DNA of 64,000 nucleotides from a virus (Duplodnaviria > Heunggongvirae > Uroviricota > Caudoviricetes), in the IMG/VR virus record IMGVR_UViG_3300017987_005500. One strand, 5' to 3'. The translations under genes were made by a program, and so were the position numbers. This document shows positions 1 through 64,000 of this stretch, piece by piece. The notes under the pieces were generated by a model. That model was given only the letters and a program-made list of their open reading frames with translations, did not search any database and was not told where the DNA came from. Positions within the stretch are counted from its first letter, which is position 1, and each line of letters opens with the position of its first letter.

Positions 1-72
1 TGTGGTAATCTTCAGAAGGTTGTCAAGAGCAGAGGAATTTGATGAAGTTGTATTCATGGAGATTTAAATTTT

Positions 73-1383
73 ATGGATAAATTAATACCAGAGATGTACA
101 GAACATATGGGAGATATGTAAATGAATTTAGATCTTTCCCATTAAAAGACGATGGTTGCAAACCTGTTGAAAGGAGAGTTCTTCTTTCAGCATTTGAGAT
201 TGCAAGAGAAAAATATGTAAAGTCAGCAAGAATAGACGGACATTGTATTGGACATTATCATCCACATGGCACAAGTTATGGAACAATTACACAATTGGTT
301 AAACAAGGTTTTCTTGATCCTCAAGGAAACTTTGGACATAACTTAGGAGTTGAACCATCTCCAGCAGCTGCAATGAGATATACTGAAGCAAAGTTATCAA
401 AATTTGCAATGAGTAATTCTTTCAGATTGATAAATTATGTTGAAAGACAGGAATCTGAATTAGACGAAGAACCTATTTTTCTTCCATCAATGTTCCCAGT
501 ATGTTTATTGGGAAGAGATTATACACAAGGAATTGGATTTGGATATCGTACTTATATTCCATGTTATAAATTGAAAGATTTACATCAACGACTATTATGG
601 TTACTTAAAGCAATTGATACAGAACCTATAATCAAACCAGTATCTTCTTCAACGATTATATCCTCAGACGAAGACCTTAAACAATTACTGACTACAGGAA
701 AAGCTGCAATTAAGACTCAGGGTATAATTGAAGAATTTAGAAATAGTTGTAAGGTTATTGTAAAGTCTTGGCCAGAAGGCAAAAGATTTAATTCAATATT
801 ATCAAAATTTTCAAAGGAATTGGATAATGGTGATATTGGTTTTGCTGATTTATCAAATGCTGCTTCAGGAAATAATATTCAATTCCAAGTATTGAAGCAA
901 AGAAATAGAGATAAAATATATCTCAATTTTGTAAAGAAATTGAAAGCTGCCCTTAAAGGAAGTATATCATTTGAGATAATGATATCTACTTTAAATGGGC
1001 AGGTTGAGTTATGTTCAGTTGATGAATTTTTGCTACATTGTTATAAGAATTTCTCAGAAGTTACTAAGGTAATGTTGAACTCTGAATATTCAAAAAATGA
1101 AGAGAAAATTCAAGAGAATTTAGATTTATCAAAATTAAGAGAACCATTAAGATCCTTTTTATCAAATAGAGATAAAGAACCACTTGATGAATCATATAAA
1201 CGATTGAGTGAAGAATCAACTTTATCTGTTGAAAGAGTTAAAGATTTGATGAGAAGGCATCGTCTTAATAAACTTATAACAATGGATTTCGACGTCACAA
1301 AACTCTATGAAACTAAAACAGAGATTGAAGAACATTTAAATAAATTAAATGAATTTGTTTTGGATCAATATGAGGGATTATAA
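73..1383 (+). CDS. Type IIA DNA topoisomerase subunit A (GyrA/ParC/T4 gp52-like, no C-terminal pinwheel)
   Basis: DGCKPVERR, YHPHG, QGNFG and AAAMRYTEAKLS (catalytic Tyr) motifs; 436 aa. Confidence 0.93.
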   Translation: MDKLIPEMYRTYGRYVNEFRSFPLKDDGCKPVERRVLLSAFEIAREKYVKSARIDGHCIGHYHPHGTSYGTITQLVKQGFLDPQGNFGHNLGVEPSPAAAMRYTEAKLSKFAMSNSFRLINYVERQESELDEEPIFLPSMFPVCLLGRDYTQGIGFGYRTYIPCYKLKDLHQRLLWLLKAIDTEPIIKPVSSSTIISSDEDLKQLLTTGKAAIKTQGIIEEFRNSCKVIVKSWPEGKRFNSILSKFSKELDNGDIGFADLSNAASGNNIQFQVLKQRNRDKIYLNFVKKLKAALKGSISFEIMISTLNGQVELCSVDEFLLHCYKNFSEVTKVMLNSEYSKNEEKIQENLDLSKLREPLRSFLSNRDKEPLDESYKRLSEESTLSVERVKDLMRRHRLNKLITMDFDVTKLYETKTEIEEHLNKLNEFVLDQYEGL

Positions 1384-1595
1384 TGGAAACTAAATTTGTA
1401 AAAGCAACTGAATTAAAAAATAATCTTGGATTGTATTTAGATGAAGTTGAGACAAAGGTTATTGTTATAAGAAAACATGAAAGAGATAAAGCTGTATTGA
1501 TGTCCCATTCAAAGTATTTAGAGCTTCGCAGATATGCAGATAAATATTTAGCTCAAGACTTTGAAGAAATGAAGAATATGGGTAAGAGATCATGA
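1383..1595 (+). CDS. Phd/YefM-family antitoxin-like protein (orphan)
   Basis: N-terminal VKATELKNNLGLYLDEV...IVIRKHERDKAVLMS matches the Phd/YefM DNA-binding domain pattern. Confidence 0.8.
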   Translation: METKFVKATELKNNLGLYLDEVETKVIVIRKHERDKAVLMSHSKYLELRRYADKYLAQDFEEMKNMGKRS

Positions 1596-1969
1596 AATAT
1601 TATGATGGAAAATGTGAAATATGTAAGGGAGAAAGAAATGTAAGAGAGACTATTACTATCAGTACAATATGTCCAAATTGTAAAGGACATGGTGAAACAT
1701 ATTGGATTGATGAAATCATTAAACCAACCATACATCAAGGCATGCTTCATGATATTTGTCATAGAAATATTGACTTTCTTATAGAACTTATAAAACAAGA
1801 AGGAAAAAAGGTAGGAGAAGCACTTGATGTTTCAGTTAGAGAAGTGAGTGCATATGAAACACAAGAAAGAGTATTTAAACAAAAAATGCTTATGGAGCAA
1901 ATGAAACTAAAATCAGATGGATTATCTAAAGAAATTAAAGAACTAGTAACTGAATTTAAGGAGAAATGA
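1592..1969 (+). CDS. Hypothetical protein with DnaJ-type Zn-finger repeats
   Basis: CEICKG and CPNCKGHG; ATGA overlap with the upstream gene. Confidence 0.6.
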   Translation: MKYYDGKCEICKGERNVRETITISTICPNCKGHGETYWIDEIIKPTIHQGMLHDICHRNIDFLIELIKQEGKKVGEALDVSVREVSAYETQERVFKQKMLMEQMKLKSDGLSKEIKELVTEFKEK

Positions 1970-1970
1970 T

Positions 1971-3023
1971 ATGGAAAAATGTCCAGTTTGTGGAAATTTA
2001 TTTAAACAATTACATTCACATTTATCCACATGTTCAGATGAAGAACATGTAAAATATATTAATATAGTATCAGAAAGAATAGACTGGTTTTTATTAAACT
2101 CTACATATTATATGAATGAAATTCCAAAAGTAATTATGGAAAATGATGGATTATATTGTTATTCTTCTTTGGTACATAAGAGAGAGTTAGAAATTTGTCC
2201 AGGAAGAGGTTATAAAGTAATGGGTTTGAGAAGAAGAGGAAATAACAATCCTGTGTTCAAAGATGGAGTCATTGAAAAAATATCAAACACTGTTGCTAAA
2301 AAATGGGAACATGGTGTTTATGAAAATAGACAAAATGGAATGTTAGATAAGAAAGGAGTTGATCACCCTGAATTTAATGTATATACATTTTTAAAATGGA
2401 AATATAAGGAAATATATAATTATTATCATAATGATAATAAATGTTTGATTCATGGTTGTGATAAAGAAGTTGAAAATGTTCATCACATTGATGAAAATCA
2501 TGACAACTTTATGTTGACTAATTTAGAAGGTTATTGTGTATTTCATCATATGGATAGACATTACGCAGCACGAAAGACCCCATATACAGAGATAACTAAA
2601 ATTATTACATTTGATTCATGCCATAATTTATTGAATTATAACGGAAAATGTAGAAACCTTCATGGTCACACATATAAATTGGAGATTACTGTTAGAAATA
2701 GAGTTGATTTACACTCTGGAATGGTAATGGATTTTGGAACTCTTAAAAATATCATCAATAAATATGTAATTGAACCATTGGATCATAAATACTTAAATGA
2801 TGAACTACCTGAATTTAATCCAACTGCTGAAGTAATGTGTGATTGGATTTGGAGACAATTGGAATTTGAAGGAAAACTCAAAGGATTATATGAAGTTAAA
2901 CTATGGGAAACTCCAAACTCTAATGCTTCAGTCAATCAAATGGGAATGTTTTTGTCTCCATTATATGCGATGGCATTATATGATGAATTGACTCAACATT
3001 ATAAATGGGATAATAATGCTTGA
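1971..3023 (+). CDS. queD: Zn-finger/HNH endonuclease-like domain fused to 6-carboxytetrahydropterin synthase QueD
   Basis: C-terminal FDSCH..CRNLHGHTY, GMVMDF, LDHKYLN, PTAE, LWET = QueD/PTPS; N-terminal CPVC..H..H finger and HHIDENHDNFMLTNL HNH motif. Confidence 0.85.
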   Translation: MEKCPVCGNLFKQLHSHLSTCSDEEHVKYINIVSERIDWFLLNSTYYMNEIPKVIMENDGLYCYSSLVHKRELEICPGRGYKVMGLRRRGNNNPVFKDGVIEKISNTVAKKWEHGVYENRQNGMLDKKGVDHPEFNVYTFLKWKYKEIYNYYHNDNKCLIHGCDKEVENVHHIDENHDNFMLTNLEGYCVFHHMDRHYAARKTPYTEITKIITFDSCHNLLNYNGKCRNLHGHTYKLEITVRNRVDLHSGMVMDFGTLKNIINKYVIEPLDHKYLNDELPEFNPTAEVMCDWIWRQLEFEGKLKGLYEVKLWETPNSNASVNQMGMFLSPLYAMALYDELTQHYKWDNNA

Positions 3024-3291
3024 TTTTGAATTATTGCATGATCCCTGCGATGATTGTATCGTGGGGTTCTTATGTAACAAAATATGCGAATTGAAAACAG
3101 ATTATGAAACTACATTTAATTCATATGATTATCAATGCAATTTAAGAGTATATTATGCACATGAAAAAAAATGTAAAGAATTCATAAAAATGTATTTAGA
3201 AGAAGGAATGTCTCCACTACAACAAATGGCAAGGGCGATGAAATCTTATGATAACAGCGAACGAAGCAAGGGAATTGTATTTAAAGAATAA
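3016..3291 (+). CDS. Small Cys-rich protein (CxxCIVxxxCxxIC family, paralog 1)
   Basis: PCDDCIVGFLCNKICE, shared with the ORFs at 7548 and 7729. Confidence 0.6.
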   Translation: MLDFELLHDPCDDCIVGFLCNKICELKTDYETTFNSYDYQCNLRVYYAHEKKCKEFIKMYLEEGMSPLQQMARAMKSYDNSERSKGIVFKE

Positions 3292-3538
3292 TCATTCTAA
3301 CTCAATAGATGATTTTATAACCGTTTTGGATAAAGAGATTAGACATAGATCTGAAAATGGGGAATCATGTTTATATGATGCAACTTATGTACTTGTAAAA
3401 CATGGAATACACATGCCAAATTCAAAGACTCTAAAAAAGGTATGGGCAAGATTGAGTGAGTTAGGTTATATCATTGAATTTATTAAAATTTCCTTAGACG
3501 ATGAACCACAAAGAACTACCACAAAGATAAGTTGGTGA
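3248..3538 (+). CDS. Hypothetical protein
   Basis: ORF in a tightly packed + strand run. Confidence 0.55.
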   Translation: MITANEARELYLKNNHSNSIDDFITVLDKEIRHRSENGESCLYDATYVLVKHGIHMPNSKTLKKVWARLSELGYIIEFIKISLDDEPQRTTTKISW

Positions 3539-3542
3539 AAAT

Positions 3543-3944
3543 ATGAGACTATTTATACCAGAATTAGGAACGAGGTTAAGACTTATACAACCTTGGTCTT
3601 TTAATCTTTATTGTGAATCAAGGAATGACAGTCTATTGTGGCATTATGAATATTTCAAAAGAAATGAACAAGGTCGTAAATTAGACACAAACTTTAAATA
3701 TAATGACATTGTAGACAAACTTAAATTAGACATTGGATGTATTTTAAAAGTTGACAGAATATATATAAGGAAGGGAGCTAATAAATATAGCTCTGTTACA
3801 TTTCATTTAACTCTTCCTGATGGACGAAAGTCAACAAAACCACTTCAACAATGGCATGCAGATCTTAAACCAAGAAGAATTCCATTGAGATTTTGGGCAA
3901 AGTTAAATGAAGTAAATACAATTGAATGTGAAATCGTGGAGTAA
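3543..3944 (+). CDS. Hypothetical phage protein
   Basis: ORF in operon; phage-like MRLFIPELGT...LKVDRIYIRKG. Confidence 0.6.
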   Translation: MRLFIPELGTRLRLIQPWSFNLYCESRNDSLLWHYEYFKRNEQGRKLDTNFKYNDIVDKLKLDIGCILKVDRIYIRKGANKYSSVTFHLTLPDGRKSTKPLQQWHADLKPRRIPLRFWAKLNEVNTIECEIVE

Positions 3945-3947
3945 ATT

Positions 3948-4148
3948 ATGAGAGATCTAACTGATGTTTTAGATGAAATTTATTATCAATACGATCTTGG
4001 TTATGAAGATTTTCATGGAGAAGCTCTAAGAAGAGCAATTGAAATTATTAAAGAACATAAAGCAGACGAACCATGGACAGAAGAAAAAGTTAAAAAACGA
4101 CAAGAGGAAACAGAGAAAGAATTACAGAAAGGAATAAATCATGGGTGA
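3948..4148 (+). CDS. Hypothetical protein
   Basis: GGAG SD, operon packing. Confidence 0.55.
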   Translation: MRDLTDVLDEIYYQYDLGYEDFHGEALRRAIEIIKEHKADEPWTEEKVKKRQEETEKELQKGINHG

Positions 4149-4710
4149 AACATTTTTAACTGCAGATCCACATTTAGGCAATCATGGAATAATTGAACAT
4201 TGTAATAGACCTTATAATCAAGTTAGACATATGGACGCTTCATTGATAAGAAATATTAATGAAGTAGCAAAGGAAGACGATGACTTATATATTGCTGGAG
4301 ATTTTTCAATGCATACAAAATCTCATAGAGGAATGTTTGAAGAATGGGCAAGAAAAATTAAATGTAGAAAACATTTGATAATGGGGAATCATGATATTAA
4401 AGATCCTACTTTTTATACTGATATTGGCTTTTGGTCTGTTCATTATCCTTATTTCGAAATTGATGAATTTGTAATTGTACATGATCCAGCTCTCGCACTT
4501 GTTGATAAAAGTAGAATATTTTTATGTGGTCATCTTCATACTTTCTTTAAAACAAAAGCAAATTGTATTAATGTTGGAGTTGATGTTTGGGATTATAAAC
4601 CAATTAGTCTTACTCGAATTAGAAAAATAGTTAAGGATTTTTCTACAATTCATATGATTAATAATCAAAAACAAATCATGCTTCCTGATGATATTATTGA
4701 AAGGAATTGA
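4141..4710 (+). CDS. Calcineurin-like metallophosphoesterase
   Basis: DPH, GDF, GNHD, H, GHLH metal-binding motifs. Confidence 0.9.
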   Translation: MGETFLTADPHLGNHGIIEHCNRPYNQVRHMDASLIRNINEVAKEDDDLYIAGDFSMHTKSHRGMFEEWARKIKCRKHLIMGNHDIKDPTFYTDIGFWSVHYPYFEIDEFVIVHDPALALVDKSRIFLCGHLHTFFKTKANCINVGVDVWDYKPISLTRIRKIVKDFSTIHMINNQKQIMLPDDIIERN

Positions 4711-5054
4711 TGATGATTGAAGGTTGGACACAAATAAATGATGAAGTATTTGAAAGAGTGAAAGCTCCATTAGGTGGGATTTTTAAAGCTCGGATTCATT
4801 GTCTTTATAATCAATTTCAAGAATCTCATAGATACACTGGAATTGTCTCAAATGGGCATTATAATCTATACACTACTCCGACAGTTGGAGATTTTGAAGA
4901 TTGCGCAAAAGATCTTGAAAAATGGTATTTGGATTTCATTGAAACTGAATATAAGGGACTCAAGATGAAAGAAGTAATAAATTTAGAAGTAGACTCTGAT
5001 GAATATAAGAATTTTATACGCAGAGAATATGGAAGGATTGAATATGGGACTTGA
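4707..5054 (+). CDS. Hypothetical protein
   Basis: ORF overlapping the upstream stop. Confidence 0.55.
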   Translation: MMMIEGWTQINDEVFERVKAPLGGIFKARIHCLYNQFQESHRYTGIVSNGHYNLYTTPTVGDFEDCAKDLEKWYLDFIETEYKGLKMKEVINLEVDSDEYKNFIRREYGRIEYGT

Positions 5055-5439
5055 TTCACCTAATTATATAGTTTATATTCCTAAAGACTTTAATATTTTA
5101 ACCGACGATAACTATGAAAAATTTAAAAGATGTTTTTTAGCATACTATGAGAAAGATGATAGTATGCTTATTAAGCATTTAAATGAAACTGTTAAGACTT
5201 TTGAAAAGTTTAAGGATAATACACCTAAACTTAGATTAACTGACTTTGATGGAAAAGAATATGAATTTTATGCAATTGTTGATTTTTGCTATGAAAATTT
5301 TAATCCAATAACAATAGGACTAACTTATTCATATGTAAGAGAAATGTATAATATTTCAGCATCTGACCCAATGATGGAAACAATTACAAAGGATATATTT
5401 CAAACATTATACGGGAGAATGAAAAGTGACGGAAATTGA
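5044..5439 (+). CDS. Hypothetical protein (start moved to ATG 5044)
   Basis: GAAGGA SD before ATG 5044. Confidence 0.5.
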   Translation: MGLDSPNYIVYIPKDFNILTDDNYEKFKRCFLAYYEKDDSMLIKHLNETVKTFEKFKDNTPKLRLTDFDGKEYEFYAIVDFCYENFNPITIGLTYSYVREMYNISASDPMMETITKDIFQTLYGRMKSDGN

Positions 5440-5746
5440 AAGAGTAAATTTATCAGTTTATTTTGTAGGTATTGCGAAAGAAGATGTAAATGTTATATAT
5501 TCTAGTCTTCATAAATATTTATCTGAAATGACTCCAAAAGAACAAGAGTTGAAAGACGATGATTATTTTGGTGAACTGGAAGCTGAATTGTTAAAAGTAG
5601 TTGAAGAAGGATTTCTTAATAGTAAAAATAGCAAAGTTGATTTTAGAGATGTTTTGCGAGTACTGAAAGAGTTTGAAATCCATTCAATTATGTGTAGCAT
5701 TGAAGGAAAAGGAACTGCAGATTACGTAATAAATACATTGGTATAA
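5426..5746 (+). CDS. Hypothetical protein
   Basis: GGGAG SD, GTG start. Confidence 0.55.
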   Translation: MTEIERVNLSVYFVGIAKEDVNVIYSSLHKYLSEMTPKEQELKDDDYFGELEAELLKVVEEGFLNSKNSKVDFRDVLRVLKEFEIHSIMCSIEGKGTADYVINTLV

Positions 5747-5755
5747 AGGTGAATT

Positions 5756-6136
5756 ATGAGTTCATGGAGAACTACAGTTGGGATTGAAACTCTTGATGTA
5801 TTAGACTTTGAGGAATTCTATAAATTTATAAATGACGTTAAATCTGGGTATGATACATTTGAAGAAATATATTATAATGACAACTATGGAACAATTGAAA
5901 AATTTAAAGAAGAAATAAAAGAAATATATAATTTAGCAATTGATGAAGAATGTTTTACGTCAGATGATTGCTTCATGAATAGAACATTTTGTGGTGAGTT
6001 AGCTAGATATATTAAATCTAAGGGAGGATTTGAAATTTCTGGTGATAGTATTTCCGGATGGGATCCTCAACTCATAATCTTAACTAAAGATAATAAGAAA
6101 TTTATGAAAAAATTCAAAGAGTTTAAAGGAGAATAA
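5756..6136 (+). CDS. Hypothetical protein
   Basis: AAGGTG SD, operon packing. Confidence 0.55.
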   Translation: MSSWRTTVGIETLDVLDFEEFYKFINDVKSGYDTFEEIYYNDNYGTIEKFKEEIKEIYNLAIDEECFTSDDCFMNRTFCGELARYIKSKGGFEISGDSISGWDPQLIILTKDNKKFMKKFKEFKGE

Positions 6137-7548
6137 TGAATTTTATACAAAGGGGAGGAATTGCGATACCACGACAATATGAAAATGAAATGTGGTATCG
6201 TGAAATAAGGGCGGACTTATTAAGACGATCTCAAAAGTATCAAACAGCTGACTATGAAATTTTAAAATTTTACATTGAATCTCAAAACTTATTAACAATT
6301 CCAAGATTTTATCCTTTGCAAAAGTTCATGAAGCATGAAAAGTTTACCTTCGATGATAGGCGCCACGAAGGCAAACAAATACAGATAGAACATAATATAA
6401 AACCAAGGAACGAATTACAAAAGAGAGCTATGAATTATATGCTTGAAAATGATTCAGGTATATTGGAATTACAACCTGGGACAGGGAAAACTGTAATAAG
6501 TATTTCCATGATAGCTACTCGAAAAAGAAAGACTTTAATATTAGTTCATAGAGACTCTTTAGTTGAACAATGGATTAATAGAATTGAAGAATTTACCAAT
6601 CTCGATAAATCTTCTGTAGCACGATTGTCATCCTCGACATACGAAGAAGATCTTACCCACCCGATTATTATTACCACAAATCAGACTATGATCTCAATAT
6701 TAAAAAGACAGCGAGTTGAATTTTTAACTGCAATTCATAATGCTGAAATTGGGATATTTATTGCTGATGAAGTACATACCACAGTTGGAGCTCCTACTTT
6801 CTCTGAATGCTCAATTCATTTACCATGTAAAGTTGTATTTGGATTAAGTGCAACTCCTTATAGGTGGGATGGTAATGGAGATATTATGGAGTATCATCTT
6901 GGACAAATATTTGCTGAAGAAGATGATGAAGGGACTTTACCTGCTGAAGTTACAGTTATCGGATTGGATTATGAAATTGATCAACCCTCTCGACATGGGT
7001 ATTTATATTGGGGAGGGGATTTCCAAAGGGCAAGATATTTAAATTTAACGAGAAAATCTGAAAATCTTCTTAAAACTTGCGAAAGACTTATTACTAAATT
7101 AAGGAAGACAGATAGACATAGTGTTGTGATGTGTGAAAGGATAAAACTTATTGATGAACTTTATAATAAGTTAGATGATGGAGATTCCTCAATATTCACA
7201 GCAGGACATAAATTAGAAGTATTAAAAAAGAGAACCACATTTACAACTCCAGGAAAAATGAGAGATGGAGTTGATGCTCCTTGGAAAGACTCTTTATTAA
7301 TGACATCTCCCATATCCAATGTTGCTCAAGTATGTGGTCGTGTGACTCGAAGTAAAGATGGAAAACAAAATCCAGTTGTTATTGATTTAGTTGACATTTC
7401 ATGTAAACCAATAAGAAATACAATTCATACAAGACTTAAATATTATGAAAAGAAAGGTTGGAATGTAAGATTTTTCATCTATTCAAAAATCAGAGGATTA
7501 CAAGAAACGATTGAAGAACAATTTGTAGATCTATTGAAGGAATTATAA
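6136..7548 (+). CDS. Superfamily 2 helicase (UvsW/ResIII-like)
   Basis: PGTGKT, DEVH, GLSATP, QVCGRVTR motifs. Confidence 0.9.
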   Translation: MNFIQRGGIAIPRQYENEMWYREIRADLLRRSQKYQTADYEILKFYIESQNLLTIPRFYPLQKFMKHEKFTFDDRRHEGKQIQIEHNIKPRNELQKRAMNYMLENDSGILELQPGTGKTVISISMIATRKRKTLILVHRDSLVEQWINRIEEFTNLDKSSVARLSSSTYEEDLTHPIIITTNQTMISILKRQRVEFLTAIHNAEIGIFIADEVHTTVGAPTFSECSIHLPCKVVFGLSATPYRWDGNGDIMEYHLGQIFAEEDDEGTLPAEVTVIGLDYEIDQPSRHGYLYWGGDFQRARYLNLTRKSENLLKTCERLITKLRKTDRHSVVMCERIKLIDELYNKLDDGDSSIFTAGHKLEVLKKRTTFTTPGKMRDGVDAPWKDSLLMTSPISNVAQVCGRVTRSKDGKQNPVVIDLVDISCKPIRNTIHTRLKYYEKKGWNVRFFIYSKIRGLQETIEEQFVDLLKEL

Positions 7549-7736
7549 TGACAACCTTTAAATTTTCAGATGAAGAAGATGATCGTAAAATAAATGAAGT
7601 TGATGATCTTGAAAAATTTTATAAAATCGAATTTAAGGTATGTAAGGATTGTATAGTTAGAATGTTATGCAATAAGATATGCGAGTTATGTGAAACTGAA
7701 ATTCAAAATAGGTTTAGGATTAAACAACATGAATGA
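7548..7736 (+). CDS. Small Cys-rich protein (paralog 2)
   Basis: VCKDCIVRMLCNKICELC. Confidence 0.6.
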   Translation: MTTFKFSDEEDDRKINEVDDLEKFYKIEFKVCKDCIVRMLCNKICELCETEIQNRFRIKQHE

Positions 7737-7908
7737 CATTTTAGATAGATTCAGTCCAAATAAATTAGGAAGAGAGTTTATCAAAACAATTGAAGAATTA
7801 TATATGTTTGAAGTTGAAGTATGCAAAGAATGTATAGTTGGTCCAATATGTGATAATATATGTCAACCTTGTAGAACTGAAATTCTTAAAAAGATGAGCT
7901 ATGAATAA
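7729..7908 (+). CDS. Small Cys-rich protein (paralog 3)
   Basis: VCKECIVGPICDNICQPC; ATG 7729 overlaps the upstream gene end. Confidence 0.6.
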   Translation: MNDILDRFSPNKLGREFIKTIEELYMFEVEVCKECIVGPICDNICQPCRTEILKKMSYE

Positions 7909-8038
7909 TATTATAAATACAATAAAGAGAACTATAGAACACGCGTGGTATGTGGCAAATCCTCTTGAAAGAGCGATTTTAATATTTGGAATTATAGTAA
8001 TAATATTAGGACTTATAACACTTGCAATTAAAGGATAA
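7901..8038 (+). CDS. 45-aa membrane peptide (not in ORF track)
   Basis: MNNIINTIKRTIEHAWYVANPLERAILIFGIIVIILGLITLAIKG; fills the gap exactly, one TM helix. Confidence 0.6.
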   Translation: MNNIINTIKRTIEHAWYVANPLERAILIFGIIVIILGLITLAIKG

Positions 8039-8041
8039 AAA

Positions 8042-9058
8042 ATGAAATTTGCATTTACCGCTGACATTCATTTATCAGGTTATTCACAAGACAAGATTGT
8101 GAATCAATTACCCGAGAGATTAAATTCTCTTAAGAATGTGCTTTATAGTATTGCGGCACATTGCATTCAAAATGATATTCCAACAATTGTAATAGGCGGT
8201 GATACATTACATGGGAAATCTTTGATACATGCTTTAGCTCAAAGTATTATGTTAGAGTTCTTCAGAGATTTCATTGAAAAACTGGAATTTATAATTATTG
8301 ATGGAAATCATGACTTATCAGGAAAAGGCAAAGACGCTGTTTCTGCATTAAAGTCTATTGATAATGAACCAAACGTGACAAGATTTTCAAAACCTACAAT
8401 GATTCAAGATGAGATTTTCTTTGTTCCATGGTCTTATGATATGGTTGATATTATTAAGAATAATAAAGCTAAATTTCTTATTTCACATTTTGGATTAAAC
8501 GAAGGTATTTTAAATAGTGGGATGAGTATTATAGCTGACATTGGACTTCCTCAATTAGTAGGAAAATATCAACACGTTCTTTTAGGACATTATCATAAAC
8601 CTCAATCAATTATTAATAAGGATATCTCTTTACATTATGTGGGGTCTCCAATTCAAATTGACTGGGGAGAGAAGAACGAGGAAAAAAGGTTCTTAATAGT
8701 TGACACCGATAAACCGTCAATAGAGAGCATTGCAACTGAGGGTTATACAAAATATATAGAATTTTATTTAACCCCAGACAACGCGTCTGCATTAGCAGAG
8801 GAAGCTAAACAATTAAAAGACAATGGACATTTTGTAAAATTAGTAAAGACAGAAGCTATTGACACATCTTCACTTGAAACTGACTTTATTGTAGTTGATA
8901 AAACTGAAAAAGATATTACGAATCGTGGTGTTGACTCAACAATGTCAATGACTGATAAACTCGAAGCATTTCTTGCTATCAAAGAAATTCCAGAACAAGA
9001 AAGAGAAATGTATATGAAATTAGGAATGGAAATTATAGATGATTCTGTAGGAGAATAA
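8042..9058 (+). CDS. Mre11/SbcD/T4 gp47-like nuclease
   Basis: ADIH, GGD, GNHD, SH, LGHYH, YVGSP; partner SbcC downstream. Confidence 0.92.
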   Translation: MKFAFTADIHLSGYSQDKIVNQLPERLNSLKNVLYSIAAHCIQNDIPTIVIGGDTLHGKSLIHALAQSIMLEFFRDFIEKLEFIIIDGNHDLSGKGKDAVSALKSIDNEPNVTRFSKPTMIQDEIFFVPWSYDMVDIIKNNKAKFLISHFGLNEGILNSGMSIIADIGLPQLVGKYQHVLLGHYHKPQSIINKDISLHYVGSPIQIDWGEKNEEKRFLIVDTDKPSIESIATEGYTKYIEFYLTPDNASALAEEAKQLKDNGHFVKLVKTEAIDTSSLETDFIVVDKTEKDITNRGVDSTMSMTDKLEAFLAIKEIPEQEREMYMKLGMEIIDDSVGE

Positions 9059-9059
9059 A

Positions 9060-9278
9060 ATGACTCAAGAATTAATAAAAGACGAACTCATAAAAAAGTT
9101 TTGTAAAGAAATTGATATGGAAAGTGAGAATGCAGAGATAAAAGAAATAACAAATGAAAAACATGAAGTTGAATTTATATTTCCTCATGATGCTATAAAA
9201 GTAGAAGAAGTACAAGAAGCAATAATTAAAACTACATATACAGTAACGGAGAGATTTAAATTTCTGATGGAACCTTAA
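9060..9278 (+). CDS. Hypothetical protein
   Basis: AGGAG SD. Confidence 0.55.
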   Translation: MTQELIKDELIKKFCKEIDMESENAEIKEITNEKHEVEFIFPHDAIKVEEVQEAIIKTTYTVTERFKFLMEP

Positions 9279-9293
9279 AGGAGAATAAAATAA

Positions 9294-9521
9294 ATGGCAG
9301 GATATTTGCAAGAAGGAACTTTAAGGAGTGCTTCATGGCAAAAGATTGTTAATTTAATATACAAACGAGAGATTAAACAAAAAATACTTAATCCTGTAGA
9401 TGAGCAATTTTATAGAGCATTATTGGAAGATAAGGATCATAAGAAATATATTGCGGTAGGGTGTTATGATAAAAATTTAAATAGACCAATTATTGAATTG
9501 AAACAATGGAGAGATTTATGA
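9294..9521 (+). CDS. Hypothetical protein
   Basis: AAGGAG SD. Confidence 0.55.
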   Translation: MAGYLQEGTLRSASWQKIVNLIYKREIKQKILNPVDEQFYRALLEDKDHKKYIAVGCYDKNLNRPIIELKQWRDL

Positions 9522-9919
9522 AAAAAGAAAGCAATCCAAAACCACCAACAATTAAAAAACCTTCTCCCCCACCTCCGCCTCCTAACAGATCATTTAAAGA
9601 AAGTGAGCTTCCACTAAGATCTACAGATGGAGATATATTCAGTCCAATATATCCTCCACCTAAAAGAATAATATCTGAAGATGTTAGAATATCGAATGTT
9701 ATTAAAGGAATCAAGAAAATGACAAAAAGATTATCAAGAGGTTCAACTACAAAATTTAAAGTTAAAAATATTGATCATCCATTCTTAATGCAAGCATTAT
9801 CTCATTATGAAAAGTATATAAATACATTTAAGGATGCCGAAAATCTAATAATTCCATATGAGGAAGTAAAAAGAAGATCTGATAGTTTATATTATACTTT
9901 TAATGTAGAGGAAGAATAA
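9518..9919 (+). CDS. Hypothetical protein with poly-Pro N-terminus
   Basis: GGAG SD, ATGA overlap; PSPPPPPP. Confidence 0.55.
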   Translation: MKKESNPKPPTIKKPSPPPPPPNRSFKESELPLRSTDGDIFSPIYPPPKRIISEDVRISNVIKGIKKMTKRLSRGSTTKFKVKNIDHPFLMQALSHYEKYINTFKDAENLIIPYEEVKRRSDSLYYTFNVEEE

Positions 9920-10191
9920 TGAAAATAAAAGTTAAAATTGATCTTGAAGAATGTACAAATGGGTTTTTAAATAAACTAAGTTTTACTTTTAATGTTAAAT
10001 TGTATATTGACGATAAACTTATTTTTGATGTATATAACTATGATTTAAATCATGAGACTGCATTTAGTAAACTTGAGGCATTTGGAGATAAAAAAGATAA
10101 AATAGGTCAGTATGTTTCAGATTGTATACATAAAACTATAAAAAAAATATACTTTCTTGATGATTATGAAACTGAAATAAAGGAAGAATAA
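9919..10191 (+). CDS. Hypothetical protein
   Basis: TAATG coupling on both sides. Confidence 0.55.
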   Translation: MKIKVKIDLEECTNGFLNKLSFTFNVKLYIDDKLIFDVYNYDLNHETAFSKLEAFGDKKDKIGQYVSDCIHKTIKKIYFLDDYETEIKEE

Positions 10192-12398
10192 TGAAAGATA
10201 TTCAATTTTTAGCAGTTGGTCTTAAAAACTTTGGGTGTTATAGAGAAGAAGTCGTTCTTAAGTTTGAGAGCGGGAAACTATTCTTAATAACAGGACCAAA
10301 TGGTGTTGGAAAGACTACATTCTTTGATGCAATGTCATACGCTTTATATGGGAGAACCACAAAAGGTGGTACTGGAGAAGACGTAATAAACAATGAATCA
10401 AAGAATAATTGTAGATGTTGGGTGGATTTTACAGTTGATGGAGAGTTATTTAGATGTGATAGATTTGTAAAATATACAAAGATGGGTACGACTGTTCATT
10501 TGAAAAAGGGTACTGAGACTATTAAGAAAGGAAGTAAAGAGGTAATCCCTTATATTGATCAAATCTTTATGCCATACAAACTCTTTTTGAATACTCTTAT
10601 GTTTACTCAAAAGGTCAAGGATTTCTTTACTGATTTAGGGGATTCTGCTCAAAAAGAAATCTTTCGTAAAATACTTTTATTAGACAATTATATTGATTTT
10701 CAGAAAATGGCATCAAATAAGTTAAGTGATGTTCAACAATTGATTGATAAAATTGTTAGTCAAATAAAAATAGACGAAGGTGTTTTGCAAAATATATTGA
10801 CTCAAATAAAAACAGTTGAATTTCAAGAGGTAGAGTTTAACAAAACAAAAACAGAAGAATTAAATAAGATAGCTACCGAAATAAATTCTACAGATACTGA
10901 GATTGAAAAAGTTAAAACCGATTTAGATGTCTATAAAGCTTTTAATCACGATGCTCAAAAAGTGGATATTCAAAATCATTTATCAACTATTCATAGTGAG
11001 GCAGATTCTATTAAAGCTGAGATAGAGTCTAAATTAAATCTTATTGTATCTCAAAAGACAAATAAAGAGCAAGAGTTTAAACATATTGCAACACAAAAAG
11101 AATCGGATCAAAATTTAATTCTTTCAGAAAAAACAGCTGAGTGTACTAATCATAAACATGAAATTCAATTGATTTATGATAAAGTTATTAATGAAGCAGA
11201 TACTGAATACAATGCAAAATTATCGGAATGCACAGTTATCTCCAGTAAACAAGAAAGACTTGATCAAGATTTAGCAGAATATAAAGAATCATCATTTTTA
11301 GAAGAAGGATCAACCTGTCCGACTTGTAGACAGATTCTTGGTAAAGAAGCAAAAGGATATTTGGACGAAAAAATTGAAACACTGACAAATGAATTAAATA
11401 CTCTAGCACTTGAAAAAACAAGAATTCAAAAAGAAGCAACTATAGAAAGAGATGATAAAAAGAAGAAAGCTCTTGAAATTTATAATGCAGAAATTATAGA
11501 AAAAGATAATATTTTAGCTGAAGTTTCATCCAAACATGCAACTGAAATGCAAGATATTAAAACCAGATTGGATAATGTTTTAGTTAAAGTGAGTAATCGA
11601 GCAACTACTGAAATAGAAGCAATAACCAATGATGGAAATACAAGAGCTGAGAAAATTAAAGTTGAGGAATATACGGCAAATGAAAGATTAAAAGAAATAG
11701 ATGCCGAAATTGAAAAAAGAGAAAAATTAAAAATTGAACTCTCTCGACTTGAAAACGAAAGAGTTGTGTTACTTGATAGACATTCTGAAAAAGATTTAAC
11801 TGAATTTGATAAGAGCATTAAATTAAATTTAGTTGCTAATAAAAAGGAACTTGAAACTAAAATAATTAATGAAAGAAAAGAGTTACCAGCTCTTGAAAAG
11901 AAAGCAAAAATATATGAATTTTGGAAAAAGGTTGGGTTTTCATCTTCAGGTATTCCAAGTATGTTAATTGATGAGTCTATACCATTTATGAATAAAAAGG
12001 TTGCTGAATATTCTGAAAAAATTGCTGGAGGAAGATATGTAATAAGCTTTGATACACTCCAAGCAAGTAAAGATGGAAAACAATATAAAGACAAAATAAA
12101 TGTTGAAGTATATGATACACAAACTAAATCAGATAAGAGAGTTAAGTTCTCTGGTGGACAGACAAGGATTGTTGATATTGCCACAATACTAACTCTTAGA
12201 GATCTTCAAAGCAATTTTCAAAATATGAAAATTAATTTGATTTTATTTGATGAGATATTTGATTCATTGGATGATCAAAATATCAGCTATGTATCTAAAC
12301 TTCTCACTGGGTTAGTCAAAGAAGCATGTGTTGTAATCATTTCCCATAGGCATTTTGATTCAATCGAAGCTGATGAAATTTTAAGGATAGGATCTTAA
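10191..12398 (+). CDS. Rad50/SbcC/T4 gp46-like SMC ATPase
   Basis: GPNGVGKT, coiled coil with CPTC Zn hook, FSGGQ signature, LFDE Walker B, ISH. Confidence 0.95.
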   Translation: MKDIQFLAVGLKNFGCYREEVVLKFESGKLFLITGPNGVGKTTFFDAMSYALYGRTTKGGTGEDVINNESKNNCRCWVDFTVDGELFRCDRFVKYTKMGTTVHLKKGTETIKKGSKEVIPYIDQIFMPYKLFLNTLMFTQKVKDFFTDLGDSAQKEIFRKILLLDNYIDFQKMASNKLSDVQQLIDKIVSQIKIDEGVLQNILTQIKTVEFQEVEFNKTKTEELNKIATEINSTDTEIEKVKTDLDVYKAFNHDAQKVDIQNHLSTIHSEADSIKAEIESKLNLIVSQKTNKEQEFKHIATQKESDQNLILSEKTAECTNHKHEIQLIYDKVINEADTEYNAKLSECTVISSKQERLDQDLAEYKESSFLEEGSTCPTCRQILGKEAKGYLDEKIETLTNELNTLALEKTRIQKEATIERDDKKKKALEIYNAEIIEKDNILAEVSSKHATEMQDIKTRLDNVLVKVSNRATTEIEAITNDGNTRAEKIKVEEYTANERLKEIDAEIEKREKLKIELSRLENERVVLLDRHSEKDLTEFDKSIKLNLVANKKELETKIINERKELPALEKKAKIYEFWKKVGFSSSGIPSMLIDESIPFMNKKVAEYSEKIAGGRYVISFDTLQASKDGKQYKDKINVEVYDTQTKSDKRVKFSGGQTRIVDIATILTLRDLQSNFQNMKINLILFDEIFDSLDDQNISYVSKLLTGLVKEACVVIISHRHFDSIEADEILRIGS

Positions 12399-12464
12399 TA
12401 CTATATATATTATTTTATAATATTCATATGAGGTTATTGGTACTCTCATAGTGAAAATTCCTTC

Positions 12465-12496
12465 GGGGAAGACAATTAGAAATAATTGTCTTCCCC
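12465..12496 (+). promoter_or_regulatory. Perfect 14-bp hairpin with GAAA tetraloop in the leader of the HNH gene
   Basis: GGGGAAGACAATTA-GAAA-TAATTGTCTTCCCC. Confidence 0.6.
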
Positions 12497-12540
12497 AACA
12501 TCTTAATCTATAAACCTTTTTTGTTCCAAAAGGAGGGCAA

Positions 12541-13233
12541 TTGAAATTATGTGAATGTGGTTGTGGGAATGAAGTTTCTAATGATAAAAATAGATTTTTG
12601 AAAGGTCATAATGGTAAAAATAATAAAGGAAGAAAATGGTCTGAAGAATCTAAAAAACAATTTAATGATATAGATAATATTATATCTAGATTTGAAAGTA
12701 AAATTGAAATTGATAAAAATACAGGTTGTTGGGAATGGATAGGTGGAAAATGTCAAGGATATGGTGGGTTTAGTTGTTGCATAAAAGGAAAATATAAAAC
12801 ATATCCTGCTCACAGATTTAGTTATATGATGTATATAGGAGAAATTCCAGATGGACTTCAAATTCTTCATGAATGTAATAATAAAAGTTGTGTGAATCCA
12901 GATCATATATATGCAGGTACACATCAAGATAACATGAGAGATTTAAGAAATGCTGGAACACTTTCAGGAAAAAATAATCCAAATTATGGAAAAATTTCAT
13001 CTAAAGAAAAAAAAGAAAAAATTAAAAATGGAGTTAAAAAATGGATTTCAAATAATCCTGATTTCAAACCAGAAGAATGGACAAGTAAAGAATGGATAAT
13101 CACTAAACCAAATGGTGATGAATTAATTATTAAAAATTTAACTAAATATTGTAGAGATAATGATATCAATCTAACTAGTTGTTCTAAGGGATATTATATT
13201 AAAGATAATGGATGGAAGGTAGAAAGATTATGA
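12541..13233 (+). mobile_element. Free-standing HNH homing endonuclease
   Basis: LCECGCG start, CWEW, AHRFSY, HECNNKSCVNPDH..GTHQDN (HNH_3-like), NUMOD-type repeats; TTG start after AGGAGG. Confidence 0.88.
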
Positions 13234-14255
13234 ATAAAATTCATATAGTTAACTTATTAGTAACAAGAAAATGCAATCTTAGGTGCTCATATTGTGGTAT
13301 AGTAAGAAATATGAAGACATTACCAAAAACATATCCAAAGATGAAACATTATTATGATAACGAAATGAGCACTAAATTAATTTTAAATTTTCTTGAAAAA
13401 CTTAAAAACCATAATCCCGACGCATTTGTAATTATTTACGGAGGTGAGCCAATATTGCGCTCAGATTTATTTGAAATTGTGCAATATTGCAATGATCTTA
13501 AATTAGGTTATACAATTATAAGCAATAATACAATTGAACTTCAGGATAAACTTGACGACTTATTAAATACTGTACATGTTGCGGGTTATACTGCCTCAAT
13601 AGATCCACTTATTATATCTGATTCAACTGACGTTGATCGTAGAGTTAAAAGCGAACAAGGTCTTGAAAGATTACTTCAATATAAGTATATAATTAAAGAT
13701 CTTGTTGCTGAGATTACAGTTGATAAAAATAATGTTCCATATTTATATGACCTTGTTAAAAAGTTATCAGATTTGGGAATTAATAGTGATATTACATTCA
13801 TAGATACAGCTAAGAGTCCTTATTATGATTTTTCAAATATAAATGATCCAAATCTTTTGATTAAAGACACAATTGAAGTAAAGAAAATATTTGACCGAAT
13901 TATTAAAGATAATCTAGATGTACATATGGCGAAGAGTTTATTACCCAAAATAGTTGAAGCTCTTCCATCTAAATTAGACTGTAAAATGGAAAAAGATATT
14001 AATACAATATGTGTTGATGCTGATGGGACAATGAGACTTTGTCTTCGGATAAAAGGAACGTCAACACCAAGAGTAGAAATTGACAAATTATTTGCACAGA
14101 ATGGAAAATTGGATCCATTCTTTATAGACTCAATTAAAACTGACAAACAAAACTATTGTCGCTTATGTAATCATACATGTTATATTATGGGAGACCTTAT
14201 ATCCAAAGGGGTGAGTTCTTCAGAATTAGTACATGAGGACAAGAGAGGAGACTAA
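13230..14255 (+). CDS. Radical SAM protein with C-terminal Cys cluster
   Basis: CNLRCSYC, GGEP; C-terminal CKM..LCL..CRLCNHTC. Confidence 0.88.
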   Translation: MNKIHIVNLLVTRKCNLRCSYCGIVRNMKTLPKTYPKMKHYYDNEMSTKLILNFLEKLKNHNPDAFVIIYGGEPILRSDLFEIVQYCNDLKLGYTIISNNTIELQDKLDDLLNTVHVAGYTASIDPLIISDSTDVDRRVKSEQGLERLLQYKYIIKDLVAEITVDKNNVPYLYDLVKKLSDLGINSDITFIDTAKSPYYDFSNINDPNLLIKDTIEVKKIFDRIIKDNLDVHMAKSLLPKIVEALPSKLDCKMEKDINTICVDADGTMRLCLRIKGTSTPRVEIDKLFAQNGKLDPFFIDSIKTDKQNYCRLCNHTCYIMGDLISKGVSSSELVHEDKRGD

Positions 14256-14256
14256 A

Positions 14257-14580
14257 ATGGAAGATGCTGGTATAATTGACAATGCTATGACATTTTTAGA
14301 AAAATTGAGAGATCCTGACGTTGAATTTGTACAAGTTAAGTTTACTAAGAAAGATGGTTCTGAAAGACTTATGAAATGTACATTAAACTTTGACAAAATA
14401 CCAAGGACAGATCAGCCCAAAAGTGTTAATTTACCAAGAATATTAAAACTTTTAAAGGATAATGGAATCATTCATGTTTATGATTTAGAGAAACAAGGAT
14501 GGAGAAGTGTCCCTTTTCGGAAAACGGAGTGGTTAATGACAGATGATAATAAACGATATAGGATAAGACCAAGGGGTTAA
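14257..14580 (+). CDS. WYL_2/Sm-like SH3 beta-barrel phage protein
   Basis: VKFTKKDGSERLMKCTL...VYDLEKQGWRS. Confidence 0.75.
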   Translation: MEDAGIIDNAMTFLEKLRDPDVEFVQVKFTKKDGSERLMKCTLNFDKIPRTDQPKSVNLPRILKLLKDNGIIHVYDLEKQGWRSVPFRKTEWLMTDDNKRYRIRPRG

Positions 14581-14582
14581 AT

Positions 14583-14930
14583 ATGCTTTCATCAAAAATT
14601 ATCCCTTTAAGTAAAGTTATAATAGACACAACATCAGGAGAGATCTTAATAAAGTCAGACGACACTACTATTACAATTAAAGGAGTCGATTTTGAAAATG
14701 AAGTATCTAAATTTTCAAGAATTGATATTGATAGTGGTAAAGCTATTATTACTGAAACAGAGACTCGTAAATCTCCAGACTTATCTTTATTTATGGTAAA
14801 TATGTATAACATGATTTACGATGAAACACAACAAAATCCGAAATTATCAAAACATTCGGATTTATTATTCAATAATTTACTTAACCGAATGAGACAGGAA
14901 GTTAAAAAATATGGGAAAACTCTTAGATGA
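14583..14930 (+). CDS. Hypothetical protein
   Basis: Operon ORF. Confidence 0.55.
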   Translation: MLSSKIIPLSKVIIDTTSGEILIKSDDTTITIKGVDFENEVSKFSRIDIDSGKAIITETETRKSPDLSLFMVNMYNMIYDETQQNPKLSKHSDLLFNNLLNRMRQEVKKYGKTLR

Positions 14931-15276
14931 AATTATTGGCGAACTTAAAGGAAAAGATATTGATCAACAAGTTAAAGAAATTTGTGACGAAATAACTGAA
15001 CAAGAAAAGGATTCAATTGAAAATGAAGAATTTCTTCCTGTAGGACCTAATATATTCTTAGCTCTTAGTTGCCCAGGAAGAATTAAAGGTGAAGTTGGAT
15101 TTCTGACTTTAGAAAGAGAACTTGTTGATGAGTATTTAGTTGGGTTTTGGGCAATAACACCTAAAATTCCAAATGATAAATTAAAACGATATAGAACATG
15201 GAGTGTAAAGGAAGTCAATTGTAAGCGAATTATTAGAGCATTCGCTGAGAGACTAAAGTACGTTAGAGGAGAGTAA
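14911..15276 (+). CDS. Hypothetical protein
   Basis: Operon ORF. Confidence 0.55.
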   Translation: MGKLLDEIIGELKGKDIDQQVKEICDEITEQEKDSIENEEFLPVGPNIFLALSCPGRIKGEVGFLTLERELVDEYLVGFWAITPKIPNDKLKRYRTWSVKEVNCKRIIRAFAERLKYVRGE

Positions 15277-15281
15277 AGGTT

Positions 15282-18200
15282 ATGTCTAGTGAACATATAC
15301 GAGTTGGATTGAAAAATCCAACTGACAAAAATGAAATTGTTATTAATAGACATCATATAAGTGTTGTTAAATCTTCGACTTATTTTAACAATCGTTATAG
15401 AGACGATAAAAAATTAGATAAATGTGCAGTTGAGAGAATTGCGACTTACAATTCACGCACAAAAATTAATAATCTCCTAAGTGTAAATGACTCTGCATCT
15501 GGAGAGATCTTGCCAGCAAATTGTAGATATTTTCATAAAACAGCTAATGGCAGCACCATTCTTGTTATGGAAGAAGCTCCAAGTATAAGAACAATTAAAG
15601 TAAAATTGGATTTACTTTCTGAAGCTGTTGAACTTCAGAAAGTAGGTAAGTTAGAAAAATATGGTTATGTTGAATTCTTAGAGCAAAGTCCACCAGGACC
15701 ATATGAAATAGCTCTATCTTTTCCTTATCTGGTTTATGTAATTGATATTAATAAAGATAAAGGAGTTGAAAAATTCAATGTATATTTTAGAGTTCATCCA
15801 TTAACATCATTAGATGATTATTTGATCAGACCGTTTCTGACGAATATGGATAACTCTGAAGTATGTACAGGTAATATAAAGCTACCAAAGACAAAAGGGC
15901 GACGAACTCTCATTGATATTACTGAGACTTATATTACTGCATGGTGGGAATATGAATTTAATACAGATTTATCTGAAAATTATAATAAGTATGCAGAGAA
16001 GGGACCACCTGAATTACAGGGATATTTAAGTTGGGCATATTTCACACAATACGATCCAATGTTTATATTTTCAATTGACTGGTTAATGTATGATTATAAA
16101 TTAAGCAGTGTAATTGAAAATAAATTAGTGAATCGTGGTCAATCTTCAGGAGAATATACATTTGAGGATCTAATGAAAATGTTGACCACAACATCAAGTG
16201 GACTTCCAACACATGACCGATATACTGATAATATTATAGTTAAAGATAAAATCTTATCAGTTGGTGATGATGTAATTATAGATGATGAGTTGTTATATGT
16301 ATTAGCAATTGATTTGAATAATGCATCTGGTGAAGTAAGTGCTATATTATTTGAGGATGAAAAAGATAATGAGATTGTTAAGAAATATAACGATGAATTG
16401 AGCGAAAAGATATATGCTCATATTAATAATATCTCAGATACTTTTAATCATGGAGGTCATGAATTTAAAGTTAATGATGTTGTCGAAGTTGATATACATA
16501 ACCATGACAGCTCAATGGTTCCTCAATATAGAATATTTAAAGGGTTTCGTAAAACAAGAGATGGGATTGTTGAAGTTAGACTTGGCAAAGCTTATCATAT
16601 TGAGGAATCAATAAATATAAGACCTATTGATATGGATAAACTTACAATTGATGGGGTTAAACCTCAAAAAGATGTTAAGTATTTACTTAAACGATGCGGT
16701 TCATCTGGTTTTCAATTTACCAAGACATTTGTTGCTGAGTTTACTGAGATTAAAGTTTTGAGTTCTGGAAAAATAGCATCTATATTTAGATATACAGATG
16801 AATATGGAGATCGTCAGAAAATTAGTCTTGATATGGTTGGAACTCCATCTTACAATGTATTAGACTTGCCCAATTATTCAACTCCTGAAGTATTTATTGT
16901 TGGACGAAGATTATATACACAAAACTTAAGAGAACCATGGGCATTCTTTACAAACGATAAAAGAGATCCTATTTATTACAATAGGAAAATTCAATCCCAT
17001 AACACAAAGGAACTTATTGAATATATAACCACACAGAAAGATAGACTCTACATCCCAGGTATTCATGAGAATATAGACTTTAAAGTTGGGGATGACATTA
17101 TTGTAGCTAACTGGGAAAACCCATATGAAATGACTATTATTCAAACTATCATTAGATTTGAATATAAAAATGACAGATTTACTGGAGATTTTCATGCAAA
17201 TGTAGTATGTAAAGATCATCAAGGTATTGAAAGATGGTATACAATTGTAGAGATATCCTTAACTGGACCAAAAGTAAATGTAGGACTTATAAGGAAAGCT
17301 TATAGGACATATGATGGAATTGTTGCCGGATCTAAGATCAGAGCGAAAGTTCCAAGACTTGGAATGTTCCCAAAGAAAGATGTAAATAAGATTGTTGCTT
17401 TTATCGAAACTGGAGCAACTCCATTAATGATTTGTAGCAATTTATGTACCTTATGGGCAAATCAAGAAACATATGAAAAGTTTGACATTTTCCCACCGAC
17501 TCATCCAAAGTATTATGGAATGAAAATAGCTCCATATGACACGAAGAAGATTAAACGACAATTTGGAGATTATATCTATCACAAAGAAGATGATAGATTG
17601 TATTACAATGTCATGGAAAATAATCAATATTTGAGAGCTGTTCGAGTAGATCCTTCTTTTAGTGCAAATGATGAACTTTATAAAGGATCTGAGTTGGAAA
17701 ACAAATTAGTATATTATGGTTTTCAACTTCCAAGAATCACTCCGACTGTAAGACAGACTCTTAATTACGAAGCACAATTTCAAACTATTTATGGACCACA
17801 TATTGAAACAACGACAAGTATTGTTCCAACTTCAAGAATGATTCCAATGCCTTATGTAAATACGGAAAGGAATTTTGAATTAGAACTTGAAAGAACTGAA
17901 AATGAGATCATTCAAGTAACTCAACCAACTCCACCAACTCAAGATATTGATGAGGTTGAGGATGAGGATTTTCCTGAAGAAGAATCTGAAAAGACTATGA
18001 ATGATATTGAACAGGTTGCTAGTGGAGCTTCTTCTCCGCCAGCTCCTGCAGGAAGATTTGATAGACTTAGAGAAAGACCTCAAATGACATGGACTAATAC
18101 AGCAACATCTTCAGATTATTATAGAGAATATAATCAAGAGATTATGTTCAGACGATTACATGAACCTCAGGCATTTAGATCTTTTGACAATCCAGAGCAA

Positions 18201-18566
18201 ACCGATGAGGAAATAGAGCAAGCTCAAGCATTACAAGAAGAAGCTCCAGAACAATCTGCTGAAGAAGCTGCTGATGAGATCTGGGAAGAAATGGAGGAAA
18301 GAGGGGAAGTTCAAGCAATACCTGCTCCAGACCGAGAAAATGCAGAAGACATAAATGAAAATCCTGACCGAGAGGAAATGGAAGAAAATGCTGCTGAAGA
18401 AACGACTAATGAAATGGCACAAGATGTATTTGAAGAAACAATAGTTAATGAAGATCCAGACATTGACCATGTTCAACAAGTTGTTGAAAATGACATTCAA
18501 ATATCTATTGAGGATGCCCAACAAGCAATGCATGATGAAATGAGAATGAGAAATTTAGAATCATAA
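15282..18566 (+). CDS. Large protein with N-terminal prokaryotic E2-like (Prok-E2 family D-like) domain and acidic disordered tail
   Basis: EEAPSIRTI...LSFPYLVY...PFLTNMDNSEVCTGN...WWEYEFNTDL pattern with putative catalytic Cys; next to JAB, ThiF and Ubl genes. Confidence 0.65.
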   Translation: MSSEHIRVGLKNPTDKNEIVINRHHISVVKSSTYFNNRYRDDKKLDKCAVERIATYNSRTKINNLLSVNDSASGEILPANCRYFHKTANGSTILVMEEAPSIRTIKVKLDLLSEAVELQKVGKLEKYGYVEFLEQSPPGPYEIALSFPYLVYVIDINKDKGVEKFNVYFRVHPLTSLDDYLIRPFLTNMDNSEVCTGNIKLPKTKGRRTLIDITETYITAWWEYEFNTDLSENYNKYAEKGPPELQGYLSWAYFTQYDPMFIFSIDWLMYDYKLSSVIENKLVNRGQSSGEYTFEDLMKMLTTTSSGLPTHDRYTDNIIVKDKILSVGDDVIIDDELLYVLAIDLNNASGEVSAILFEDEKDNEIVKKYNDELSEKIYAHINNISDTFNHGGHEFKVNDVVEVDIHNHDSSMVPQYRIFKGFRKTRDGIVEVRLGKAYHIEESINIRPIDMDKLTIDGVKPQKDVKYLLKRCGSSGFQFTKTFVAEFTEIKVLSSGKIASIFRYTDEYGDRQKISLDMVGTPSYNVLDLPNYSTPEVFIVGRRLYTQNLREPWAFFTNDKRDPIYYNRKIQSHNTKELIEYITTQKDRLYIPGIHENIDFKVGDDIIVANWENPYEMTIIQTIIRFEYKNDRFTGDFHANVVCKDHQGIERWYTIVEISLTGPKVNVGLIRKAYRTYDGIVAGSKIRAKVPRLGMFPKKDVNKIVAFIETGATPLMICSNLCTLWANQETYEKFDIFPPTHPKYYGMKIAPYDTKKIKRQFGDYIYHKEDDRLYYNVMENNQYLRAVRVDPSFSANDELYKGSELENKLVYYGFQLPRITPTVRQTLNYEAQFQTIYGPHIETTTSIVPTSRMIPMPYVNTERNFELELERTENEIIQVTQPTPPTQDIDEVEDEDFPEEESEKTMNDIEQVASGASSPPAPAGRFDRLRERPQMTWTNTATSSDYYREYNQEIMFRRLHEPQAFRSFDNPEQTDEEIEQAQALQEEAPEQSAEEAADEIWEEMEERGEVQAIPAPDRENAEDINENPDREEMEENAAEETTNEMAQDVFEETIVNEDPDIDHVQQVVENDIQISIEDAQQAMHDEMRMRNLES

Positions 18567-18578
18567 GGAGAAAATTAA

Positions 18579-19646
18579 ATGTTTCCAGTATATGTTAATG
18601 ACGGAACCCAAGAAGTACCTGATGCAGATATATTTTACATAATTGGTAAAGATGGAATTTACTTAAGGAAAAAACTTGGAAGACTTGATGCAATTGTCCC
18701 GGTTGATAAAATCTCAACACTTGGAGATGTTGAGACAATGGCGACATATGACTTACCTCCAATTCCTGCATTGCATTTTGCTAAAGTTGTCTCATTCTTT
18801 AAAGTAATATATGAGATGCATAAGAGTGAGGCAATTGTATTGGTACATTTTGATGAGGAAAATGAAAAGTTTAAACTTCAATGTCCACATCAAAAAGTTA
18901 CAAGAGCGGGACTTGATTATATAAGAACTGTAACATTTCCTGGATATACAAAAGTATGTACTATTCATAGTCATTCGGATATGAGTGCTTTTCATTCAGG
19001 AACCGACGATAAAGATGAAGAAGACACAGATGGACTTCATATCACGGTAGGTCATTTAGACTGGGATGATGGAATGTTTGATTTATCAGTTTCTGTAGTC
19101 ATCAATGGAAAAAGATTTATGGTTGAAGCGAGTGATTATATTGAGGGTCTTACACAAGTTGAAGTTGAAGAAACGAAACCTCATTATATAAGCACCTGGT
19201 TTAATTCATATTTAAATGATGATTCAGATCCTGACGTTAAATCGGGTTATAAAATGGGTCTTCCTGATTCAAAAATGACATTCAATAAAAAATGGTTAGA
19301 CTATGTGACCGTTGAGTCTGTAAGACGTGGTTATTATATGGGCAGTGTTCATTATGGAGGTGGTGGACATAGAGTCCATAGTGTTGGAAGTCCTCATTAC
19401 AAAAATAACCAAAAGATAATCGAACATCATTTTGGTGCTGACAACAACGATGAAGATACACATGATTTCAATCCCTGTTTGAATTGTGTATTTTCTGAAC
19501 ATAAACTTCTTCAAGAAGTTGAAGATGAAGATATTGACCCTAATGATGTTGAGGGTTATGACATTGTTGGTGGAGATGAACACAATCACAGACCAATCAC
19601 ACATGAAAATCAATTATTAGACGGAGGTGATGAGCATGGAAATTAA
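18579..19646 (+). CDS. JAB/MPN+ metalloprotease (Prok-JAB, deubiquitinase-like)
   Basis: E...IHSHSDMSAFHSGTDDKDE JAMM motif. Confidence 0.88.
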   Translation: MFPVYVNDGTQEVPDADIFYIIGKDGIYLRKKLGRLDAIVPVDKISTLGDVETMATYDLPPIPALHFAKVVSFFKVIYEMHKSEAIVLVHFDEENEKFKLQCPHQKVTRAGLDYIRTVTFPGYTKVCTIHSHSDMSAFHSGTDDKDEEDTDGLHITVGHLDWDDGMFDLSVSVVINGKRFMVEASDYIEGLTQVEVEETKPHYISTWFNSYLNDDSDPDVKSGYKMGLPDSKMTFNKKWLDYVTVESVRRGYYMGSVHYGGGGHRVHSVGSPHYKNNQKIIEHHFGADNNDEDTHDFNPCLNCVFSEHKLLQEVEDEDIDPNDVEGYDIVGGDEHNHRPITHENQLLDGGDEHGN

Positions 19647-20328
19647 GAATATTAAGATAATTGGTCTTGGTGGAATTGGTTCAATTCTTACTGACAAAAT
19701 TTGCAGATTTATGTCATTTGGTAAATTTGCAAATGATGACTGGACAATCACTTTAATTGATGGTGATGACTACGAACCCAAAAACAGGGAAAGACAAGAT
19801 TTTATATACTTAAAGAACAAAGCATTATCCAAACAAGAAGAGCTTAATGCCAAGTATGGTGTCAATACAGTTCAATATGTTGTTGAGTCTTATATTGATC
19901 AAGACAATGTAAAACAATATATTGGATCAGGCGATTTAGTCTTTATGTGTGTGGATAATCACCAATCCCGTAAATTGATATCCGACCATGCGGGAACGTT
20001 AGACGACGTTATAATTGTTTCTGGAGGAAATGACTACATTGATGGAAATGTGCAAGTATACGGAAGAGAAAATGGAAAAGACATTTCCCCATCATTAACA
20101 TCTTTTCATCCTGAAATAGACAGTCCTGATGATAAACACCCAAGCGATATGTCATGTGAAGAATTGGCAGACTCAGTTCCTCAATTATACTTTGCCAATT
20201 TGACTGCGGCAACAGTTATGTGCTGGGTTTTATATGCTTTGATTCAGGAAAAATTTAACTTTGGAAAACCTGAAGTTTATTTTGACATCGAGATGATGTC
20301 AATTGTAGGCAAGATGAGAGCTGTTTAA
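19636..20328 (+). CDS. ThiF/E1-like adenylyltransferase
   Basis: IIGLGGIGS, DGD..EPKNRERQ, CVDN, GGN, putative catalytic SCEE, PQL..AN. Confidence 0.9.
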   Translation: MEIKNIKIIGLGGIGSILTDKICRFMSFGKFANDDWTITLIDGDDYEPKNRERQDFIYLKNKALSKQEELNAKYGVNTVQYVVESYIDQDNVKQYIGSGDLVFMCVDNHQSRKLISDHAGTLDDVIIVSGGNDYIDGNVQVYGRENGKDISPSLTSFHPEIDSPDDKHPSDMSCEELADSVPQLYFANLTAATVMCWVLYALIQEKFNFGKPEVYFDIEMMSIVGKMRAV

Positions 20329-20360
20329 CGAAAAACTATTTAACGAAAAGGATTAAGAAA

Positions 20361-20888
20361 ATGGCATCAAAGTACACAAAAGAGAAACTGTCCAAACTTA
20401 ACAATGTTGAACTCCGAGAAATTTGCAAGAAAAAGAAAATTCCTGGAATGTCAAAGAAACGTAAAGATGTTATGGTTGACGCAATACTTCTTGCTCATGG
20501 CGGAACGAAAGCAAATGCCAAATCTTCCAAGAAAGCTAAGACTCTCGGAATTGGAAAAGATGGCGAACCAACTAAAAATGCTTCCGAAGCAAAGAAAGAT
20601 GACAAACTTCAAGCTGCAACATTTACTCTTAGCAGTGTTTTGACAAAACCATCTGCAAAATATGGTGATCGAACAACCACGACAATTCGCGTATCATCCG
20701 GCGCAGCTGCAGGCGACTTCCCTGTAACAGGAAGAACAGTATCTTCTGTTAAATCATTCCTCTCTGAAGTTCTCAATATTTCCAAAATGTCTTCTCCAAT
20801 CGTCAATGGAAAACAGGTTGAAGATAATTATGTAATCAAACAAGGTGATGAACTTGAGTTCTTGAAACCAGCAGGTCAGAAAGGGTAA
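20361..20888 (+). CDS. Ubiquitin-like (beta-grasp) protein with N-terminal Rho-N/HeH-like domain
   Basis: LSKLNNVELREICKKKKIPGMSKKRKDVMVDAI; C-terminal VNGKQVEDNYVIKQGDELEFLKPAGQKG ending in Gly. Confidence 0.8.
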   Translation: MASKYTKEKLSKLNNVELREICKKKKIPGMSKKRKDVMVDAILLAHGGTKANAKSSKKAKTLGIGKDGEPTKNASEAKKDDKLQAATFTLSSVLTKPSAKYGDRTTTTIRVSSGAAAGDFPVTGRTVSSVKSFLSEVLNISKMSSPIVNGKQVEDNYVIKQGDELEFLKPAGQKG

Positions 20889-20908
20889 TTAATTTAATCA
20901 ATAGACTT

Positions 20909-20922
20909 CTATATATATAATT
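20909..20922 (+). promoter_or_regulatory. Putative phage promoter motif A (TATATATRT)
   Basis: Recurs in intergenic DNA at 12401(+), 20909(+), 37845-37860(-), 55270-55281(-), 59768(+), each oriented toward the downstream gene. Confidence 0.5.
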
Positions 20923-20992
20923 ATATGAGAAGGGGAATTTTTGTAATATAAAATTTCCCTCTCATATAAATTATTTAGGAGACTTTTTTATT

Positions 20993-21397
20993 ATGACCGT
21001 TAAAATCACAAAAGATTGTGGAGATGGAAAATTTATAGCAGAGAATGAAAAAGGACAATCATTTAAAATCTTTACAGTTGATAGAGCTAAAATTCAAAAA
21101 AGTCATGACGACAGAGTTGCACAAGTTGCACAAGCAATAAATAAAGACGACATAGAAAGATTATTTTTAACAACTTTAGAATATTCAACTAAACCAATTG
21201 ATATAGATCATTGGAGAAAACTTGCTGAGGATTTAACTGTTTTCTTGAAAAGGTTATATACTCAAATTGGAAATCCTAATATTTTTCATCATTACATTAA
21301 AAATATTGATCCAGATTATTATGGTAAAGCTGATACATTTAGGAAGGAATGCAAATCTTTACATAAGATATGTATAGAGATTAAAAATAAACCTTGA
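20993..21397 (+). CDS. Hypothetical protein
   Basis: AGGAG SD. Confidence 0.6.
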   Translation: MTVKITKDCGDGKFIAENEKGQSFKIFTVDRAKIQKSHDDRVAQVAQAINKDDIERLFLTTLEYSTKPIDIDHWRKLAEDLTVFLKRLYTQIGNPNIFHHYIKNIDPDYYGKADTFRKECKSLHKICIEIKNKP

Positions 21398-21457
21398 CAA
21401 TTTAAAGTACTAATACAATTATTATATGTAATTTAAAACGAAAGGTGGTGATAAACG

Positions 21458-21703
21458 TTGGCATATTCTGAGAAGGATGACAAACTTATAAAGTTATTTG
21501 AATTTGGAGATGAGGATGCAGCACTACATTTTTCTATATTCTCATATGATGGAGGACCCAGGAAAATCCAAATGACAAGAATGTTTAAGAAGAAAGACAA
21601 CACACAAGGTTATGGTAAAGCAGGAAGAATGACTATCGAGGAAATGAAATATTTAAGAGATAATTTAGATGAAATCATTTCCGTAATGGAAGGAGAAAAT
21701 TGA
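21458..21703 (+). CDS. PC4/YdbC-like ssDNA-binding protein
   Basis: FSIFSYDGGPRKIQMTR...GKAGRMTIEEMKYLRDNL; TTG start after AAGGTGG. Confidence 0.65.
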   Translation: MAYSEKDDKLIKLFEFGDEDAALHFSIFSYDGGPRKIQMTRMFKKKDNTQGYGKAGRMTIEEMKYLRDNLDEIISVMEGEN

Positions 21704-21734
21704 ACAAATTAAATTGTTAGGATAGGGGAGTAAC

Positions 21735-22607
21735 ATGCGTATTTGCGTTATTGGGTTGGGCACAATAGGTGGATTCTTTTCACAATTTATTTCTGACTTT
21801 AGAGATGTGACTCATTTGACTATTATAGATTATGATAAAGTTGAAAAGAAAAATCTAAAAAATACTGTTTTCAAGAGAAAACATATTGGGATGTTAAAGA
21901 TTGACGCAGTTGAAGAAATTATCAAAGAAACAAATGAAAAAATTACCCTATCGAAGTATGACATAGAGTTTAATGAAGACAAATTTGATTTAACGCCATA
22001 TGATTATGTGGTTGATTGTAGGGACTTCACTTACAATCGAAGAAAAGTTAACATAAGACTTTATTTTTCAGGAAGACAATTAATTGTAGATTGCAGAAAG
22101 AAAGCGACCTACGAAACTCCAATGGAAGGTTATTATACAACAAAGCTTACAAAAACAGATGTTATTGGAGCTGTTAATGCTGTTGCATTATTATTTAACA
22201 AAAAGATTGTGAATAAATTTATAGACGAAGAGATAGTATATCGTTATGAACTTGATGGATCGAATATCGAAGCATGTGAATATATTGATCAAAGATCAAA
22301 AACTCCTGATATATTATATGAGTCCTGTGATGCGGAGACAAATAAAGGAGAAGACTCTCTAATTAATTTACATGAGAATCTCCAACCAATTTTGGATATG
22401 AATACAAAATCTGCTACGACATTATTCGTTGGACCAAAAGACTTTCCAACTATGGAAAAAGAATTTCCGGCTGGAACATTAACATCGTTTTCAGATGTTA
22501 TAAAATCCCTTGTGAATGCTATTAATTTACCATTTGCATATAATTACTATGTAGTATCTTCAGGGAAAAATGTTATTGAGTTGATTCCTGATACAGGAGC
22601 TGCTTAG
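21735..22607 (+). CDS. Second ThiF/E1-like protein
   Basis: VIGLGTIGG, IDYDKVEKKNL, VVDCRD. Confidence 0.8.
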   Translation: MRICVIGLGTIGGFFSQFISDFRDVTHLTIIDYDKVEKKNLKNTVFKRKHIGMLKIDAVEEIIKETNEKITLSKYDIEFNEDKFDLTPYDYVVDCRDFTYNRRKVNIRLYFSGRQLIVDCRKKATYETPMEGYYTTKLTKTDVIGAVNAVALLFNKKIVNKFIDEEIVYRYELDGSNIEACEYIDQRSKTPDILYESCDAETNKGEDSLINLHENLQPILDMNTKSATTLFVGPKDFPTMEKEFPAGTLTSFSDVIKSLVNAINLPFAYNYYVVSSGKNVIELIPDTGAA

Positions 22608-22609
22608 AA

Positions 22610-22951
22610 ATGTTAAAAGAAAATTATTTGGTTAAGAGAAAGATAGTACCCAAAAGGGTATTTTACAGAGGTAGAGAGACAGAAATAGAGGAAATTGATG
22701 ACCATTTAATTATAGAGAAATATAGAGTTGTATTAATAGACGACAAAATTATGAAAATACTTTTAGTTGATTGTCGTCATCCGAATGCTGACCCGTATAC
22801 CGGAGAATATTGCCTACCATACACTCTAAAAGGACTTAAGTTTACAAAAGAGAATCTTAAAAAGATAGACAAATCTCTTGAATTATATAACCTCTTAAAT
22901 TGTTACGAAATTCCATATGGACATTTCAAAGTTGTTGGAGGAAGATTATGA
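22610..22951 (+). CDS. Small UBC/E2-like protein
   Basis: HPNADPYTGEYCLP resembles the E2 HPN...G.xCL active-site signature; directly follows ThiF. Confidence 0.5.
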   Translation: MLKENYLVKRKIVPKRVFYRGRETEIEEIDDHLIIEKYRVVLIDDKIMKILLVDCRHPNADPYTGEYCLPYTLKGLKFTKENLKKIDKSLELYNLLNCYEIPYGHFKVVGGRL

Positions 22952-23151
22952 GTGATGAAAAACCTTCTGCAGAAGAGCTAACTAAACAAGAAATGCTCGG
23001 AGCAGTTGATGACATTGATAGCGCATTTAAAAAAATAGGTAAACGTTTTATAACAATTGCCACTGGCGGACTTGAAGAAATTACTTCAAAGCTATGGAAA
23101 CGTAATGTGTCAAAAGTAAAATCTTCAATTCAAGGAACTAAGGAGAGCTAA
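22948..23151 (+). CDS. Hypothetical protein
   Basis: GGAGG SD, ATGA overlap. Confidence 0.55.
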   Translation: MSDEKPSAEELTKQEMLGAVDDIDSAFKKIGKRFITIATGGLEEITSKLWKRNVSKVKSSIQGTKES

Positions 23152-23152
23152 A

Positions 23153-23371
23153 ATGGAAGGAATCTTAGGAGAGCAAGTACGTAAAGAAATTGAAGCGATT
23201 ATAGATGAAAAGATAAATGATAAAGAAAATAAACTGACAAAAGACGAACTCAATGAGATTGTCTCTTCTTTGATTCCTTCATTAGATGAACTTGTTGCTA
23301 AACAAGTAAAACACCATATGGTTCTTATAGCACAGTATGTGATTGAACAACATGGAGGGAAATCAAATTAA
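23153..23371 (+). CDS. Hypothetical protein
   Basis: AAGGAG SD; coupled to the RNAP gene. Confidence 0.55.
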   Translation: MEGILGEQVRKEIEAIIDEKINDKENKLTKDELNEIVSSLIPSLDELVAKQVKHHMVLIAQYVIEQHGGKSN

Positions 23372-26067
23372 TGCCAAAACTACTGGATCAGAAAAAATTC
23401 TGTGAAGATCTTAAGGAAGTGACATCTCCTAAACCAATAATTAAGAGAAGATTTCATCCTGATGGACTCTTCTCTGAGCAAATCTTTGGTCCTATTAAGA
23501 ATTACACATGTCAATGTGGTACGTATTATGGTGTTTCAAAATCTGGAGGAACTTGTCCAATATGCGAAGTTGACATTTTAAGTTCTGTGGAAAGAAGAAG
23601 AAGGTTTGCAAAAATCACTTTGCCAATTCCAGTTGTAAATCCTTTATTTTATGATTTACTTGTGAATTTAGGTGGAAGTGATTTAAAGAAAGTCATTGAT
23701 GTTCTCATGAAAGATGAGAAAAGTATTTTGTATATGCATGAAGATGAATATGTTGCAACAACCGAAGCTTCTGTAATTCCAGAAGGAGCAGCAAGAATTG
23801 ATCGAATTGAAGCTATTGAAGAATTAATTAAAACATTAGCTACTGGACTTTCAGCTGATGGAATTCCTGAATGGAAAATGGTACTTGATAATATTGATAA
23901 ATTGCTTTTACATGAAATTGTAGTATTACCAGCTGATTTAAGACCTGCTTCAAGAGGAATTGATAGCGCACATCAAAAGGCAGATACCATTAATAGATAT
24001 TATACGCAAATTCTCACAAAACGAGAGATAATGCTTTCAACTATAATTGACATTAAGCAGGATAAATCAATATATTATCAATATTATACTCCTCTACAAA
24101 AAGATGTGAATGAATTATATAATCACATCTTAGAAAAATTATCAAAGAAGGAAGGACTTATACGGGGAAATATATTAGGAAAGAGAATTGATTTCTCTGG
24201 CAGAGCAGTTATAATTCCCGACCCGTTACTTAAACTTGATCATTGCTGTTTACCATATCTTATGGTACTTGAATTATTCAAAATTCAAATAGCAAAGAAG
24301 CTTATTGAAAAGAATAAATTCAAGATGATTAATCAAGCAGTTGACTTTATTGAAAAATGTATGGAACTCGACAGTCCCGTATTATTTGAAATTGCTAAGG
24401 AAGTGATTGAAGGTGAAGTATGTATGTTGAATAGACAACCTTCTTTACACAGACTTAGCATGACTGGATTTTATATTACAATATCTTTAGATAAAGTAAT
24501 TAAAATTCACCCATTATCTTGCTCAGGATTTAATGCAGATTTTGATGGTGATCAAATGGCAGTTTATATTCCAATAACTGAAAAAGCAAAACAAGAAATC
24601 ATTGAAAAATGTTTGATCACAAGAAATTTCATAAATCCATCAAATGGAAGTTTGGCACCAACACCCTCGCAAGATATAATATTAGGAATATATGCTTTAA
24701 CCTCAAATGTTTTCCCCGACTTAAGAAATGAGGTTGAGTTTAAGGGCAAAATGATCACGGAAGGGAGGAAAATATTTAATGCCTGCCTTCCTGATGATTA
24801 TCCGATTATTGACGATGTAGTTATAAGCAAGAGACTTATTAGAATATTAAATGACGTAGAGTCAAAATATATATTCTCAGTTACTACAAAAGTTCTTGAT
24901 CATATTAAAAGAGTTGGATTTAAATATTCAACTCTATTTGGAGCAACTATTTCCTTAGGTCAATGTAAGATTGATGGAGTTAGGAGTTTCAGAGATACGT
25001 TATACGAAAGTGATGAAGTTTCAACACAATTAGAGCAAGTTAATGGTTCTTTAGCTACAAATATGCTTAAAGAAAATTTTGCATATTCATATATGATAGA
25101 GTCAGGATCACGAGGTTCTTGGGATCAAGCACGACAAATACTCCTTACGAGAGGGTTTATTTCAAATTTTAATTTGGAAATATTACCTGAACCAATTAAA
25201 CATTCATTGATTGAAGGGTTGACAAGAAGAGAATTCTTTCTTTCAACTTATGGATGTCGTAAAGGATTATTAGACGTTGCCTTGAATACCGGGACCTCAG
25301 GATACCTTTCTCGAAAACTGATTTTTGCATGTGTAAATGTAGAAATTGATCTTGAATTAGAAGATTGTGGTACTGAAGATTGTTTAGAAGTTTATGTTGA
25401 TGATGCACCAAAAGCAATTCTTCTAATAGATAGATATTATGTAAAAGATGGTGAGTATATTAAGATAACAATGGATAATTTCAAAGATATAGTTGGAGAA
25501 GTTATCAAAATAAGAAGTCCAATATTTTGTAAATCTCCTCAGATATGTCATAAGTGTTATGGGGATTTATGGAAAAAACTTCACAGCAGATATGTTGGAG
25601 TAATTGCTGCTCAATCATTAGGAGAATGTAATACTCAATTAGTTCTTAGGACATTTCATACGTCGGGTGTTGCAACTTCCAAAGGAGATATGCATCAAGA
25701 TGATATTGTTGGGGATTTATCAAATGCCTCAAAGAGTCTTCATGATGTAAAGAATAGCAATTATAAAGATATTGTTGATAAGTTATTTAAGATTTACAAT
25801 ACAAATCGAAAAATTTACCATGTTCATTTTGAATGTGTAGTTTCACAGTTAATGTGGGCAGGGTATCGAAAATGGAGACTCCTTGAAAATAGAGATTCTG
25901 TGCCACCTGAGTATATCTCAGTTCAAACGGTACCGAGTAATGAGAGTTGGTTATTAGGACTCGCATTTTCAAGACCAAGGCAGCATATTGTAAGAGGATT
26001 ATTCAAAGCTGGTAATTATCAAGGTGTTATGGATAAACTATTAACAGGAGAGGATATACATAGATGA
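23371..26067 (+). CDS. rpoC: Phage multisubunit RNA polymerase beta' subunit
   Basis: GLFSEQIFGP, Zn ribbon, GKRIDFSGRAVI, NRQPSLH, NADFDGD, TGTSGYLSRKL, TQLVLRTFHT. Confidence 0.96.
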   Translation: MPKLLDQKKFCEDLKEVTSPKPIIKRRFHPDGLFSEQIFGPIKNYTCQCGTYYGVSKSGGTCPICEVDILSSVERRRRFAKITLPIPVVNPLFYDLLVNLGGSDLKKVIDVLMKDEKSILYMHEDEYVATTEASVIPEGAARIDRIEAIEELIKTLATGLSADGIPEWKMVLDNIDKLLLHEIVVLPADLRPASRGIDSAHQKADTINRYYTQILTKREIMLSTIIDIKQDKSIYYQYYTPLQKDVNELYNHILEKLSKKEGLIRGNILGKRIDFSGRAVIIPDPLLKLDHCCLPYLMVLELFKIQIAKKLIEKNKFKMINQAVDFIEKCMELDSPVLFEIAKEVIEGEVCMLNRQPSLHRLSMTGFYITISLDKVIKIHPLSCSGFNADFDGDQMAVYIPITEKAKQEIIEKCLITRNFINPSNGSLAPTPSQDIILGIYALTSNVFPDLRNEVEFKGKMITEGRKIFNACLPDDYPIIDDVVISKRLIRILNDVESKYIFSVTTKVLDHIKRVGFKYSTLFGATISLGQCKIDGVRSFRDTLYESDEVSTQLEQVNGSLATNMLKENFAYSYMIESGSRGSWDQARQILLTRGFISNFNLEILPEPIKHSLIEGLTRREFFLSTYGCRKGLLDVALNTGTSGYLSRKLIFACVNVEIDLELEDCGTEDCLEVYVDDAPKAILLIDRYYVKDGEYIKITMDNFKDIVGEVIKIRSPIFCKSPQICHKCYGDLWKKLHSRYVGVIAAQSLGECNTQLVLRTFHTSGVATSKGDMHQDDIVGDLSNASKSLHDVKNSNYKDIVDKLFKIYNTNRKIYHVHFECVVSQLMWAGYRKWRLLENRDSVPPEYISVQTVPSNESWLLGLAFSRPRQHIVRGLFKAGNYQGVMDKLLTGEDIHR

Positions 26068-29000
26068 AAGTGATTAACCCAAACTTTGTGCTTGATGAAG
26101 AAAATAATATTTTCAGGATTCGAGAAAATGAATTTGGGTCACTTGAGTCCACAATTCGGGAGATGCTAAAACCGGCCGAAGCGCTTGGATTTAGTGTCCC
26201 CGAGTTCGGGATTCGTGATTCAAGGTTTTCGTCACGAGATCTTGCAAGAACAGTAAAACAGAAATTAGTTATTAAATTAGCTAAGGGAGAACATGTTTTA
26301 GATCTCTCAATGGATATTCCAAAATTGATTGATGGAAATTATATCATCATAAATGGAAAACAGAAGATCCCTCAATTTCAATTATTTGATGTTCCAATTG
26401 TAACTCGTGGTAAAAATATAAAAATAAGAACAAATGTAGCAACTGTCGTAGTTGTCCCTAAGAAAGAAGAACCATATATTCATATTACTTTCTTAGGAAA
26501 AATGGTTCCTTTATCATTAATGTTATTTGCATATTTTGGAATTGAAGAAGTAAATAGAAAATTTAACTTAAGTTCTCAAACACCAGCTGACACAATTCCA
26601 ACAAATATGTATGATAAATTGATATCTGATTTAACAATGTTCTATGCTGAATCAGATGGTTATACTCAAGATGACTTTATCAAAGAAGTGGGAAGAATTT
26701 ATTCTCAGTATAACTCAAAATCAAAAGGTGAAGATGTTATGTACGCCTTAGATTTGATAATGGAAACTGATACAATATCAAAGAAACTCTTTATCACAGA
26801 TACTATATTGGATGAAGTTGTTTATGCAATTGAGCACCCTGACGATTTTGATGACACAGACTTTATCAATAAGAGAATAAGATGTTATGAATATATTCTT
26901 TTATCAAAAATATCCAAATATATATTTGACTTATGTATGTCAAATAGGACTGCGAGACAACCGAAATTTAATGTAAATTCAACAAAGATATTATCAGAGT
27001 GTAATGTATCTGACATTGTCCAATTTGATTTTTCAATAAATCCAGTTGAAGAACTTACAAGACTTTCAAGAACAAGTCTCATAGGTCCGGGTGGTTTTAA
27101 AAGAGAAAATGTTCCAGAGCATCTTAGAGATATTTCAAATAGTATGTTTGGCAGAGTTTGCTCAGTTGATACTCCTGATAGAGATAACTGTGGAATATTA
27201 CAAAACTTAGTACCAAATGTTAAACTTGATGAAAATTTGAAATTCACAGATGAAATATTAGAGAAGCAACCCATTTCAATTCCAGTTGCAATGGTACCTT
27301 TCTCAGAGCATGATGATCAAACCAGACTTCAAATGGCATCATCTCAAATGAGACAATCTGTATTAACAAAAAGTTTTGATTCACCTGATGTATATTCTGG
27401 GAGTGAATGGTTATATTCAAAAGAAACCCAGTTTTTGAAAGCAGCAAAGAAAGATGGTGAAGTTGTTTATACAGATGATAATTATATAATTGTTGTCTAT
27501 GATGATAATGAAGTTGATATAATCAATGTTTCTTATAGAAAGATATATGTAGGAAATATGGATTGGATGAAAATATATGTGAAGCAAGGAGATAAAGTTA
27601 AGAAAAATGATATTCTTGCTGAGAGTATGTTTATGAATGATGGTAAAATCAACTTTGGTCGAAAGTTGTTAACTGCTGTAATTCCTTATTTTGGATATAA
27701 CTATGAGGACGGAATTGTTATATCTGATAGAATAGTTGAGGATGATGTTTTCACTTCAATGCATTATGTTGATTTATCATTTACAATTCCACCAAATAAA
27801 GTTTTATTAAGTTTATCTAATGATGGTGAATATAAACCATTACCTGAAGTTAAAGATCCTGGAGGAGGAAAACCTATAATTCATGATAGGATAGGAGTTG
27901 GAAAACCTTATGCTATAATGAAAGATATTAATTCAGGTATACATTGTTATAGTGTATTTGATGAAGAAATTAAACTGACCGCTAAAAAACAAGTGTTAAT
28001 CTCAGAGGTTAATATTTACCCGAACACTTGGAACACTGAAATGCCTCAATATGACAAATGGGTTAAAGATAAAATTGAAAGTCAAAAGAAAAAGCAAAAA
28101 GACTTTCTTAAAATGTTAAAAGATTATATACCAAAATCTCAAATGAGTAAAATTATAAGAGAGGAAGGACTTAATAAATTCTCTCAAGTTGGAAAATATA
28201 GATATAAGAGAGAAGAGATAAATGGTATTCATATTGAGATGTATGGGATTTTTGAAAGAAAAATAAATCCTGGTGATAAGATTGCAAATCGACATGGTAA
28301 TAAAGGTGTTATTTCAAAGATAATGCCAAGAGAAAAAATGCCAAAACTTCCTGATGGGAGACACGTGGATATTTGTATCAACCCACTTGGTATTATAAGC
28401 AGGATGAATATAGGACAAATATTTGAGTTGCATCTCTCAATGTCCGTAAATGATTTAAGACAAAAGATGTTAGAGTCATTGAAAAATGGCGGAAAAAGAG
28501 AAGACCTTATCAATTATTTCCTTGGTTATATCAAATGCATTGACAATACTGAGAATAATTGGTATACTACACAAATGGTGGAGAAGCTAAAAGATATTGA
28601 AATTGACGAAGATTTCATCAATAACATATTTGTAATTCAACCTCCATTTGAATCAGTGACATTAGAGATGCTTGATCAGGCAATGCAATATACAAATACG
28701 GACTACGATTATAAATTACTTGATCCAATGTCAAAAAGTGAAATATTCAATGATATCGCAGTCGGGTATATATATTTCTTTAAAATGGTCCATATTGCTG
28801 AAAACAGATTAGCAGCAAGAGGAATTGGATCTTACTCAAGAAAGACTTTGCAACCTCTTGGGGGAAGAAGGAATAAAGGTGGGCAGAGATCTGGAGAAAT
28901 GGAAATGGCATGTTTAATAGGTCATGACGCTGCCACAAACTTAAATGAATTTACGACTACGAAGTCAGACTGCATTGATAGGAAAAATAGATATATCAGA

Positions 29001-29120
29001 GCAGAGATTGAGTCTACAGAGTTTGACCCAGATAAAGATGATGATGGATGCAATATTGCTGAGTCAGTTCTCTTATTTGAATCATCTCTAATATGTGTAG
29101 GACTTGATCCAAAGGATTAA
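26064..29120 (+). CDS. rpoB: Phage multisubunit RNA polymerase beta subunit
   Basis: GRVCSVDTPD..NCG, EHDDQTRLQMASSQMRQ, GYNYEDG, GDKIANRHGNKG, NPLGIISRMNIGQ, GGQRSGEME. Confidence 0.96.
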   Translation: MKVINPNFVLDEENNIFRIRENEFGSLESTIREMLKPAEALGFSVPEFGIRDSRFSSRDLARTVKQKLVIKLAKGEHVLDLSMDIPKLIDGNYIIINGKQKIPQFQLFDVPIVTRGKNIKIRTNVATVVVVPKKEEPYIHITFLGKMVPLSLMLFAYFGIEEVNRKFNLSSQTPADTIPTNMYDKLISDLTMFYAESDGYTQDDFIKEVGRIYSQYNSKSKGEDVMYALDLIMETDTISKKLFITDTILDEVVYAIEHPDDFDDTDFINKRIRCYEYILLSKISKYIFDLCMSNRTARQPKFNVNSTKILSECNVSDIVQFDFSINPVEELTRLSRTSLIGPGGFKRENVPEHLRDISNSMFGRVCSVDTPDRDNCGILQNLVPNVKLDENLKFTDEILEKQPISIPVAMVPFSEHDDQTRLQMASSQMRQSVLTKSFDSPDVYSGSEWLYSKETQFLKAAKKDGEVVYTDDNYIIVVYDDNEVDIINVSYRKIYVGNMDWMKIYVKQGDKVKKNDILAESMFMNDGKINFGRKLLTAVIPYFGYNYEDGIVISDRIVEDDVFTSMHYVDLSFTIPPNKVLLSLSNDGEYKPLPEVKDPGGGKPIIHDRIGVGKPYAIMKDINSGIHCYSVFDEEIKLTAKKQVLISEVNIYPNTWNTEMPQYDKWVKDKIESQKKKQKDFLKMLKDYIPKSQMSKIIREEGLNKFSQVGKYRYKREEINGIHIEMYGIFERKINPGDKIANRHGNKGVISKIMPREKMPKLPDGRHVDICINPLGIISRMNIGQIFELHLSMSVNDLRQKMLESLKNGGKREDLINYFLGYIKCIDNTENNWYTTQMVEKLKDIEIDEDFINNIFVIQPPFESVTLEMLDQAMQYTNTDYDYKLLDPMSKSEIFNDIAVGYIYFFKMVHIAENRLAARGIGSYSRKTLQPLGGRRNKGGQRSGEMEMACLIGHDAATNLNEFTTTKSDCIDRKNRYIRAEIESTEFDPDKDDDGCNIAESVLLFESSLICVGLDPKD

Positions 29121-29122
29121 AT

Positions 29123-29473
29123 ATGAAAAATGACGAGCTAATTATACAAGCCGAGAAAGATATACGATACATATATGAGCAGATGTTAAACATACTTAAG
29201 CGATATGAGCAAAAAGATGTTATTAATGAAATGACATTCTTTATAAATGATGATAATATTGCTTCAGGGTTTGTACGAAAAGGAAATATGACAGATACTT
29301 TATATCAACAAAATATTCAAGCAGTAGGTAAAGACTTAAAACCAAAAATAACAGTGATGGTGAGTAACGGACATATGTCTGTTGCTCACCATCCATCTAA
29401 ATTAACTTCCGTTTTTGTTCAGAAAAATCCAGAAACTGATAAATCGTCGGAAGGGTGGGAGGAAATATGGTAG
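29123..29473 (+). CDS. Hypothetical protein
   Basis: Operon ORF. Confidence 0.55.
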   Translation: MKNDELIIQAEKDIRYIYEQMLNILKRYEQKDVINEMTFFINDDNIASGFVRKGNMTDTLYQQNIQAVGKDLKPKITVMVSNGHMSVAHHPSKLTSVFVQKNPETDKSSEGWEEIW

Positions 29474-30342
29474 ATGAACTTCCTGATATTCAGGAAAGTA
29501 GACCAATGATCGAAATTCCAATACAACAAGTTGGAGTTGAAAATGTTGAAGTTCCATTTACTCTTCAATCCAGAGATGGATTGGCAGGACTTCATACTCT
29601 CAATGCAAATGTTTCAATGAGGACAGATATTGCTGAAGATGTCAAAGGTGTTTCAATGTCAAGATTTATTGGAACTCTTAGAGATTATTTAGGAAAACCT
29701 CTAAAACATAAAATGATTTATGACATATTAAAAGACATGAAAAAGAATATGGGAACTTCATCTGCATATATGAAATTTGATTTTAAATTTCCTAAGATAA
29801 GACAATCTCCAGCTTCTTTAAATTCATTTCCTTTATTTTATAAATGTAGTTTTGAAGGACAGGTGAGTGAAGTATATCTAGGTCCTGAATTTGTAGACAA
29901 ATTTAAATTTTATCAAGGGGTTACAGTTCAATATGCATCATATTGTCCATGTTCATCTGAATTATGTAATCATTTAAGAGACCAAGCTAAAACTGGGTTT
30001 CCTCATGCACAAAGATCATTTGCTCATGTATTGGTTGAAACTAAAGAACCTAATTATGTCTGGTTGGAAGATGTAATTGATACAGTTGAAAATTCAATTG
30101 CAACATTACCTTATCCAATTATTAAAAGACCTGATGAACAAAAGATTGCTGAAATCGCGGCAAATAATCCAATCTTTGTTGAAGATGCAATAAGACAGAT
30201 AAGTCAAGCATTAAATGACAATGATAAATATTATGATTGGATAGTGAAATGTGTTCATGAGGAAAGTATTCATACAAGTGAGGCAATTGCTATGAACTGG
30301 AAAGGAATTCTCAATGGATTCAACGGAAGCTTTTATCTCTAA
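29467..30342 (+). CDS. folE2: GTP cyclohydrolase I type B (FolE2)
   Basis: LPDIQ, QVGV, GVSMSRF, CPCS, HAQRS, KRPDE, NPIFVED, ESIH. Confidence 0.93.
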   Translation: MVDELPDIQESRPMIEIPIQQVGVENVEVPFTLQSRDGLAGLHTLNANVSMRTDIAEDVKGVSMSRFIGTLRDYLGKPLKHKMIYDILKDMKKNMGTSSAYMKFDFKFPKIRQSPASLNSFPLFYKCSFEGQVSEVYLGPEFVDKFKFYQGVTVQYASYCPCSSELCNHLRDQAKTGFPHAQRSFAHVLVETKEPNYVWLEDVIDTVENSIATLPYPIIKRPDEQKIAEIAANNPIFVEDAIRQISQALNDNDKYYDWIVKCVHEESIHTSEAIAMNWKGILNGFNGSFYL

Positions 30343-30682
30343 TTATAATACTAAAAAAGGATTTAGAAAGAAATTGTCAGAAGTTTTAGGGATGCCAAAA
30401 GTAAAACCATCGTCACCAATTCCTTTTAATAATATGCTTGAATGGGTTGAAAAGCAAAATATAATAATTGGTTTTAGTAACGATGGTATTACAATTTCTA
30501 AAAATAGAGTTACTCATACATCGGGACAGTTTACATTAACTGAATTATTATACTTTATAGCTCATTATTTATATACTGAGATGGAGACTGTTTCAGATAT
30601 GTTTAATGAAGTTGTAATAGAAGACATTATTGAAAAGATTCAAGAATTATCAGATGAACATCTTTCTGGGAGAACCTTATGA
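30314..30682 (+). CDS. Hypothetical protein
   Basis: Operon ORF. Confidence 0.5.
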   Translation: MDSTEAFISNYNTKKGFRKKLSEVLGMPKVKPSSPIPFNNMLEWVEKQNIIIGFSNDGITISKNRVTHTSGQFTLTELLYFIAHYLYTEMETVSDMFNEVVIEDIIEKIQELSDEHLSGRTL

Positions 30683-31047
30683 AAAGACCAACATGGGGAA
30701 TTCCTTTAGGAAAAAAGATTAAAGGTATGTGGAATCCATATAATAGGATGAAAACCAAAAGTGATGGAATTGAATATACTAAGACTTATGAAATTGTTGA
30801 CAGTGAAAAAATGACATTGAGAAAAGGAGATGTATTTCAATTCAGAACTTCGATTCCTAATAAGTTTCCAAATTATGCAGTTGGAGAATTTGCAGTCATT
30901 CTTGAAAGATATAAAATAACAAAATTTAAAAATCATACTTATAATGATTATGGTTCTGTGGTAATGATGTTAACAGGAAAAAAGAAAGGACATATATTCA
31001 AAGTCCAATCTGCAAAGATAAGTGTAAGTGAACGATTAACATTTTAA
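30679..31047 (+). CDS. Hypothetical protein
   Basis: GGGAG SD, ATGA overlap. Confidence 0.55.
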   Translation: MKRPTWGIPLGKKIKGMWNPYNRMKTKSDGIEYTKTYEIVDSEKMTLRKGDVFQFRTSIPNKFPNYAVGEFAVILERYKITKFKNHTYNDYGSVVMMLTGKKKGHIFKVQSAKISVSERLTF

Positions 31048-31056
31048 GGAGAAAGA

Positions 31057-31407
31057 ATGGAATCTGATAAGGTGATAGAGCTATATTTAAAAGAAAGAGA
31101 ATATCAAAAGCGAGTATTTGGAGATTATAAAAATATCTCAGTTTTAAATCTCGCTAGCTTTCTTTTATTACATAGAGAGTATGTTCAAAAAGCAGAAAAT
31201 ATGTATGCTCAACAATGGGACAATGATTTACCACCATGGTTGGGAAACTGTAGAGAGCATGAAATACAAGGAACTGCTCCAGTTAAAACATATGAAGCAA
31301 TTATTAAAAACTTTGCTTTACATGGAGCTGCGATTGAAACATTTACTTCAATTAATCCAAGTATGTGGAGATTTGGAGAAGACATTAAACCAAAATGGAA
31401 GATTTAA
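31057..31407 (+). CDS. Hypothetical protein
   Basis: AAGGAG SD. Confidence 0.6.
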   Translation: MESDKVIELYLKEREYQKRVFGDYKNISVLNLASFLLLHREYVQKAENMYAQQWDNDLPPWLGNCREHEIQGTAPVKTYEAIIKNFALHGAAIETFTSINPSMWRFGEDIKPKWKI

Positions 31408-31419
31408 GGAGGATTTACA

Positions 31420-31803
31420 TTGACTGAGGAAAAATCTGATAATGAAATTACAATTGCAGAAAAGACTGACAAAGAGACAATTTCTGGAAAATTTCAAACG
31501 ACTGAAGAAGTTACTGCAAATAAACCATATGAAGATGATAAAGAACCTATTAAGGTTGCTGTGGTTGGAGACAACTCAAATGCAAGTATAATTAAAGAGG
31601 CAATGAAAGACAAAAATATAAAGACTGTCGAAATGCCTTATGAAACCAACCTGGCAAACGAAGAACAAATAGCAAAGAATAAAGAAGATGTTTTACCTCC
31701 TATGGGTGCTAAGTTTATGATAGCAGGCAAAGAATATAAAGTCTGTTATATAAATGCTGGAAAGAAAAGATTTTCAGCAGAACCTTGTAAAGGTGGGTAT
31801 TAA
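31420..31803 (+). CDS. Hypothetical protein
   Basis: AGGAGG SD, TTG start. Confidence 0.55.
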   Translation: MTEEKSDNEITIAEKTDKETISGKFQTTEEVTANKPYEDDKEPIKVAVVGDNSNASIIKEAMKDKNIKTVEMPYETNLANEEQIAKNKEDVLPPMGAKFMIAGKEYKVCYINAGKKRFSAEPCKGGY

Positions 31804-31836
31804 ACAAAACGCGAATCAATTAAAGGAGAAAAAAGA

Positions 31837-32604
31837 ATGAATGACAATTTGGCAGCAATGGTAACTGAGGATCCTGAAGCAAATGAAGCAGCAGCAATTC
31901 CTGAGGAAACAACTGAGGAAACAGCTACTGAAGCTGGGGAAGAAACTCAACAACCAGACGAACAAGAAGCATCTTTTGACGTGACTGTAACTGCCTTATT
32001 TCCATGGTTTGTAGGTAATAAAGAAAACTTTGGAGATAATGTAACTCATGTCAAAGCAAAGATTAAAAGAGTAAATCCTGAAGAAGATCTTATCATCACA
32101 GTTCCTCATCCAGACGGAACCGTATCAATGGAAAATGATGTTGAAGTTCCTGATAGAAAAATAAGGATCTTTGATAAAGCAAATGAGATTTCAGTCCTCG
32201 ATCTACCCGGCGTCGATATGAGTGTCTTTAATCATAACATATTCCGTATTATTTATGGAACTCCTGTTGAAGGAATTTTCATTAAATATTATGGAGTATC
32301 TTCCCGACACGTTGTATTTTGCAAAGAAGGTGATGATGTATTGATACCTTACGCAATCCAAAAACTTAAAAAGAATGATGAAGGTCTTGACATGATTCTT
32401 CCTCCTGATGACCTTGATGAAAAACTTGCTGCTCAGGTTGCTATGGAAGATCTCATTCTTCGATATAAACAAATCGAAAAGTTTCAGGAAGGACTTGAGA
32501 CAAATCTTGATGTAATAAAATTCTTCCATGCAAAGATTGCAACTGTAGTCGATGTAAATCATTTACTTCAAATTGATAATGCAATAATCAGCTTAGTTGC
32601 ATAA
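31837..32604 (+). CDS. Hypothetical acidic protein
   Basis: AAGGAG SD. Confidence 0.6.
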   Translation: MNDNLAAMVTEDPEANEAAAIPEETTEETATEAGEETQQPDEQEASFDVTVTALFPWFVGNKENFGDNVTHVKAKIKRVNPEEDLIITVPHPDGTVSMENDVEVPDRKIRIFDKANEISVLDLPGVDMSVFNHNIFRIIYGTPVEGIFIKYYGVSSRHVVFCKEGDDVLIPYAIQKLKKNDEGLDMILPPDDLDEKLAAQVAMEDLILRYKQIEKFQEGLETNLDVIKFFHAKIATVVDVNHLLQIDNAIISLVA

Positions 32605-33327
32605 ATGAATATAAATCCATCACTTGGGTTTCTTTTACGTGATGTGTATGTATATGATATTGAATCATGTCATTATACAATATTGAATAGTCTTGGATAT
32701 GACGTCTCAGCAATCCCTGAGGATAAATTTGAAAGAAATAAATTCATTGGATTAATGATGAAAGATAATCCAAGACTTATTCAAATATTAAGACAAATAA
32801 CGTCAGCAACTTTAGATGAATATATTTTAAGAAATAGAATAAAAGATGATGAAATTGTATTAAGACAGTATGATGGAATCATCACAACACGAAGATTAGT
32901 TGAAACGACTACAAAATATATTCCCTTACCTTTAAGGAAGACTTATGAATATTTCCTATCATCTATAGATAGACACAGTTATCTTGCATATGATGGAAAT
33001 AAAGCGACTATAAAAGGAGTTGCTCATAGATATGATGAAATTGACTTAATGTTAAAGAAACTTATCAGATGTAATTTCTCAGATAGAGTTGCAACGTTTA
33101 AGGCATTACAAAGAATTAAAGATGAAATTGTTTTCTCTAAGAATTCAAATTTATTTTGTATTCCTGCAGGAAATAAAAATTATCTATTCTTAAAAGCTTA
33201 TGGACAAATTGAAGTTTCTCCATCGTTTGCAAGAGTGATGGATGTTAATGACATTGATAGGCAAAAGTATTTTGATTATTATTTAATGCCTTTTACAAAG
33301 GCGATTGTATTTGAAATGACTAAATGA
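32605..33327 (+). CDS. Divergent family-B DNA polymerase palm-like protein
   Basis: YDIESCHYTI (motif A-like), RQYDGI (motif C-like), IKGV; only 240 aa. Confidence 0.4.
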   Translation: MNINPSLGFLLRDVYVYDIESCHYTILNSLGYDVSAIPEDKFERNKFIGLMMKDNPRLIQILRQITSATLDEYILRNRIKDDEIVLRQYDGIITTRRLVETTTKYIPLPLRKTYEYFLSSIDRHSYLAYDGNKATIKGVAHRYDEIDLMLKKLIRCNFSDRVATFKALQRIKDEIVFSKNSNLFCIPAGNKNYLFLKAYGQIEVSPSFARVMDVNDIDRQKYFDYYLMPFTKAIVFEMTK

Positions 33328-33494
33328 TAGATTGGCCAGCTGTATTTCAACTAGCAACCTGTGTATTGACCACTTTAGCGATAGTTTATCATAACCCTAT
33401 CCTATTGGGTATATCTATCGTGTTAACCTTTATATTATTCGTTTTGATACCTTATTATTACGGATATTACACAGAGGATGATGAAGATGTGTGA
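33324..33494 (+). CDS. 56-aa two-TM membrane protein (not in ORF track)
   Basis: MIDWPAVFQLATCVLTTLAIVYHNPILLGISIVLTFILFVLIPYYYGYYTEDDEDV; ATGA overlap with the upstream stop. Confidence 0.55.
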   Translation: MIDWPAVFQLATCVLTTLAIVYHNPILLGISIVLTFILFVLIPYYYGYYTEDDEDV

Positions 33495-34056
33495 AGAAGA
33501 GAAAAAACCTAAAAAGATCTTAGAACTTGGAGCAGGAAAACATTGGAAAAAGTATTCTAAGAAAACAAAAGTATTAGCGACATGTGTTGATTCTTCATAT
33601 GAGAGAGGACCTAGTTATATGTATGACAATATAACTCTCATAGGAAGAGATATATTTAAATTCCTTGAAAAATGCAATGAATCATTTGACGATATTATTG
33701 CTAACAGAGTATTCGAGCATATTGACTATGATAAACTTCCTTACTTATTTTACTTATGCAAAGAAGTACTCAACACTAATGGGGAATTGACTTTTACAGT
33801 ACCTGATTTCTCAAAGATACTTGAGAAGATCAATGAAATCGATCCAAATGGACCAGCGGCACAATTCAATCGAGATATGATTGATACACATACTGAACTT
33901 TTTAATACACCAAAAGATCCTCATAGATCAATATGGACAAAAACTCTGGTTAGATATTATGTCGAGCTTGAGGATTTCTGGAAATTTCAAGATGTTGCTC
34001 ATGTGACATTGGATAACAGAGATTGGTATATGAGAGTAATTCTTAAGAAAAAATAA
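33478..34056 (+). CDS. Class I SAM-dependent methyltransferase
   Basis: ILELGAG, FDDIIANRVFEHI, VLNTNGELTFTVPD. Confidence 0.85.
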   Translation: MMKMCEEEKKPKKILELGAGKHWKKYSKKTKVLATCVDSSYERGPSYMYDNITLIGRDIFKFLEKCNESFDDIIANRVFEHIDYDKLPYLFYLCKEVLNTNGELTFTVPDFSKILEKINEIDPNGPAAQFNRDMIDTHTELFNTPKDPHRSIWTKTLVRYYVELEDFWKFQDVAHVTLDNRDWYMRVILKKK

Positions 34057-34347
34057 TAATGGATTAATAGGAAGGAGGGGTACCTATTTGCTTGAGCTGA
34101 TAAATTAATTATATTAGATAACTTATAAAGAATACATTAGATTGTTTTATAGAAGTATTTAGATTATATATAATTTATAGAATGTATAACATTGTTTGCA
34201 CATAGTTGAAAGCAGGGTGTTATAAATATACTTAAAAATAAATTATTTAGAGTTTTACAGGGACTCATTGTACAATGTTGAAAACAATGAGTCTCTTTTA
34301 TAGATGGAATAATATTAATAGAGAATAAACGAAAGGAACTTAATAAA

Positions 34348-35280
34348 ATGGAAACAAATTTCAGTGAAAATCATGAAGTAATGGGACTTAATGACGATGG
34401 AGATAATTGCTACTCATACGTTGATCAGTATTCTGCAATTAAATATATGCAACTTGCAACCAAAAAAGATGGACACGACGTCCCTACATTTGCAATCTTT
34501 GTAAAACCTCTTGACGTTGATGTTGAGGAAGGCGATGTATTGGAAGGATATCGCTATATTGGAAACATCTCTGGGTCTTACCAATTCGTAGGTAATGACA
34601 TTCTTGCACAGACAATTCGCGACTCCATCTCTGCTGCCGGCCAAGCTGTATTTCGAGAATATCCCATTTTACTTCCTAATCTTACAGGTTTCATGACTGA
34701 AATGGTTATTGAACATCCGACCACAATGGAAAATGTTGGCACAGTTCGTCCACAGATAAACCTTTCAAATAGCTATAATGGAACTGCCAAAGCATGTGTT
34801 TCATTCGGATTCTCCATATATGAAGCTGGAGCAATTGAAAGTCGTAATGGTTTTGGTTTTGATAAAAAGATGATTACGTTAAAACAAGTCCATGTAAACA
34901 GTGCCCCGACATTGATGACTGGAGCTGTTTCCGGATATGTTGATATCTTCTCTACCAACATTGGTCAAATGATTGAAGAGAACTTCAATTCAGTAATTCC
35001 TGAAGATGATGCTATGAAAGTTCTTGAAATGATTGAAAAGACCGGCGCCGGGAAAACAAGACATGCTATGATCTCTGAGTATTTTGAATCAATTCCAAAT
35101 AAAACATCCTGGAATATATTTCATGCTCTTACCAGATTCTCCACAATGGAAACAAATCTCAATGCAAAGAAATTACTTGAGAATGTGGCAGAGTCCGTAT
35201 TGACAGTTCCTGCACAGATGGTTGATGCAATTGAATCTTTCAATGGAACAATTGCTCAGCAATTGGAAGAGGCAGCTTAA
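34348..35280 (+). CDS. DUF932-like protein
   Basis: INLSNSYNGT...H...TSWNIFHALT pattern. Confidence 0.6.
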   Translation: METNFSENHEVMGLNDDGDNCYSYVDQYSAIKYMQLATKKDGHDVPTFAIFVKPLDVDVEEGDVLEGYRYIGNISGSYQFVGNDILAQTIRDSISAAGQAVFREYPILLPNLTGFMTEMVIEHPTTMENVGTVRPQINLSNSYNGTAKACVSFGFSIYEAGAIESRNGFGFDKKMITLKQVHVNSAPTLMTGAVSGYVDIFSTNIGQMIEENFNSVIPEDDAMKVLEMIEKTGAGKTRHAMISEYFESIPNKTSWNIFHALTRFSTMETNLNAKKLLENVAESVLTVPAQMVDAIESFNGTIAQQLEEAA

Positions 35281-35362
35281 ATTGAGTTATGTTAGCGATG
35301 TATGGCTTGAAACAATGAGAAGACTTCATGTCCATACATCGCATAACAAAGAGGATAATAGA

Positions 35363-35914
35363 ATGAAATTCACAATTAAATTGACCAATGAACTTGGAAA
35401 AAGAATTATAGATTATCCAATGGGAAATATTGGGTTAGATGCTGTTGATAATCTTCGACGAGATATCAATATGCCTGATCTTGACTTATCACTCATTGAT
35501 GCCAGCATTTCATGTCCTTCATGTACAATGTGTTTAACTTTAGAATTAACTGAAGATCAAGCAAGACAAGCAGGTATATTTAGAGGTCAAAAAGAAATCA
35601 CAGTATATATTCCAGACTCTTATTTAGGAAGATACTTAACAATCGAACCTGACATTAAGAAAGAAAAAGTTTCTAGAGTTGTTCCAACATCTGATCATAT
35701 TAAAAAGTTTTTTAAGATTATTGATGAAGTTAAAACATACACAAGAGAAATTCAAAAAGTTGGATTCAAATATGTTATATGCAAATCAAAGATCGTAGAA
35801 GACTGGTTAAACGCTGGAGCTCCTGTTTATTGGGATTGTAAAAAAGTGACCAAAGAAGAGTTGGACGCTATTAAAAAGAAACAGGAAGAAGAGTTTGAAT
35901 TCAGTGATATTTAA
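35363..35914 (+). CDS. Hypothetical protein (start moved to ATG 35363; preceded by a long hairpin at 35291-35347)
   Basis: GAGG SD; CPSC motif. Confidence 0.55.
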   Translation: MKFTIKLTNELGKRIIDYPMGNIGLDAVDNLRRDINMPDLDLSLIDASISCPSCTMCLTLELTEDQARQAGIFRGQKEITVYIPDSYLGRYLTIEPDIKKEKVSRVVPTSDHIKKFFKIIDEVKTYTREIQKVGFKYVICKSKIVEDWLNAGAPVYWDCKKVTKEELDAIKKKQEEEFEFSDI

Positions 35915-35937
35915 TTATATCATAAGATAGATTGAAA

Positions 35938-35971
35938 TGAGGTTCCTTCTTTAGGGAACCTTATTTTTTTT
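35938..35971 (+). terminator. Rho-independent terminator
   Basis: AGGTTCCT/GGGAACCT stem followed by a T-run. Confidence 0.75.
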
Positions 35972-35973
35972 GC

Positions 35974-35988
35974 AGAACAAATAATAAA
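35974..35988 (+). promoter_or_regulatory. Putative late promoter motif B (GAACAAAW)
   Basis: AGAACAAATAATAAA; identical copy at 59707-59721(-); variants at 21701(+), 37889(+), 54811-54825(-), 55257-55267(-), 55857-55870(-). Confidence 0.6.
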
Positions 35989-36003
35989 AGAGGAGTTATA
36001 TTC

Positions 36004-37239
36004 ATGCCTGAGAATATTGGTGAAAGAGTCGTAACCCCAACAAGGGGATGGGACTTTCAATTGATAATTAAAAATAGAGATTATTCTGCTGACATATTTA
36101 GAGTCCGTATAGTTTCGTCTATTACGGTTCCTTATCAAACTATATTCTTTGATGTTTTCATAGATCAAAATGATATTATATTGGATAAGATGTATGGACA
36201 GGATAAGATAAAACTTCAGGTAAGATTATTAGAGCAAAACTCCGCAATGCCAAAAGAGGAAATTGATTTTGAATTAATGTATGTAACTTCGGATTATCCA
36301 TTAACAATGAAAAAACAGAAATCGGAGGGTGTTGAGAAAGACAGAGTTCCTGTAAGTTTTGTAACAGTGCCAAGAGCTGCATTTAAATCAGCTACCTCAA
36401 TTGTGAATAAAATATATTTAAAGAAGACGGCAAAAGAGATTGTTGAAGATATTGTTAAGACATTTACAAATGCTAAAATTGAACATGACACTGATGGAGT
36501 AAATCCTTTAGTTATTGATCAAGTAATTATTCCTCCAAAACCATTAATGAAATCAATTAGATATATTGATGAAACATTTGGAATTTTTTCAGGTCCTGTA
36601 GTGCAATTTATTGATAAAGATAATAAACTCTTTGTGATAAATTTAAACAAAAAATTTGATAAGAATCAAACATTCACAGTTTATCAATTAGCATTGGATG
36701 CTGTTGATGATGATATTATAGATAAATGTAGTGATGGTAAAAACTTTTATACATACTCAGATTTCAAAAGTCATTATTCTGGGAACTCTAAATTTACAAC
36801 ATTGGGTAAACAGCAACATTATATTGTAAAACCAAGAGATAGTTTATCTTATACAATTAATCATGACGTAACTAAAATTATGGCAGACAATGGATTGATA
36901 TTTAAAAATCCAAAACCTTACATTGATAATGTTATTGATGATAGACATAGAGTATATAATAATCACACAGGTTACGATTATGATGAAGTTTTTGCAATAG
37001 CTGGAATGACTCCTTCTCTTTCTAATATGGCAGGACTTTCAATAGATTTAGAAAAAAATTTACCAATAATGAGATTGATGGAAGTTGGAAGAACTGTTAA
37101 AGTCAATTCTGGAAATCAAGAAATGGTTGATCTTACTGGGAAATATATTTTAAAATCAAGTGATCTTGTATTTCATAGAGAAGGTGAATGGCAATCAACT
37201 GCAAAAATAAATTTAATTCGCTCAAATAAAACAATTTAG
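36004..37239 (+). CDS. Probable baseplate hub-like virion protein
   Basis: C-terminal VGRTVKV...LTGKYILKS...F.....W...INL pattern typical of hub proteins; motif B upstream. Confidence 0.45.
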   Translation: MPENIGERVVTPTRGWDFQLIIKNRDYSADIFRVRIVSSITVPYQTIFFDVFIDQNDIILDKMYGQDKIKLQVRLLEQNSAMPKEEIDFELMYVTSDYPLTMKKQKSEGVEKDRVPVSFVTVPRAAFKSATSIVNKIYLKKTAKEIVEDIVKTFTNAKIEHDTDGVNPLVIDQVIIPPKPLMKSIRYIDETFGIFSGPVVQFIDKDNKLFVINLNKKFDKNQTFTVYQLALDAVDDDIIDKCSDGKNFYTYSDFKSHYSGNSKFTTLGKQQHYIVKPRDSLSYTINHDVTKIMADNGLIFKNPKPYIDNVIDDRHRVYNNHTGYDYDEVFAIAGMTPSLSNMAGLSIDLEKNLPIMRLMEVGRTVKVNSGNQEMVDLTGKYILKSSDLVFHREGEWQSTAKINLIRSNKTI

Positions 37240-37432
37240 ATACAACAAAAATTTGTGCTGGGCAGCGCCCAACACCCCAATCATCCTGGTTAATGAGGAT
37301 GACTAGGCATTTGCCATAACCTAATCCTCCTCTATACTACGGGGTTTCTTTTGATACTCGTACAACTTTTTAGTTGGTTTATTAGATAAACCATTATAGC
37401 GTCACCTCCTTCCAAAACTTTATGTGCATACG

Positions 37433-37771
37433 TTAGTCAAAAAACTTAGCTTGCGTCTTAAGTGCAGCTGAAAGTTTTCTACTTTTAGTTTCGTTCCTAC
37501 CTGCACGGTTTCCTCCAAAGTCAATTAATACAGTTCGGTCGCATTTTGTACAGTGACCTTTGTCGCTAAATACGAATCGTTTTCCCACGATTCTGTCTGG
37601 AGTGATTAACCCATTACATTTTTCATATGGACAAATTGCAGTGTTTAATCCCGGTTCTAATTTGACTGTTTTTAAATTCGTGGTTTTTCTTGGTACTTCT
37701 TTTGAATCAGTTTCAGTCCACCTCCTTTTACTCTTATGTGTCCTTTCGGTAAATACAAGGACCTCGCTCAT
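37433..37771 (-). CDS. Zn-ribbon protein
   Basis: CPYEKC...CTKC; GGAGG SD; motif A upstream. Confidence 0.6.
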   Translation of the reverse strand: MSEVLVFTERTHKSKRRWTETDSKEVPRKTTNLKTVKLEPGLNTAICPYEKCNGLITPDRIVGKRFVFSDKGHCTKCDRTVLIDFGGNRAGRNETKSRKLSAALKTQAKFFD

Positions 37772-37922
37772 AAAACCTCCAAAAATTAGAGTTATTATTT
37801 ATGTGAGTTGCTATTAAAAAATCAAACCAACTCACTCCTTCTATAAATTAATATATATAGCATAAGAATCCATTCTAAATTTTTTTTTAGAACAAAATAA
37901 AAATCCGTAATATGGAGAGTGT

Positions 37923-39587
37923 ATGGCAGCGACAGCACAAGTAACTAAAATGCAACAATTTGTATTGGAGTATTATAAGTGTAAGAAATCCTTTGATTAT
38001 TTTTGCAGTAATTATATTTATATAGAAATGCCAGGTAAGGACGTTTTACTTAAACCATATGCACCACAAAAGAATCTTATTGATTTAATTACACAAGATA
38101 AAATGGTTTTAGTCCTTAAAAGTAGACAAATAGGGATCTCTACAATTGTCCAAGCATATTGTTGTTGGTTAGTTACCTTTTATAAGAACACAGTTGTTGG
38201 TATTATTTCAAAAGATGGAAGAGAAGCTACAGACTTTGCAAGAACAACAAGAGGAATGTTTGAAAAACTCCCATTATGGATGAAACCTAAAAATGGTGTT
38301 CAAGGTCCTGGATTTGCAAAGAGAACTGAACAATCATTTATATTAACCAATGGATCAAAAGTATATGCTTCAACTGTAAATCCAAATGCTCCAGAGAAGA
38401 CTCTTCGTGGTAAGGCAATTACATTCTTAATAATTGATGAGGCAGCTTTCGTCAATAAGGTTGATGATGCTTGGACTTCAATGGTACCTGCTTTATCAAC
38501 AAATCAAATGCATGCAAGAAAGAATAATGTTCCTTATGGCACAATTGTATTATCAACACCAAATAAAACAGTTGGAGTTGGTAAATGGTTTTTTGAGAGA
38601 TATACAAAAGCTATAAATGGTGATGGCATTATGAAACCATTCACAATTCATTGGCAAGATGTTGCTGAGTTAGCTGATGATCCTGATTGGTATAAATTAC
38701 AATGTGAGTTATTTGATAATGACCCAAAGAAAATCCAACAAGAGCTTGAATTGAAATTCCTTGGTAGCAGTGGGTCTTTCTTTGAGGAAGATATAATTGA
38801 GAAATTACAAGAGTTAGCAATTGAACCAATTGAAAGACTTAAAATATTCAATGGAGAAATATGGAAATTTCAACAACCTATTCCAGGAAGATATTATATA
38901 ATTGGAGTTGATACAGCACCTGAACATGGACTTGATAAATCAGCAATTGCAGTTTATGATTATCAAACTATGGAGCAGGTATGGGAATATCAAGGTAAAT
39001 GTAAAGTCTTAGATTTTGTTAAAGTTGTTAAAGTTGCATGTGCTCAATATCCAGGATTATGTGTAATTGAAAATAACTCATATGGAAACCAAGTTGTTGA
39101 ACATATGAATGCTAGCGAATTTTCAACTATGGTTTATAAAGAGAAAAGAGGAAAGAACACAGTTGTTCCTGGACTCAGTACAAATTCAAAGACACGCCCA
39201 TTAATGATCGACTCATTATATTCATACATTACTGAGTTCACAGAAATTGTAAATTCAAAAAGATTAGCATTAGAGTTAGTTGGACTTGTGTCAAAATCAA
39301 GTGGAAGAGTTGAAGCAGATAGTGATTGTCATGATGATATTGTAATGGCAACTGCGTGTTGTACATATGTAAGAAAATATGACCCACCATTATTAATTGA
39401 TACATCTGTATCAACTCTTGTTCAGCAAGAATTTTCAAATATTATGGGTATGAATGATGACTTATCTTTAACTGAATTTAGTAATGCTAAATTGATAAAA
39501 CATATTAAAGCTAACTTAGATGGTGAGAATTTAAATAGAGATGAACAAGGAGTCATTGACGTATTAGGAATGTACGGAATACATTAA
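37923..39587 (+). CDS. terL: Terminase large subunit (T4 gp17-like)
   Basis: KSRQIGIST, IIDEAAF, STPN, GVDTA, HDDIVMA. Confidence 0.93.
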   Translation: MAATAQVTKMQQFVLEYYKCKKSFDYFCSNYIYIEMPGKDVLLKPYAPQKNLIDLITQDKMVLVLKSRQIGISTIVQAYCCWLVTFYKNTVVGIISKDGREATDFARTTRGMFEKLPLWMKPKNGVQGPGFAKRTEQSFILTNGSKVYASTVNPNAPEKTLRGKAITFLIIDEAAFVNKVDDAWTSMVPALSTNQMHARKNNVPYGTIVLSTPNKTVGVGKWFFERYTKAINGDGIMKPFTIHWQDVAELADDPDWYKLQCELFDNDPKKIQQELELKFLGSSGSFFEEDIIEKLQELAIEPIERLKIFNGEIWKFQQPIPGRYYIIGVDTAPEHGLDKSAIAVYDYQTMEQVWEYQGKCKVLDFVKVVKVACAQYPGLCVIENNSYGNQVVEHMNASEFSTMVYKEKRGKNTVVPGLSTNSKTRPLMIDSLYSYITEFTEIVNSKRLALELVGLVSKSSGRVEADSDCHDDIVMATACCTYVRKYDPPLLIDTSVSTLVQQEFSNIMGMNDDLSLTEFSNAKLIKHIKANLDGENLNRDEQGVIDVLGMYGIH

Positions 39588-39639
39588 TGAAAATTCCAAA
39601 CAATAATTTATTATTGTATTTAATATATATGGAGAAATT

Positions 39640-40548
39640 ATGGATAGATTAGGCGAAAATCAACAAACTTTGCAGGAATTTTTTGCTGCTCCAACAGGTC
39701 TCAAAAAGGTTGCATCTCTTGATGGAGAGGACTTATTTGGTTCACCTTCATTGAATTTATCATTCTTAAAATCTATGAGTGAATCTTCAAGAGCAAAACC
39801 ATTGATGAAGACAATGACTCGATTAGTTATGAATAAGAAACTTGTCCCATGTTGGATGAATAAAAATATACTAAAGTTTTATAAGTTTAAGATTTTCGGT
39901 CCAGCTCATAAGAAAATTGGAGCTGCATTTTATGCTCCTAAACATGGTAAAATATTTGTATTAATTGATAATAATATAAGCTCATTTGGATTTGCTTCAA
40001 ATGATTGGTTAGCTGTATTAACTATTCATGAGATGTGTCATTTAATGGTTGGATTAAAACCAGCTCAATTTAAATCTTCATTTAAACCAATATATACAGA
40101 GTTTTATAAAAATTATTTTGTTGATGCATTTAAGTTAACCAAACAACCAAGAGTTGATAAATTTACTAATTTTATTTATCAAAACTTTGATGTTAAATCT
40201 AAATTATCATATGCTCTATTTAAAAAATATAGAGAACACCTTGATGAATTTAAATCCTTATCTGTATTAAAAGATAAAGAATTTGATATGATGGCAGATC
40301 TTATTGTAAATGCTATACTTTTATCAGTAATTAATTTTAATATATTTTCAAATAATTATTATAAAAAGTATGCATCTGTAGTAAGACCAATAATTAATTC
40401 TTATAAAACATTAGTAGGAAATAAGATTACAAATGTTAATAGTATGTTTTATCAAGAGTTATATATACCATCTGAAGTCATTGCAATTTTATCTGAAATA
40501 CCTTCTTCATATTCATCAAAAATATATTCAGGACTTTCAAAATTATAG
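39640..40548 (+). CDS. Hypothetical protein with HExxH motif
   Basis: LTIHEMCH. Confidence 0.5.
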   Translation: MDRLGENQQTLQEFFAAPTGLKKVASLDGEDLFGSPSLNLSFLKSMSESSRAKPLMKTMTRLVMNKKLVPCWMNKNILKFYKFKIFGPAHKKIGAAFYAPKHGKIFVLIDNNISSFGFASNDWLAVLTIHEMCHLMVGLKPAQFKSSFKPIYTEFYKNYFVDAFKLTKQPRVDKFTNFIYQNFDVKSKLSYALFKKYREHLDEFKSLSVLKDKEFDMMADLIVNAILLSVINFNIFSNNYYKKYASVVRPIINSYKTLVGNKITNVNSMFYQELYIPSEVIAILSEIPSSYSSKIYSGLSKL

Positions 40549-40559
40549 GAGTTTGATTA

Positions 40560-43500
40560 ATGGCCGATTCGACTAATATAAATGATAAACCTGCATCTGA
40601 GTCTACAAAGTTAGAAGCAAAGCAGGCAAGTCAAGTTAGTTCTTTATCTTCATTTACTATGAAGATGCAAGAGCAAACTAAAAAAGATATTAAATCCATG
40701 GAAGATCGTATAGACTCTGTCATGAGATTTCAAGCCATGTCTAAAAAAAGAGCAGAGTATGCAGCGAAAGCAATTGATTCAAGTACGAAATCAAATAAAC
40801 AATTAGCATCCTCGACTTCTAAAATTCTTGGAAGCATGAATAATACAATAAAGCAATTAGCTGTTGGAACTCAAAAGATCACCACATCAACCGCAGTTGG
40901 TTCAAAAGATATGTTGAAACAATATGGTAAAGCAATAAGCGAAGATGTGAATTACAATAAACAAAATATGGTAGCAACTGCTCTATCTCAATCAACTCCT
41001 ATATTTGGATACTTTGCAGCAAAATTCATGGAAACTGATGTATTTCAAGGTGCTGCAGATAGAATAAAACTTAGATTAGGAGATGCTGTTAAAGATGCAT
41101 TTCAAGTTTCAAAAGGAATGTTAAGAACAGCTAAAGATAAAGTTTCAGATATATTTACACGCTCTGGAAAAGTTGAATATTCAGATGAGTCTAAAAGATA
41201 TCTTGGGGATACTGCAATTGCAGTTAAAGATGCTAAAGATAAAATTACTGGCAAATTTAAGAAACCTATACAAAAAGCTGCCAGAGGTGGTTATGTAGAT
41301 GAGACTGGAGTTGTTAAAGTACATAAGGGAGAAGTTATAACTCCAATTGAAAAACTTCCTCAAATTGCTGAAGCAATGACAAGAATGAGGAGAGTTGCTG
41401 ATACACCTACTGGAACATCTGTTCATGGGTTGATTAAAGTAATGGCAGATAATGCTGTATCAATGGAAGACTTCGTTGGTGAACAGCAAAAAATGAATAG
41501 ATCTTTAACTAAAAGTTTTATAGCAGGATGGAAAGAAGCAAGATCTCCAAAGAAGAAATCATTTGAAAATCGTATGTTAAAGGCAACTCTTGAAATGAAA
41601 GTTGCAATGGTTGGAATGACATCTCGAATGAAAATCGCTTGGCAGAGAGTTTTAACAGAACATCCATTATTCAGAAATTTACTTGGAGTTTCTGAAATTT
41701 TAAAGACAAGTATATTTACTCCAATACAATTCTTATTTGGAATGAGAGGTGGATATAGAAAATATCTTCCTAAAGGATTAAATAATTTTCAAAATATTAG
41801 TCAAATCTTAAATATTACATTTGTTCAGCAAATGCAAAAATTAGATAAAATAATCTTTTATCTAAAAACTCTTACAGAAGGAACTGTTGGAGAATCTGGA
41901 GATGTATTATTACAAAGATGGAAAGAAGAAGATAAAAAGAATCAAGATAAATGGAGTGTTGCATCAAGAATTAGAAATAAACTGAAGGGTGGACCAAAAG
42001 AAAAGAAAAGTCTTGGTGAACTTGGTCTTGCTAAATTAACTGCAAGATTAGGATTGGATAAAGAATCTCTTGATAAAGCAGGTATTACAACTTTATTGCA
42101 TATATTATCACCGAAAAAAGTTCTTAAAGGAATGGGTGTTAGTAAAGAAAGTACTCGAGATTATAGAACACAAGCTGGTCAGGCGGCAGAGAAAGCGAAA
42201 TGGTACGCAGGTTATGGTGCTGATGAAGCTAGAATGTATGGCGAGATGGGTAAAGAAAAAATGAAGGACAAAGCTTCTGAAATGAATCGCAATCTCAAAA
42301 AGAAAGCAGATAGAGCAAAATGGTATGCTGGATATGGTGCTGACGAAGCTAAGATGTATGGGGGAATGCTTAGAGATAAAATGCCATTTCTCGCAGATGG
42401 TGGATTATTAAAAAGGACTGGTCCAATATATGCTCATAAAGGAGAAATGGTATTACCAGCTGATAAGATGAATAGTCTTATTGATAGTTTTAATGAATCT
42501 GCTAAAATATTTAAAGATACTGCTAATCAGAAAAAAGAAAGAGCTAAATGGCGATATGGTTATGCAAAAGACGAAGCTAAGATGTATGGTGAATCTGTAA
42601 AAGAAAAAGCTGGAAAAGTAGGTGGATTATTTAGAAATATTGGAAGATTCTTTGGAATTGGATTAACATACGAAGAGAAGTTAGAACGTCAACAAAAGAA
42701 ACATGATAAGGAGATGAGAAAGAAAAGAAAAAAATGGCATAAATTTGATAATAAATTCTTTACCGCAATGGAAAAGGATTATCAAAAACATCTTAAACGC
42801 TCAACAAAAATAGCAACACGCATTGAAGGTTTTATAGAAAAGAGAACTACTAGGTTTACTAATTTTAAAACCAAATTAGCTGAGAAGCTTGAAAAAGGTA
42901 TTGAAAAGATTAAAACAAAGGGTGAAAAGAATCGCCAAAGAACTTTAGATACAATCGCTAAAGATGGTATTAAAAAGAGAAAGAAGATAGAAGAATATTG
43001 GGATTCTAGAGCTCTCAAACATCAACAAAAACGATTATCTAAAATAAGAAAAGCTCAAGATAAAATATTTGGTAAACATAAAAATATAATGAAGTATTTC
43101 TTTAACAAGCAACATCGTTTTGAAATGCAACAGGAGAGAAAAAGAAAGAAGATAGCAAAACAACAAGAGAAGGTTGAGAAAAAGAGAAATAAAGCTCTTA
43201 ATAAAGTCAAAGATCTTAAATTAAAAATTGAAAAGAATAGAGAGAAATGGCAAACCAAATTAGAAGCTAAGAAGAAAAAGATGGAAGAGAGATTAGAAAC
43301 TCGTAGAGCTAAATTAGAAGGAAGAGTTAAATTTCTCCAGCTAAAGAAACAAATGAAAGAAGATGAGCAAAAAGCAAAAATCCAAAGAATTAGAGATAAA
43401 GCTTTAATGAAGTTAGAGCAGAAAAAAGCTAAAGCAGAAATGAAAGTTAGAATGAAAGAAATGAAAGCAGAAACTGCTAAGTTAAAGAAACAAATGAAAG

Positions 43501-45161
43501 AAGAAAAAGCAAAATTGAAAGCTGAATTAAAGCAAGCAAGAAAAGATCAGTGGGAACAAAGAAAAATATTATTTAAAGAAAGACTTGACTATTTAAAAAA
43601 TACTCCAAGACGATTAGCTGAATTTAGAAAACAATTTGGAAAAGATACTAAAGAGAGAATTGAGTTAGCTAAACAACAATTATATAAACTCAATAAATTA
43701 GAAGGTGTTCTTCAAAGTACTAAAGATGCACTTTATAAAGGTTTTGGATTTATCAAGAAAATAACAACTGGAGCATTCAAATGGATTATGATAGCTGGTG
43801 CTTTTCTTAAAGATATTATATTTGGAGGATTTAAAACTTTTATAGTTCCTGCTATGGCAACTGCATTTGGTGCTGTAGTTGGTGGAGCAAAATCAGTAAT
43901 TGCCACAATTGCCGGGAAAGCTGCATTGCAAGCAGGAGGAATGGGTGCTGGAGCAGCGGGTATTGCTGGAGTTGGAGTTGGCGGTTATATGGCAGTTAAA
44001 GATGCCATGGCAGCAAGAAAGAATGCTAAAGAATGGGGAACTTCAAAACTTGGAGCAACTCTCGGTGGAGCTTTGGGAGGAACTGAAGCAGGTGGGAAAG
44101 GAGCGAAAAGAGGTGCTTTAAAAGGCGCAGCACTCGGAGCAGGTATTGGGTCATTCATACCCGGAGTCGGTACATTAGTTGGTGGCGCAGTTGGAGCAAT
44201 TGCCGGTGGACTTATGGGAGCTCTTGGAGGAAAGAATATAGCAAAAGGAATGGACTTCATTGCACAGAGTATAAAGAAATTGGTAAAAGGAGTTTATAAT
44301 TTTGTGACATTCCCAGTAAGATTTGCATGGAAAGTTATTAAGACAACTATATCTGATTTTAAAGAAGCTTATAAGAAAAAAGGTGGAATTGGATTAATAA
44401 CAGAGATGGCAAAGAAAACATTGAAATTGGCATTATTTCCTATATATCTTCCTATTAAAATAATGACATCTCTTAGTGAAAAAATTAGAGATTTAGCTAA
44501 AGGTGCTGGAAAGAAAGCATGGGATAAAATTAAATTTGAAGTAATGATGCCATTCAAATGGGTAGGAAGTTTATTCACTAATTTATTTTCAACAATTAAA
44601 GAATTTTTAGTTGATAAATTAAGAGGAATACCATTTGTTGGAGAAAAGATAGCTAAATGGGCAGACGGTATGTCATCAACTCCAACTGAGGCAGCTGATA
44701 AAGTCAATGTTGAAGCATCAGCTGCAACAAAGACAAAACCTTGGACATCATATGATGCTTATCAATCTAAAATGTCTGGAGTTCCTCAAGCAGCAGTAGG
44801 AGGACTTGTAACTAAGACAGGACTTGTTAAAGTTCATGCTGGAGAATTAATATCTCCAATTTCAGATGAAATTAAAGAAAGAATTGAAAATGCTGTAACT
44901 TCAGGTTCTGACATTGCTAAAAAGGATGCTATAAGTGATACCGCTAAAACTAAATTTCTTATTCAAGAACAAGCAAAAGCTCAAAAAGAAGCAATGGATG
45001 ATTTTGCTAAGACGAACTCATTGACAACTGCCACAGTTATTAATAACATTACAAATTCAATGTCAAGCTCAATGCAATCAATTGCTAATAATATGGGCAA
45101 TCAAGATAGAGGTCACTTTGACCCATTAGCTAAACAAATTTTAGAAGGAGATATAAACTAA
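40560..45161 (+). CDS. Tape-measure-like protein
   Basis: 1533 aa, long K/E coiled coil, G/A-rich hydrophobic segment, three GG.V..TG...VH.GE.I.P motifs. Confidence 0.7.
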   Translation: MADSTNINDKPASESTKLEAKQASQVSSLSSFTMKMQEQTKKDIKSMEDRIDSVMRFQAMSKKRAEYAAKAIDSSTKSNKQLASSTSKILGSMNNTIKQLAVGTQKITTSTAVGSKDMLKQYGKAISEDVNYNKQNMVATALSQSTPIFGYFAAKFMETDVFQGAADRIKLRLGDAVKDAFQVSKGMLRTAKDKVSDIFTRSGKVEYSDESKRYLGDTAIAVKDAKDKITGKFKKPIQKAARGGYVDETGVVKVHKGEVITPIEKLPQIAEAMTRMRRVADTPTGTSVHGLIKVMADNAVSMEDFVGEQQKMNRSLTKSFIAGWKEARSPKKKSFENRMLKATLEMKVAMVGMTSRMKIAWQRVLTEHPLFRNLLGVSEILKTSIFTPIQFLFGMRGGYRKYLPKGLNNFQNISQILNITFVQQMQKLDKIIFYLKTLTEGTVGESGDVLLQRWKEEDKKNQDKWSVASRIRNKLKGGPKEKKSLGELGLAKLTARLGLDKESLDKAGITTLLHILSPKKVLKGMGVSKESTRDYRTQAGQAAEKAKWYAGYGADEARMYGEMGKEKMKDKASEMNRNLKKKADRAKWYAGYGADEAKMYGGMLRDKMPFLADGGLLKRTGPIYAHKGEMVLPADKMNSLIDSFNESAKIFKDTANQKKERAKWRYGYAKDEAKMYGESVKEKAGKVGGLFRNIGRFFGIGLTYEEKLERQQKKHDKEMRKKRKKWHKFDNKFFTAMEKDYQKHLKRSTKIATRIEGFIEKRTTRFTNFKTKLAEKLEKGIEKIKTKGEKNRQRTLDTIAKDGIKKRKKIEEYWDSRALKHQQKRLSKIRKAQDKIFGKHKNIMKYFFNKQHRFEMQQERKRKKIAKQQEKVEKKRNKALNKVKDLKLKIEKNREKWQTKLEAKKKKMEERLETRRAKLEGRVKFLQLKKQMKEDEQKAKIQRIRDKALMKLEQKKAKAEMKVRMKEMKAETAKLKKQMKEEKAKLKAELKQARKDQWEQRKILFKERLDYLKNTPRRLAEFRKQFGKDTKERIELAKQQLYKLNKLEGVLQSTKDALYKGFGFIKKITTGAFKWIMIAGAFLKDIIFGGFKTFIVPAMATAFGAVVGGAKSVIATIAGKAALQAGGMGAGAAGIAGVGVGGYMAVKDAMAARKNAKEWGTSKLGATLGGALGGTEAGGKGAKRGALKGAALGAGIGSFIPGVGTLVGGAVGAIAGGLMGALGGKNIAKGMDFIAQSIKKLVKGVYNFVTFPVRFAWKVIKTTISDFKEAYKKKGGIGLITEMAKKTLKLALFPIYLPIKIMTSLSEKIRDLAKGAGKKAWDKIKFEVMMPFKWVGSLFTNLFSTIKEFLVDKLRGIPFVGEKIAKWADGMSSTPTEAADKVNVEASAATKTKPWTSYDAYQSKMSGVPQAAVGGLVTKTGLVKVHAGELISPISDEIKERIENAVTSGSDIAKKDAISDTAKTKFLIQEQAKAQKEAMDDFAKTNSLTTATVINNITNSMSSSMQSIANNMGNQDRGHFDPLAKQILEGDIN

Positions 45162-46492
45162 TGGCTTTACGAATGACACAGCTTCCTAAATACTTTGGAA
45201 TGCCTCCTGATACATTAGTAAGTGAGAATGCTAAATTTAATTCAATGCCTGTACTTGAAATAGTTCCTCATTTACCTAAATTTCAAAGAGGTTTGAGTCT
45301 ATTCAAACTTGATAAAGCATGGGATGGAAATAATGGTTATAAAGCTCTTCTTGAAACATATGGTTATCAATTAGATTCAACTCCTATAAGACTTGCATTT
45401 TTAGCAGATAATTTTCCAACAGATTCTTTTTCAAATGAATATTCTGATAGTTTTTTAAATAGAGTTACAGACGTTGCATCATCTGCAGCAGCTGAACTTG
45501 CTCAAATAACAGGATCTCGAAGTGCTGGAGAGGGAGCTGATAAAATAATTGCCGCCTTAAAAGAAGCAGGTGGAATGGCAGGAGCATTAGGAAGTGGAGT
45601 TTCAGCTGGAAAAGCAGGAGTTGAAAATGTAGGAAATGCTCTTGCAAATTCAATACCTTCTTTAAAAGGAGGAGGCGCTGTATTATCATCTATCATGGCA
45701 GGAGCAAGAGTCGACTTTCCACAAATTTGGAAAAATAGTGGGTTTCAACCATCTTATTCAATAACATGCCGATTATACAATCCTGCTCCAGGAAATGCTG
45801 AAGCAACTGAGAAATATATAATAGGTCCTATTGCTGCTATATTATGTCTTAATTTGCCTCAAACTAAAGATGGTCATACTTACAGCTGGCCATTTTTACA
45901 TAAAATTAAATGTCGAGGATTATTTGATTTAAGAGCTGCATTTATAAGCAACATCACTATAATCAAAGGTGGAGATCAACAACAAATTGCTTGGAATCAA
46001 AGACTTGGAATTGTTGATATAAGAATTGACTTTGGTGGATTATATTCAAGTATGTTGGCAGGAGCTGATGATGGAAATCCAGATAAATCAACTTTGGAAG
46101 CTTATCTTGATATTTTAAGAGATGAAGATACAGCAAGAGATATGTATACAGATCCTAAGAATGGAGAACATCATGGACCTGGCAAATATGTACCAGGAAT
46201 TAAGAGTCAAGCAGCTTTGGCCGCTAATGAAAGAAACTTAAATCTTAAACAAAATATTGCAGGACGAACTAGCGGTTATAAAATAGAAGGTCCTGGATAT
46301 AAGGAAACTGTAACGAGCGCAACTTCAGCTGGTCAAGTAGTTCCTCCACAAAAACAATTTTCTCACACAATGGGTGGTGCTGAAAATGTAACTGACACTG
46401 AGAATTTTCAAACTGAAGCGGGAGATCGTGTTAGTGCTGAGGATAAGGCAACATCTGATTATTTAGATAGTTTAATGCCTCAAATTGGTTAA
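45161..46492 (+). CDS. Probable baseplate/tail-tube initiator-like virion protein
   Basis: Follows the tape measure; FPQIWKNS...YSITCRLYNP...ISNITIIKGG. Confidence 0.45.
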   Translation: MALRMTQLPKYFGMPPDTLVSENAKFNSMPVLEIVPHLPKFQRGLSLFKLDKAWDGNNGYKALLETYGYQLDSTPIRLAFLADNFPTDSFSNEYSDSFLNRVTDVASSAAAELAQITGSRSAGEGADKIIAALKEAGGMAGALGSGVSAGKAGVENVGNALANSIPSLKGGGAVLSSIMAGARVDFPQIWKNSGFQPSYSITCRLYNPAPGNAEATEKYIIGPIAAILCLNLPQTKDGHTYSWPFLHKIKCRGLFDLRAAFISNITIIKGGDQQQIAWNQRLGIVDIRIDFGGLYSSMLAGADDGNPDKSTLEAYLDILRDEDTARDMYTDPKNGEHHGPGKYVPGIKSQAALAANERNLNLKQNIAGRTSGYKIEGPGYKETVTSATSAGQVVPPQKQFSHTMGGAENVTDTENFQTEAGDRVSAEDKATSDYLDSLMPQIG

Positions 46493-47601
46493 CATAAATT
46501 GTTACGTAATATCATTGTTACGTAATATGCAAGGAAGGTATTTATATTGAATTGACTTTGTGAAGTGAGTTTATTATATTTATCTTCATAATTAAGTTCT
46601 TTCAAAACTTTAACAAGAAGAACATTTACTTGTTGTTTGAAATATATTAATTCATTAGTTCGTTTAATAGACATTAATTTTTTAACATACGTAAAATATC
46701 TTTTTCCGCATAATAAATTAACATTCTTTAAATCCTTAATAAACAGTCTATAAATTGATTTTAGATTATCTTGGTATTTAATATCTGTGATAGTTTTTGC
46801 AATTAAAATAGCAAGAGATGTTTTAATTTTAGAAAGTGTCTTTGCTTCAGTTAAAGCTTTATTATCTATAAATTTATAGACTGTGACCTTTTTAGAAATT
46901 TCATCAACTAACCTATCACTTTTCTTTTCAGTTTCTAAATGATGAGCATTCGTATCATCCTCAAGTCCCTCATATGGAGATCTTATTCCAGTTCCTTCTT
47001 TGGAAGCTTTGTAATATAATGTAGCAAAGCTCTTAATACTTTGTGATAATCGAGTTCTTGATTCTTGAATAAAGTTTCCTATTTTCTCTTTATTATTTTC
47101 TAAGATGGCAGCTTTATATCTTGTTTTCATTTCTTTAGCTAAAAACAAAATAGCAGATGGAATTGTTTTCTCTCTAGCAAACAAATGAGTTTTATTTATA
47201 TTATCTAATGTATATTTGAATACATCATCATTGCAAAATTTCATTTGTCTGTGCATTAAGTTTGTATAAAATCTTATCATAAAAAATAATAATGTATATT
47301 CAAATGCTTTCTCTTCTTTCTCTTTTAAGAAATAATACATAATGAAAACTAATAACATTGTTATCTTATCTTTAGTTAATAAAAATTTTGCCCACTTTGT
47401 TCCCTTCCAATATCTTGATACAAATTCTCCTAAATCTTTTTCATTAATTCCAGTTAATCTAAATAATTCATATTGGTGTTTATGTATTTCAGGATAATAA
47501 CATGGTTCAGATAATTTCGTAAGCTCCTGAGCTGCAATTTTAACAATTGTAGACTTAAGTATATTTTTATTTATTTTTGCTTTATTAAGTAGCTCGTCCA
47601 T
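46489..47601 (-). CDS. Hypothetical helical protein
   Basis: 370-aa ORF ending the minus-strand operon. Confidence 0.6.
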   Translation of the reverse strand: MDELLNKAKINKNILKSTIVKIAAQELTKLSEPCYYPEIHKHQYELFRLTGINEKDLGEFVSRYWKGTKWAKFLLTKDKITMLLVFIMYYFLKEKEEKAFEYTLLFFMIRFYTNLMHRQMKFCNDDVFKYTLDNINKTHLFAREKTIPSAILFLAKEMKTRYKAAILENNKEKIGNFIQESRTRLSQSIKSFATLYYKASKEGTGIRSPYEGLEDDTNAHHLETEKKSDRLVDEISKKVTVYKFIDNKALTEAKTLSKIKTSLAILIAKTITDIKYQDNLKSIYRLFIKDLKNVNLLCGKRYFTYVKKLMSIKRTNELIYFKQQVNVLLVKVLKELNYEDKYNKLTSQSQFNINTFLAYYVTMILRNNLC

Positions 47602-47610
47602 TTATTTTCC

Positions 47611-50112
47611 CTATATGACTAAGATTGAAATAGTGTCTTCTGTAAAGTATACATACTCCGGACCATAATCTAACAACTCTTCATCTGTAAAGTCCTCTAA
47701 TTTAAAATTAAAGAAAATACTTGACGCAGGCGCTGTGAGTCTAAGATGATCAACTCCAACAACCTCTTGAACAACATCTGTAATTTCAGATCTATAAATT
47801 GCAATGTTGGATCCGAATCTATCTGAAAAGGATTCTATTAGAGCTGTTTTTATTGAGTTGGATAAGTCTGTATCAGTCCCTGAATAATCACTTCGTTTAA
47901 ATACCTCAAGTTCTAATTGGAGAGGAATTGTATAAGTAGGAACTATCCAACCTGCTATTGCATAAATATATTTCATTCCTTTTCTTGTCACATATACCAT
48001 ATCATCTGTAATTGGTCTTATAAAATACCATGTGACATTTGTTGCATCTGTACATTGCGCAATTTCGTGTTCATGCCCCTCAAAATCACCCGTTGCGTTT
48101 GTTCCTACTATGTATCTATCACCTTTCTTTAAAGACGAAGGATAGACGGGAGGACTCGATATGATATCTATTACGGGAGGTTTTTGAGTTTCGTTTAATT
48201 GCATATTCCTCATATAACCTGACGTATTCGTAAATTTAATATTTGCAAAGTCAGTTAACATTCTGTGTCCAGCAAATGATGTATTCTCCATCATCTTTTG
48301 AAGAACTAATAATTCAAAATCATCTTGATTGATTGAGTCATAATAACTCTTTTTAACAACTGGAATATCATAAATGGTAGAAATATAAGCAGTTGAATCA
48401 TCAACAACATTTGATAACATAAAATCATCAAGAGATTGTCTAAATATAAATCCAGCTGAATATGTACATACTTGCTGTGTTGTATTGCTTATGGTAAAGA
48501 TAGCATTTATATCATCTTCAATTAAAAGAGTATATGGATCAAATGTATATTCAAATCTTTTTTCAGTTGTATTATTTATCATTGTATATACTGACCCAGT
48601 TTCTAAGAAACTCATTTCACAAGTTGTTGAAGCATAATCAGTCTCGTCAGTATAATAATTTAAATACATTACCGCAGTATCACCAACTCTTGTAACTGTA
48701 AATTTTGTAGCTGATATATTATAAACAATTCCATAACTCCTTACAAGAGTAGGAACTAAAACAATTTGATTCATTATATAATGATACATTGCTGATGAAT
48801 TAATATGATCCAAAGTCATATCAAATAATGTAATAAAATCAACATTGTCTATAGGAATTACTGTAGACCTTGGTATATAAGTTTCATCAATAGGAACTTC
48901 ATATGAAGCATTTCTTGATGGAACAATATCATTATTGAAATCAAGTGAAGTGAATAATGATATTTCATTAACTTTAATATCTGATCTTTTAAGAACAGGA
49001 ATTGAATTTGGTTGAATAGGAAAGTTTGGAATTATAACGTCAGTCGCTTGATAATCTCCCTCAGATACTAACCTATTAAGAGCTGTAAGACTCGTTATTG
49101 AATTTCGTCTAACTTCTTCAATTCCTTCCTCGTCCTGCCCTCCAGTTGCTGGAGATGTATTATTGACATCATAATTTACAATTTGTGTGAGTCCTGTTAC
49201 TGAGTTAACTAAATAAACTCTTGGACCATTTACAATTGTTCCGGCAATTACATTACCATTTTCTCCCTCAGTCTCTGTAATAGTAACTCTGACTGTAGAA
49301 CCTGGTGCAGGTTGTACTCCAATAAGACCATTTCCGAAATATATCCTAACTCCATCAGCAGTACGTCTATATACATATCCATAGTCTAAATTCGACATAA
49401 GATACACACTATCGAATTCCTCATATAATCGCCAAGATGTTTCTCCTGGTTCTCTCACCTCAACTTTAAGATCGGCAATTTTTGCATCAACAGGAACATC
49501 AACTACAACAAATTGAAATTCTTGAGTATCTTCATCAATTTGAAATTCTTGAACAGATGTATCATATTGTCTTACTGGCAATAAGAATGAAAATTGTTCA
49601 TCTCCAGTTGTATCAATGCTTACAGGAAGATTATATATTTTATTTTCCTCTGTAACAACTACTGATACATAAGAGTTATTTGTAACAGTCACTTCGGTAT
49701 TATAATATGTAGAGAAACTGAGTCCAGATGAAGTTGTAAATTCTGAATTCTCAGGAATTGTAAAATTTGCATTTGGATCATCAAATGTTAAGTCATAAGT
49801 AAGAAGAACATTACTTGTTGCATATTCAGCTTCAGCAGGAGAATATCCTATAAAAGCTGCAAGATTTAAAATTGATTCAGGAAGTACTGCTTTGGTAAGA
49901 AAGAACTCTTTATATACAGACGTATTATAAAATAAAAGGTTACTTGTTAGAGTTGATAATAAATTTATTAGGAATGAAAGAAATGAAGTTTTCGTAAGAT
50001 CTACATTTTCAAGTTCTAAATATTTTTGCGTAAGCTCTATAATTTCAGTTCTTATTTGATCTCTTGATGAATAGATCTGACTCGAAATTGAAGTTTCTGG
50101 TGCATCTGCCAT
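47611..50112 (-). CDS. Baseplate wedge subunit (T4 gp6/baseplate J-like)
   Basis: SILNLAAFIGY, IYFGNGLIGVQP, GGQDEEGIEEVR..RLVSEGDY. Confidence 0.85.
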   Translation of the reverse strand: MADAPETSISSQIYSSRDQIRTEIIELTQKYLELENVDLTKTSFLSFLINLLSTLTSNLLFYNTSVYKEFFLTKAVLPESILNLAAFIGYSPAEAEYATSNVLLTYDLTFDDPNANFTIPENSEFTTSSGLSFSTYYNTEVTVTNNSYVSVVVTEENKIYNLPVSIDTTGDEQFSFLLPVRQYDTSVQEFQIDEDTQEFQFVVVDVPVDAKIADLKVEVREPGETSWRLYEEFDSVYLMSNLDYGYVYRRTADGVRIYFGNGLIGVQPAPGSTVRVTITETEGENGNVIAGTIVNGPRVYLVNSVTGLTQIVNYDVNNTSPATGGQDEEGIEEVRRNSITSLTALNRLVSEGDYQATDVIIPNFPIQPNSIPVLKRSDIKVNEISLFTSLDFNNDIVPSRNASYEVPIDETYIPRSTVIPIDNVDFITLFDMTLDHINSSAMYHYIMNQIVLVPTLVRSYGIVYNISATKFTVTRVGDTAVMYLNYYTDETDYASTTCEMSFLETGSVYTMINNTTEKRFEYTFDPYTLLIEDDINAIFTISNTTQQVCTYSAGFIFRQSLDDFMLSNVVDDSTAYISTIYDIPVVKKSYYDSINQDDFELLVLQKMMENTSFAGHRMLTDFANIKFTNTSGYMRNMQLNETQKPPVIDIISSPPVYPSSLKKGDRYIVGTNATGDFEGHEHEIAQCTDATNVTWYFIRPITDDMVYVTRKGMKYIYAIAGWIVPTYTIPLQLELEVFKRSDYSGTDTDLSNSIKTALIESFSDRFGSNIAIYRSEITDVVQEVVGVDHLRLTAPASSIFFNFKLEDFTDEELLDYGPEYVYFTEDTISILVI

Positions 50113-50124
50113 AGTTTACTTCCT

Positions 50125-50769
50125 TTAAATAAAGTATAATCCAGCGTTTTGGTTGAATAGGTTATTAGTTTGTAGAGATAATTTATGATTCTTCGAAACC
50201 ATTTTAGCTAAAAATGTAGCATCATCATAAGTATATATTTTCTTTGTATAATCAAAGAAAACAAATAAATCAGATACTTGTTCGTCGACTTGATCTGTAG
50301 TCTTACTTTGAAATAACTCTACTTTTAGTTTATAAAATGTAATGTCTGTATTTACACTTTTTTCTTTTCCGGTAACCATAAATGTTGGATAAATATCATT
50401 TTGAGGTCTTAAATAATCTTGTTCCATTTTAACTATGTCACCCTCATAAGGAAGGATCCCATAGGTACTTGGAATAACTAACTCACAATTTCCTTCTTTA
50501 ATTAATCCTATCTCTGACCCATCATAAGCGGTTGAAACTTCTGTAATAAAGAATACAGGAAGCAAAAGATATTTATTAAATTTAATTCCTGTTAATTCTC
50601 CAACTCTCTCATATGCTCCATCTAATAAGTCTTCATTATCCCAGACAGTATTTACTTTATCCAAATTATAATATGTAGTTAAAAAAGCAATCGCATGTTT
50701 TGAATAATAGCGATAAAGGAGATCCTGATAGTCTTGGATGTACCAGTACAGACGTTCGTATGACTGCAT
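50125..50769 (-). CDS. Probable virion structural protein
   Basis: Position in the tail/baseplate operon. Confidence 0.5.
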   Translation of the reverse strand: MQSYERLYWYIQDYQDLLYRYYSKHAIAFLTTYYNLDKVNTVWDNEDLLDGAYERVGELTGIKFNKYLLLPVFFITEVSTAYDGSEIGLIKEGNCELVIPSTYGILPYEGDIVKMEQDYLRPQNDIYPTFMVTGKEKSVNTDITFYKLKVELFQSKTTDQVDEQVSDLFVFFDYTKKIYTYDDATFLAKMVSKNHKLSLQTNNLFNQNAGLYFI

Positions 50770-51308
50770 TATATATCTCCTCGCATTCTTGCTTTTTTAG
50801 TTGCATATGATAATTGCAATATTGCTTTATTTCTTTTATTTGTATACTCTTTAATTAATGGTAATAATCTTTTTCTACATTTACTTGGATCTTTAGAAGC
50901 GTCACAACCTTTATACTCTTTCTCTAATTTTTCTACAATATTTTTTAAAGCAGCAGTTTTACAATGTCTACTACATAAAGCTTTATTTTTAATTGTTTTA
51001 TCATTTTGACATTTTAATTCACATTTATAATTAAAATCTTTCAATAAATATTGAGAAGCTGCGTGTAATGCCATTCCACCAGGAAGTATAACAGCAGCAG
51101 TTACAAATCCAATACTTAAAACTTTTTTAGCTGGACCGTCAGGAGTTGGAACTTCAGCATCTATTTCAACTTCATTTAAAACAATTTTTAAATCTTGCTC
51201 AGATAAAGATTTAACCCATTTGATCATACCAAGTTGTTCTTTAAATGATGTCTTGGATTTTATATATTCACTTTTAGCAATAAAGTTAATTAAAAATTGT
51301 TTGTCCAT
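50769..51308 (-). CDS. Cys-rich protein with hydrophobic helix (family member)
   Basis: TM-like segment then CELKC..CSRHC..C..KC. Confidence 0.6.
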   Translation of the reverse strand: MDKQFLINFIAKSEYIKSKTSFKEQLGMIKWVKSLSEQDLKIVLNEVEIDAEVPTPDGPAKKVLSIGFVTAAVILPGGMALHAASQYLLKDFNYKCELKCQNDKTIKNKALCSRHCKTAALKNIVEKLEKEYKGCDASKDPSKCRKRLLPLIKEYTNKRNKAILQLSYATKKARMRGDI

Positions 51309-51925
51309 TACTCAGCTCCCTTTTTGCGGAGTTTAAGTCTTCTTGTAGCTTCCTTTTTAGCATACTCTTCTTTTGCCAACTCCAACTTCTCTTTATAATT
51401 TTCTCTCTTTTCTTGCCATTTAGAAAAAGTTTTATTTAATTGTTTCTCACATTTTAAAGGATTTACAGTATCATCACATTTTCCAATTTGGTTTTTAATA
51501 TCTGACATTATTGATTCACAACCTTTCATGTAGCAAATATATTTACATATATTCTTACTATCAGATGGTTGTTTTCGACATGCTTGCCAGCATGGGTCAG
51601 TTGCCTTTTTAAACATATAACCTAAAAGGGCACCTAACCCAAACCCGGCGACTTTTTTAGTACCAAATCGTGCTGCAGCAAACCCCCCAGCCACTGCAGC
51701 TAATCCTACCTTCAAGAGTCTTCCAAATCTTGACTCATAGTCCCTTACCCCTAACTCAAATACTAATTCAACTGATTCTTCATAACTTATTTTATCTATA
51801 TACTCACAAAGGTTTACTTGCTCAACAAATGATAATTTATTACGTAAGGAAACACTTTCCATTACGGACTTTGTTAAGACCTTTTTACAGAAGTCATGTG
51901 ATGCTTGTCTAAGAAAGTCGTCCAT
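51308..51925 (-). CDS. Cys-rich protein with hydrophobic helices (family member)
   Basis: TM-like segments then CWQAC..CKYIC..C..KC. Confidence 0.6.
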   Translation of the reverse strand: MDDFLRQASHDFCKKVLTKSVMESVSLRNKLSFVEQVNLCEYIDKISYEESVELVFELGVRDYESRFGRLLKVGLAAVAGGFAAARFGTKKVAGFGLGALLGYMFKKATDPCWQACRKQPSDSKNICKYICYMKGCESIMSDIKNQIGKCDDTVNPLKCEKQLNKTFSKWQEKRENYKEKLELAKEEYAKKEATRRLKLRKKGAE

Positions 51926-51927
51926 AA

Positions 51928-52356
51928 TTAATTTCCTAATATATTAAAAGTAGTTTTATCAATGACAGCTTGAATTTCCCCAGTTTGTCCACCATATTCA
52001 GCAATAATATTTATTGAAAAACCCTTTCGATTATTTAAAAATTCAACTGTAACTCCTTGAAGTTTCGCTCTGTTATCATATGTTCTTATTGCATATGTAA
52101 CTTCATCAATTATATCACGCATTGTTTCATTATCGGCGGGACTAAAGACGTATTTATATAAATCACATCCAAATTCAGGATCATGATCTACAGTACGAGT
52201 TGGAGTTATGAGAATTTTAAACCAGGACTTTAAGATAACATTTATATCAGTAATACGCGTAAAATCCCCGGATGGAGATATTACGTCGATAAAATCTGAA
52301 TATCTAGTTTTTGAACCGACTACTGATTTTTGAAATCTATCAAGTATATTTGCCAT
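51928..52356 (-). CDS. Baseplate wedge gp25/GpW-like protein
   Basis: ILITPTRTVDHDPEFGCDLYKYVFSP...IRTYDNR. Confidence 0.85.
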   Translation of the reverse strand: MANILDRFQKSVVGSKTRYSDFIDVISPSGDFTRITDINVILKSWFKILITPTRTVDHDPEFGCDLYKYVFSPADNETMRDIIDEVTYAIRTYDNRAKLQGVTVEFLNNRKGFSINIIAEYGGQTGEIQAVIDKTTFNILGN

Positions 52357-52369
52357 AAGTCTCTACTAA

Positions 52370-52534
52370 TTATTTGATTGAGGCAAGTTCTTCTTCCATT
52401 GCTTTTTGCTTATCTTCTTCTAACTTCGCTTTCCATTTAAGAAAACTATGAAAACGATTTATTGGCATTAACATGAGACTTGGATAATATTGTTGCTTAG
52501 TAAGTTCCATGCATGAAAACAAATTTTCGTCCAT
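52370..52534 (-). CDS. 54-aa gp51/GT-like chaperone segment, probably reached by +1 frameshift from the upstream gene
   Basis: MDENLFSCMELTKQQYYPSLMLMPINRFHSFLKWK...; no SD; frame open back to TTT TTT CGT at 52586-52578. Confidence 0.6.
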   Translation of the reverse strand: MDENLFSCMELTKQQYYPSLMLMPINRFHSFLKWKAKLEEDKQKAMEEELASIK

Positions 52535-52559
52535 AATTGTGCGATACTTAGTAATGCCA

Positions 52560-53348
52560 TCAAAGTCCGTACACCATACGAAAAAAGTTTTCCACGAGAT
52601 CTATATTCATTAAATCTTCATTCCCACAATGTTTACAATGGGACATCATATTTAATGCAATCTCGTATTGACCAAACTCTTCTTTATATTTATCGTTTAT
52701 TTTTCTCCTATCAATAGGAGGCAAAGTCATATAAGCATTAACAATGTCAGACCTTTCGCTATAAACGTCAGGTTCAGTTTGCTTCTCAATATCTTGATGA
52801 AATTGTGCGACAGCAAGAGCTTCGGTCAAAACATCTATTTTAGCACCCGGTTGAATAGACTGTCTCTGATACATTTCAAGTTCATCTTTAAGAGTGGGTT
52901 GTTTGATTAATGCAGTAACCCCTTTTGTAACAGGAAGAGGAACCTCATGAGTCTTTCTGAGAATATCATCTTCAGGATATAAAGATGCAGAGAATGTGTC
53001 AGATGCTTTAATAGTAATTGGATATTCTTTTCTACAAGAAGTACAGGTTACATCATAGTTCCTTATTTCTTCATAAGAAATATGATATAACCCGTACAAT
53101 AATGCGTCGCGGTCCTTTGTCGTTACAAACTTTAAAAATGAGTCGAAGTCAGTTATTTCTTTTGGCTTCTTTACCAGAGATTCATAAATAATTTTATTTA
53201 AGTGCTCGGTAATTTTTTGAGGACTCATGAAGCTGCCCTTCATTCTTTCCTCTTCAGCCACGTTAAGACTTCTCAAAGTGAAAGTTTGCTTTGTCTGAGG
53301 AGTCGTTACTTCATACTCAGGATATTTAGCGTTGAATCCTTTAAACAT
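52560..53348 (-). CDS. Baseplate hub/tail assembly chaperone (T4 gp26-like)
   Basis: YPEYEVTTP..TLRSLNVAEE, DRDALL, CTSC, CKHCG...NFF. Confidence 0.75.
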   Translation of the reverse strand: MFKGFNAKYPEYEVTTPQTKQTFTLRSLNVAEEERMKGSFMSPQKITEHLNKIIYESLVKKPKEITDFDSFLKFVTTKDRDALLYGLYHISYEEIRNYDVTCTSCRKEYPITIKASDTFSASLYPEDDILRKTHEVPLPVTKGVTALIKQPTLKDELEMYQRQSIQPGAKIDVLTEALAVAQFHQDIEKQTEPDVYSERSDIVNAYMTLPPIDRRKINDKYKEEFGQYEIALNMMSHCKHCGNEDLMNIDLVENFFRMVYGL

Positions 53349-53410
53349 TTTTGATCTCCTTATATTCGCATTTTAATTAAGTTGTTCATATATTATTTTA
53401 AATCAACTTA

Positions 53411-53833
53411 CTATTTTTTCTTTGCGTCAATTGCACTCTTTTTAGATTGAATTGCTGCTTTAACTTTAGCATTACAATCATTCATACATTTATTACGTTT
53501 GTCACCAATGTTGAAAGTTCCACATTTTTTGTTGCATTGATCAACTGCAGATCTTGCCCATCTATATAACGGCCAATATAGAGGACCTGCAAGGAAGATA
53601 CCTAAAATACTTTTACCGGTTGAAGCTTCTTCTTTATAAACTTCAAAACGATCATTGGCAATTTGCTCAGATTGTTCATCAAGTTTTGCAATTTTACCAT
53701 CCATAATAAAAACTTTAACCTGAGGTGTTGATGCAGTTTTCAAAAATTCAAGCATTTGAAGTTTTGAAGCTTTTGAAAGTTTGCTTTCAACAACCACAGT
53801 GCCTGCATAATGTTTGAGATCTTTATTTTCCAT
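53411..53833 (-). CDS. Cys-rich protein with hydrophobic helix (family member)
   Basis: TM-like segment then CNKKC..CMNDC. Confidence 0.55.
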   Translation of the reverse strand: MENKDLKHYAGTVVVESKLSKASKLQMLEFLKTASTPQVKVFIMDGKIAKLDEQSEQIANDRFEVYKEEASTGKSILGIFLAGPLYWPLYRWARSAVDQCNKKCGTFNIGDKRNKCMNDCNAKVKAAIQSKKSAIDAKKK

Positions 53834-53870
53834 TGTACTTTCTCCTCAATGAGTTTTACATAATTAGTTA

Positions 53871-54587
53871 TTAATATTTCTTACCATATTCCTCAACATT
53901 TGTATAACTTGCAGCAAATGAATCTGCATATGTCTGACATGTGCTAAGAACCCAAGGTTCATGCCATGCATAATCAACATTAAATTCAATCTCTACATCA
54001 AGTCTTCCTACAGTTTCAACGTCACTTGTAAAAAGATCTTGAGGATCTTTTGTTGGAAATACGCCATCATAGCAGGCATAATATTCAACGGTTTTTCCAT
54101 CTGGAGCAGTTGTCCAATAATACATAATGCAAGCATAAGTACTCTTAGAATATCCGCCTCCGTCACTGCCATCTTCAAGACCACTTATACCAGTTCGGTA
54201 ATCTCTCATCATTTTTACCCAACCGTGCATAATGTCTAATAAAGGAGTTTTATTAAATTCAAAGAATTTAACAGATACGGTATTACCGTAATCAATATTT
54301 CCTGGCACTGCCCATTTAATTCCACCTAAACCGGTAAATTCAACTTTATTTAAAGTTCCTCCTGGTGGAGTAACTGAAAGACATGTTGATGCCAATACTG
54401 TAGAAATATCTCCTGTACTTGAAATACCTGAGTTTCCTGTTACAACATACTCAGGTAATTTAACTGGAATTAAGTCAAACCATACATAATGATATCCAGT
54501 AACATAAGGATCAGCAACTCCTATTTTTGTGCCACCAAAACGTCTTGTAGCAACATTTTGACTCATGCTAGCGAATGAAGTTTTCAT
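53871..54587 (-). CDS. Tail tube protein (T4 gp19-like)
   Basis: SVTPPG...VPGNIDYG..VSVKFFE...W...GVFP...VEIEFNVD; downstream of the sheath gene. Confidence 0.75.
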   Translation of the reverse strand: MKTSFASMSQNVATRRFGGTKIGVADPYVTGYHYVWFDLIPVKLPEYVVTGNSGISSTGDISTVLASTCLSVTPPGGTLNKVEFTGLGGIKWAVPGNIDYGNTVSVKFFEFNKTPLLDIMHGWVKMMRDYRTGISGLEDGSDGGGYSKSTYACIMYYWTTAPDGKTVEYYACYDGVFPTKDPQDLFTSDVETVGRLDVEIEFNVDYAWHEPWVLSTCQTYADSFAASYTNVEEYGKKY

Positions 54588-54599
54588 TTAGTTATCCTC

Positions 54600-54782
54600 C
54601 TATTTAATTTCATTCTGTTTAATTTCCTTTGATCGTAATTTATTCTCTTCTTCGCTTTTCTTTTTTTCATCTTTTCCATATATGACTGTATCTGAAGGCA
54701 ATGTTCCTGAATGGATAGAGTCCATAGGAAATATAGATTCTCTTTTCTGTAATTCATATAAGTATTTATCTATAATTGTCAT
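54600..54782 (-). CDS. Small hypothetical protein
   Basis: GAGG SD, motif B upstream. Confidence 0.5.
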   Translation of the reverse strand: MTIIDKYLYELQKRESIFPMDSIHSGTLPSDTVIYGKDEKKKSEEENKLRSKEIKQNEIK

Positions 54783-54876
54783 GTAGCACCTCTAAAGTAA
54801 ACCTAAAGGATTTTAATTTTGTTCTGGTGCTTTACGTTAACTAGCAACTCTTATGGAGGATTTTTCACTTTTGTAC

Positions 54877-54920
54877 AAAAAAATCCCTCAAGATAAATTT
54901 AATTATCTCAAGGGATTTTT
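54877..54920 (-). terminator. Rho-independent (possibly bidirectional) terminator
   Basis: AAAAATCCCT..AGATAA / TTATCT..AGGGATTTTT inverted repeat. Confidence 0.7.
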
Positions 54921-54935
54921 AATGTATTTGAAAAT

Positions 54936-55193
54936 TTAATATGTTGAAGCAGGTGGTTCTTCTCCTGAAGCTGCATTTCTTTTCTGAACAGGTTTTGCTT
55001 TATCATTATCAATTGATAATGATCTAAAGTCTTTAAGACCATTCGCCAATTTACTACTAAGTTTTCGAGCTTTAAGGGCGGATGTTTTGCTTCCTCGACC
55101 TTCTTTACCTTTTTCAGCTTCGTCCATAAAATCTTCAAATGTTTCTCTGAGTGTAGTAAGCATACCATCATATTGTTCATGAAGTTCGCTCAT
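54936..55193 (-). CDS. Histone H1-like Hc1-family nucleoid protein
   Basis: DEAEKGKEGRGSKTSALKARKLSSKLANGLKDFRSLS fits the Hc1 pattern (GNKAAg.RaRk.S.kLek..KefRk.S); AGGAGG SD. Confidence 0.7.
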   Translation of the reverse strand: MSELHEQYDGMLTTLRETFEDFMDEAEKGKEGRGSKTSALKARKLSSKLANGLKDFRSLSIDNDKAKPVQKRNAASGEEPPASTY

Positions 55194-55289
55194 AATAATT
55201 TCCTCCTTGTTTAAATTAATTGTTCAAAATTCCCTTTTATATATTCTCAGGGTCAGTTATTTGTTCTTGTTACATATATAGTTTAGAAA

Positions 55290-55844
55290 TTAATTTAGAT
55301 GTTTGAGTCTTCCAACTTTCACATTCCACTGTGTGCCTTTTTCATCCTGACCGAATTTCTTTAACATATCCAATTCTTGCTTTGCATCTGCTAACATTGC
55401 CTTTGCTTCATTATGTTGTCTTTTAATAATAGAAAGACAATTTCTCTTATTTTTTTCTCTATCATCATATTGACTACAAATTTTATCAGCACTTGTTTTG
55501 TTTAAATAATTAACTATAAATTTTGAAAATTCATATCTGGCATTTAAAATACATATACCTTGTTTTGGATTTTCTTTAAATGTATCCACACTTATAGAAT
55601 CAAAACTTCCATCTTCTTTTCGGTTACCTGTAGGAATTGTAGCAGATGATCCAGAGTGAGGGAATAATCTCTTACAAGTTTCTATTTTTTTCAAATACAT
55701 CTTTTTTGCTTGATTAATCTTTGGATCATCTGGAGCTCCACTTTCTACAACTGCTTTAACAAATGCCCATACCCCTAAAGCAATAAGTCCTCCAATTGCC
55801 CAAGCTTCTATACTTTCCTCAATAACTTCCATATCAGTTTTCAT
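55290..55844 (-). CDS. Protein with N-terminal TM helix and four Cys
   Basis: WAIGGLIALGVWAFV; motif B upstream. Confidence 0.55.
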   Translation of the reverse strand: MKTDMEVIEESIEAWAIGGLIALGVWAFVKAVVESGAPDDPKINQAKKMYLKKIETCKRLFPHSGSSATIPTGNRKEDGSFDSISVDTFKENPKQGICILNARYEFSKFIVNYLNKTSADKICSQYDDREKNKRNCLSIIKRQHNEAKAMLADAKQELDMLKKFGQDEKGTQWNVKVGRLKHLN

Positions 55845-55879
55845 TATTATCTCCTTTTTATATTTGTTCTTTACGACGG

Positions 55880-55917
55880 AAAAAACCCCATATCAGAGTT
55901 TCCTCCAATATGGGGTT
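55880..55917 (-). terminator. Terminator after the tail sheath gene
   Basis: AACCCCATAT/ATATGGGGTT stem with a T-run on the minus strand. Confidence 0.7.
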
Positions 55918-55940
55918 ATTTTTAAAACATTCACCAATTA

Positions 55941-57899
55941 TTATTTGATGAAGAAATTCAATTCAATTTTCTCAACAACTCTTGTAGGTTCAAGAATAAC
56001 ATTTACATGAAATGTTTTACGTTTTCTTTCATATTCAGTTGCTCCAACATCAACGCTAAAGCTATACAGACCTCTTTGTTGTTGAATTCTTTGGAGGAAC
56101 TCAACAATTTCACCTGATACTTTATTCCAAGTAACGGCGTCATTGAGTTCAAATATAAAGAATCTACAGAATTGCTCTAATGCTCTCTTGCAATAAAGAA
56201 CAAGTCTAACAATATTGAGATCTTGAAGAGCACTTGGTTTCGCTTGAGAAGTCAATTGTCCCCACATTACATAACCCTGGTTAAATCTTACAATTGGGTT
56301 AAGTTGTTTCAAGTACATTTGATCTCTTTGACCTTGCTTAGGATTGAATCGAAGTTCCTTAACTGACTCAATGGCGCCTCTATTAAATCCTGCTGCTGCC
56401 CACCAAATCTCTGCAACATTGTCATTTCTTGGAAGCAAGTATGACATATGATACAAGGGTGAAAACCATACGTCCTGACCGGTAAATGGGTCATATACTT
56501 TATTATACTCTTCATACAGAGCAGTAAAATAATTGTTATAAGTATGATATTGAAGACGTCTTGTCATTGCTGCATTAAATGTTGGGTTGTCTCCATTGTC
56601 CAATAATGCAACACAATCTCTTCTTGTCTGAACAAGAGTTGAAATTTGTGTCTTAACGTCAGTTGGGTAACCAGCATCCCAGACAACTGTGAAATAAAAA
56701 TTCTCAGAGTCAAGAATTGAATCATCAATAAGTCCTGCATATGCTTGAGCAAGAACCTGAGTTGCTTCAGCTGTATCAAGATCTCCAGAAGCATCAAGTA
56801 AAGATCCGTCAGAACCTTTTCTAAATGGAACAGGAGTTGATGAAGCAAATGCTGTGGCAATACTTGTGTCAGCTTTCTTAACAAGATATGTCGCATCTGC
56901 AGAATCATCAAAGTTTACAGTGTCACCTTCCCATCCTCTTGAAGCTGCGTCAAGGTCTCTGCCATTATAAATTTCAGCAACCTCTCCGTCAACTCCAGCA
57001 GCAAGTCCTATCCAACCCCAAATCTTATTTCCTCGACTGTCTTTAGCTGAAATCATAAATTCAGCATTTCCAGTTGCAGGACTTGTTTGGTAATCAGTAA
57101 AGTCTTGTTTATTATCTGCAATTTCTGCAGAACCGGGTGTTAAGTCAACAGTTGTAAGACCAATGTCTTTATCATAAATCTTTGCAACTAATTTATAACC
57201 ATCTGTGTACTCTTCATTTGAAAGTTGCATTTGCCATTTAAGCAATCCTGAATAAAGATCAAGAACTTCTCCGATATAAATTGAAGAACCTGTATCATCC
57301 ATTGCTTTTGGATTGAATGAAACTTCAAATGATTCAATAATTTGATCATCACCGTCTGACTGTTTTTCATAAACATCAAGAACATAAACGTCACTGATCA
57401 TTGGATTTGCCACTTCAGTTAAACGAATACCCAATTTATTATAATACTGACCTCGGCCAATTGGATATAAGAAACCTAATGGATAAGTTGGCGCTGAAGA
57501 TTCCAAGTTTGTAATAATTTCAGCTTCTGAATTTAGACTGTCAACATAAGTAAGTTCAATGGCACATGTTGCATCACTTGCGCCCATGACAGCGTCAATT
57601 CTTAAATTTGCATATGCTGCATCATCAGGTAATGGACGCATTACATATATAGCGCCTGATTCTCCAAGGAAATTATAAGCTTCATATAGTCCTTGTCCAT
57701 AACCTTTTCCATACGTAGCAATGTTTGGTTCACCAAATTCAGATACAAGTTCTTGTCGAGAACCTATGAATTTTAGTTTATTGTCTTCACCTTTTTCAGC
57801 GAGAAAACAAATACAACCAATTGTAGAAGGAACTTCAGCTACATATGCTGACAAGTCGATAATTTTAGTATAAACGCCCGGACTGATATTACTTCCCAT
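55941..57899 (-). CDS. Contractile tail sheath protein (T4 gp18-like)
   Basis: SPGVYTKIID, WWAAAGFNRG, LNPIV, LNIVRLV, FELND...W. Confidence 0.93.
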   Translation of the reverse strand: MGSNISPGVYTKIIDLSAYVAEVPSTIGCICFLAEKGEDNKLKFIGSRQELVSEFGEPNIATYGKGYGQGLYEAYNFLGESGAIYVMRPLPDDAAYANLRIDAVMGASDATCAIELTYVDSLNSEAEIITNLESSAPTYPLGFLYPIGRGQYYNKLGIRLTEVANPMISDVYVLDVYEKQSDGDDQIIESFEVSFNPKAMDDTGSSIYIGEVLDLYSGLLKWQMQLSNEEYTDGYKLVAKIYDKDIGLTTVDLTPGSAEIADNKQDFTDYQTSPATGNAEFMISAKDSRGNKIWGWIGLAAGVDGEVAEIYNGRDLDAASRGWEGDTVNFDDSADATYLVKKADTSIATAFASSTPVPFRKGSDGSLLDASGDLDTAEATQVLAQAYAGLIDDSILDSENFYFTVVWDAGYPTDVKTQISTLVQTRRDCVALLDNGDNPTFNAAMTRRLQYHTYNNYFTALYEEYNKVYDPFTGQDVWFSPLYHMSYLLPRNDNVAEIWWAAAGFNRGAIESVKELRFNPKQGQRDQMYLKQLNPIVRFNQGYVMWGQLTSQAKPSALQDLNIVRLVLYCKRALEQFCRFFIFELNDAVTWNKVSGEIVEFLQRIQQQRGLYSFSVDVGATEYERKRKTFHVNVILEPTRVVEKIELNFFIK

Positions 57900-58027
57900 A
57901 ATACTATTCTCCTAATATTTAAGTGTTAAAATGAGAGTCTCTATAAAATTTAGTATTTACTATTCTATCTATAGAGAATAGTACAGTTGACTTCCTTAAG
58001 TAAGTGAATTTGTCTTATAATTAATTT

Positions 58028-58888
58028 TTATACAATAGAAATAACTTTTTGTATAATCTCATTTATATTAGGAATATTATCTATAAACCTAATAACTTTC
58101 CAACCTTCATTTTCAATTAATAATTGTCTTTTCTTATCATATTGTTTATCTTGATGCCAATAACTATCATCATATTCAATTGCTATCATTTCACTTGGAA
58201 TTGCAATATCAATTGAAAAATTTAAACATGGATATTCTAGTTTAGTATCATTAAAATAATTAGAAATTATTTTAAATAATTTAAGTTGAGGTTTGGAAAT
58301 TTTAGTAACTCCAGCTCTAGCAGCTAAAAATCCTCCATTTAACATATAATCTCTTTGGTTGTTTCTAAATTCACTTGTCTTTTGATAACAAGGTGTTCCA
58401 TATTTCACCATACATGTATTTCGAGCCTTTAATAAACTTTCTTCACTATGCTTTTTTCCATAAAATGGATTTTTATCTCCTATTAATTTTTTCCCTCTCT
58501 TAGATAAATTACTCTTTAATTTATTTGCTTTATCAAATCCAAATTGTTGTTCATATGTCTTCCCTTTATTAGGATGAACAGAATTTGGTTGATTCAACCA
58601 ATGTTTATCTCCAAGTTTATTTTTTGAAGACTTGTCTTTGAACTTACTAGAATTACACATACATTTAACAGAGCAATATTTATGATGACCAACTACAAGA
58701 TTAACCCATTTTGTATATTGGTTGCATCCTTTATAGTTTCCATAATTTAAACAAATATCATCACCATCATTCTTTATATATTTATCATAATATTCTTTTG
58801 ATTTAATATTATGAATTCTTAAATGACTTGTTAATGCTTTTAAACTTTTGAATTCTTTTCTGCAAATCTTGCATGTAATTATTTTCAT
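58028..58888 (-). mobile_element. Free-standing homing endonuclease (C2H2 finger, NUMOD3-like repeats, DUF559/Vsr-like PD-(D/E)XK domain)
   Basis: CKICRKEFKSLKALTSHLRIH; NPFYGKKHSEES; IDIAI...IEYDDSYWH...GWKVIRF; start moved to ATG 58888 (GGGAG SD). Confidence 0.8.
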
Positions 58889-58976
58889 TTTAATTTCTCC
58901 CGTTAGAAATATTAAAAATGGGTAAGAGAAATAAAACGGGTATTTCTCAAGGTGGCCAGACCCTGTCCCCATTATT

Positions 58977-59672
58977 TTAAAAATATAAGTACCATACGAA
59001 GATAAGTTGCCTATTTGTATTCTTCACAATGGTTGGAAATGTGACTCTACTAAATAAATGAAACGGTCCTGAACTTCCTCCTGCTGTACTCGGAGATGTG
59101 AAAAGACCCGCTTCACTTAATTGATTTCCATTAGCATCCAAAGACCCAAGCGTAATTACGACTCTTGCAAGTAACCATGAATTTGAATTCTCAGGATCTT
59201 GCTCAAAAGTTATATTGTCGAAGGGATGCTTATAATAATACCCATCATGAAAATCTGCACAAGTGGCGTCCGTCGCATTAATTCCTACTGCATCATCTAA
59301 ATCTGTGTCTTCATTAGTGGGAGATACTGGATCAAAAGGATCCCCAGGAAGTGTTCCGCCAACTCCAACTCCAAACCAACTTATAAATTCATCATGTGTC
59401 GGAGTTATATTTCCATTTGCGGTTTTGGTTGCTCTAACTGCTAACCATTCTCTTCCTAAATATACCACTAAATTATGTTTACCAAGGAGCTTCATTTTAT
59501 CATCATCAGTTGCTTCATATATTTCGACAAATCCTTGGGGTGTTTTTCCGGAAGGACTAGGTTCTCCGTTCAAAGGAACATGATCCATAAGACAATTGTC
59601 CCCATAACGTTCTTCAACGCTGACAACGAGATCCTTATCTCCCTGACAAAGTTCTTTTGTATTTTCATCCAT
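58977..59672 (-). CDS. Tail fibre attachment/baseplate protein
   Basis: ANGNQLSEAGLF...LFSRVTFPTIVK...FVW. Confidence 0.6.
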   Translation of the reverse strand: MDENTKELCQGDKDLVVSVEERYGDNCLMDHVPLNGEPSPSGKTPQGFVEIYEATDDDKMKLLGKHNLVVYLGREWLAVRATKTANGNITPTHDEFISWFGVGVGGTLPGDPFDPVSPTNEDTDLDDAVGINATDATCADFHDGYYYKHPFDNITFEQDPENSNSWLLARVVITLGSLDANGNQLSEAGLFTSPSTAGGSSGPFHLFSRVTFPTIVKNTNRQLIFVWYLYF

Positions 59673-59767
59673 TGGTTAAACATCCTTATTACGGTAGATT
59701 ATTATGTTTATTATTTGTTCTTAAAAAAAACTGAAAACGGTAAATATTTTTAATATAAAAAATATTA

Positions 59768-59782
59768 GTATATATATTAATT
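59768..59782 (+). promoter_or_regulatory. Putative promoter (motif A) for the RAMP operon, divergent from the structural operon
   Basis: GTATATATATTAATT in an AT-rich gap. Confidence 0.5.
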
Positions 59783-59896
59783 ATTAGTATAAGTATTATT
59801 ATATAGTTTATTTTTATTTATTTATTTTTTAAAAGTCTAAACTTATCAAAGCACATAGGTGCTAATAGGATTATTTGGACGAGAAAGGAGTCAATC

Positions 59897-60772
59897 GTGG
59901 CAAAAGCAGCAGATGAAAAGAAAACAGCAGCATCAAAGACAGCACCGAAACGTAAAACAAAAAGTGAACGTGAAAAAGAACTTGACAAAATGGTCAGGGG
60001 ATTTAAACCTTACTATGTTGATGTTACCGGTGAATACATTTCAACAATTTCGGGTTCCCGCCCTGAGGATACTGCTAAACTTATCAGTAAACCCTCAAAG
60101 ACAGTCAATGAAGAGCTTCATAAAATTATGAAAGCTCAGGTTGAACTCTGCCTGCAAAAGGGAGATATTGAAGGAGCAACTGCGGCAGTAGATGCTTTCC
60201 AGAACTCTGGAAATGATTTTTCAAATCCCCTTCATGTTTTTCAACGGGATGAACAATGTGGCAGAAGACCTTTTCAAGGAGCTTATATGTTCTTTGGTGC
60301 CTTCCGAGATACTATAAAGATGGCATATCCCAAAGACTTTAATATCTATATTAAGGTTAAAAATACATCCGGACCAAGTATAAAGCACTTAAGAAAGTCT
60401 GTGCGAGTTGCCCCGGATCATATTTTCCTCATGAAAGATGAGGATAATTACATGGAAGAAAGTGATATTGTTATTGAAAATCAGCACCCTGTTCCTCCAG
60501 ACGTTAAGGGTTTCTCTCGTTTTGAGATTCTCCCAAAAGGAGCTATTGTGAAATACCGACTTGAAGTTCACAGCTGTACTCAATTCAATGCACTTGCTGA
60601 TCTCGAGCTTGTTAAGAAAGTGATTATCCAAAGTGCCCTTCACGGAATTGGCTCACGACGAGCTTCCGGTTATGGCCAATGGAAAGTTAAAAAGATTGAA
60701 TTCCATGAGATGGCAGCAATGGAGGGAAGCGATGGACAAAAAGAGGATGAAGACGTCAGCAAGGCTGCGTAA
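59897..60772 (+). CDS. Stand-alone Cas7/Csm3-group RAMP protein (putative RNA-guided effector, Vipr-like)
   Basis: RAMP motif order: beta1 YVDVTGEYISTISGS; FQRDEQCGRRPFQGAYMFFGAFRD (P.ipgsslkGalR-like); FEILPKGAIVKYRLEV; C-terminal G-loop HGIGSRRASGYGQWKV; GTG start after AAGGAG; no other cas genes in the window. Confidence 0.85.
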   Translation: MAKAADEKKTAASKTAPKRKTKSEREKELDKMVRGFKPYYVDVTGEYISTISGSRPEDTAKLISKPSKTVNEELHKIMKAQVELCLQKGDIEGATAAVDAFQNSGNDFSNPLHVFQRDEQCGRRPFQGAYMFFGAFRDTIKMAYPKDFNIYIKVKNTSGPSIKHLRKSVRVAPDHIFLMKDEDNYMEESDIVIENQHPVPPDVKGFSRFEILPKGAIVKYRLEVHSCTQFNALADLELVKKVIIQSALHGIGSRRASGYGQWKVKKIEFHEMAAMEGSDGQKEDEDVSKAA

Positions 60773-60797
60773 AACAGTAGCGAGAGGAGGAAATATT

Positions 60798-61013
60798 ATG
60801 GCAAAAGGAATGGCCGATATGATGGTCGAAACTGCGGAGAAACTTCTTGATGGAGAGGTTCCTTTAAAGACTGGTGAAGTCGTTGCCAAAGTAGGTAATA
60901 TACATCAGCTTGAACGCAAAAGAGATCATGATGCTCACGATCGTGGATTAAATGATGAAAATCTTAAAGGTTTTCAAAAGATTTGTAAACAATCTACGAA
61001 AAAGAAAAGATAG
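60798..61013 (+). CDS. 71-aa protein co-transcribed with the RAMP gene
   Basis: GAGGAGG SD before ATG 60798; MAKGMADMMVETAEKLL...KKKR. Confidence 0.7.
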   Translation: MAKGMADMMVETAEKLLDGEVPLKTGEVVAKVGNIHQLERKRDHDAHDRGLNDENLKGFQKICKQSTKKKR

Positions 61014-61023
61014 CAAATGGATA

Positions 61024-61050
61024 ATGGGGCGAGTTATGAGATCGCCCCAT
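61024..61050 (+). promoter_or_regulatory. GC-rich hairpin between the ORFs and the array (terminator/processing/leader)
   Basis: ATGGGGCGA-9nt-TCGCCCCAT. Confidence 0.6.
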
Positions 61051-63028
61051 CCATGGAATATAGTTATATTTATTCCTCTTTCATGGTTTTCTTTTATATT
61101 TAATAGAATGCATAATATATCGAATCCGATCCTATGACATTCTATGTTGTATAATAGAATCCGACGCAATCACATTTTATTCACTAAAATGGGTTGAAGT
61201 TTAACCCATTTGCAATGTGAGCTATGATGCAACCGAATGAAATCATATTAAATAATCTAATAATTTAATTTAATTTGGTTAAATATTTTGTTTTGGTGTA
61301 GAATGTTATTCCATATTATTAATTTTAAATTCCTTACGTTATGATATAATTCAATTTTATTTGATTCGATTTACATATGTAATATTATTTTATGGGACAG
61401 CATCCATTTCAGTTGGATAAAATTCGATATACTATAAAACTTAATTGATTAGCACGTAATTCAATATAATTCCATCCGATCCATTTTTAAAGCAATTCGA
61501 CACAGTACGATCCGGTCGAATAAGTTGTAATTCAATCATATGCATTATTTTATTTAATGCTGTGAAGTATAATTGAATAAAATGGTATTCATAATTCAAT
61601 GCGATGATAAAGAATGCGGTCCTGTCTCATTGAGTCGAATAGAATGGAATTACCTTTTAACTTAAACTTATTTCAACATGAACATATTCAATGCGATATA
61701 ATGCACAATATTATCTCATCCTATTCAGTGCGAAACTATTGAATAAGTTCCTATCCAATGAAATTCACAATTAAATAATGTATGGTAGCTTGTTTTGCTA
61801 TGCGATTATATTTCATCCATAAGTTTTACAATGCCAATAAATAAAATATGCAGTAAAATAGGCATTGAGAGCTTTTGATTTTATGTCATTTTAATCAGTT
61901 AAATCGAATGTCATTCATAAAAGAATATTATTCGTTATCGTATGGTGTGATTCAATTTAATGCTATGTTATCAGATTCACAATAATATACAATGCAAAGA
62001 TTTCCTAAGAGATCCAATATAATTCCGTAAATCGTAAGATTCTTTGCGACTCATTTTAATTCGTTATGGCGCCGTTGAATAACATAATATTCTCTATTCT
62101 ATTTTACCGGTTACGTTCCTATTTGGTAAAATGGTATTTTATTTGATTCAATGATATTTACTTTGTAATACAATGCAAATATGTTCAATACTATGCGTTG
62201 CTATGCGATCCTATTCATTATACATTCAATTTAATACAATATTTTATAATTGAATAAGGTCTTATAAACTTTTTAATCTTACCCGTTCCTATTTAATACC
62301 ATTTAATTCTATAAATTATTCAACTGGTTAGTATGGGGTATTATGGTTTGTAATTACGTAAAATTGTATACATACGTAATATTGATCACTGTATAATTGG
62401 GTATAATACAATACAATCTATATTTCACTGAATTGACTTTTAACGTATCATGCAGTATTATACAATTATGTTCAATTAAATAATGTTTTATGTATTATGA
62501 TATGGAATAAAGTAATGTAGAAAGAAATCCTATCTGATAGCATTTTATACAATCTATATTTGAATTATATCCATTATAATACAGTTCAATGCGATACAAT
62601 ATAATTAAATTTCATTAATGATTCAATGTTACCGGTTTCGATACAATTTGTTAAATTATTATAAATAATTTGATCAGATCGAATTTAATCAAGCATTTCT
62701 TCTTAATATCTGATTGAATGCTATTCAATATATGATGGATGCGACGCCATTCCTTTGAATATTATGAAATAGTATATTATTCATTATTTAATTAGGTATA
62801 ACAACTTTCAATTTTATATTATATCATTCGATAAAATGAACGTTTTAATTGAATCTATTTCTATACGAAGCCGTTCCATGCTATTTTATGCGATGTCATA
62901 GATCTTTTAATTAGATGCTATGCATTTCCATTGATTGGTACCGAATTCTTTACATTTCATTCCAATTCTATCGAATAAATATCTTATATATTTTATGTTA
63001 ACTTTTTACTAAATTTAACTAAATAAAT

Positions 63029-63075
63029 AAATAAGGAATATAATAAAATTAACTAAAAAATAACAAACCTTATTT
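63029..63075 (+). repeat. 47-nt non-periodic element, copy 1
   Basis: AAATAAGGAATATAATAAAATTAA...CAAACCTTATTT; near-identical copy at 63551-63597; terminal AAATAAGG/CCTTATTT inverted repeat. Confidence 0.8.
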
Positions 63076-63550
63076 AATATGTTTTCCAATGCAGTTGAGT
63101 AAAATTCTATTCATGATTAGATATAATAATTTTATGTTTAATACAATATGGTCAAATGTCTTAAGATACAATTTTATTTAATAAATGATTCGATTAATTT
63201 GAATTAGGTTCGATCCATTTACATAGTATTGTATGGAATAAAATACATAATTTGATGGGTTAGGATGTGATAGCTTATGGTATTATTGAATACAATTTTA
63301 TTAATAATTTCATATGATAAAACTCCATATTATTCTATTCTGTCGGGTTACATTCGATCAAATGTATAAAATATTCGTAATTGGATTCTTTGGGATTTAT
63401 TAAGTTTCGATCCTTTTACATCTCATTCTATTTAATAAATCTTTAATATGACTCTATTTGATTAGATGGAGTTCATTAGCACCCTTTTTAATCTAATAAA
63501 ATATACTTTATTTTATATTACTGTATGAGTTTGGGTAATATGAAATCAAC

Positions 63551-63597
63551 AAATAAGGAATATAATAAAATTAAAATAAAAATATCAAACCTTATTT
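63551..63597 (+). repeat. 47-nt non-periodic element, copy 2
   Basis: Near-identical to copy 1, 522 nt downstream. Confidence 0.8.
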
Positions 63598-64000
63598 ATA
63601 ATACCATCCTAAAAGATGTAATTTTATAACATTCTATTTAATAAATCTCTATTAGGATTGAATCTGATATCATGCAGTTGGATAAGTTCCAATAAAATTG
63701 TGTTTTATATATCATAGAATATTATTCATTGATATCCGTTATCTTATAATCCTGTGTCATATAATATCATAAACCATTAATACTTTATTATACTGTATTA
63801 TATCTTATCCAATTATATGAAATCTCATCCACATGGTATAAAATGTGATAGCTTATGGTATTATTGGATACAATTTCATTGATCATTGGATACTTTTGGA
63901 TTCATTCCGATGTCTTATGATCCTATTCAATGTTATTTATATTTTAATTACATCACATTGATTATGTTCCGATCCGTTAGAATTAAATTAAATGCGATTC

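Follow-up and report, generated by a model that had tools for sequence, protein, structure and literature searches.

The window analyzed here is a stretch of 64,000 nt that forms part of a large marine myovirus, as indicated by Pfam and PHROG matches to a tail sheath, a T4-like baseplate, a terminase, and RNA polymerase subunits. The phage contig spans 163 kb, and the samples are marine sediment and seawater. A further sequence, L001, prolongs the window without differences. On the plus strand, amid tail sheath and baseplate genes, a RAMP gene (59897-60772), a gene for a 71-amino acid protein (60798-61013), and an array of pentamers (61110-64000) follow one another in that order. Between the small gene and the array lies a G+C-rich hairpin (61017-61054, plus strand; fold z −3.3), which might have a processing, stabilizing, or attenuating role. 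The array continues for ~350 nt beyond the window (to ~14450 in L001; ~64350 in window numbering), for a total of ~3.2 kb, and its 3′ end carries a two-way terminator hairpin (L001 14516-14556) facing a convergent gene. Across the locus, Rfam detects a terminator hairpin and nothing else. Promoter-like sites at the array locus show no excess over shuffled sequences, no second array of the same kind occurs in 73.8 kb, and a scan confined to the locus found neither a repeat-spacer array nor further cas genes. The tail sheath gene is separated from the next structural gene by a homing-endonuclease-like gene (58028-58972, minus strand; zinc finger, NUMOD3, and DUF559), and the window also encodes two RNA polymerase beta-like subunits (23371-29120; PHROG matches).

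The 2026 preprint text on the CRISPR-related VIPR systems describes a viral RAMP that stands alone, an accessory gene next to it, and guides built from 9-16 GGY/NN pentamers (10.64898/2026.04.26.720920). According to the same text, the NN pairs read DNA on either strand and skip one base, mostly the wobble base; NNNGG, YNNNG, and NNNNG scaffolds, as well as staggered arrays, are also listed (10.64898/2026.04.26.720920). The account of the SUSP1 structure states that three scaffold bases and the skipped base are flipped out and that a Y3 pocket excludes purines (10.64898/2026.04.26.720927). A satellite recombinase is described as being silenced at its catalytic motif (10.64898/2026.10.15.759431), and the VIPR systems studied are, in these texts, binders of double-stranded DNA.

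The RAMP encoded here is 291 amino acids long, stands alone, and has a C-terminal glycine loop. Its match to the Pfam RAMPs family (E 0.009) falls below the curated cutoff. A search of 1.84 billion representatives returned 45 relatives, and the model built with their alignment (pLDDT 87.5) is predicted to adopt a Cas7/Csm3 fold (best folds Csm3/Cas7; Z 13.0, rmsd 3.3, 163 aligned residues). The solved folds nearest to the model are type III and type VII RAMPs; the set of solved structures ends on 8 April 2026, before the Vipr structures were released, and thus the fold rank says little. The nearest Atlas models are unnamed viral proteins. In hhalign, comparison with the single SUSP1 Vipr sequence gave a probability of 1.2%, that is, no detectable sequence likeness, and no close relative of the RAMP was found in IMG/VR, INPHARED, or 101 Desulfobacterales genomes. 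The 71-amino acid product of the called gene behind it, a candidate vap-like accessory protein, has no match in PHROG and shares 32% identity over 57 amino acids with the open reading frame that follows the RAMP gene in a related locus, L005. A small open reading frame follows the RAMP gene in seven of nine related loci; homology was tested for one (L005) and was positive. In all six related loci for which DNA is available, an N-R-Y-N-N array adjoins the RAMP gene.

The array has a clear 5-nt period: base identity is 0.42, 0.41, and 0.39 at lags of 5, 10, and 15 nt, whereas other lags and a control region give ~0.29. A Viterbi parse, which included the ~350 nt past the window taken from L001, yielded 52 clean units and 563 pentamers. 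The first-pass annotation of this DNA, made from the sequence alone, had described the array as a cipher of pentamers, and this pentameric structure is real. Units range from 6 to 18 pentamers, most having 9 to 13 repeats. The consensus pentamer is N1-A2-Y3-N4-N5, in which position 2 is A in 74% of cases (T 14%, G 11%) and position 3 is T in 92% (C 6%), with a pyrimidine in 97%. The AY spacer of the first-pass annotation stands as a consensus (403 of 563 pentamers) and fails as a constant. That units are 5n + 2 long with a terminal AY is borne out by the +2 register shift at 49 of 68 junctions and by the AT or AC that directly follows 37 of the 52 units. Because AT is palindromic, a minus-strand reading with an A-Y-N scaffold was also considered and judged less likely, given the direction of the genes and the stricter pyrimidine on the plus strand (97% versus ~88%). 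Neither repeat analysis nor the parse revealed a shared or conserved structured 3′ tail between units. The last pentamers of units are enriched in NATTC (13 of 52) and NATAA (9 of 52), relative to 8.5% and 6% within units. These ends are a possible processing signal; the end pentamer of the unit that decodes to DSGGFQ, discussed below, also suits the protein motif.

Decoding followed the first-pass annotation, in which the spacer is deleted and the remainder is reverse-complemented. All six of its decoded examples reproduce, with one terminal stop added to the unit at 62657-62733. In its frame we find 11 stop codons among 563 (7 of them internal), against 26 to 55 in the other five frames and 25.7 ± 4.2 when columns are shuffled, so that the depletion of stops noted there is confirmed. 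The codon phasing of units is thereby supported, while codon position 1 as the start of units and position 3 as their end are products of the parsing and no separate observation. Judged from NN pairs alone at codon positions 1 and 2, 43 to 44 of the 52 units read better as antisense than as sense, which agrees with the single polarity claimed earlier. Two units decode to motif-like peptides: the guide at 61707-61766 (plus strand) to DSGGFQ..., which we take to resemble a TGT/DpdA motif, and the guide at 61981-62030 (plus strand) to LDIGSGS..., presumably akin to methyltransferase motif I.

One guide occurs in duplicate on the plus strand (copy 1, 63249-63303; copy 2, 63832-63881). The two copies agree at 18 of 20 NN positions and 19 of 20 scaffold positions, and at only 5 of 10 first bases. 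The array is interrupted twice by an A-rich, non-guide insert on the plus strand (63028-63076 and again 63551-63597; repeat family D2) with a stem of 8 to 9 bp, of which a weaker copy lies at 57998-58053. The insert folds no better than shuffled sequences and may serve as a promoter within the array or as a site of processing. Contigs from public runs break within the array at 61744-61768, 62750, and 63581-63800, and contig depth falls from 17 to 6 to 3 and from 10 to 5.5. These breaks and steps hint weakly that the population contains variants differing in array length; contig depth does not measure copy number, and the four runs behind the depth steps are possibly two data sets, each filed twice.

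The unit at 63646-63705 (plus strand; 12 pentamers), decoded without N1, gives the His-x-x-Arg box of a tyrosine integrase. We searched 185,579 GTDB genomes for exact occurrences of its 10-codon gapped core (20 bases) and found 12 matches of 20/20, all in frame and all in one integrase family (PF00589). By record titles, all 12 come from Desulfobacterota or related deltaproteobacteria. Rough arithmetic puts the random expectation for the core at ~1 match, and reversed-pattern controls gave none. Extended to the full 12 pentamers, the pattern has two sites matching at 24/24, one in the genome of a member of the Desulfobulbaceae (L013) and one in a metagenome contig of 4.7 kb (L062) that carries a DUF3987 gene near the integrase. 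This guide had been picked out by eye for its motif-like decoding, and the matches are homologues rather than the cognate element. At the level of sequence, the match supports the skip rule, the polarity, and Desulfobacterota as the probable host group of the phage, this host assignment resting on one guide.

Matches to real coding sequences, which the first-pass annotation had anticipated for the decoded units, are so far those of this integrase family, to a single guide of the 52; the other guides tried gave no target. The DSGGFQ guide has none in viral contigs, metagenomes, or 401 Desulfobacterota genomes, the integrase guide and two further guides have no match in viral contigs, and two guides of related arrays have none in our scans. 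Nine viral matches to an FRDGD guide were rejected as chance since their flanks do not match. In 840 kb around integrases, the other guides show no matches beyond a reversed-order control, and an underpowered peptide search of 5.8 billion proteins returned no match. Exact-match scans overlook targets with one mismatch, and the blank target searches are therefore weak. Self-targets above chance are absent from ~69 kb of the phage outside the array.

This locus shares several features with VIPR as its preprints describe it, of which Escherichia phage SUSP1 is the type II exemplar. Both have a phage-borne lone RAMP with a glycine loop outside any CRISPR-cas locus, together with a small accessory gene; guides of about 9 to 16 pentamers with a pyrimidine at scaffold position 3; NN pairs that read codon positions 1 and 2 and skip the wobble base (shown here for a single guide, which matches two integrases in frame at 24/24); and a guide on the catalytic motif of a recombinase, with no self-target found. 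The locus also differs from the published descriptions. The scaffold here is N-A-Y, whereas the listed GGY, NNNGG, YNNNG, and NNNNG all have G at that place. The RAMP has 291 amino acids against ~195 in SUSP1, to which it shows no detectable likeness in sequence, and there are 52 guides rather than 4. The conserved structured 3′ tail of type II is lacking and a +2 register shift is present, and composition indicates one polarity, in contrast to the SUSP1 targets on both strands. The staggered arrays of VIPR likewise consist of tail-less guides that adjoin directly and change register, but their legend describes a 1-nt overlap (fig. S18, 10.64898/2026.04.26.720920), unlike the +2 shift at most junctions here. 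With class 1 CRISPR, the RAMP shares its modeled fold and the glycine loop of Cas7/Csm3 backbone proteins (Z 11-13). The locus differs from class 1 CRISPR in having no adjoining repeat-spacer array or other cas gene, in a period of 5 rather than 6 nt, and in specificity that resides in gapped dinucleotides.

We therefore read the locus, with a probability of roughly 0.8, as an RNA-guided silencing system of VIPR type, carried by a large myovirus whose hosts are probably Desulfobacterota; in its array, N1 partly mirrors the skipped base. The identification with VIPR follows from the layout of RAMP gene, small gene, and array, from the RAMP fold, from the arrays at every related locus with DNA, and from the integrase match under the skip rule. 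Plus-strand transcription of the array, which lies downstream of the RAMP gene, would be followed by processing into guides of ~50-75 nt. By analogy with the published SUSP1 mechanism, one RAMP protomer would cover each N-A-Y-N-N repeat, holding N-A-Y aside and presenting NN. In target DNA, the NN pairs would then base-pair with codon positions 1 and 2 of the coding strand, the wobble base being skipped, a rule that one guide shows in silico. Conserved motifs in genes of mobile elements and rival phages, such as the integrase, would be the targets, and the outcome would be silencing. In the N-A-Y family, the protein would no longer fix the first scaffold base. The array is most likely a divergent form of VIPR, with an N-A-Y scaffold, a very long tail-less array, and a divergent RAMP family.

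The first-pass annotation had gone further and read every pentamer as a full anticodon, N1 included. Part of this stands, in that N1 holds some wobble information. When N1 was permuted within units with N4N5 fixed, internal stops rose from the 7 observed to 14.7 (P = 0.002); pooling seven arrays, 22 were observed against 35.6 (P = 0.0012). A mixture model with real codon usage puts the faithful fraction of N1 at 0.5-0.6 (interval about 0.3-0.75), and in this array the codon-usage signal persists when stop boxes are left out. Permutation of codon-prefix labels gave P = 0.0005, with the complement alone fitting, and controls that took the base from the neighboring pentamer or from position 2 gave zero signal. 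The six related arrays give a weaker signal (fit 0.2-0.25), which disappears once stop boxes are omitted. When Desulfobacterota genes serve as the reference, trinucleotide tables taken out of frame or from the antisense strand fit almost equally well, so the signal is firmer evidence of neighboring bases in natural DNA than of a codon.

The other part of the anticodon claim does not stand: N1 fits only about half the time, and internal stops remain. At the integrase, N1 would turn the conserved arginine of His-x-x-Arg into serine and the last serine into arginine. Wobble matches to N1 number 7 of 12 at the best integrase sites and 52 of 120 (43%) among the homologues, against ~38% expected from the amino acids alone by rough arithmetic. 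N1 acts partly, about half the time, as the complement of the skipped base, and it is not an obligatory anticodon base, because it gives the wrong residue at the integrase arginine and last serine and is shared at only half of the positions between the duplicated guides. The anticodon reading is also inconsistent with the tolerance of synonymous escape inferred alongside it, since guides can tolerate such changes only by skipping the wobble base, as the published VIPR rule has it, and not by reading it.

Could the array read its target contiguously? In such a code, which comes near the anticodon reading of the first-pass annotation, N1 would pair with the wobble base, each repeat would form three base pairs with a 2-nt bulge in the guide, and tolerance would fall on every third base. 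By sequence order, N1 sits directly 3′ of the preceding NN and would extend the helix; its information is complement-specific; and in the integrase of L062, counting first bases too, 31 of 36 positions match, among them five complete consecutive codons. However, none of 16 integrase sites would allow N1 to pair at the arginine codon, and the internal stops and the divergent first bases of the duplicated guides count against obligatory pairing. In the published description, moreover, the SUSP1 thumb flips out all three scaffold bases along with the skipped base (10.64898/2026.04.26.720927). We consider a contiguous code unlikely. The opposite proposal, that N1 carries no target information and that its coupling to NN stems from protein or RNA preferences within the pentamer or from pentamer duplication, would make this an ordinary VIPR with a relaxed scaffold. 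It draws on the lack of excess wobble match in the integrase homologues, the weak signal in relatives, the slight coupling of scaffold positions 2 and 3 to NN as well, and the YNNNG and NNNNG scaffolds already listed in the VIPR text (10.64898/2026.04.26.720920). Against it, the direction of the coupling is that of natural codon patterns (P = 0.0005), stops are avoided, and there is no general avoidance of palindromic pentamer cores (GATC is enriched, TATA depleted). An uninformative N1 is doubtful, if a shade less so than the contiguous code.

Three sources of the single polarity are conceivable: guides that bind the non-template strand may block more effectively, acquisition may be RNA-templated, or the system may target mRNA in the manner of type III Csm3. 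The last would explain why most units are antisense to coding strands and why the recognizable motifs in related arrays share this polarity, and the nearest solved folds are type III and type VII RAMPs. As noted above, that fold rank carries little weight, and polarity is also expected if binding of the non-template strand blocks transcription better, as it does for dCas9. The SUSP1 Vipr, in the text of its preprint, binds single-stranded RNA poorly and silences from either DNA strand. We regard mRNA targeting as improbable. Finally, an A+T content of 75%, together with an AT core whose palindromic nature puts the period on both strands, might suggest a degenerate AT-rich satellite, an origin, or a decayed gene. 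The depletion of stops, the in-frame integrase match, and the link between array and RAMP that is kept in 6/6 related loci make it exceedingly improbable that the array does not consist of guides.

Codon phasing and tolerance of escape are already known, because the VIPR papers report the wobble-skipping rule; the code itself is not new. What is new, and unproven, is the partial memory of the skipped base, for which we found no account in the passages of the three preprints that we searched. We likewise found no account there of the origin of new VIPR guides. A first base that records the skipped base is a possible clue to how guides are made. The explanation that fits best, since N1 is informative yet dispensable and fast-changing, is that guides had been copied from uninterrupted target sequence and that N1 is a relic of this copying, now decaying; we give this slightly less than even odds. 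Weak pairing at the skipped base seems an unlikely source of the signal, and other causes are only a little less so. As a tentative model, which we think somewhat less probable than the relic itself, N-A-Y guides might arise when a contiguous target serves as template and is copied antisense to the coding strand, two scaffold bases being added after every third base; the unread N1 would then decay. If true, templated copying would leave a sequence footprint of VIPR guide acquisition, one that is hidden in GGY systems because the protein fixes the first base there. A free scaffold base that partly mirrors the skipped base makes the question of guide origin testable, computationally and at the bench. 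The known range of VIPR is also broadened by a programmable RAMP that is small, uses an A/U scaffold, and comes with 52 guides.

Recognizable motifs in the guides of the related arrays, which we take to be Walker A, primase zinc-finger, and serine-recombinase-like motifs, have the same polarity as those described here. Another phage with the same RAMP family, L007 (ERZ27256783), comes from a sample whose accession is near that of the studied phage; a protein-level check of L007 against the guides of this array gave no match. In L005, arrays flank the RAMP gene on both sides (95-545 and 1650-2440). In L009, a long single-register tract (11131-11312) decodes to a serine-recombinase-like motif and may represent several guides abutting without a register shift. 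In the arrays of L008 and L009, position 2 is mostly G, which corresponds to the listed YNNNG scaffold. The L008 array (10700-11480) has an N-G-T scaffold, with a short constant delimiter (ACTTTAG) between guides, and fits the published YNNNG consensus. On its sequence, the L008 system ties the N-A-Y family to G-type scaffolds.

Follow-up and report, generated by a model that had tools for sequence, protein, structure and literature searches.

A putative VIPR-type guide array in a large phage includes a guide to the 5′ end of hsdM

The DNA considered here is a stretch of 64,000 nucleotides (the window) from a virus of the class Caudoviricetes, recorded in IMG/VR as IMGVR_UViG_3300017987_005500. 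Towards its end it carries the gene of a 291-aa RAMP protein, a small gene for a 71-aa protein and, downstream of both, an array of five-nucleotide-periodic DNA with a total length of 3.35 kb, in which individual guide units can be distinguished (Table 1). The part of the array beyond the window was taken from locus L139, which is identical in sequence to the window. Three independent samples contain the phage without any difference in sequence, L139 being a contig of 163,304 nt, and a CheckV-type completeness of 23% for the 72-kb record points to a genome considerably larger than 160 kb. No relatives of the phage or of its RAMP gene were found in the phage collection or in IMG/VR, and no TGT gene is present in the 72-kb record of the phage. 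Upstream of the RAMP gene, separated from it by one ORF, a homing-endonuclease-like gene lies on the opposite strand.

Table 1. Features of the locus; positions are those of the window, continued past its end in L139
Feature	Position	Strand	Remarks
Homing-endonuclease-like gene	58028–58972	−	zf-C2H2, NUMOD3 and DUF559/MTES_1575 nuclease domains
ORF	58977–59672		231 aa
Cas7-like RAMP gene (Vipr-like)	59897–60772	+	291 aa; G-rich loop GIGSRRASGYG
71-aa accessory gene (vap-like)	60798–61013	+	directly after RAMP gene; no known family
G+C-rich hairpin	61027–61049	+	between 71-aa accessory gene and array; from sequence directly
Pentamer-periodic guide array	61051–64000, on past window end to ~64403	+	periodicity, segmentation
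Guide unit, 11 pentamers	61486–61546	+	NN code corresponds to codon positions 1–2 of HsdM ACDTFRGVVDA
Guide unit	61653–61705	+	only the 3′ four pentamers well formed; resembles MzaB/MORC-like GHKL N-box
Guide unit, 10 pentamers	61980–62031	+	target-less in the scans made
Non-periodic A/T-rich island	62977–63078
Non-periodic A/T-rich island	63503–63596
Hairpin and T run, terminator	~64413–64455		9 bp, G+C-rich; 3′ of array, read in L139

Against Pfam the 291-aa protein matches the RAMPs family with E = 0.009. Folding from the single sequence reached a pLDDT of 36 only and was unusable, and the structure discussed here is an AF2 model built on an alignment of 38 homologues (A1), which reached a pLDDT of 87.8. 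The best Foldseek matches of this model are Cas7 of type VII, Csm3/Cmr4 and Csf2 (E ~1e-7), and on this basis the protein is predicted to have the Cas7 fold; both the predicted fold and the G-rich loop are features of the Cas7 backbones of class 1 systems (Csm3/Cmr4, Csf2 and type VII Cas7). A word-based protein search returned the query protein alone, and an exhaustive HMMER search yielded 45 homologue clusters. Among the neighbouring genes there is no second match to a RAMP or cas family, and the window is without cas1, cas2, cas5, cas6, cas8 and cas10. For the 71-aa protein no PHROG match was obtained, and Pfam was null on the overlapping 126-aa frame (60633–61013); homologues of 66–71 aa with 31–38% identity follow the RAMP gene in three related loci (L143, L144 and L145). 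Neither of the two proteins shows a recognisable nuclease or effector domain.

Within the window the array is A/T-rich, lacks ORFs and contains many weak internal repeats. Its identity at a lag of five nucleotides is 0.42 against about 0.30 at other lags and 0.29 at lag 5 in a coding-DNA control, and it declines slowly across lags 10, 15 and onward. A phase-tracking model resolves about 54 real blocks of 9–14 pentamers each, and the junction between blocks is in 36 of 57 cases a jump of exactly +2 nt in phase; the units abut through these mostly 2-nt junctions, and a structured conserved 3′ tail between units is absent. On the plus strand the first position of the pentamer is A (.72), T (.16) or G (.10) and the second is T (.91) or C (.06), followed by two variable positions (N N) and by a fifth position, here called x, which is A at.44 and G at.19. 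As RNA the pentamer can be written 5′-U-N-N-x-R-3′, which by its sequence is a degenerate, A/U-rich version of Y-N-N-G-G. A search of Rfam over the array gave no match, apart from one weak sub-threshold match at the terminator hairpin, and a promoter scan was uninformative in this A/T-rich DNA. The two A/T-rich islands that break the array have in common a 56-nt element (63021–63076 and 63543–63598, 89% identity), and these islands may serve as internal promoters or as signals for processing, by which the array would be split into sub-arrays. Some blocks, for instance those beginning at 61486, 62269, 62841 and 62903 and also the stretch 61653–61685, open with a T-rich motif of the form YY-TTTTA-A that conforms badly to the pentamer rule, and this motif may represent a unit start or a processing signal.

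The periodic array is a recurrent companion of this RAMP family. Relatives were fetched as loci L142–L148, which represent four distinct RAMP clusters (L146 and L147 are identical to L145), and every one of them has 5-nt-periodic non-coding DNA downstream of the RAMP gene on the same strand, with L143 having such DNA upstream of the gene too. Segmentation of five of the related arrays (L142, L143, L144, L145 and L148) gave the profile [A/G]-T-N-N-x; in the higher-GC loci L142–L144 x is G-rich and the next base is also more often G. In L148 (1668–2660), which comes from the same ENA study, a conserved motif of about 11 nt, similar to GAAGTTTATAT, separates the units, and set against the 2-nt junctions of the window array this indicates that array punctuation varies within the RAMP family. 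The guides of the L142 array (2977–3563) decode to NAPTGSGKT, CHGCGKKG and VIDIDT, in which the Walker A motif of a helicase, the zinc finger of a primase and a prim-pol-like motif, respectively, can be recognised, and this suggests that the L142 guides are aimed at replication genes of other phages. Since these guides decode to conserved motifs, aiming at protein motifs seems to be general in this RAMP family.

How the array is read can be deduced from the composition of its positions and from the one guide for which targets were found. The earlier note had quoted three stretches of the array that spell out peptide motifs, and these exist as quoted: the minus strand, after removal of the AT of each pentamer, translates to ACDTFRGVVD(A), AIAECIDNY and LDIGSGSAV(F). 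The decoding that this implies, three bases of each pentamer with no base skipped, is probably not the one in use, as the third base agrees with the HsdM targets at a mean of only 4.2 of 10 positions. We set the no-skip decoding aside also because the third base is purine-biased and stops are not clearly depleted (10 seen, 14.9 expected). The data fit instead the VIPR code, in which two of five bases are read and one wobble base of the target is skipped. The base x is purine-biased in the window and G-rich in L142–L144, which indicates that it is part of a scaffold triad and not derived from the target. In two paralogous units (63248–63304 and 63832–63882) the N bases are the same at 18 of 20 positions and the x bases at 6 of 10, and from this comparison the two units probably address variants of one target.

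In base composition the complements of the two N positions agree with codon positions 1 and 2 in phage genes. For position 1 the frequencies of A/C/G/T are.30/.16/.33/.21 in the guides and.36/.13/.31/.21 in phage genes, and for position 2 they are.38/.18/.14/.30 and.38/.19/.14/.29, respectively; it is this codon-like composition that makes the decoded strings resemble peptides. The earlier note had taken the GC-rich decoded codons as a sign of non-self origin, an argument that the composition does not bear out, because in GC content the N positions do not exceed codon positions 1–2 of the phage. The third decoded base is the purine-biased scaffold base, the excess of C at that position being simply the complement of G in the triad, and C/G-rich decoded codons are thus uninformative on origin. 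Classified by composition, with a classifier that recognises 83% of true cases, 39 of 44 units have antisense polarity relative to coding strands (p ~1e-7), a one-polarity bias that may mean that this subtype prefers one strand or targets RNA.

One of the seven guide patterns scanned has exact targets, and this is the unit at 61486–61546. It was scanned as a pattern of 22 specified bases with one free base between pairs (xNN), for which about 0.07 matches are expected by chance in 596 Gb, and it returned exact matches at at least 120 loci in genome_contigs and 15 in viral_contigs (IMG/VR). All of the 135 matches listed agree at 22 of 22 bases and are in frame, with every skip on codon position 3, and an HsdM homologue is present in 135 of 135 of these loci. 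The earlier proposal that this unit is aimed at HsdM of type I restriction-modification (R-M) systems is thereby borne out. Among the matches listed, the matched motif is W.ACDTFRGVVDA..YKDYIL..LFLKYISD in ORFs of roughly 500–600 aa, and the target starts at a median of 48 nt past the first in-frame ATG, the two quartiles being 48 as well. Pfam assigns the target ORFs of two loci examined (L059 and L125) to HsdM_N (E = 3e-29 and 1.7e-28) and to N6_Mtase (E = 1e-100 and below). In L059 the target HsdM is followed by HsdS (Methylase_S) and HsdR (HSDR_N) and preceded by a SIR2-like gene, and in L125 it lies between RhuM and a serine recombinase; all of the matches listed lie in HsdM. The genomes among the matches listed include Alphaproteobacteria, Verrucomicrobiota, Actinomycetota, Acidobacteriota, Binatia and others, with Silvanigrella and a Rickettsia endosymbiont among the low-GC genomes. 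Stretches of 40 HsdM residues are near-identical in unrelated phyla among these matches, which implies horizontal spread of the gene. At the level of sequence it is confirmed that the unit addresses the extreme 5′ end of hsdM as a protein motif, codon usage being irrelevant. No match within the 135 HsdM loci was found for the other units of the array, nor for the guides of the five segmented related arrays.

The second peptide quoted in the earlier note had been read as the N-box of a GHKL ATPase, and for the corresponding unit (61653–61705) the resemblance stands while an exact target does not. Exact scans of viral contigs with 20 or 18 specified bases gave no matches, and a scan of 401 Pseudomonadota genomes with one mismatch allowed gave one match against three control matches, which is the chance level; the flanks of this single match resemble what we take to be a decarboxylase-type enzyme. 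Compared with 30 HATPase_c_3 loci, the unit scores at best 15/18 and 14/18, and five of the six top matches lie on the N-box (AFAEFIDNS, AVAELIDNS and similar); shuffled versions of the unit reach a score of 15 in 14 of 200 trials. Among four of these N-box proteins PADLOC recognises MzaB twice and PD-Lambda-5_A once, and the fourth matches no model. The motif given in the earlier note, AIAELIDNS, occurs 8 times among 120 MzaB-like homologues, and the Cys or Trp that the unit specifies at motif position 5 occurs in none of the 120; against low-GC versions of AIAELIDNS the unit agrees at 16 of 18 bases at best. Taken as a sequence comparison, the unit is a near miss to the N-box of a GHKL defence-type ATPase, which is suggestive of such a target.

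For the third peptide, which had been assigned to motif I of class I SAM-dependent methyltransferases, no target emerged and the assignment is not supported. The exact scan of viral contigs with this unit (61980–62031) gave no match, and none was found with up to two mismatches in five low-GC genomes that bear the HsdM target. In metagenome contigs there were three matches where about one is expected, a chance-level result, and these lie in DNA of 60% GC, have no family in common and in no case fall at motif I. The unit is also the poorest compositional fit to the usual polarity of the array, so the peptide reading may not apply there. Exact scans of three further units (62903–62976, 62159–62222 and 61706–61767) in viral contigs gave no match.

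The closest known counterpart of this locus is VIPR, described in a preprint of 2026 (bioRxiv 10.64898/2026.04.26.720920). As described there, VIPR consists of a phage-encoded ancestral RAMP (Vipr), vap as a small accessory gene, and vrRNAs of 9–16 YNNGG pentamers; pairing with double-stranded DNA is confined to NN, a single target base that falls on the codon wobble is skipped, and a target match is set at at least 80% of NN (bioRxiv 10.64898/2026.04.26.720920). The preprint also calls these RAMPs unrecognisable from sequence, describes staggered arrays without separate tails, and gives the variants of the consensus as "a related consensus", NNNGG, YNNNG and NNNNG, with the A/U triad not among them (bioRxiv 10.64898/2026.04.26.720920). 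In our reference locus, that of phiSUSP1 (KT454805.2, 27.6–29.25 kb), the YNNGG repeats lie on the strand of the phiSUSP1 genes. The locus described here resembles VIPR in having a lone phage-encoded Cas7-like RAMP gene with one small accessory gene, followed by tandem pentamers of non-coding DNA that run along the gene strand, in the same orientation as in phiSUSP1, with three constrained and two hypervariable positions. Reading of NN with a one-base skip on the codon wobble is likewise seen, for one guide (61486–61546), and as in VIPR there is no self-targeting, here under six pairing rules over 72 kb of the 163-kb phage contig.

There are also clear differences. The triad is x-[A>G]-U and A/U-rich here, whereas it is GGY in VIPR, and in place of the approximately four vrRNAs of roughly 100 nt each in phiSUSP1 there are about 54 head-to-tail units with mostly 2-nt phase jumps and no conserved 3′ tail. 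Nearly all units have one polarity, unlike VIPR, whose complexes, according to the main text and methods of the preprint, bind double-stranded DNA such that either strand works, with targets on both strands (bioRxiv 10.64898/2026.04.26.720920). A comparison of alignment A1 with the 195-aa and 146-aa proteins of phiSUSP1 by hhalign gave a probability of 0.2%, that is, no similarity to Vipr by sequence. The target class is a further point of difference: natural vrRNA targets are mainly satellites, prophages and other VIPR loci, and rival phages too, and hsdM is absent as a target class from the preprint's main text and methods (bioRxiv 10.64898/2026.04.26.720920). Considered as a whole, the locus fits a VIPR-type system and would be a variant of the kind published in 2026.

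Likeness to class 1 CRISPR-Cas would extend beyond the predicted fold, if the guide is held at a fixed period with some of its bases barred from pairing. In the present array, however, the period is 5 with two bases read, and in CRISPR it is 6 with five read; there is moreover no repeat-spacer array and no known acquisition of guides, unlike CRISPR-Cas. Phages possess other tools against host defence. Ocr, ArdA and DarA/B are protein anti-restriction factors against type I R-M, with Ocr and ArdA inhibiting the enzyme already present, and phage ICP1 uses a canonical CRISPR-Cas with contiguous spacers against the PLE island, an RNA-guided attack on an anti-phage element of the host. If our inference holds, the array would belong with these as a phage tool against host defence. 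It would differ from Ocr and ArdA in that the gene is addressed, via a code that disregards the wobble base and matches a protein motif in many phyla, and from ICP1 with its contiguous spacers in that the guide consists of wobble-blind pentamers.

The reading that we favour, with moderate confidence, is that a large phage carries a VIPR-type guide array whose hsdM guide blocks the expression of host hsdM. The plus-strand array would be co-transcribed with the genes of the RAMP and the 71-aa protein, and the transcript would be cut into units of 9–14 pentamers, 5′-U-N-N-x-R-3′. Each pentamer would then be held by one RAMP subunit with the x-R-U triad buried, so that the two N bases pair with two adjacent target bases and one target base, the wobble, is skipped. 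The resulting RNP would bind 48 nt past the start of hsdM, which comes first in many type I R-M operons, and would block hsdM expression; by polarity hsdS and hsdR would also go down, leaving the infected cell with less restriction and less modification. The unit at 61653–61705 may in the same manner be aimed at a GHKL defence ATPase, at its N-box. Silencing of host restriction by the phage, which the earlier note had proposed, is plausible on this analysis, and the position of the site in the first gene of the operon makes it a reasonable inference. Transcriptional silencing would leave in place the restriction enzyme that is present at infection.

A different use of the same machinery deserves attention. 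The hsdM guide could serve in conflict between mobile elements and be directed, by way of the conserved hsdM start, at rival prophages, islands or plasmids that carry this widely transferred R-M cassette, rather than at the host. It is in keeping with this that the natural vrRNA targets named in the preprint are mainly satellites, prophages and VIPR loci (bioRxiv 10.64898/2026.04.26.720920). In the present data the 15 exact matches on IMG/VR contigs, the HsdM of L125 with its RhuM and serine recombinase neighbours, the horizontal spread implied by near-identical 40-residue HsdM stretches in unrelated phyla, and the L142 guides that decode to phage replication motifs all point the same way. On the contrary, many matches lie in ordinary chromosomal hsdM-hsdS-hsdR operons, such as that of L059 with its SIR2-like neighbour, and we regard inter-element conflict as the purpose of this guide to be rather unlikely. 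The two readings overlap, since repression of R-M aids the phage whoever carries the gene.

It is also conceivable that the target is the messenger, with a RAMP–RNA filament assembling on sense transcripts and causing a block of translation or decay. The antisense polarity of 39 of 44 units would suit such a mechanism, as would the single verified guide, which is antisense to hsdM mRNA, and the nearest solved folds of the modelled RAMP protein are Cas7 of the RNA-targeting type III and type VII complexes. The polarity bias is equally explained by a preference for the non-template DNA strand, however, and the characterised VIPR complexes, as far as the main text and methods of the preprint describe them, bind double-stranded DNA on either strand (bioRxiv 10.64898/2026.04.26.720920). 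A further point against it is that neither the 291-aa nor the 71-aa protein has a visible nuclease or effector domain, and mRNA targeting appears improbable. That the array is instead structural or repetitive DNA, such as an origin, a packaging region or an A/T-rich satellite, with a coincidental HsdM match, might be suggested by its A/T-rich, ORF-free sequence with many weak internal repeats and by the fact that most units are without an identified target. This explanation is contradicted by at least 135 exact in-frame matches against about 0.07 expected, and the codon-like composition of the N positions and the periodic DNA that accompanies distant RAMP homologues on other contigs also speak against it, so that we find it hardly credible. 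Returning to the VIPR-type guide array as the preferred reading, we would extend it tentatively, and with more doubt than belief, to a wobble-blind code that operates at the level of protein motifs and shuts off whole families of defence genes (hsdM and possibly MzaB-like GHKL genes) in a subtype that reads the sense strand or mRNA.

VIPR has been described only in 2026, and an R-M gene as guide target would be a class beyond those in the main text and methods of the preprint (bioRxiv 10.64898/2026.04.26.720920). The locus also widens the known guide grammar, with an A/U triad, about 54 contiguous units and a single polarity, and this wider grammar helps in finding and engineering more VIPR-like systems. 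Because the wobble base is skipped, a single guide is enough to reach a protein motif in genomes that differ greatly from one another. If the hsdM guide acts as proposed here, phages own an RNA-guided way to disarm restriction, and if true this would amount to a broad-spectrum, programmable counter-defence and to a new biological role for VIPR-type systems.

Follow-up and report, generated by a model that had tools for sequence, protein, structure and literature searches.

The 64-base unit at positions 62159–62222 of a stretch of phage DNA of 64,000 nucleotides (IMG/VR record IMGVR_UViG_3300017987_005500; the whole stretch is called the window below) is a genuine guide of a VIPR system, and the decoding given for it here is right. 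The locus that carries it is itself a VIPR system, a new member of this known family with a variant scaffold. Its leading target candidate is a Flp-family prepilin gene of a host that is not in the databases, an assignment that follows from sequence resemblance and to which we give somewhat less than an even chance. Because matches as close as those to Flp genes are expected by chance, Flp is the leading candidate and not a demonstrated target.

VIPR systems combine a lone Cas7-like Vipr protein with an accessory vap gene and with vrRNAs built of tandem 5-nt units (GGY + NN), in which NN pairs with double-stranded DNA and one target base is skipped between pairs, the skipped base being the wobble position of a codon in natural targets (bioRxiv 10.64898/2026.04.26.720920; 10.64898/2026.10.15.759431). 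The published Vipr proteins fall into seven types and the accessory genes are vap1–6, exemplars being the type II system of Escherichia phage SUSP1 and a system in a Pseudomonas fulva prophage; NNNGG, YNNNG and NNNNG are listed as alternative repeats (bioRxiv 10.64898/2026.04.26.720920; 10.64898/2026.10.15.759431).

A VIPR locus in a huge phage

The carrier is a very large, uncultured, AT-rich phage (~31% G+C in the window). It has RNA polymerases of its own, T4-type baseplate proteins and a tail sheath that is only ~30% identical to that of the nearest cultured phages. We looked for tRNA genes that could identify the host and found none. With polymerases of this kind, a phage may differ from its host in G+C content. 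The VIPR locus comprises three features:

59897–60772, + strand: vipr-like gene, encoding a lone 291-aa Cas7-like RAMP protein with the G-rich loop GIGSRRASGYG
60798–61013, + strand: accessory ORF of 71 aa, a vap-like candidate, small, conserved and directly after vipr
61053–64000, + strand: vrRNA guide array, ORF-free and 5-nt periodic, in which 46 units of at least 40 nt were called

Against the RAMP families of Pfam the 291-aa Vipr protein reaches an E value of 0.009, which is below the cut-off, and the profile of its own family gives a weak match to Csm4/Csm3 at the G-loop. Its AlphaFold model has a pLDDT of 87.8, and the top Foldseek matches of the model are type VII Cas7, Csm3 and Cmr4 (E ~1e-7, probability 1.00). 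On the evidence of this model, Vipr is predicted to be a RAMP protein of the Cas7/Csm3 fold with a G-loop. A phmmer search returned 46 clusters of Vipr relatives, from metagenomes, while tblastn of Vipr against 50,697 phage records gave no match and a search of IMG/VR for loci related by Vipr found nothing. The 71-aa ORF has no Pfam family, and it is 32–33% identical to the ORFs at the same position after the vipr relatives L130 and L131 (E values of 2e-11 and 1e-7).

In all relative loci inspected, a tract with the grammar NNN-(A/G)-T adjoins vipr on the strand of the gene. Because the third variable base is almost always G in the vrRNA of one relative, the N-R-T scaffold appears to mirror GGY, with the first two bases of the pentamer as the guide bases.

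Three of the relatives (L131, L133 and L134) represent a small phage-like element whose Vipr protein is 36% identical and is accompanied by an accessory ORF of 98 aa and an array of 600 nt. This element occurs in assemblies whose accessions adjoin ERZ27256778, that of the window, and may stem from the same study; it also occurs in JGI metagenome 3300017963, from a project of D. Valentine, which we take to be Salton Sea hypersaline sediment; the occurrences offer a hint of habitat. Two genes upstream of vipr, on the minus strand (58028–58972), lies a homing-endonuclease-like gene with a C2H2 zinc finger, NUMOD3 and a DUF559/Vsr-type nuclease domain.

Architecture of the guide array

Downstream of the Cas7-like gene, the window is free of ORFs from ~61040 to 64000 and has ~24% G+C. 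The G/C signal of 61040–64000 has a mean period-5 power of 0.485, compared to 0.19–0.21 elsewhere in the window, and its 5-nt period is as strong as the codon periodicity of the phage genes. Viterbi segmentation resolved it into + strand pentamers of the form NNN-A(.72)-T(.89), which are grouped into units of 9–13 with register shifts of 2 nt between units. A fixed CRISPR-type repeat was sought in the tract and none was found. The array continues beyond the end of the window to about position 14500 of L001 and is followed there by a terminator hairpin; in the longest assembly it ends ~500 nt past the window, at a strong hairpin terminator. Its sequence is unchanged in three independent assemblies.

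The units abut at 61546/61547, 61591/61592, 61705/61706, 61767/61768 and other borders, without long structured tails. A 2-nt register jump, TCA-CA-AT, GCA-CA-AT or TCA-TA-AT, recurs at these borders and may mark a processing site. The array also seems to break some assemblies: a 72-kb genome contig (G000) breaks off inside it, at window position 63646, while a 163-kb ENA contig reads through.

Only one reading of 61053–64000 is depleted in stop codons. In the minus-strand reading that skips the wobble base, 11 of 496 codons are stops, compared to ~19 expected from base composition; in the equivalent plus-strand reading their number (40 of 542) equals the expectation. Because the depletion is confined to this minus-strand reading, it suggests that most guides of the array are antisense to their target genes, whereas for the published VIPR systems targets on both strands are described (bioRxiv 10.64898/2026.04.26.720920; 10.64898/2026.10.15.759431). 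Within the same interval, the mutual information between the third variable base and the adjacent guide pair is 0.116, against 0.07 ± 0.015 after shuffling, a value reached by 3 of 500 shuffles.

Validation of the pairing code on the hsdM guide

One unit of the array served as a positive control for the code:

61486–61546, + strand: hsdM guide, read from bases 1 and 2 of each pentamer, one target base being skipped

Its 10-pair pattern has 15 exact matches among IMG/VR viral contigs. All 15 are in frame (ACDTFRGVVDAG) and agree at 11/12 pairs, the wobble bases varying between matches, and all lie near the N-terminus of proteins of ~500–600 aa; the three of these proteins that were scanned each contain HsdM_N and N6_Mtase domains. 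The mismatching pentamer is the 5′-most one. Because the hsdM guide matches 15 HsdM genes in frame, the pairing rule of the array is that the first two bases of each pentamer pair, that one base is skipped at the wobble position and that the vrRNA is antisense to the mRNA. By the same 15 matches, the gapped-pattern method finds targets that are present in a collection.

A possible role of the third variable base in target reading was also considered. For the HsdM matches, which are GC-rich, related sequences, this base equals the wobble base in 63 of 165 cases, and for a Flp pilin lineage (..KEDGAAAVEYAVML.., described below) in 1 of 11. These figures give no support to such a role and it was rejected.

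The control bears on the reading in which there is no guide at all and the periodic tract is structural DNA or a chance pattern, the peptides being decoding artefacts. The expression of the array is a prediction from sequence, and Vipr is without a close relative among the sequenced phages, both of which would fit this reading. It is nevertheless scarcely credible, given a periodicity that matches the codon periodicity in strength and a grammar that recurs beside every vipr relative inspected, and the in-frame matches of the hsdM guide contradict it.

Decoding of the unit at 62159–62222

The guide in question and the part of it that yields the peptide are:

62159–62222, + strand: guide unit of 64 bases, 13 pentamers
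62165–62219, + strand: 11 pentamers, GTAat through TCAtt, yielding EGAAAVEYAVT

The unit reads ACTtt GTAat ACAat GCAaa TATgt TCAat ACTat GCGtt GCTat GCGat CCTat TCAtt ATA, and its informative pairs on the minus strand are AT GA GG GC GC GC GT GA TA GC GT AC GT. The first-pass annotation had decoded 57 bases of it, 62162–62218, as EGAAAVEYAVT. When three of five bases are kept and 62165–62219 is then reverse-complemented, the result is its 33-nt string exactly. In this decode, codon positions 1 and 2 are complementary to variable bases 1 and 2 of one pentamer, and the wobble base is supplied by variable base 3 of its neighbor. Since two bases in each pentamer thus suffice to give the residues, the peptide [D/E]GAAAV[D/E]YAVT does not depend on the third variable base. 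That the unit belongs to an RNA-guided system, as also proposed earlier, is borne out by the period-5 array, by the Cas7-like gene and by the same reading frame being validated on the hsdM guide. Folded by itself, the unit shows no significant RNA structure (z = –0.54).

The decode contains no stop codon and is G+C-rich, inside a tract of 24% G+C. It contains [D/E]G/AAAV[D/E]Y followed by AV.., and the G....EY pattern noticed in the first pass is therefore present, leading into what would be the start of a hydrophobic helix. G/xxxxEY is the leader-peptidase (prepilin-peptidase) motif of type IVb (Flp) prepilins, and Tad/Flp type IVb pili are built from Flp/Fap pilins (PF04964). Seen on a Flp gene, the guide covers the leader-peptidase site together with the beginning of the mature pilin, the stretch where the gene is most conserved; the hsdM guide likewise lies over a conserved motif, that of HsdM.

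Search for the target

The exact 11-pair pattern, [D/E]GAAAV[D/E]YAVT, has 0 matches in genome contigs (one genome per species, 185,579 species) and 0 in IMG/VR or JGI metagenome contigs. In this respect the unit differs from the hsdM guide, with its 15 exact IMG/VR matches. The 9-pair core (GAAAVEYAV) was found at no fewer than 120 loci in the genome contigs, that is, at least 120. Of the 120 matches listed, ~80 are MetY-type PLP enzymes of Bifidobacteriaceae and some Acidobacteriota (ASGAAAVEYAVRN), 5 are phosphofructokinases of Kistimonas and Endozoicomonadaceae, and ~9 are short N-terminal ORFs, 6 of which match Pfam Flp_Fap, with only L085 above the curated cut-off; the rest are unrelated or out of frame. 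A core of 9–10 codons is present in the Flp pilins L085, L029, L086, L010, L070 and L123, and the Flp pilins with the 9-pair core come from Nitriliruptoraceae, Acidimicrobiales and Planctomycetota MAGs.

The MetY-type enzyme is instructive in its own right. In L004 and ~80 further Bifidobacteriaceae loci the codon-pair string of its motif is constant across the family while the wobble bases vary, so a conserved protein motif can dominate scans with gapped patterns.

Beyond the core, the matches carry little further signal. Among the matches listed, 10 loci extend by one pair and 1 locus by two, compared to ~27 expected to extend by at least one; the matches extend past the core no more often than chance. 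In IMG/VR the 9-pair core has 4 matches, against 4 and 3 for two shuffled patterns. Flp pilins account for 3 of the 6 loci with 10 pairs ([D/E]GAAAVEYAV) among the matches listed. At the level of single bases, the best loci among those listed agree at 21/22 informative bases and are a Flp pilin of a Planctomycetaceae MAG (L086) and two non-pilins (L052 and L054). Over all 13 pairs, the best of the matches listed is a Flp pilin of a Nitriliruptoraceae MAG, at 23/26. For 596 Gb searched on both strands, chance alone is expected to give ~4.5 places at 21/22 or better and ~19 places at 23/26 or better. The best matches of the pilin guide are therefore within chance expectation, and in databases of hundreds of Gb matches stand above chance only from ~24/26 informative bases.

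The resemblance to Flp was followed further in two directions. In 401 Planctomycetota genomes, ~107 places match with up to three mismatches, compared to ~90 for a backwards control (counted from the table). About 47 of the ~107 are Flp genes of the type DGPTAVEYAVM (19/22), and the five Planctomycetota Flp loci that were translated are all textbook Flp pilins of 54–58 aa. The likeness to Flp, the closest family, appears to be family-wide and not that of a single locus. A profile of seven Flp pilins retrieved 3358 relatives, of which the best 119 were examined. Among them is a Planctomycetaceae lineage, ..KEDGAAAVEYAVML.., that differs from the guide at the last codon only and agrees with it at 21/22 informative bases in nine contigs from several metagenomes. 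Real Flp pilins (EGAAAVEYAVL.., DGAAAVEYAVM..) share 10 of 11 residues with the decode. Unlike the Flp pilins examined, however, the decode has Thr after EYAV: none of the best 119 of the 3358 relatives has Thr there, the residue being Met or Leu, and no Flp gene was found with all 11 pairs. If the end of the pilin guide were dispensable, like the 5′-most pentamer of the hsdM guide, several real Flp genes would match perfectly over the ten pairs that are left. When one Flp pilin was used in a protein word search, only near-identical proteins came back.

Three further searches concerned the surroundings of the guide. In the tad loci that surround the Flp matches, no site was found for any other guide of the array. 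The guide does not recur in the arrays of eight loci with vipr relatives, where its best match is 16/26. Self-targeting, in which the guide would act against the phage itself, was rejected, the best match in the phage (18/26) being equal to the shuffle maximum.

The proposal of the first pass that the unit is a guide against a Flp/Tad-type pilin thus stands in part. The resemblance to the N-terminus of Flp prepilins is real and the nearest genes are Flp, at 21/22, but there is no exact target, MetY and phosphofructokinase genes share the core, matches as good as the best ones are expected by chance, and the Thr residue is absent from the 119 best relatives. The same annotation made the case depend on whether the best nucleotide match is a pilin gene; the best matches do include pilins, but pilins do not stand out statistically.

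A functional guide with some other target is about equally likely. The site encoding [D/E]GAAAV[D/E]YAVT would then lie in a competing phage, a satellite, a plasmid or some unrelated host gene that the databases lack, and the likeness to Flp would be a coincidence of a peptide rich in Ala, Gly and Val. Natural VIPR targets in the preprints are mostly competing mobile elements, namely rival phages, satellites, prophage regulators and other VIPR loci (bioRxiv 10.64898/2026.04.26.720920; 10.64898/2026.10.15.759431). The spread of the 9-pair core over MetY, phosphofructokinase and ~25 unrelated single loci among the matches listed and the chance-level quality of the best matches point the same way. 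So do two individual proteins: L054, a 360-aa protein of unknown kind from a Phascolarctobacterium MAG, reads ..AVDYAVT including the Thr codon at 21/22, and a 205-aa IMG/VR protein carries EAGAAAVEYAVGV, which agrees at 19/22 by hand count. Against this, no non-pilin family comes nearer than Flp (MetY reaches 18/22 informative bases and the viral protein 19/22), nothing at 22/22 occurs in IMG/VR or the metagenomes either, and the Flp excess in Planctomycetota concerns the family and not one locus.

It is unlikely that the guide is decayed, a decoy or currently targetless, a remnant of an older target that has drifted, retained in a long array although it no longer has a function. Off-consensus scaffold dinucleotides occur in 5 of its 13 pentamers (tt, aa, gt, tt, tt), the exact target is absent from genome contigs, IMG/VR and JGI metagenomes, and many neighboring units decode to AT-rich strings with stop codons. 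Published vrRNAs frequently show internal degeneracy (bioRxiv 10.64898/2026.04.26.720920; 10.64898/2026.10.15.759431). The hsdM guide, however, carries the scaffold variants ac, gt and tt and still forms 11/12 pairs with its target, the decode of the present unit is free of stops and rich in G+C despite its surroundings, and the array is identical in the three assemblies.

Two other guides with host-like decodes

The first pass had singled out two more units as host-like:

61113–61214, + strand: 20-pentamer unit, the "PEP-utilising" guide, decoding to ..PFEKCAGLITESGGR (..CAGLITESGGR)
62841–62902, + strand: "receiver-like" guide unit, decoding to LTAKAEAVD..

Neither could be confirmed as host-like. 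The 10-pair core of the PEP-utilising-like guide has 0 exact matches in IMG/VR, and in the JGI metagenomes it gave one chance-like match, with 11/20 pairs in a nonsense ORF. Searched in 121 Planctomycetota genomes, the guide gave 2 matches with two mismatches, compared to 1 for the control, which is again at chance level; one of the two resembles a PEP-utilising domain. The 10-pair pattern of the LTAKAEAVD guide has 0 matches in IMG/VR. With its 20 pentamers, the unit at 61113–61214 is about twice the usual length, and it could represent either a fusion of two guides or a single very long one.

Discussion

Taking Flp as the target, we propose the following mechanism. The unit at 62159–62222 would be one guide of a VIPR system made up of Vipr, the small accessory protein and ~50 vrRNA guides in one array, the + strand being most likely co-transcribed with vipr and the transcript presumably processed into single guides. 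The last three bases of each pentamer (N, A/G, U) would form the scaffold gripped by a Vipr subunit, the equivalent of the published GGY, and the first two would pair with DNA, successive pairs skipping one target base. Such a guide is predicted to recognize GAN GGN GCN GCN GCN GTN GAN TAN GCN GTN AC on double-stranded DNA. In a gene, this site would encode [D/E]GAAAV[D/E]YAVT with the wobble bases ignored, and the vrRNA would be antisense to the mRNA. The most likely target would be the 5′ end of a Flp-family (type IVb) prepilin gene, and binding would keep the pilin gene or genes from being transcribed, by analogy with the VIPR system of SUSP1.

What such a block would do to piliation or phage adsorption is a further step. 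The earlier suggestion that the phage represses a pilus used as a receptor is speculation. We consider it quite improbable that one guide, directed against an invariant 5′ end common to all Flp prepilin paralogues of the host, silences the whole pilin repertoire and so removes a pilus receptor (superinfection exclusion) or remodels the host surface.

VIPR was described only in 2026, with rival phages, satellites and further VIPR loci reported as its natural targets (bioRxiv 10.64898/2026.04.26.720920; 10.64898/2026.10.15.759431). If the guide does silence a host pilin gene, VIPR would extend to host takeover and receptor control, in parallel to TldR and flagellin, and the pilin and hsdM guides together would mean that VIPR is used against host genes and not only against rival mobile elements. 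Two results hold whatever the target. The gapped code has been validated independently on an N-R-U variant array in a huge phage, and the calibrated negative implies that the resemblance of a decoded guide to a famous motif at the peptide level is insufficient as proof of a target.

Comparison with known systems

The locus shares with VIPR its phage origin, a lone Cas7-like RAMP gene (here with a small candidate accessory gene) and, behind it, non-coding tracts in which 5-nt units are repeated in tandem, two variable bases in each unit with one target base skipped at the wobble position (validated here on the hsdM guide), and the lack of CRISPR repeats and of cas1/cas2. It differs in its scaffold, which is N-(A/G)-U instead of GGY and is nearest to the alternative YNNNG of the preprint. 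In SUSP1 the vrRNAs are ~100 nt long with a structured, pseudoknotted 3′ tail, whereas here ~50 units follow head to tail with 2-nt register jumps only. The carrier, a huge AT-rich phage with its own RNA polymerases, is unlike the VIPR carriers described, and the candidate targets are cellular-type genes (hsdM, perhaps flp) and not the satellites and prophage regulators of the preprints.

With the backbone proteins of Class 1 CRISPR systems (Csm3, Cmr4 and the Cas7 proteins of types VII and IV) Vipr shares the predicted RRM/RAMP fold and the G-rich loop. Unlike Class 1 systems, the locus has no repeat-spacer array, no Cas5/6/8/10/11 and no adaptation genes, and its period is 5 nt with 2 pairing bases, compared to 6 nt with 5 pairing bases.

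TldR proteins are phage-encoded, TnpB-derived RNA-guided repressors of flagellin genes, for which repression has been shown experimentally (bioRxiv 10.1101/2025.07.22.666180; PMC13418256). They belong to a protein family unrelated to Vipr and use a contiguous guide, and repression of a pilin by the present system is hypothetical in comparison. The likeness is thus in concept only: in both cases a phage would direct an RNA-guided repressor against the subunit gene of a host surface filament that can serve as a phage receptor.

What the first reader, a model, noticed from the sequence alone, without database searches (positions are those of the whole stretch)
62904..63712. Guides against competing phages/MGEs (SSB, DNA polymerase A, integrase, excisionase-like)
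Seen: 62904-62980 FRDGDVDRPQDAAYK (DUF2815 phage SSB-like motif PLRDGD.DRP.D.AY); 63187-63248 VFPQLYGDYHY and 63441-63506 IFSKGLDPYKDI (resemble phage PolA motifs); 63647-63712 IKHFGFHAI[AGT]HL (tyrosine integrase HxxRH box; the two NN bases give AG-, compatible with Arg). Also 62734-62784 EILSIQEAA (excisionase HTH-like) and 61258-61323 TAA-METLPTIY (spans a start codon). Inference: inter-phage/prophage competition. The integrase case suggests the NN pair is the constrained part and the wobble base N can drift.
Basis: partly seen in the sequence, partly recalled or inferred. Interest (0 to 1): 0.8.

Follow-up and report, generated by a model that had tools for sequence, protein, structure and literature searches.

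The report
Phage VIPR guides targeting rival phages
An uncultured large phage carries a Cas7-like protein and about 54 five-base-periodic RNA guides of the recently described VIPR kind. One guide in this stretch clearly matches the conserved core of a single-strand-DNA-binding protein gene of rival (pro)phages of gut Clostridia, a second probably matches a phage DNA polymerase, and the other four claimed targets are unconfirmed.

Summary
The stretch lies inside a 3.35-kb ORF-free array (window 61053 to about 64406). The array is made of n-A-T-N-N pentamers in runs of about 12, separated by 2-nt slips. It sits downstream of a Cas7-fold RAMP gene and a conserved 71-aa ORF. This is the VIPR architecture (bioRxiv 10.64898/2026.04.26.720920) with an AT-type scaffold instead of GGY.

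Across 624 pentamers the NN composition fits the reverse complement of codon positions 1-2.

- **Guide 62904-62983:** it matches the PLRDGDxERPDDxAYK core of PF10991 (ex-DUF2815, Enc34-type SSB). More than 116 viral contigs match a relaxed pattern. Three Clostridia/Bacillota MAGs and one metagenome contig match 13 of 15-16 NN, against 8-9 for shuffled guides.
- **Guide 63442-63504:** 10 contiguous NN match the conserved FRNGLDPYKD motif of a phage family-A polymerase. Chance is not excluded.
- **The other four** (VFPQLYGDYHY, integrase, excisionase and start-codon guides): no database hit.

No perfect target and no convergence of several guides on one element was found. This scan had already noted the same array. 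Verdict: a new AT-type variant of a known system, with the interpretation partly supported.

The parts
59897..60772 (+). vipr-like gene: 291-aa stand-alone Cas7-fold RAMP with a C-terminal G-rich loop
   Evidence: Pfam RAMPs E 0.009. PADLOC gives weak Cas7/Cas6/Cmr6 hits. AF2 model pLDDT 87.8. Foldseek PDB top hits are type VII Cas7, Csm3, Cmr4 and Csf2, at E 1e-7 and prob 1.0. 46 homologues among 1.8 bn representatives.
60798..61013 (+). 71-aa accessory (vap-like) ORF
   Evidence: No family hit. It is conserved next to homologous RAMP genes: 32% identity, E 2e-11, to the 66-aa ORF of L136, and a weaker match in L135.
61017..61054 (+). GC-rich hairpin between the small ORF and the array
   Evidence: RNA fold -20.3 kcal/mol, z -4.4.
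61053..64000 (+). Pentamer guide array. It continues to about 64406 beyond the window, as seen in L001, and ends at a strong + strand terminator hairpin at about 64412-64454.
   Evidence: Searches show the n-A-T-N-N pentamers, runs of about 12, and +2-nt slips at 37 of 67 boundaries. The terminator folds at -24.7 kcal/mol, z -7.6. NN composition fits the reverse complement of codon positions 1-2.
62904..62983 (+). Guide A, 16 pentamers. The minus-strand reading is [DE][FL]R[DE]G[DE]V[DE]RP[HQ][DE]AAY[KN]. It targets the conserved core of PF10991 (ex-DUF2815) phage SSB genes.
63442..63504 (+). Guide C, 13 pentamers, reading [IM]F[SR][KN]GL[DE]PY[KN][DE][IM][KN]. The probable target is the FRNGLDPYKD motif of a phage family-A DNA polymerase.
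63186..63247 (+). Guide B, 12 pentamers, reading V[FL]P[HQ]LYG[DE]Y[HQ]Y[DE]. Target unknown.
   Evidence: 0 exact hits for a 10-NN core in IMG/VR. No match above shuffles in the PolA/SSB loci.
63653..63708 (+). Guide D, 11 pentamers, reading [KN][HQ][FL]G[FL][HQ]A[IM][SR][HQ]L. The integrase target is claimed but not shown.
   Evidence: 0 exact hits for a 10-NN core in IMG/VR. The local scan of H..RH boxes was uninformative.
62738..62785 (+). Guide E, 9 pentamers, reading [DE][IM]LS[IM][HQ][DE]AA. It has only a generic resemblance to the start of excisionase-type HTH domains.
   Evidence: 0 exact hits. The motif LSIQEAA opens what looks, by eye, like an excisionase-type HTH domain (no family search run) in L051, but only 6/9 NN match there.
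61262..61328 (+). Guide F, 13 pentamers, reading [KN]Y[IM][DE]TLPT[IM]Y[KN][KN][KN]. The start-codon reading is unverified.
   Evidence: 0 exact hits.
63028..63078 (+). Conserved non-pentameric element, copy 1. It has a TATAAT-containing core flanked by the inverted repeat AATAAGG/CCTTATT.
63550..63600 (+). Conserved non-pentameric element, copy 2.
   Evidence: These are the only two copies in the window and in L001.

Best explanation
The stretch is part of a VIPR-type guide array of a large uncultured myovirus.

**Inferred by analogy with published VIPR work.** The array is transcribed on the + strand, from the RAMP/small-ORF operon to the terminator. The Cas7-like Vipr protein polymerises on the RNA and holds each n-A-U triad. 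The two variable bases of each pentamer are left free to pair with a target in which every third base is skipped.

**Shown here.** The variable dinucleotides of the array, taken as a whole, are the reverse complement of codon positions 1 and 2. The guides are therefore antisense images of protein-coding sequence, with the wobble position unread. Guide 62904-62983 reads the most conserved motif of the PF10991 (DUF2815/Enc34-type) single-strand-DNA-binding protein of phages and prophages of gut Clostridia/Bacillota.

**Probable.** Guide 63442-63504 reads a conserved motif, between motifs A and B, of a phage-type family-A DNA polymerase.

**Inferred, not tested.** Binding would silence the replication module of a competing phage or prophage during infection.

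The other four guides named in the finding have no assigned target.
For: **Architecture**
- The RAMP protein has a Cas7 fold.
- The adjacent small ORF is conserved.
- The array is an ORF-free pentamer array bounded by a hairpin and a terminator.
- Homologous loci L134 and L136 carry the same n-R-T-N-N pentamers.
- Published VIPR features: Vipr RAMP + vap + YNNGG vrRNAs, the 1-nt skip rule, wobble alignment, and targets in competing phages or satellites.

**Coding origin of the guides**
- Over 624 NN, the log-likelihood is -1658 for reverse-complement codon positions 1-2. It is -1752 for forward positions 1-2, -1756 to -1840 for the other registers, and -1687 for a mononucleotide model.
- 45 of 53 guides favour the antisense orientation, sign test 2e-7.

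**Guide A**
All hits lie in frame on PLRDGDxERPDDxAYK.
- Three ORFs sampled from these hits are PF10991 at E 1e-76 to 1e-79.
- A 26-base pattern hits 3 Bacillota/Clostridia MAG contigs in 596 Gb and 1 JGI metagenome contig, against an expectation of about 3e-4. Each matches 13/16 NN, or 28/30 informative bases without the boundary pentamer.
- Shuffled guides reach 8-9.
- The mismatches fall only on positions that vary within the family.

**Guide C**
- Its 20-base core has a single IMG/VR hit. The hit is in frame in a PF00476 polymerase at VFRNGLDPYKDFG.
- That motif is conserved in the subfamily.
- It is homologous to VFxxGxDIYCASASQMF of the polymerases that sit next to PF10991 genes.

**Self-targeting**
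- No self-target was found in the 72-kb contig.
Against: - No perfect (15/15) target was found in IMG/VR, in 185k species genomes, in JGI metagenomes, or among the best 120 of 3826 PF10991 proteins.
- One mismatch of guide A (CA where the family has GA = Asp in 97 of 110) lies on a nearly invariant residue.
- No second guide matches the three MAG contigs, L137 or L124 convincingly: only one-NN excesses over shuffle maxima (7-8 vs 6-7) in L132, L124 and L137. The convergence of several guides on one element, reported for SUSP1 and P. fulva, is therefore not shown.
- Guide C's polymerase hit is 10/13 NN on a 56% GC contig. A hit of similar quality (11/13 NN) occurs at the C-terminus of an ArsR-like regulator in 1 of 401 Clostridia genomes. 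Chance matches at this level therefore exist for AT-rich guides.
- The scaffold triad has no G, and no conserved 3' tail per guide was seen, unlike the characterised type II vrRNAs.
- Transcription, RNP formation and DNA binding are all untested.
Confidence: 0.74

Rival explanations
1. The array is a VIPR array, but the guides in this stretch mostly regulate host or other non-MGE genes. Guide C would then act on a host ArsR-type regulator. The SSB match would reflect a prophage-borne gene treated as part of the host, not inter-phage competition.
For: The best mismatch-tolerant hit of guide C in 401 Clostridia genomes is an ArsR-like regulator at 11/13 NN. Four of the six guides have no MGE hit.
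Against: The ArsR hit is within chance expectation (about 0.2-1 for that search) and lies on a non-conserved C-terminus. PF10991 genes lie next to a phage-type PolA in viral contigs and MAG contigs.
Confidence: 0.12
2. This clade reads RNA rather than double-stranded DNA. The guides pair with sense transcripts (mRNA) of the targeted genes and block or destroy them, as type III/VII Cas7 backbones do.
For: 45 of 53 guides are antisense to the coding strand, and the same bias is seen in two homologous arrays. Published type II VIPR targets lie on both strands. The nearest solved folds are RNA-targeting Cas7, Csm3 and Cmr4.
Against: Published VIPRs bind dsDNA and silence from either strand. A strand bias could equally come from how guides are made or selected. 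No nuclease or effector gene lies beside the RAMP.
Confidence: 0.1
3. The peptide-like readings are over-interpretation. The array would instead be a protein-binding or structural repeat: either a TRAP-like ring binding 12 NAU triplets separated by 2-nt spacers, or DNA phased at 62/6 = 10.3 bp. In that case the NN carry no target information.
For: Triads spaced by 2 nt in runs of about 12 resemble TRAP sites, and 62-nt units equal six helical turns. Four of the six claimed targets have no hit.
Against: The NN composition fits codon positions 1-2 in one orientation and one register only. Guide A shares 26 specified bases with real PF10991 genes, against an expectation of 3e-4. The adjacent protein has a Cas7 fold, as in VIPR.
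Confidence: 0.04

Closest known systems
VIPR systems (Vipr RAMP + vap + vrRNA; bioRxiv 10.64898/2026.04.26.720920 and 10.64898/2026.10.15.759431)
   Same: It is phage-encoded. It has a single stand-alone Cas7-like RAMP and a small accessory gene. Its guides are 5-nt repeats in which a conserved triad alternates with a variable NN. Targets are read with one skipped base aligned to the codon wobble, and they lie on conserved motifs of genes of competing phages.
   Different: The triad is n-A/G-U (A 73% here) instead of GGY. The published variants NNNGG, YNNNG and NNNNG all keep a G. About 54 guides lie head to tail with 2-nt 'aY' linkers and no recognisable conserved 3' tail, against 1-4 tailed vrRNAs of about 100 nt in SUSP1. 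The guides are almost all antisense to the coding strand, whereas published targets lie on both strands. I could not place the protein in the published seven-type tree.
Cas7 backbone of class 1 CRISPR effectors (Csm3/Cmr4, type VII Cas7, Csf2)
   Same: The RRM/RAMP fold with a G-rich loop is shared (Foldseek E 1e-7). So is the periodic guide geometry with bases excluded from pairing.
   Different: The period is 5 with 2 read bases, instead of 6 with 5 read bases. There is no repeat-spacer CRISPR array. No cas1/2/5/6/8/10 gene was seen among the neighbouring ORFs scanned, 52560-61013.
TRAP-type ring proteins binding spaced triplets (Bacillus trp attenuation protein), from my own knowledge
   Same: Runs of about 11-12 triplets are separated by 2-nt spacers.
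   Different: In TRAP the spacers carry no information and the protein has a different fold. Here the 'spacers' carry codon-like information and the protein has a Cas7 fold.

Membership tests
VIPR system | Stand-alone RAMP (Vipr) protein with an RRM core and a G-rich loop | tested here: met
   AF2 pLDDT 87.8. The Foldseek PDB search gives 180 hits at E<=0.001, the top ones Cas7/Csm3/Cmr4. Pfam RAMPs is weak, E 0.009.
VIPR system | The protein belongs to the Vipr clade, separate from Cas5/6/7, in the published phylogeny | not tested
   No reference Vipr sequence was available through the tools. Only 46 homologues of unknown type were found.
VIPR system | Minimal locus: vipr plus a small accessory gene (vap), with no other cas genes | tested here: met
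   The 71-aa ORF is conserved beside homologues. The neighbours are phage structural genes and a homing-endonuclease-like gene. Homology to vap1-6 was not tested.
VIPR system | vrRNA made of tandem pentamers in which a conserved triad (GGY or a related consensus) alternates with a hypervariable NN | tested here: inconclusive
   The pentamer grammar is met. The triad, however, is n-A-U in this phage and n-R-U in homologues, and it lacks the G present in every published consensus.
VIPR system | Conserved structured 3' tail after each repeat tract | tested here: not met
   The units abut with 2-nt linkers. The terminal pentamers are only weakly biased, TC in 14 of 53. There was no Rfam hit. The paper describes tail-less 'staggered' arrays for other types.
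VIPR system | Targets recognised by the 1-nt skip rule, with the skip base on the codon wobble | tested here: met
   Composition test. Guide A matches PF10991 genes. The skip base is unrelated to the scaffold bases. Other skip lengths were not tested on an unbiased database.
VIPR system | vrRNAs are expressed, co-purify with Vipr and bind dsDNA | not testable with these tools
   This needs sRNA-seq, pull-down and binding assays.
Target of guide A: PF10991 (DUF2815 / Enc34 ssDNA-binding protein) | The matched ORFs belong to the family and the match lies on its conserved core | tested here: met
   Pfam E 4e-79, 9e-77 and 7e-76. P and L, which the search pattern did not constrain, are conserved in 109 of 110 windows. 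All 120 best of the 3826 relatives listed carry PF10991 and the LRDGDxERPDD core.
Target of guide C: family-A DNA polymerase | The matched ORF is a PolA and the match lies on a conserved motif | tested here: met
   PF00476 E 1.8e-13. The motif VFRNGLDPYKDF[GA] recurs in 27 homologues. That this is the guide's real target is inconclusive.
Target of guide D: tyrosine recombinase box II (HxxRH) | The guide matches a real integrase gene at the box | tested here: inconclusive
   0 exact hits for the 10-NN core in IMG/VR. Nothing was found among the few integrases in the fetched loci. No mismatch-tolerant search of a large collection was possible.

The most novel reading that the evidence does not exclude
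This AT-scaffold VIPR clade may work differently from the characterised type II systems. Nearly all of its guides are antisense to the coding strand (45 of 53 here, with the same bias in two relatives). They are packed as about 54 tail-less units in one transcript. This could mean that the complex reads sense RNA rather than dsDNA. It could also mean that new guides are written from transcripts of rival elements, which would be a first hint of a VIPR guide-acquisition route.
Probability: 0.15. Interest if true: 0.8.

Novelty: new variant of a known kind. Interest (0 to 1): 0.45.

Why it matters
VIPR was described only in 2026, and natural targets are known for a few Enterobacteria and Pseudomonas clades.

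- **Wider range.** The system appears here in a large uncultured phage, probably of gut Clostridia (inferred only from where guide A's best targets lie). It has a G-free scaffold and an unusually large array of about 54 guides.
- **A testable target.** One guide can be tied to a concrete, highly conserved target: the ssDNA-binding protein of a widespread (pro)phage replication module. This is a ready-made natural guide-target pair for testing whether the 1-nt-skip code holds outside type II.
- **An open question.** The strand bias raises whether this clade reads DNA or RNA, and how its guides arise.
- **A caution for annotators.** For AT-rich guides, matches of 80-88% of informative bases occur by chance in gigabase-scale searches. 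The published 0.8 threshold therefore needs scrambled-guide controls.

Tried and rejected
- **Tandem repeats and Rfam:** no ordinary repeat family and no known RNA family in the array.
- **Close relatives of the RAMP protein:** none in IMG/VR or GenBank phages. In the 5.8-bn protein set it finds only itself.
- **Array variation between samples:** the three other contigs carrying the protein (L001-L003) are 100% identical, so there is no variation to exploit.
- **Exact 10-NN core of guide A, including its V and Q/H codons:** one unrelated hit in a high-GC contig, judged chance.
- **All 53 guides against about 1.1 Mb of fetched PF10991/PolA loci**, at DNA and amino-acid level with shuffled controls: only guides A and C (C vs L124, 10/12 vs ≤6-8) stand out clearly; a few other guides exceed their shuffle maxima by one match.
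- **Guide C, 11-NN pattern, in JGI metagenomes:** 0 hits.
- **Guide C, 13 NN with up to 3 mismatches, in 401 Clostridia genomes:** only an ArsR-like C-terminus, judged chance.
- **A perfect guide A target among PF10991 proteins:** the best 120 of 3826 reach at most 13/15.
- **Self-targeting in the 72-kb contig:** none above shuffles, and no PF10991 gene there.
- **TRAP-like and DNA-phasing ideas:** considered early and set aside after the codon-composition test.
- **Sigma-70 promoter scan of the array:** uninformative in this AT-rich DNA.
Full report
**What is there.** The window is a 30% GC myovirus-like contig. It carries a tail sheath, baseplate genes and a homing-endonuclease-like gene.

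From about 61053 to the window end there are no ORFs. The DNA there shows strong 5-nt periodicity:
- Identity at lag 5 is 0.42, against about 0.29 at other lags. Further peaks lie at lags 62 and 124.
- A sharp spectral line lies at period 5.157 = 62/12.
- A phase-tracking model gives the pentamer n-A-T-N-N, with A 0.73 and T 0.87.
- The pentamers lie in runs of mostly 9-13, and the commonest boundary is a +2-nt slip written 'aY'.

The same DNA is part of a 163-kb contig (L001), which shows that the array runs to about window 64406. It ends at a strong + strand terminator hairpin (-24.7 kcal/mol, z -7.6), and a GC hairpin precedes it. The periodicity occurs nowhere else in the 72-kb genome record.

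**The neighbouring genes.**
- Directly upstream, on the same strand, lies a 291-aa protein with a weak RAMP Pfam hit. Its AlphaFold model (pLDDT 87.8) matches Cas7-type subunits (type VII Cas7, Csm3, Cmr4, Csf2) at Foldseek E about 1e-7 and probability 1.0.
- A 71-aa ORF follows. It has no family hit but is conserved next to homologous RAMP genes (32% identity, E 2e-11).
- The RAMP protein has 46 relatives among 1.8 billion representatives. Two of three neighbourhoods that I fetched carry pentamer tracts with the same profile, n-R(A>G)-T-N-N.

**The known system.** As published, VIPR has these features:
- a phage-encoded stand-alone RAMP (Vipr), a small vap gene, and vrRNAs of YNNGG pentamers;
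- NN dinucleotides that pair with dsDNA under a 1-nt skip rule;
- skipped bases that fall on codon wobble positions;
- natural targets on conserved motifs of competing phages and satellites.

The locus here has that architecture, with three differences:
- The scaffold triad has no G.
- About 54 units abut without a recognisable 3' tail.
- The guides are strongly strand-biased (see below).

All six peptides are reproduced by taking the reverse complement of each unit and reading NN plus a third base. The third base is the invariant scaffold A, so only dinucleotides carry information.

That the decoding is meaningful follows from a parameter-free test over 624 NN:

| Model | Log-likelihood |
|---|---|
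| Reverse complement of codon positions 1-2 (from the phage's own genes) | -1658 |
| Mononucleotide model | -1687 |
| Forward orientation, positions 1-2 | -1752 |
| Other registers | -1756 to -1840 |

45 of 53 guides individually favour the antisense orientation (p = 2e-7). The same preference is seen in two homologous arrays.

**Guide A (62904-62983).** Its reading is [DE][FL]R[DE]G[DE]V[DE]RP[HQ][DE]AAY[KN].
- A strict 10-NN core gave one unrelated hit in IMG/VR.
- All 116 matches found in the returned loci lie in frame on PLRDGDxERPDDxAYK. Three ORFs sampled from these hits are PF10991, formerly DUF2815 and now Enc34 ssDNA-binding protein, at E 1e-76 to 1e-79.
- A 26-base pattern that also fixes TT-Leu and GT-Val found three contigs of Bacillota/Clostridia MAGs among 185,579 species genomes, and one JGI metagenome contig. 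The chance expectation is about 3e-4.
- Each of these matches 13 of 16 NN. That is 13 of 15, or 28 of 30 informative bases, without the boundary pentamer.
- Shuffled versions of the guide reach 8-9 in the same DNA.
- The mismatches fall on positions that vary within the family. The target's third bases show no relation to any scaffold base.
- PF10991 has 3826 relatives sharing this region in the 5.8-bn protein set. Many come from gut Oscillospirales-type records, for example one cluster named from Ruminococcus bicirculans and seen on 965 contigs. The best 120 reach at most 13/15 at the amino-acid level. The exact target is therefore unsampled, or the guide is imperfect.

**Guide C (63442-63504).** Its reading is [IM]F[SR][KN]GL[DE]PY[KN][DE][IM][KN].
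- The 10-NN core has a single IMG/VR hit. It lies in frame in a 724-residue open frame (688-aa protein, P0047) that is PF00476 (E 1.8e-13), at VFRNGLDPYKDFG between polymerase motifs A and B.
- That motif is conserved in 27 relatives.
- It is homologous to VFxxGxDIYCASASQMF in the polymerases encoded next to PF10991 genes.
- Against this, the match is 10/13 NN on a 56% GC contig, and an 11-NN pattern found nothing in JGI metagenomes.
- A mismatch-tolerant search of 401 Clostridia genomes returned an 11/13 match at the C-terminus of an ArsR-like regulator, about what chance predicts.
- Calibration: five other 18-20-base cores gave 0, 0, 0, 0 and 1 chance hit.
- I rate the polymerase assignment at roughly 60%.

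**Guides B, D, E and F.** The cores of 63186-63247, 63653-63708, 62738-62785 and 61262-61328 gave no exact hit in IMG/VR. They gave nothing above shuffled controls in about 1.1 Mb of fetched loci.
- The excisionase-like reading is a generic motif. LSIQEAA does open what looks by eye like an excisionase-type HTH domain in L051 (no family search run), but only 6/9 NN match there.
- The integrase reading crosses two unit boundaries and has no support.

**What is not shown.** No other guide matches the contigs hit by A or C convincingly (only one-NN excesses over shuffle maxima). Convergence of several guides on one rival element is therefore not demonstrated. No self-target and no PF10991 gene occur in the 72-kb record, which CheckV rates 23% complete. 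Expression, RNP formation and binding are inferred from the published systems only.

**Verdict.** One target (the SSB) is well supported, one (PolA) is plausible, and four are unverified. The system is a VIPR variant with an AT-type scaffold, a very large tail-less array and a marked antisense bias. This scan had already recognised the array as VIPR-like on the same DNA. What I add is the SSB and PolA target evidence, the chance calibration and the orientation statistics.

Noticed in passing
window 63028-63078 and 63550-63600: Two copies of a ~50-nt element that is not pentameric interrupt the array. Its 23-nt core is identical in both copies. It contains TATAAT and is flanked by the inverted repeat AATAAGG/CCTTATT. 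It could be an internal promoter or a processing/punctuation site that splits the array into sub-arrays.
   Followed up: partly
L134:3030-3570; L136:90-520 and 1650-2440: Homologous RAMP loci from 41-43% GC contigs carry pentamers n-R(A>G)-T-N-N. Their NN composition also best fits antisense codon positions 1-2. The G-poor scaffold and the strand bias therefore look clade-wide, not a side effect of this phage's low GC.
   Followed up: partly
L133 (G396:C113:1562-1599): Guide C matches the C-terminal codons of an ArsR/SmtB-like regulator (IFRKGLEHINEIK) at 11/13 NN in a 31% GC Clostridia genome. This is probably chance, but it shows that the published 0.8 identity threshold is not safe for AT-rich guides without scrambled controls.
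   Followed up: partly
window 58028-58972 (-): A 314-aa ORF with a C2H2 zinc finger, NUMOD3 and a DUF559/MTES_1575 endonuclease domain lies between the tail-sheath gene and a virion protein gene, next to the VIPR locus. It looks like a free-standing homing endonuclease.
   Followed up: no
G000 / L001: The 72-kb genome record is rated 23% complete, and the same DNA lies on a 163-kb contig. The phage is probably a jumbo phage. In both assemblies the array sits at or near a contig end, so assembly may break in or near it.
   Followed up: no
P0074: One PF10991 relative is a 300-aa fusion that carries two further Pfam domains (PF21841, PF28329) in front of the SSB domain.
   Followed up: no

Follow-up and report, generated by a model that had tools for sequence, protein, structure and literature searches.

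The downstream end of the 64,000-nt stretch of DNA analysed here (the window) carries a phage-encoded RAMP gene followed by a long non-coding array of five-base repeats, two units of which decode to a common peptide. We consider it somewhat probable that this region is a guide array of the VIPR (Viral Interference Programmable Repeat) type and that the two look-alike units are a duplicated guide, with differences lying mostly on a letter, N3, that would be read weakly or not at all. The locus is placed with VIPR because of the RAMP fold of the protein, the linkage between gene and array in six relatives, the published description of such systems, the codon signature of the free letters, the geometry of the repeats and the pattern of differences within the pair. 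Judged from its sequence, the array fits a VIPR-type system, the kind described in 2026, and the pair would illustrate it neatly without being a new phenomenon. Under this reading the codon-phased logic of VIPR would extend, by sequence statistics alone, to a metagenome-only clade whose constant motif differs, and the pair would serve as a small natural experiment on which unit letters are free to change.

Genes of the locus and anatomy of the array

The gene content of the 64-kb window, including multisubunit RNA polymerase subunits, a tail sheath, baseplate proteins and a tape measure, identifies it as part of a very large uncultured marine phage. The contig to which the window belongs is 72 kb long. 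The same DNA is carried by a 163-kb ENA contig and by four DNA runs from sediment and seawater, and no RNA run is listed as carrying it. A vipr-like gene on the plus strand (59897..60772) encodes a 291-aa stand-alone protein with a G-rich loop, GIGSRRASGYG. Its Pfam RAMPs match is weak (E 0.009). For an AF2 model built from an alignment of 38 relatives (pLDDT 87.8), the top Foldseek matches are type VII Cas7, Cmr and Csm3 (E about 1e-7), and VIA-align gives Z values of 12.6-12.7 to gRAMP, Csm3 and a type III-B Cmr subunit. By its predicted fold, the protein is a RAMP of the Cas7/Csm3 type. HMMER searches against 1.8 billion representatives place it in a family of 46 representatives, and metagenomes are the sole known source of the ten of these that were looked up.

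A small, putatively accessory, vap-like gene (60798..61013, plus strand) begins 25 nt downstream of the vipr-like gene and encodes a 71-aa ORF. Homologues of this ORF, with 25-30% identity and common motifs, lie 3' of the RAMP gene in three related loci (L005, L006 and L007), and family searches found no match for it. A strong hairpin without a U tract (61017..61057, plus strand; -20.6 kcal/mol, z -4.0) separates the two genes from the array. Among 17 window ORFs scanned, the neighbours of the RAMP gene included, there is no cas1, cas2, cas5, cas6, cas8 or cas10 and no integrase-type family.

The guide array itself, delimited by lag-5 autocorrelation and by units called with an HMM, runs on the plus strand from 61060 to the end of the window at 64000 and on to about 64410, its end past the window being read from locus L001. 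It comprises about 57 units in 3.35 kb and is closed by a terminator hairpin with a U tract (64412-64454, plus strand; -24.7 kcal/mol, z -6.4). The tract is AT-rich (24% GC) and, from 61170 on, contains no ORF of at least 60 aa, the longest being 52 aa. Autocorrelation within the array is 0.42 at lag 5, compared with about 0.29 at lags that are not multiples of five, and falls off slowly over lags 10, 15, 20 and beyond; coding regions of the same window show no lag-5 peak. The five-base rhythm is thus beyond doubt. Unit boundaries were set by a five-state HMM that tracks the phase of this rhythm, and the resulting pentamers have the form R-U-N1-N2-N3: letter 1 is A in 72%, T in 16% and G in 10% of cases, letter 2 is T in 89%, and the three free letters N1-N3 have near-maximal entropy. 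Units mostly hold 9-15 pentamers, 55 of them holding at least seven whole ones, and abut with 1-4 extra letters and without a conserved tail; the phase slips by +2 nt at 34 of the 61 unit junctions. A CRISPR array was rejected because Rfam gives no match for the array, CRISPR repeats included, repeat analysis finds no family of identical repeats with unique spacers, and no adaptation genes are found in the 17 ORFs scanned. A reading of the tract as a genome terminus was likewise rejected.

Two A-rich elements, 89% identical over 63021-63076 and 63543-63598, break the pentamer rhythm on the plus strand. The first (63015-63076) lies upstream of the first look-alike unit and the second (63537-63598) lies upstream of the second, in the same order. 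A sigma-70-like promoter match, TTAACT-18-TATAAT, at 63015-63044 (13119-13148 in L001) overlaps the first copy, and the hairpin predicted for the element is weak and not significant (z -1.1). These elements may act as internal promoters that split the array into sub-transcripts. The interval 59800-64000 is letter-for-letter identical in the four DNA runs, which come from three studies (2018 and 2021), and therefore says nothing on which array positions vary. Population turnover of the array is absent in these four runs, unlike in many CRISPR arrays.

Seven homologous loci were compared (L004, L005, L006, L007, L008, L029 and L032), of which six are independent, L007 and L008 having the same protein and an identical array and being counted once. 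All six independent loci carry a five-base-periodic, non-coding R-T-NNN tract beside the RAMP gene at protein identities of 24-44%, and the free letters are unrelated between loci. The arrays of L029 and L030 are identical, and L031, with a gap of 300 nt, is the sole locus that shows no periodic tract. The position of the tract varies: it is upstream of the RAMP gene in L032 and on both sides of it in L005 (L005:1-400) and L006 (L006:1-300). The two-sided arrangement resembles that of Escherichia phage phiSUSP1 (KT454805), the example of type II VIPR, which has one tract upstream and three downstream; we confirmed its layout, in which two genes lie between GGY-NN tracts at 27618-27966 and 29164-29236. 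In L032, 3.5 kb without called genes (L032:1-3490) precedes the RAMP gene, and the rhythm is present only in the last ~300 nt.

The codon-phased code and its likeness to VIPR

The free letters of the array follow the codons of the phage. N1N2 frequencies correlate with the reverse complement of codon letters 1-2 in the phage's own genes at r = 0.92, compared with r = 0.43 for the sense orientation, and neighbouring registers of the array match the other codon junctions. In single-letter composition, comp(N2) resembles codon position 1 and comp(N1) resembles codon position 2. Four other arrays give antisense correlations of 0.85, 0.38, 0.67 and 0.44, with sense values at zero or below. The antisense orientation is favoured by 46 of 55 units; in simulations with gene fragments, an all-antisense array has 45.1 +/- 2.9 units favouring antisense and an all-sense array has 9.8. 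From mean scores, we estimate the antisense share at about 94% of units, relative to coding sequence with the codon usage of the phage. When the units are translated, the frame chosen in the sequence-only reading has the fewest stops of the six (15), with 42 of the 55 units open. Statistically, the guides of this array are codon-phased, with the wobble base set apart. That reading had treated the units as guides whose decoding is meaningful, and the codon signature of the whole array, together with the published VIPR code, argues that it was probably right to do so.

VIPR systems consist of a lone phage RAMP (Vipr), a small vap gene and vrRNAs of 9-16 pentamers (bioRxiv 10.64898/2026.04.26.720920, 10.64898/2026.04.26.720927, 10.64898/2026.10.15.759431). 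In type II, the protein filament sequesters GGY, the constant part, and NN pairs with DNA; every third target base, usually the codon wobble, is skipped (same three preprints). The guides are described as RNAs shorter than about 100 nt that the protein binds. Several features of the present locus correspond to this description. The RAMP is phage-encoded, has a G-loop and stands alone, with no cas family among the 17 window ORFs scanned, and the next gene downstream is the small accessory gene. The non-coding five-base arrays are on the strand of the gene; each repeat opens with a constant purine-pyrimidine part and ends in free letters, a guide holds about 9-16 repeats, and the guides keep step with codons and set the wobble position apart.

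There are also differences. R-U takes the place of GGY as the constant part, and the position matching the first G of GGY is free (1.83 bits, near-maximal entropy), so that three letters vary. There is no structured 3' tail of the kind that follows each repeat tract in type II, nor a pseudoknot, units instead abutting with the +2-nt slip, and the array is very long. The constant A-U in place of G-G-Y and the missing tail count against our preferred explanation. These features do not exclude VIPR, however, because the preprint allows for a 'related consensus', for alternative YNNNG repeats (in its methods only) and for tail-less 'staggered' arrays (2026 bioRxiv VIPR preprints). A further difference is that nearly all units here are antisense, whereas type II targets are reported from both strands (2026 bioRxiv VIPR preprints). 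This antisense bias may point to RNA targeting or to a preference for a single strand. At the sequence level, tblastn of the 291-aa protein against cultured phages gives no match, and hhalign of the 38-sequence family profile against the single SUSP1 Vipr sequence gives a probability of 0.2%, that is, no similarity. Hence, the proposed kinship with the published Vipr rests on fold and context.

In class 1 CRISPR-Cas effectors, each backbone protomer covers a fixed number of guide letters, and a thumb interrupts pairing periodically. The 291-aa protein has the same predicted fold as these backbones (Csm3, Cmr4, type VII Cas7 and Csf2), but the present locus differs from class 1 systems in having no repeat-spacer array, a period of 5 rather than 6, and guide letters that are interleaved with constant letters rather than contiguous.

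In the mechanism that we propose, the Vipr-like protein would polymerise along an RNA of five-base units, hold the R-U letters and present the free letters to the target. N2 and N1 would be the complements of codon letters 1 and 2, in antisense, and N3 of the neighbouring pentamer would lie opposite the wobble letter, which is skipped in published VIPR systems. In the VIPR cryo-EM structures the skipped target base is opposite the GGY that precedes NN (2026 bioRxiv VIPR preprints), a place that would correspond here to the N3 of the preceding pentamer and to the wobble letter of the target.

The look-alike pair

The two look-alike units were located in the sequence-only reading at 63249-63305 and 63833-63883, and the HMM places them, on the plus strand, at 63248..63304 (unit 1, 11 pentamers) and 63832..63882 (unit 2, 10 pentamers), in close agreement. 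Decoding drops the two constant letters of each pentamer, joins the remaining triplets and reverse-complements the result. Unit 1 then decodes to a stop followed by NVQIMLTLP and unit 2 to QNVQIMLTL. Re-extraction of letters 3-5 from ten pentamers starting at 63255 and ten starting at 63833 reproduces the strings originally reported, with the stop followed by NVQIMLTL and QNVQIMLTL in frame 1; the final P of the peptide consists of CC plus one neighbouring letter. The common peptide is thus confirmed. The units are 83% identical over 60 nt, and no other pair of units across the six arrays compared reaches their 13-14 of 14 N1N2 matches.

The pair differs at six of 30 free letters, five of these being transitions, and at one of 20 fixed letters. 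By class, the differences fall at four of 10 N3 letters, two of 20 N1N2 letters and one of 20 R-U letters, an enrichment on N3 (4/10 vs 3/40 elsewhere; Fisher one-sided p = 0.023). It had been claimed that all internal differences are synonymous. This holds for four of the six free-letter differences (GTT/GTC, ACC/ACT and the two-base CTC/TTA); the remaining two, left outside the peptide in that account, give TAA, a stop, in unit 1 and CAG, Gln, in unit 2. Of the two N1N2 changes, one is the Leu CTN/TTR exchange and the other combines with an N3 change to give a stop in place of Gln. When six random differences are simulated, at least four synonymous changes in one stop-free run in any of the six frames occur in 2.6% of simulations with transition bias and in 0.6% without it. 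These synonymy statistics are nominally significant and weak, their base being six changes in one pair.

The scaffold letters are informative about the origin of the pair. Both units depart from the scaffold consensus with TT at pentamer 5 and with GT at pentamer 6; either variant occurs in the array at a frequency of roughly 0.10-0.15, and scaffold letter 1 has no strong dependence on neighbouring letters. Since TT and GT are common to the same pentamers, the units appear to be copies of a single unit rather than separate acquisitions, and on this pattern the pair is best described as one guide that was duplicated within the array. Beyond the unit borders the similarity stops, and the units on either side are unrelated. 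The A-rich copies upstream of both units suggest an old block duplication, followed by replacement or divergence of the units in between.

Under the preferred reading of a duplicated VIPR-type guide, the N1N2 code, which is common to the two units in 18 of 20 letters, would lead both to recognise the same or a near-identical site in a protein-coding gene. With N3 read weakly or not at all, the differences within the pair would look synonymous on translation. If N3 is unread, drift at N3 automatically looks synonymous, and much of the synonymy signal becomes automatic because Val and Thr codons accept any third letter. The claim that the pair is hard to explain by drift was therefore too strong. 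The stop in unit 1 where unit 2 has Gln counts against the duplicated-guide reading.

The best-surviving alternative, which we regard as possible but unlikely, is that two versions of the guide have been kept, each for a variant of the target gene, with N3 read as part of a contiguous triplet code. The CTC/TTA Leu exchange speaks for it: two steps are needed, one at the read position N2, yet the result is synonymous, and a CTN/TTR change at N1N2 is rare under pure drift, which favours the tracking of alleles over a duplicate with an unread N3. Permutation of N3 also gives this alternative some support, since in-frame stops number 24 compared with 32.8 +/- 4.3 after permutation (pooled over five arrays; p = 0.029) and the codon-conditional likelihood of N3 lies above permutations (p = 0.012). 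On the other hand, N3 is 63% purine (A+G), more than the wobble complement predicts; this excess fits a relic of a conserved G. The signal that N3 is read and mirrors the wobble base is hence weak and mixed. The tracking of alleles is further opposed by the non-synonymous TAA/CAG difference, by its reliance on one pair with six differences, and by the absence of a target variant pair from the viral, metagenome, genome and cultured-phage collections, as searched with exact-match pattern scans and, for cultured phages, BLASTn. A more specific version of this idea, in which each pentamer is a codon with N3 read, the antisense bias reflects pairing with mRNA or the coding strand or else templated guide-making from transcripts, and the pair is tuned to two synonymous variants, is in our view slightly more doubtful again.

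It was also suggested that each guide arose on its own, from a different allele of one gene. The end of similarity at the unit borders, with unrelated flanking units, would suit such independent acquisition, but the TT and GT scaffold letters common to the same pentamers, at a position without strong neighbour dependence, and the duplication of the upstream A-rich elements in the same order speak for copying. In addition, no adaptation genes or acquisition machinery are described for VIPR (2026 bioRxiv VIPR preprints), and no cas1, cas2 or integrase gene is present in the 17 ORFs scanned. We consider this origin highly unlikely. Least probable of all is that the tract has no guide function and is a decayed pentanucleotide satellite or structural DNA, in which case a recent local duplication would have produced the peptide by coincidence. 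In favour of this, the tract is rich in AT, looks like a repeat and breaks short-read assemblies. Against it, the linkage of the tract to one protein family is kept across distant phages with unrelated free letters, its units are regular in size (9-15 pentamers), the four DNA runs from three studies agree on every letter of the array, and a satellite gives no reason for the strong codon-phased antisense signature; the satellite reading was rejected.

Target searches and a neighbouring endonuclease-like gene

Searches for the target of the pair used the pattern GGNARNGTNAGNATNATNTGNACNTTNTR and exact two-of-three patterns, with exact matches only. Viral contigs contain no match to the pair pattern, and none to the exact two-of-three patterns of seven or eight other single units. 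Metagenome contigs contain nine matches, which represent three distinct sequences, about the number estimated by chance. Two marine sites among the contigs (L019:604-632 and L025:1413-1441) agree with the degenerate pattern at 20 of 20 read letters and with unit 2 at 19 of 20; they share six of 10 third letters with unit 2 and lie in an ORF-poor stretch with no other unit nearby. These matches are probably due to chance. Genome contigs yield two matches, both in Planctomycetota (54-58% GC), with third letters at chance level.

Within the phage's own 70 kb, units match no better than shuffled ones under six reading rules, and decoded peptides compared with the six-frame translation of the phage contig give a mean z of 0.08. 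BLASTn of both decoded strings against cultured phages gives matches with E = 2-8 only; among these, a match in a Cellulophaga phage endolysin fits 14 of 20 read letters. The sequence-only reading had expected the decoded sequences to find two related genomes, or a gene family with either codon version, and the exact pattern scans and BLASTn found neither. It should be noted that these negative results do not argue against the existence of targets, because the searches are exact-match only; the nhmmer workflow of the VIPR preprint accepts targets that fit at 80% or more of the read letters. The analysis gives two hypotheses for the bench, namely whether or not N3 is read, and whether the target is RNA or one DNA strand.

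Directly upstream of the putative VIPR locus, between the genes for the tail sheath and a virion protein, the minus strand carries a homing-endonuclease-like gene (58028-58972) with a C2H2 zinc finger, a NUMOD3 motif and a DUF559/REase-like C-terminus.
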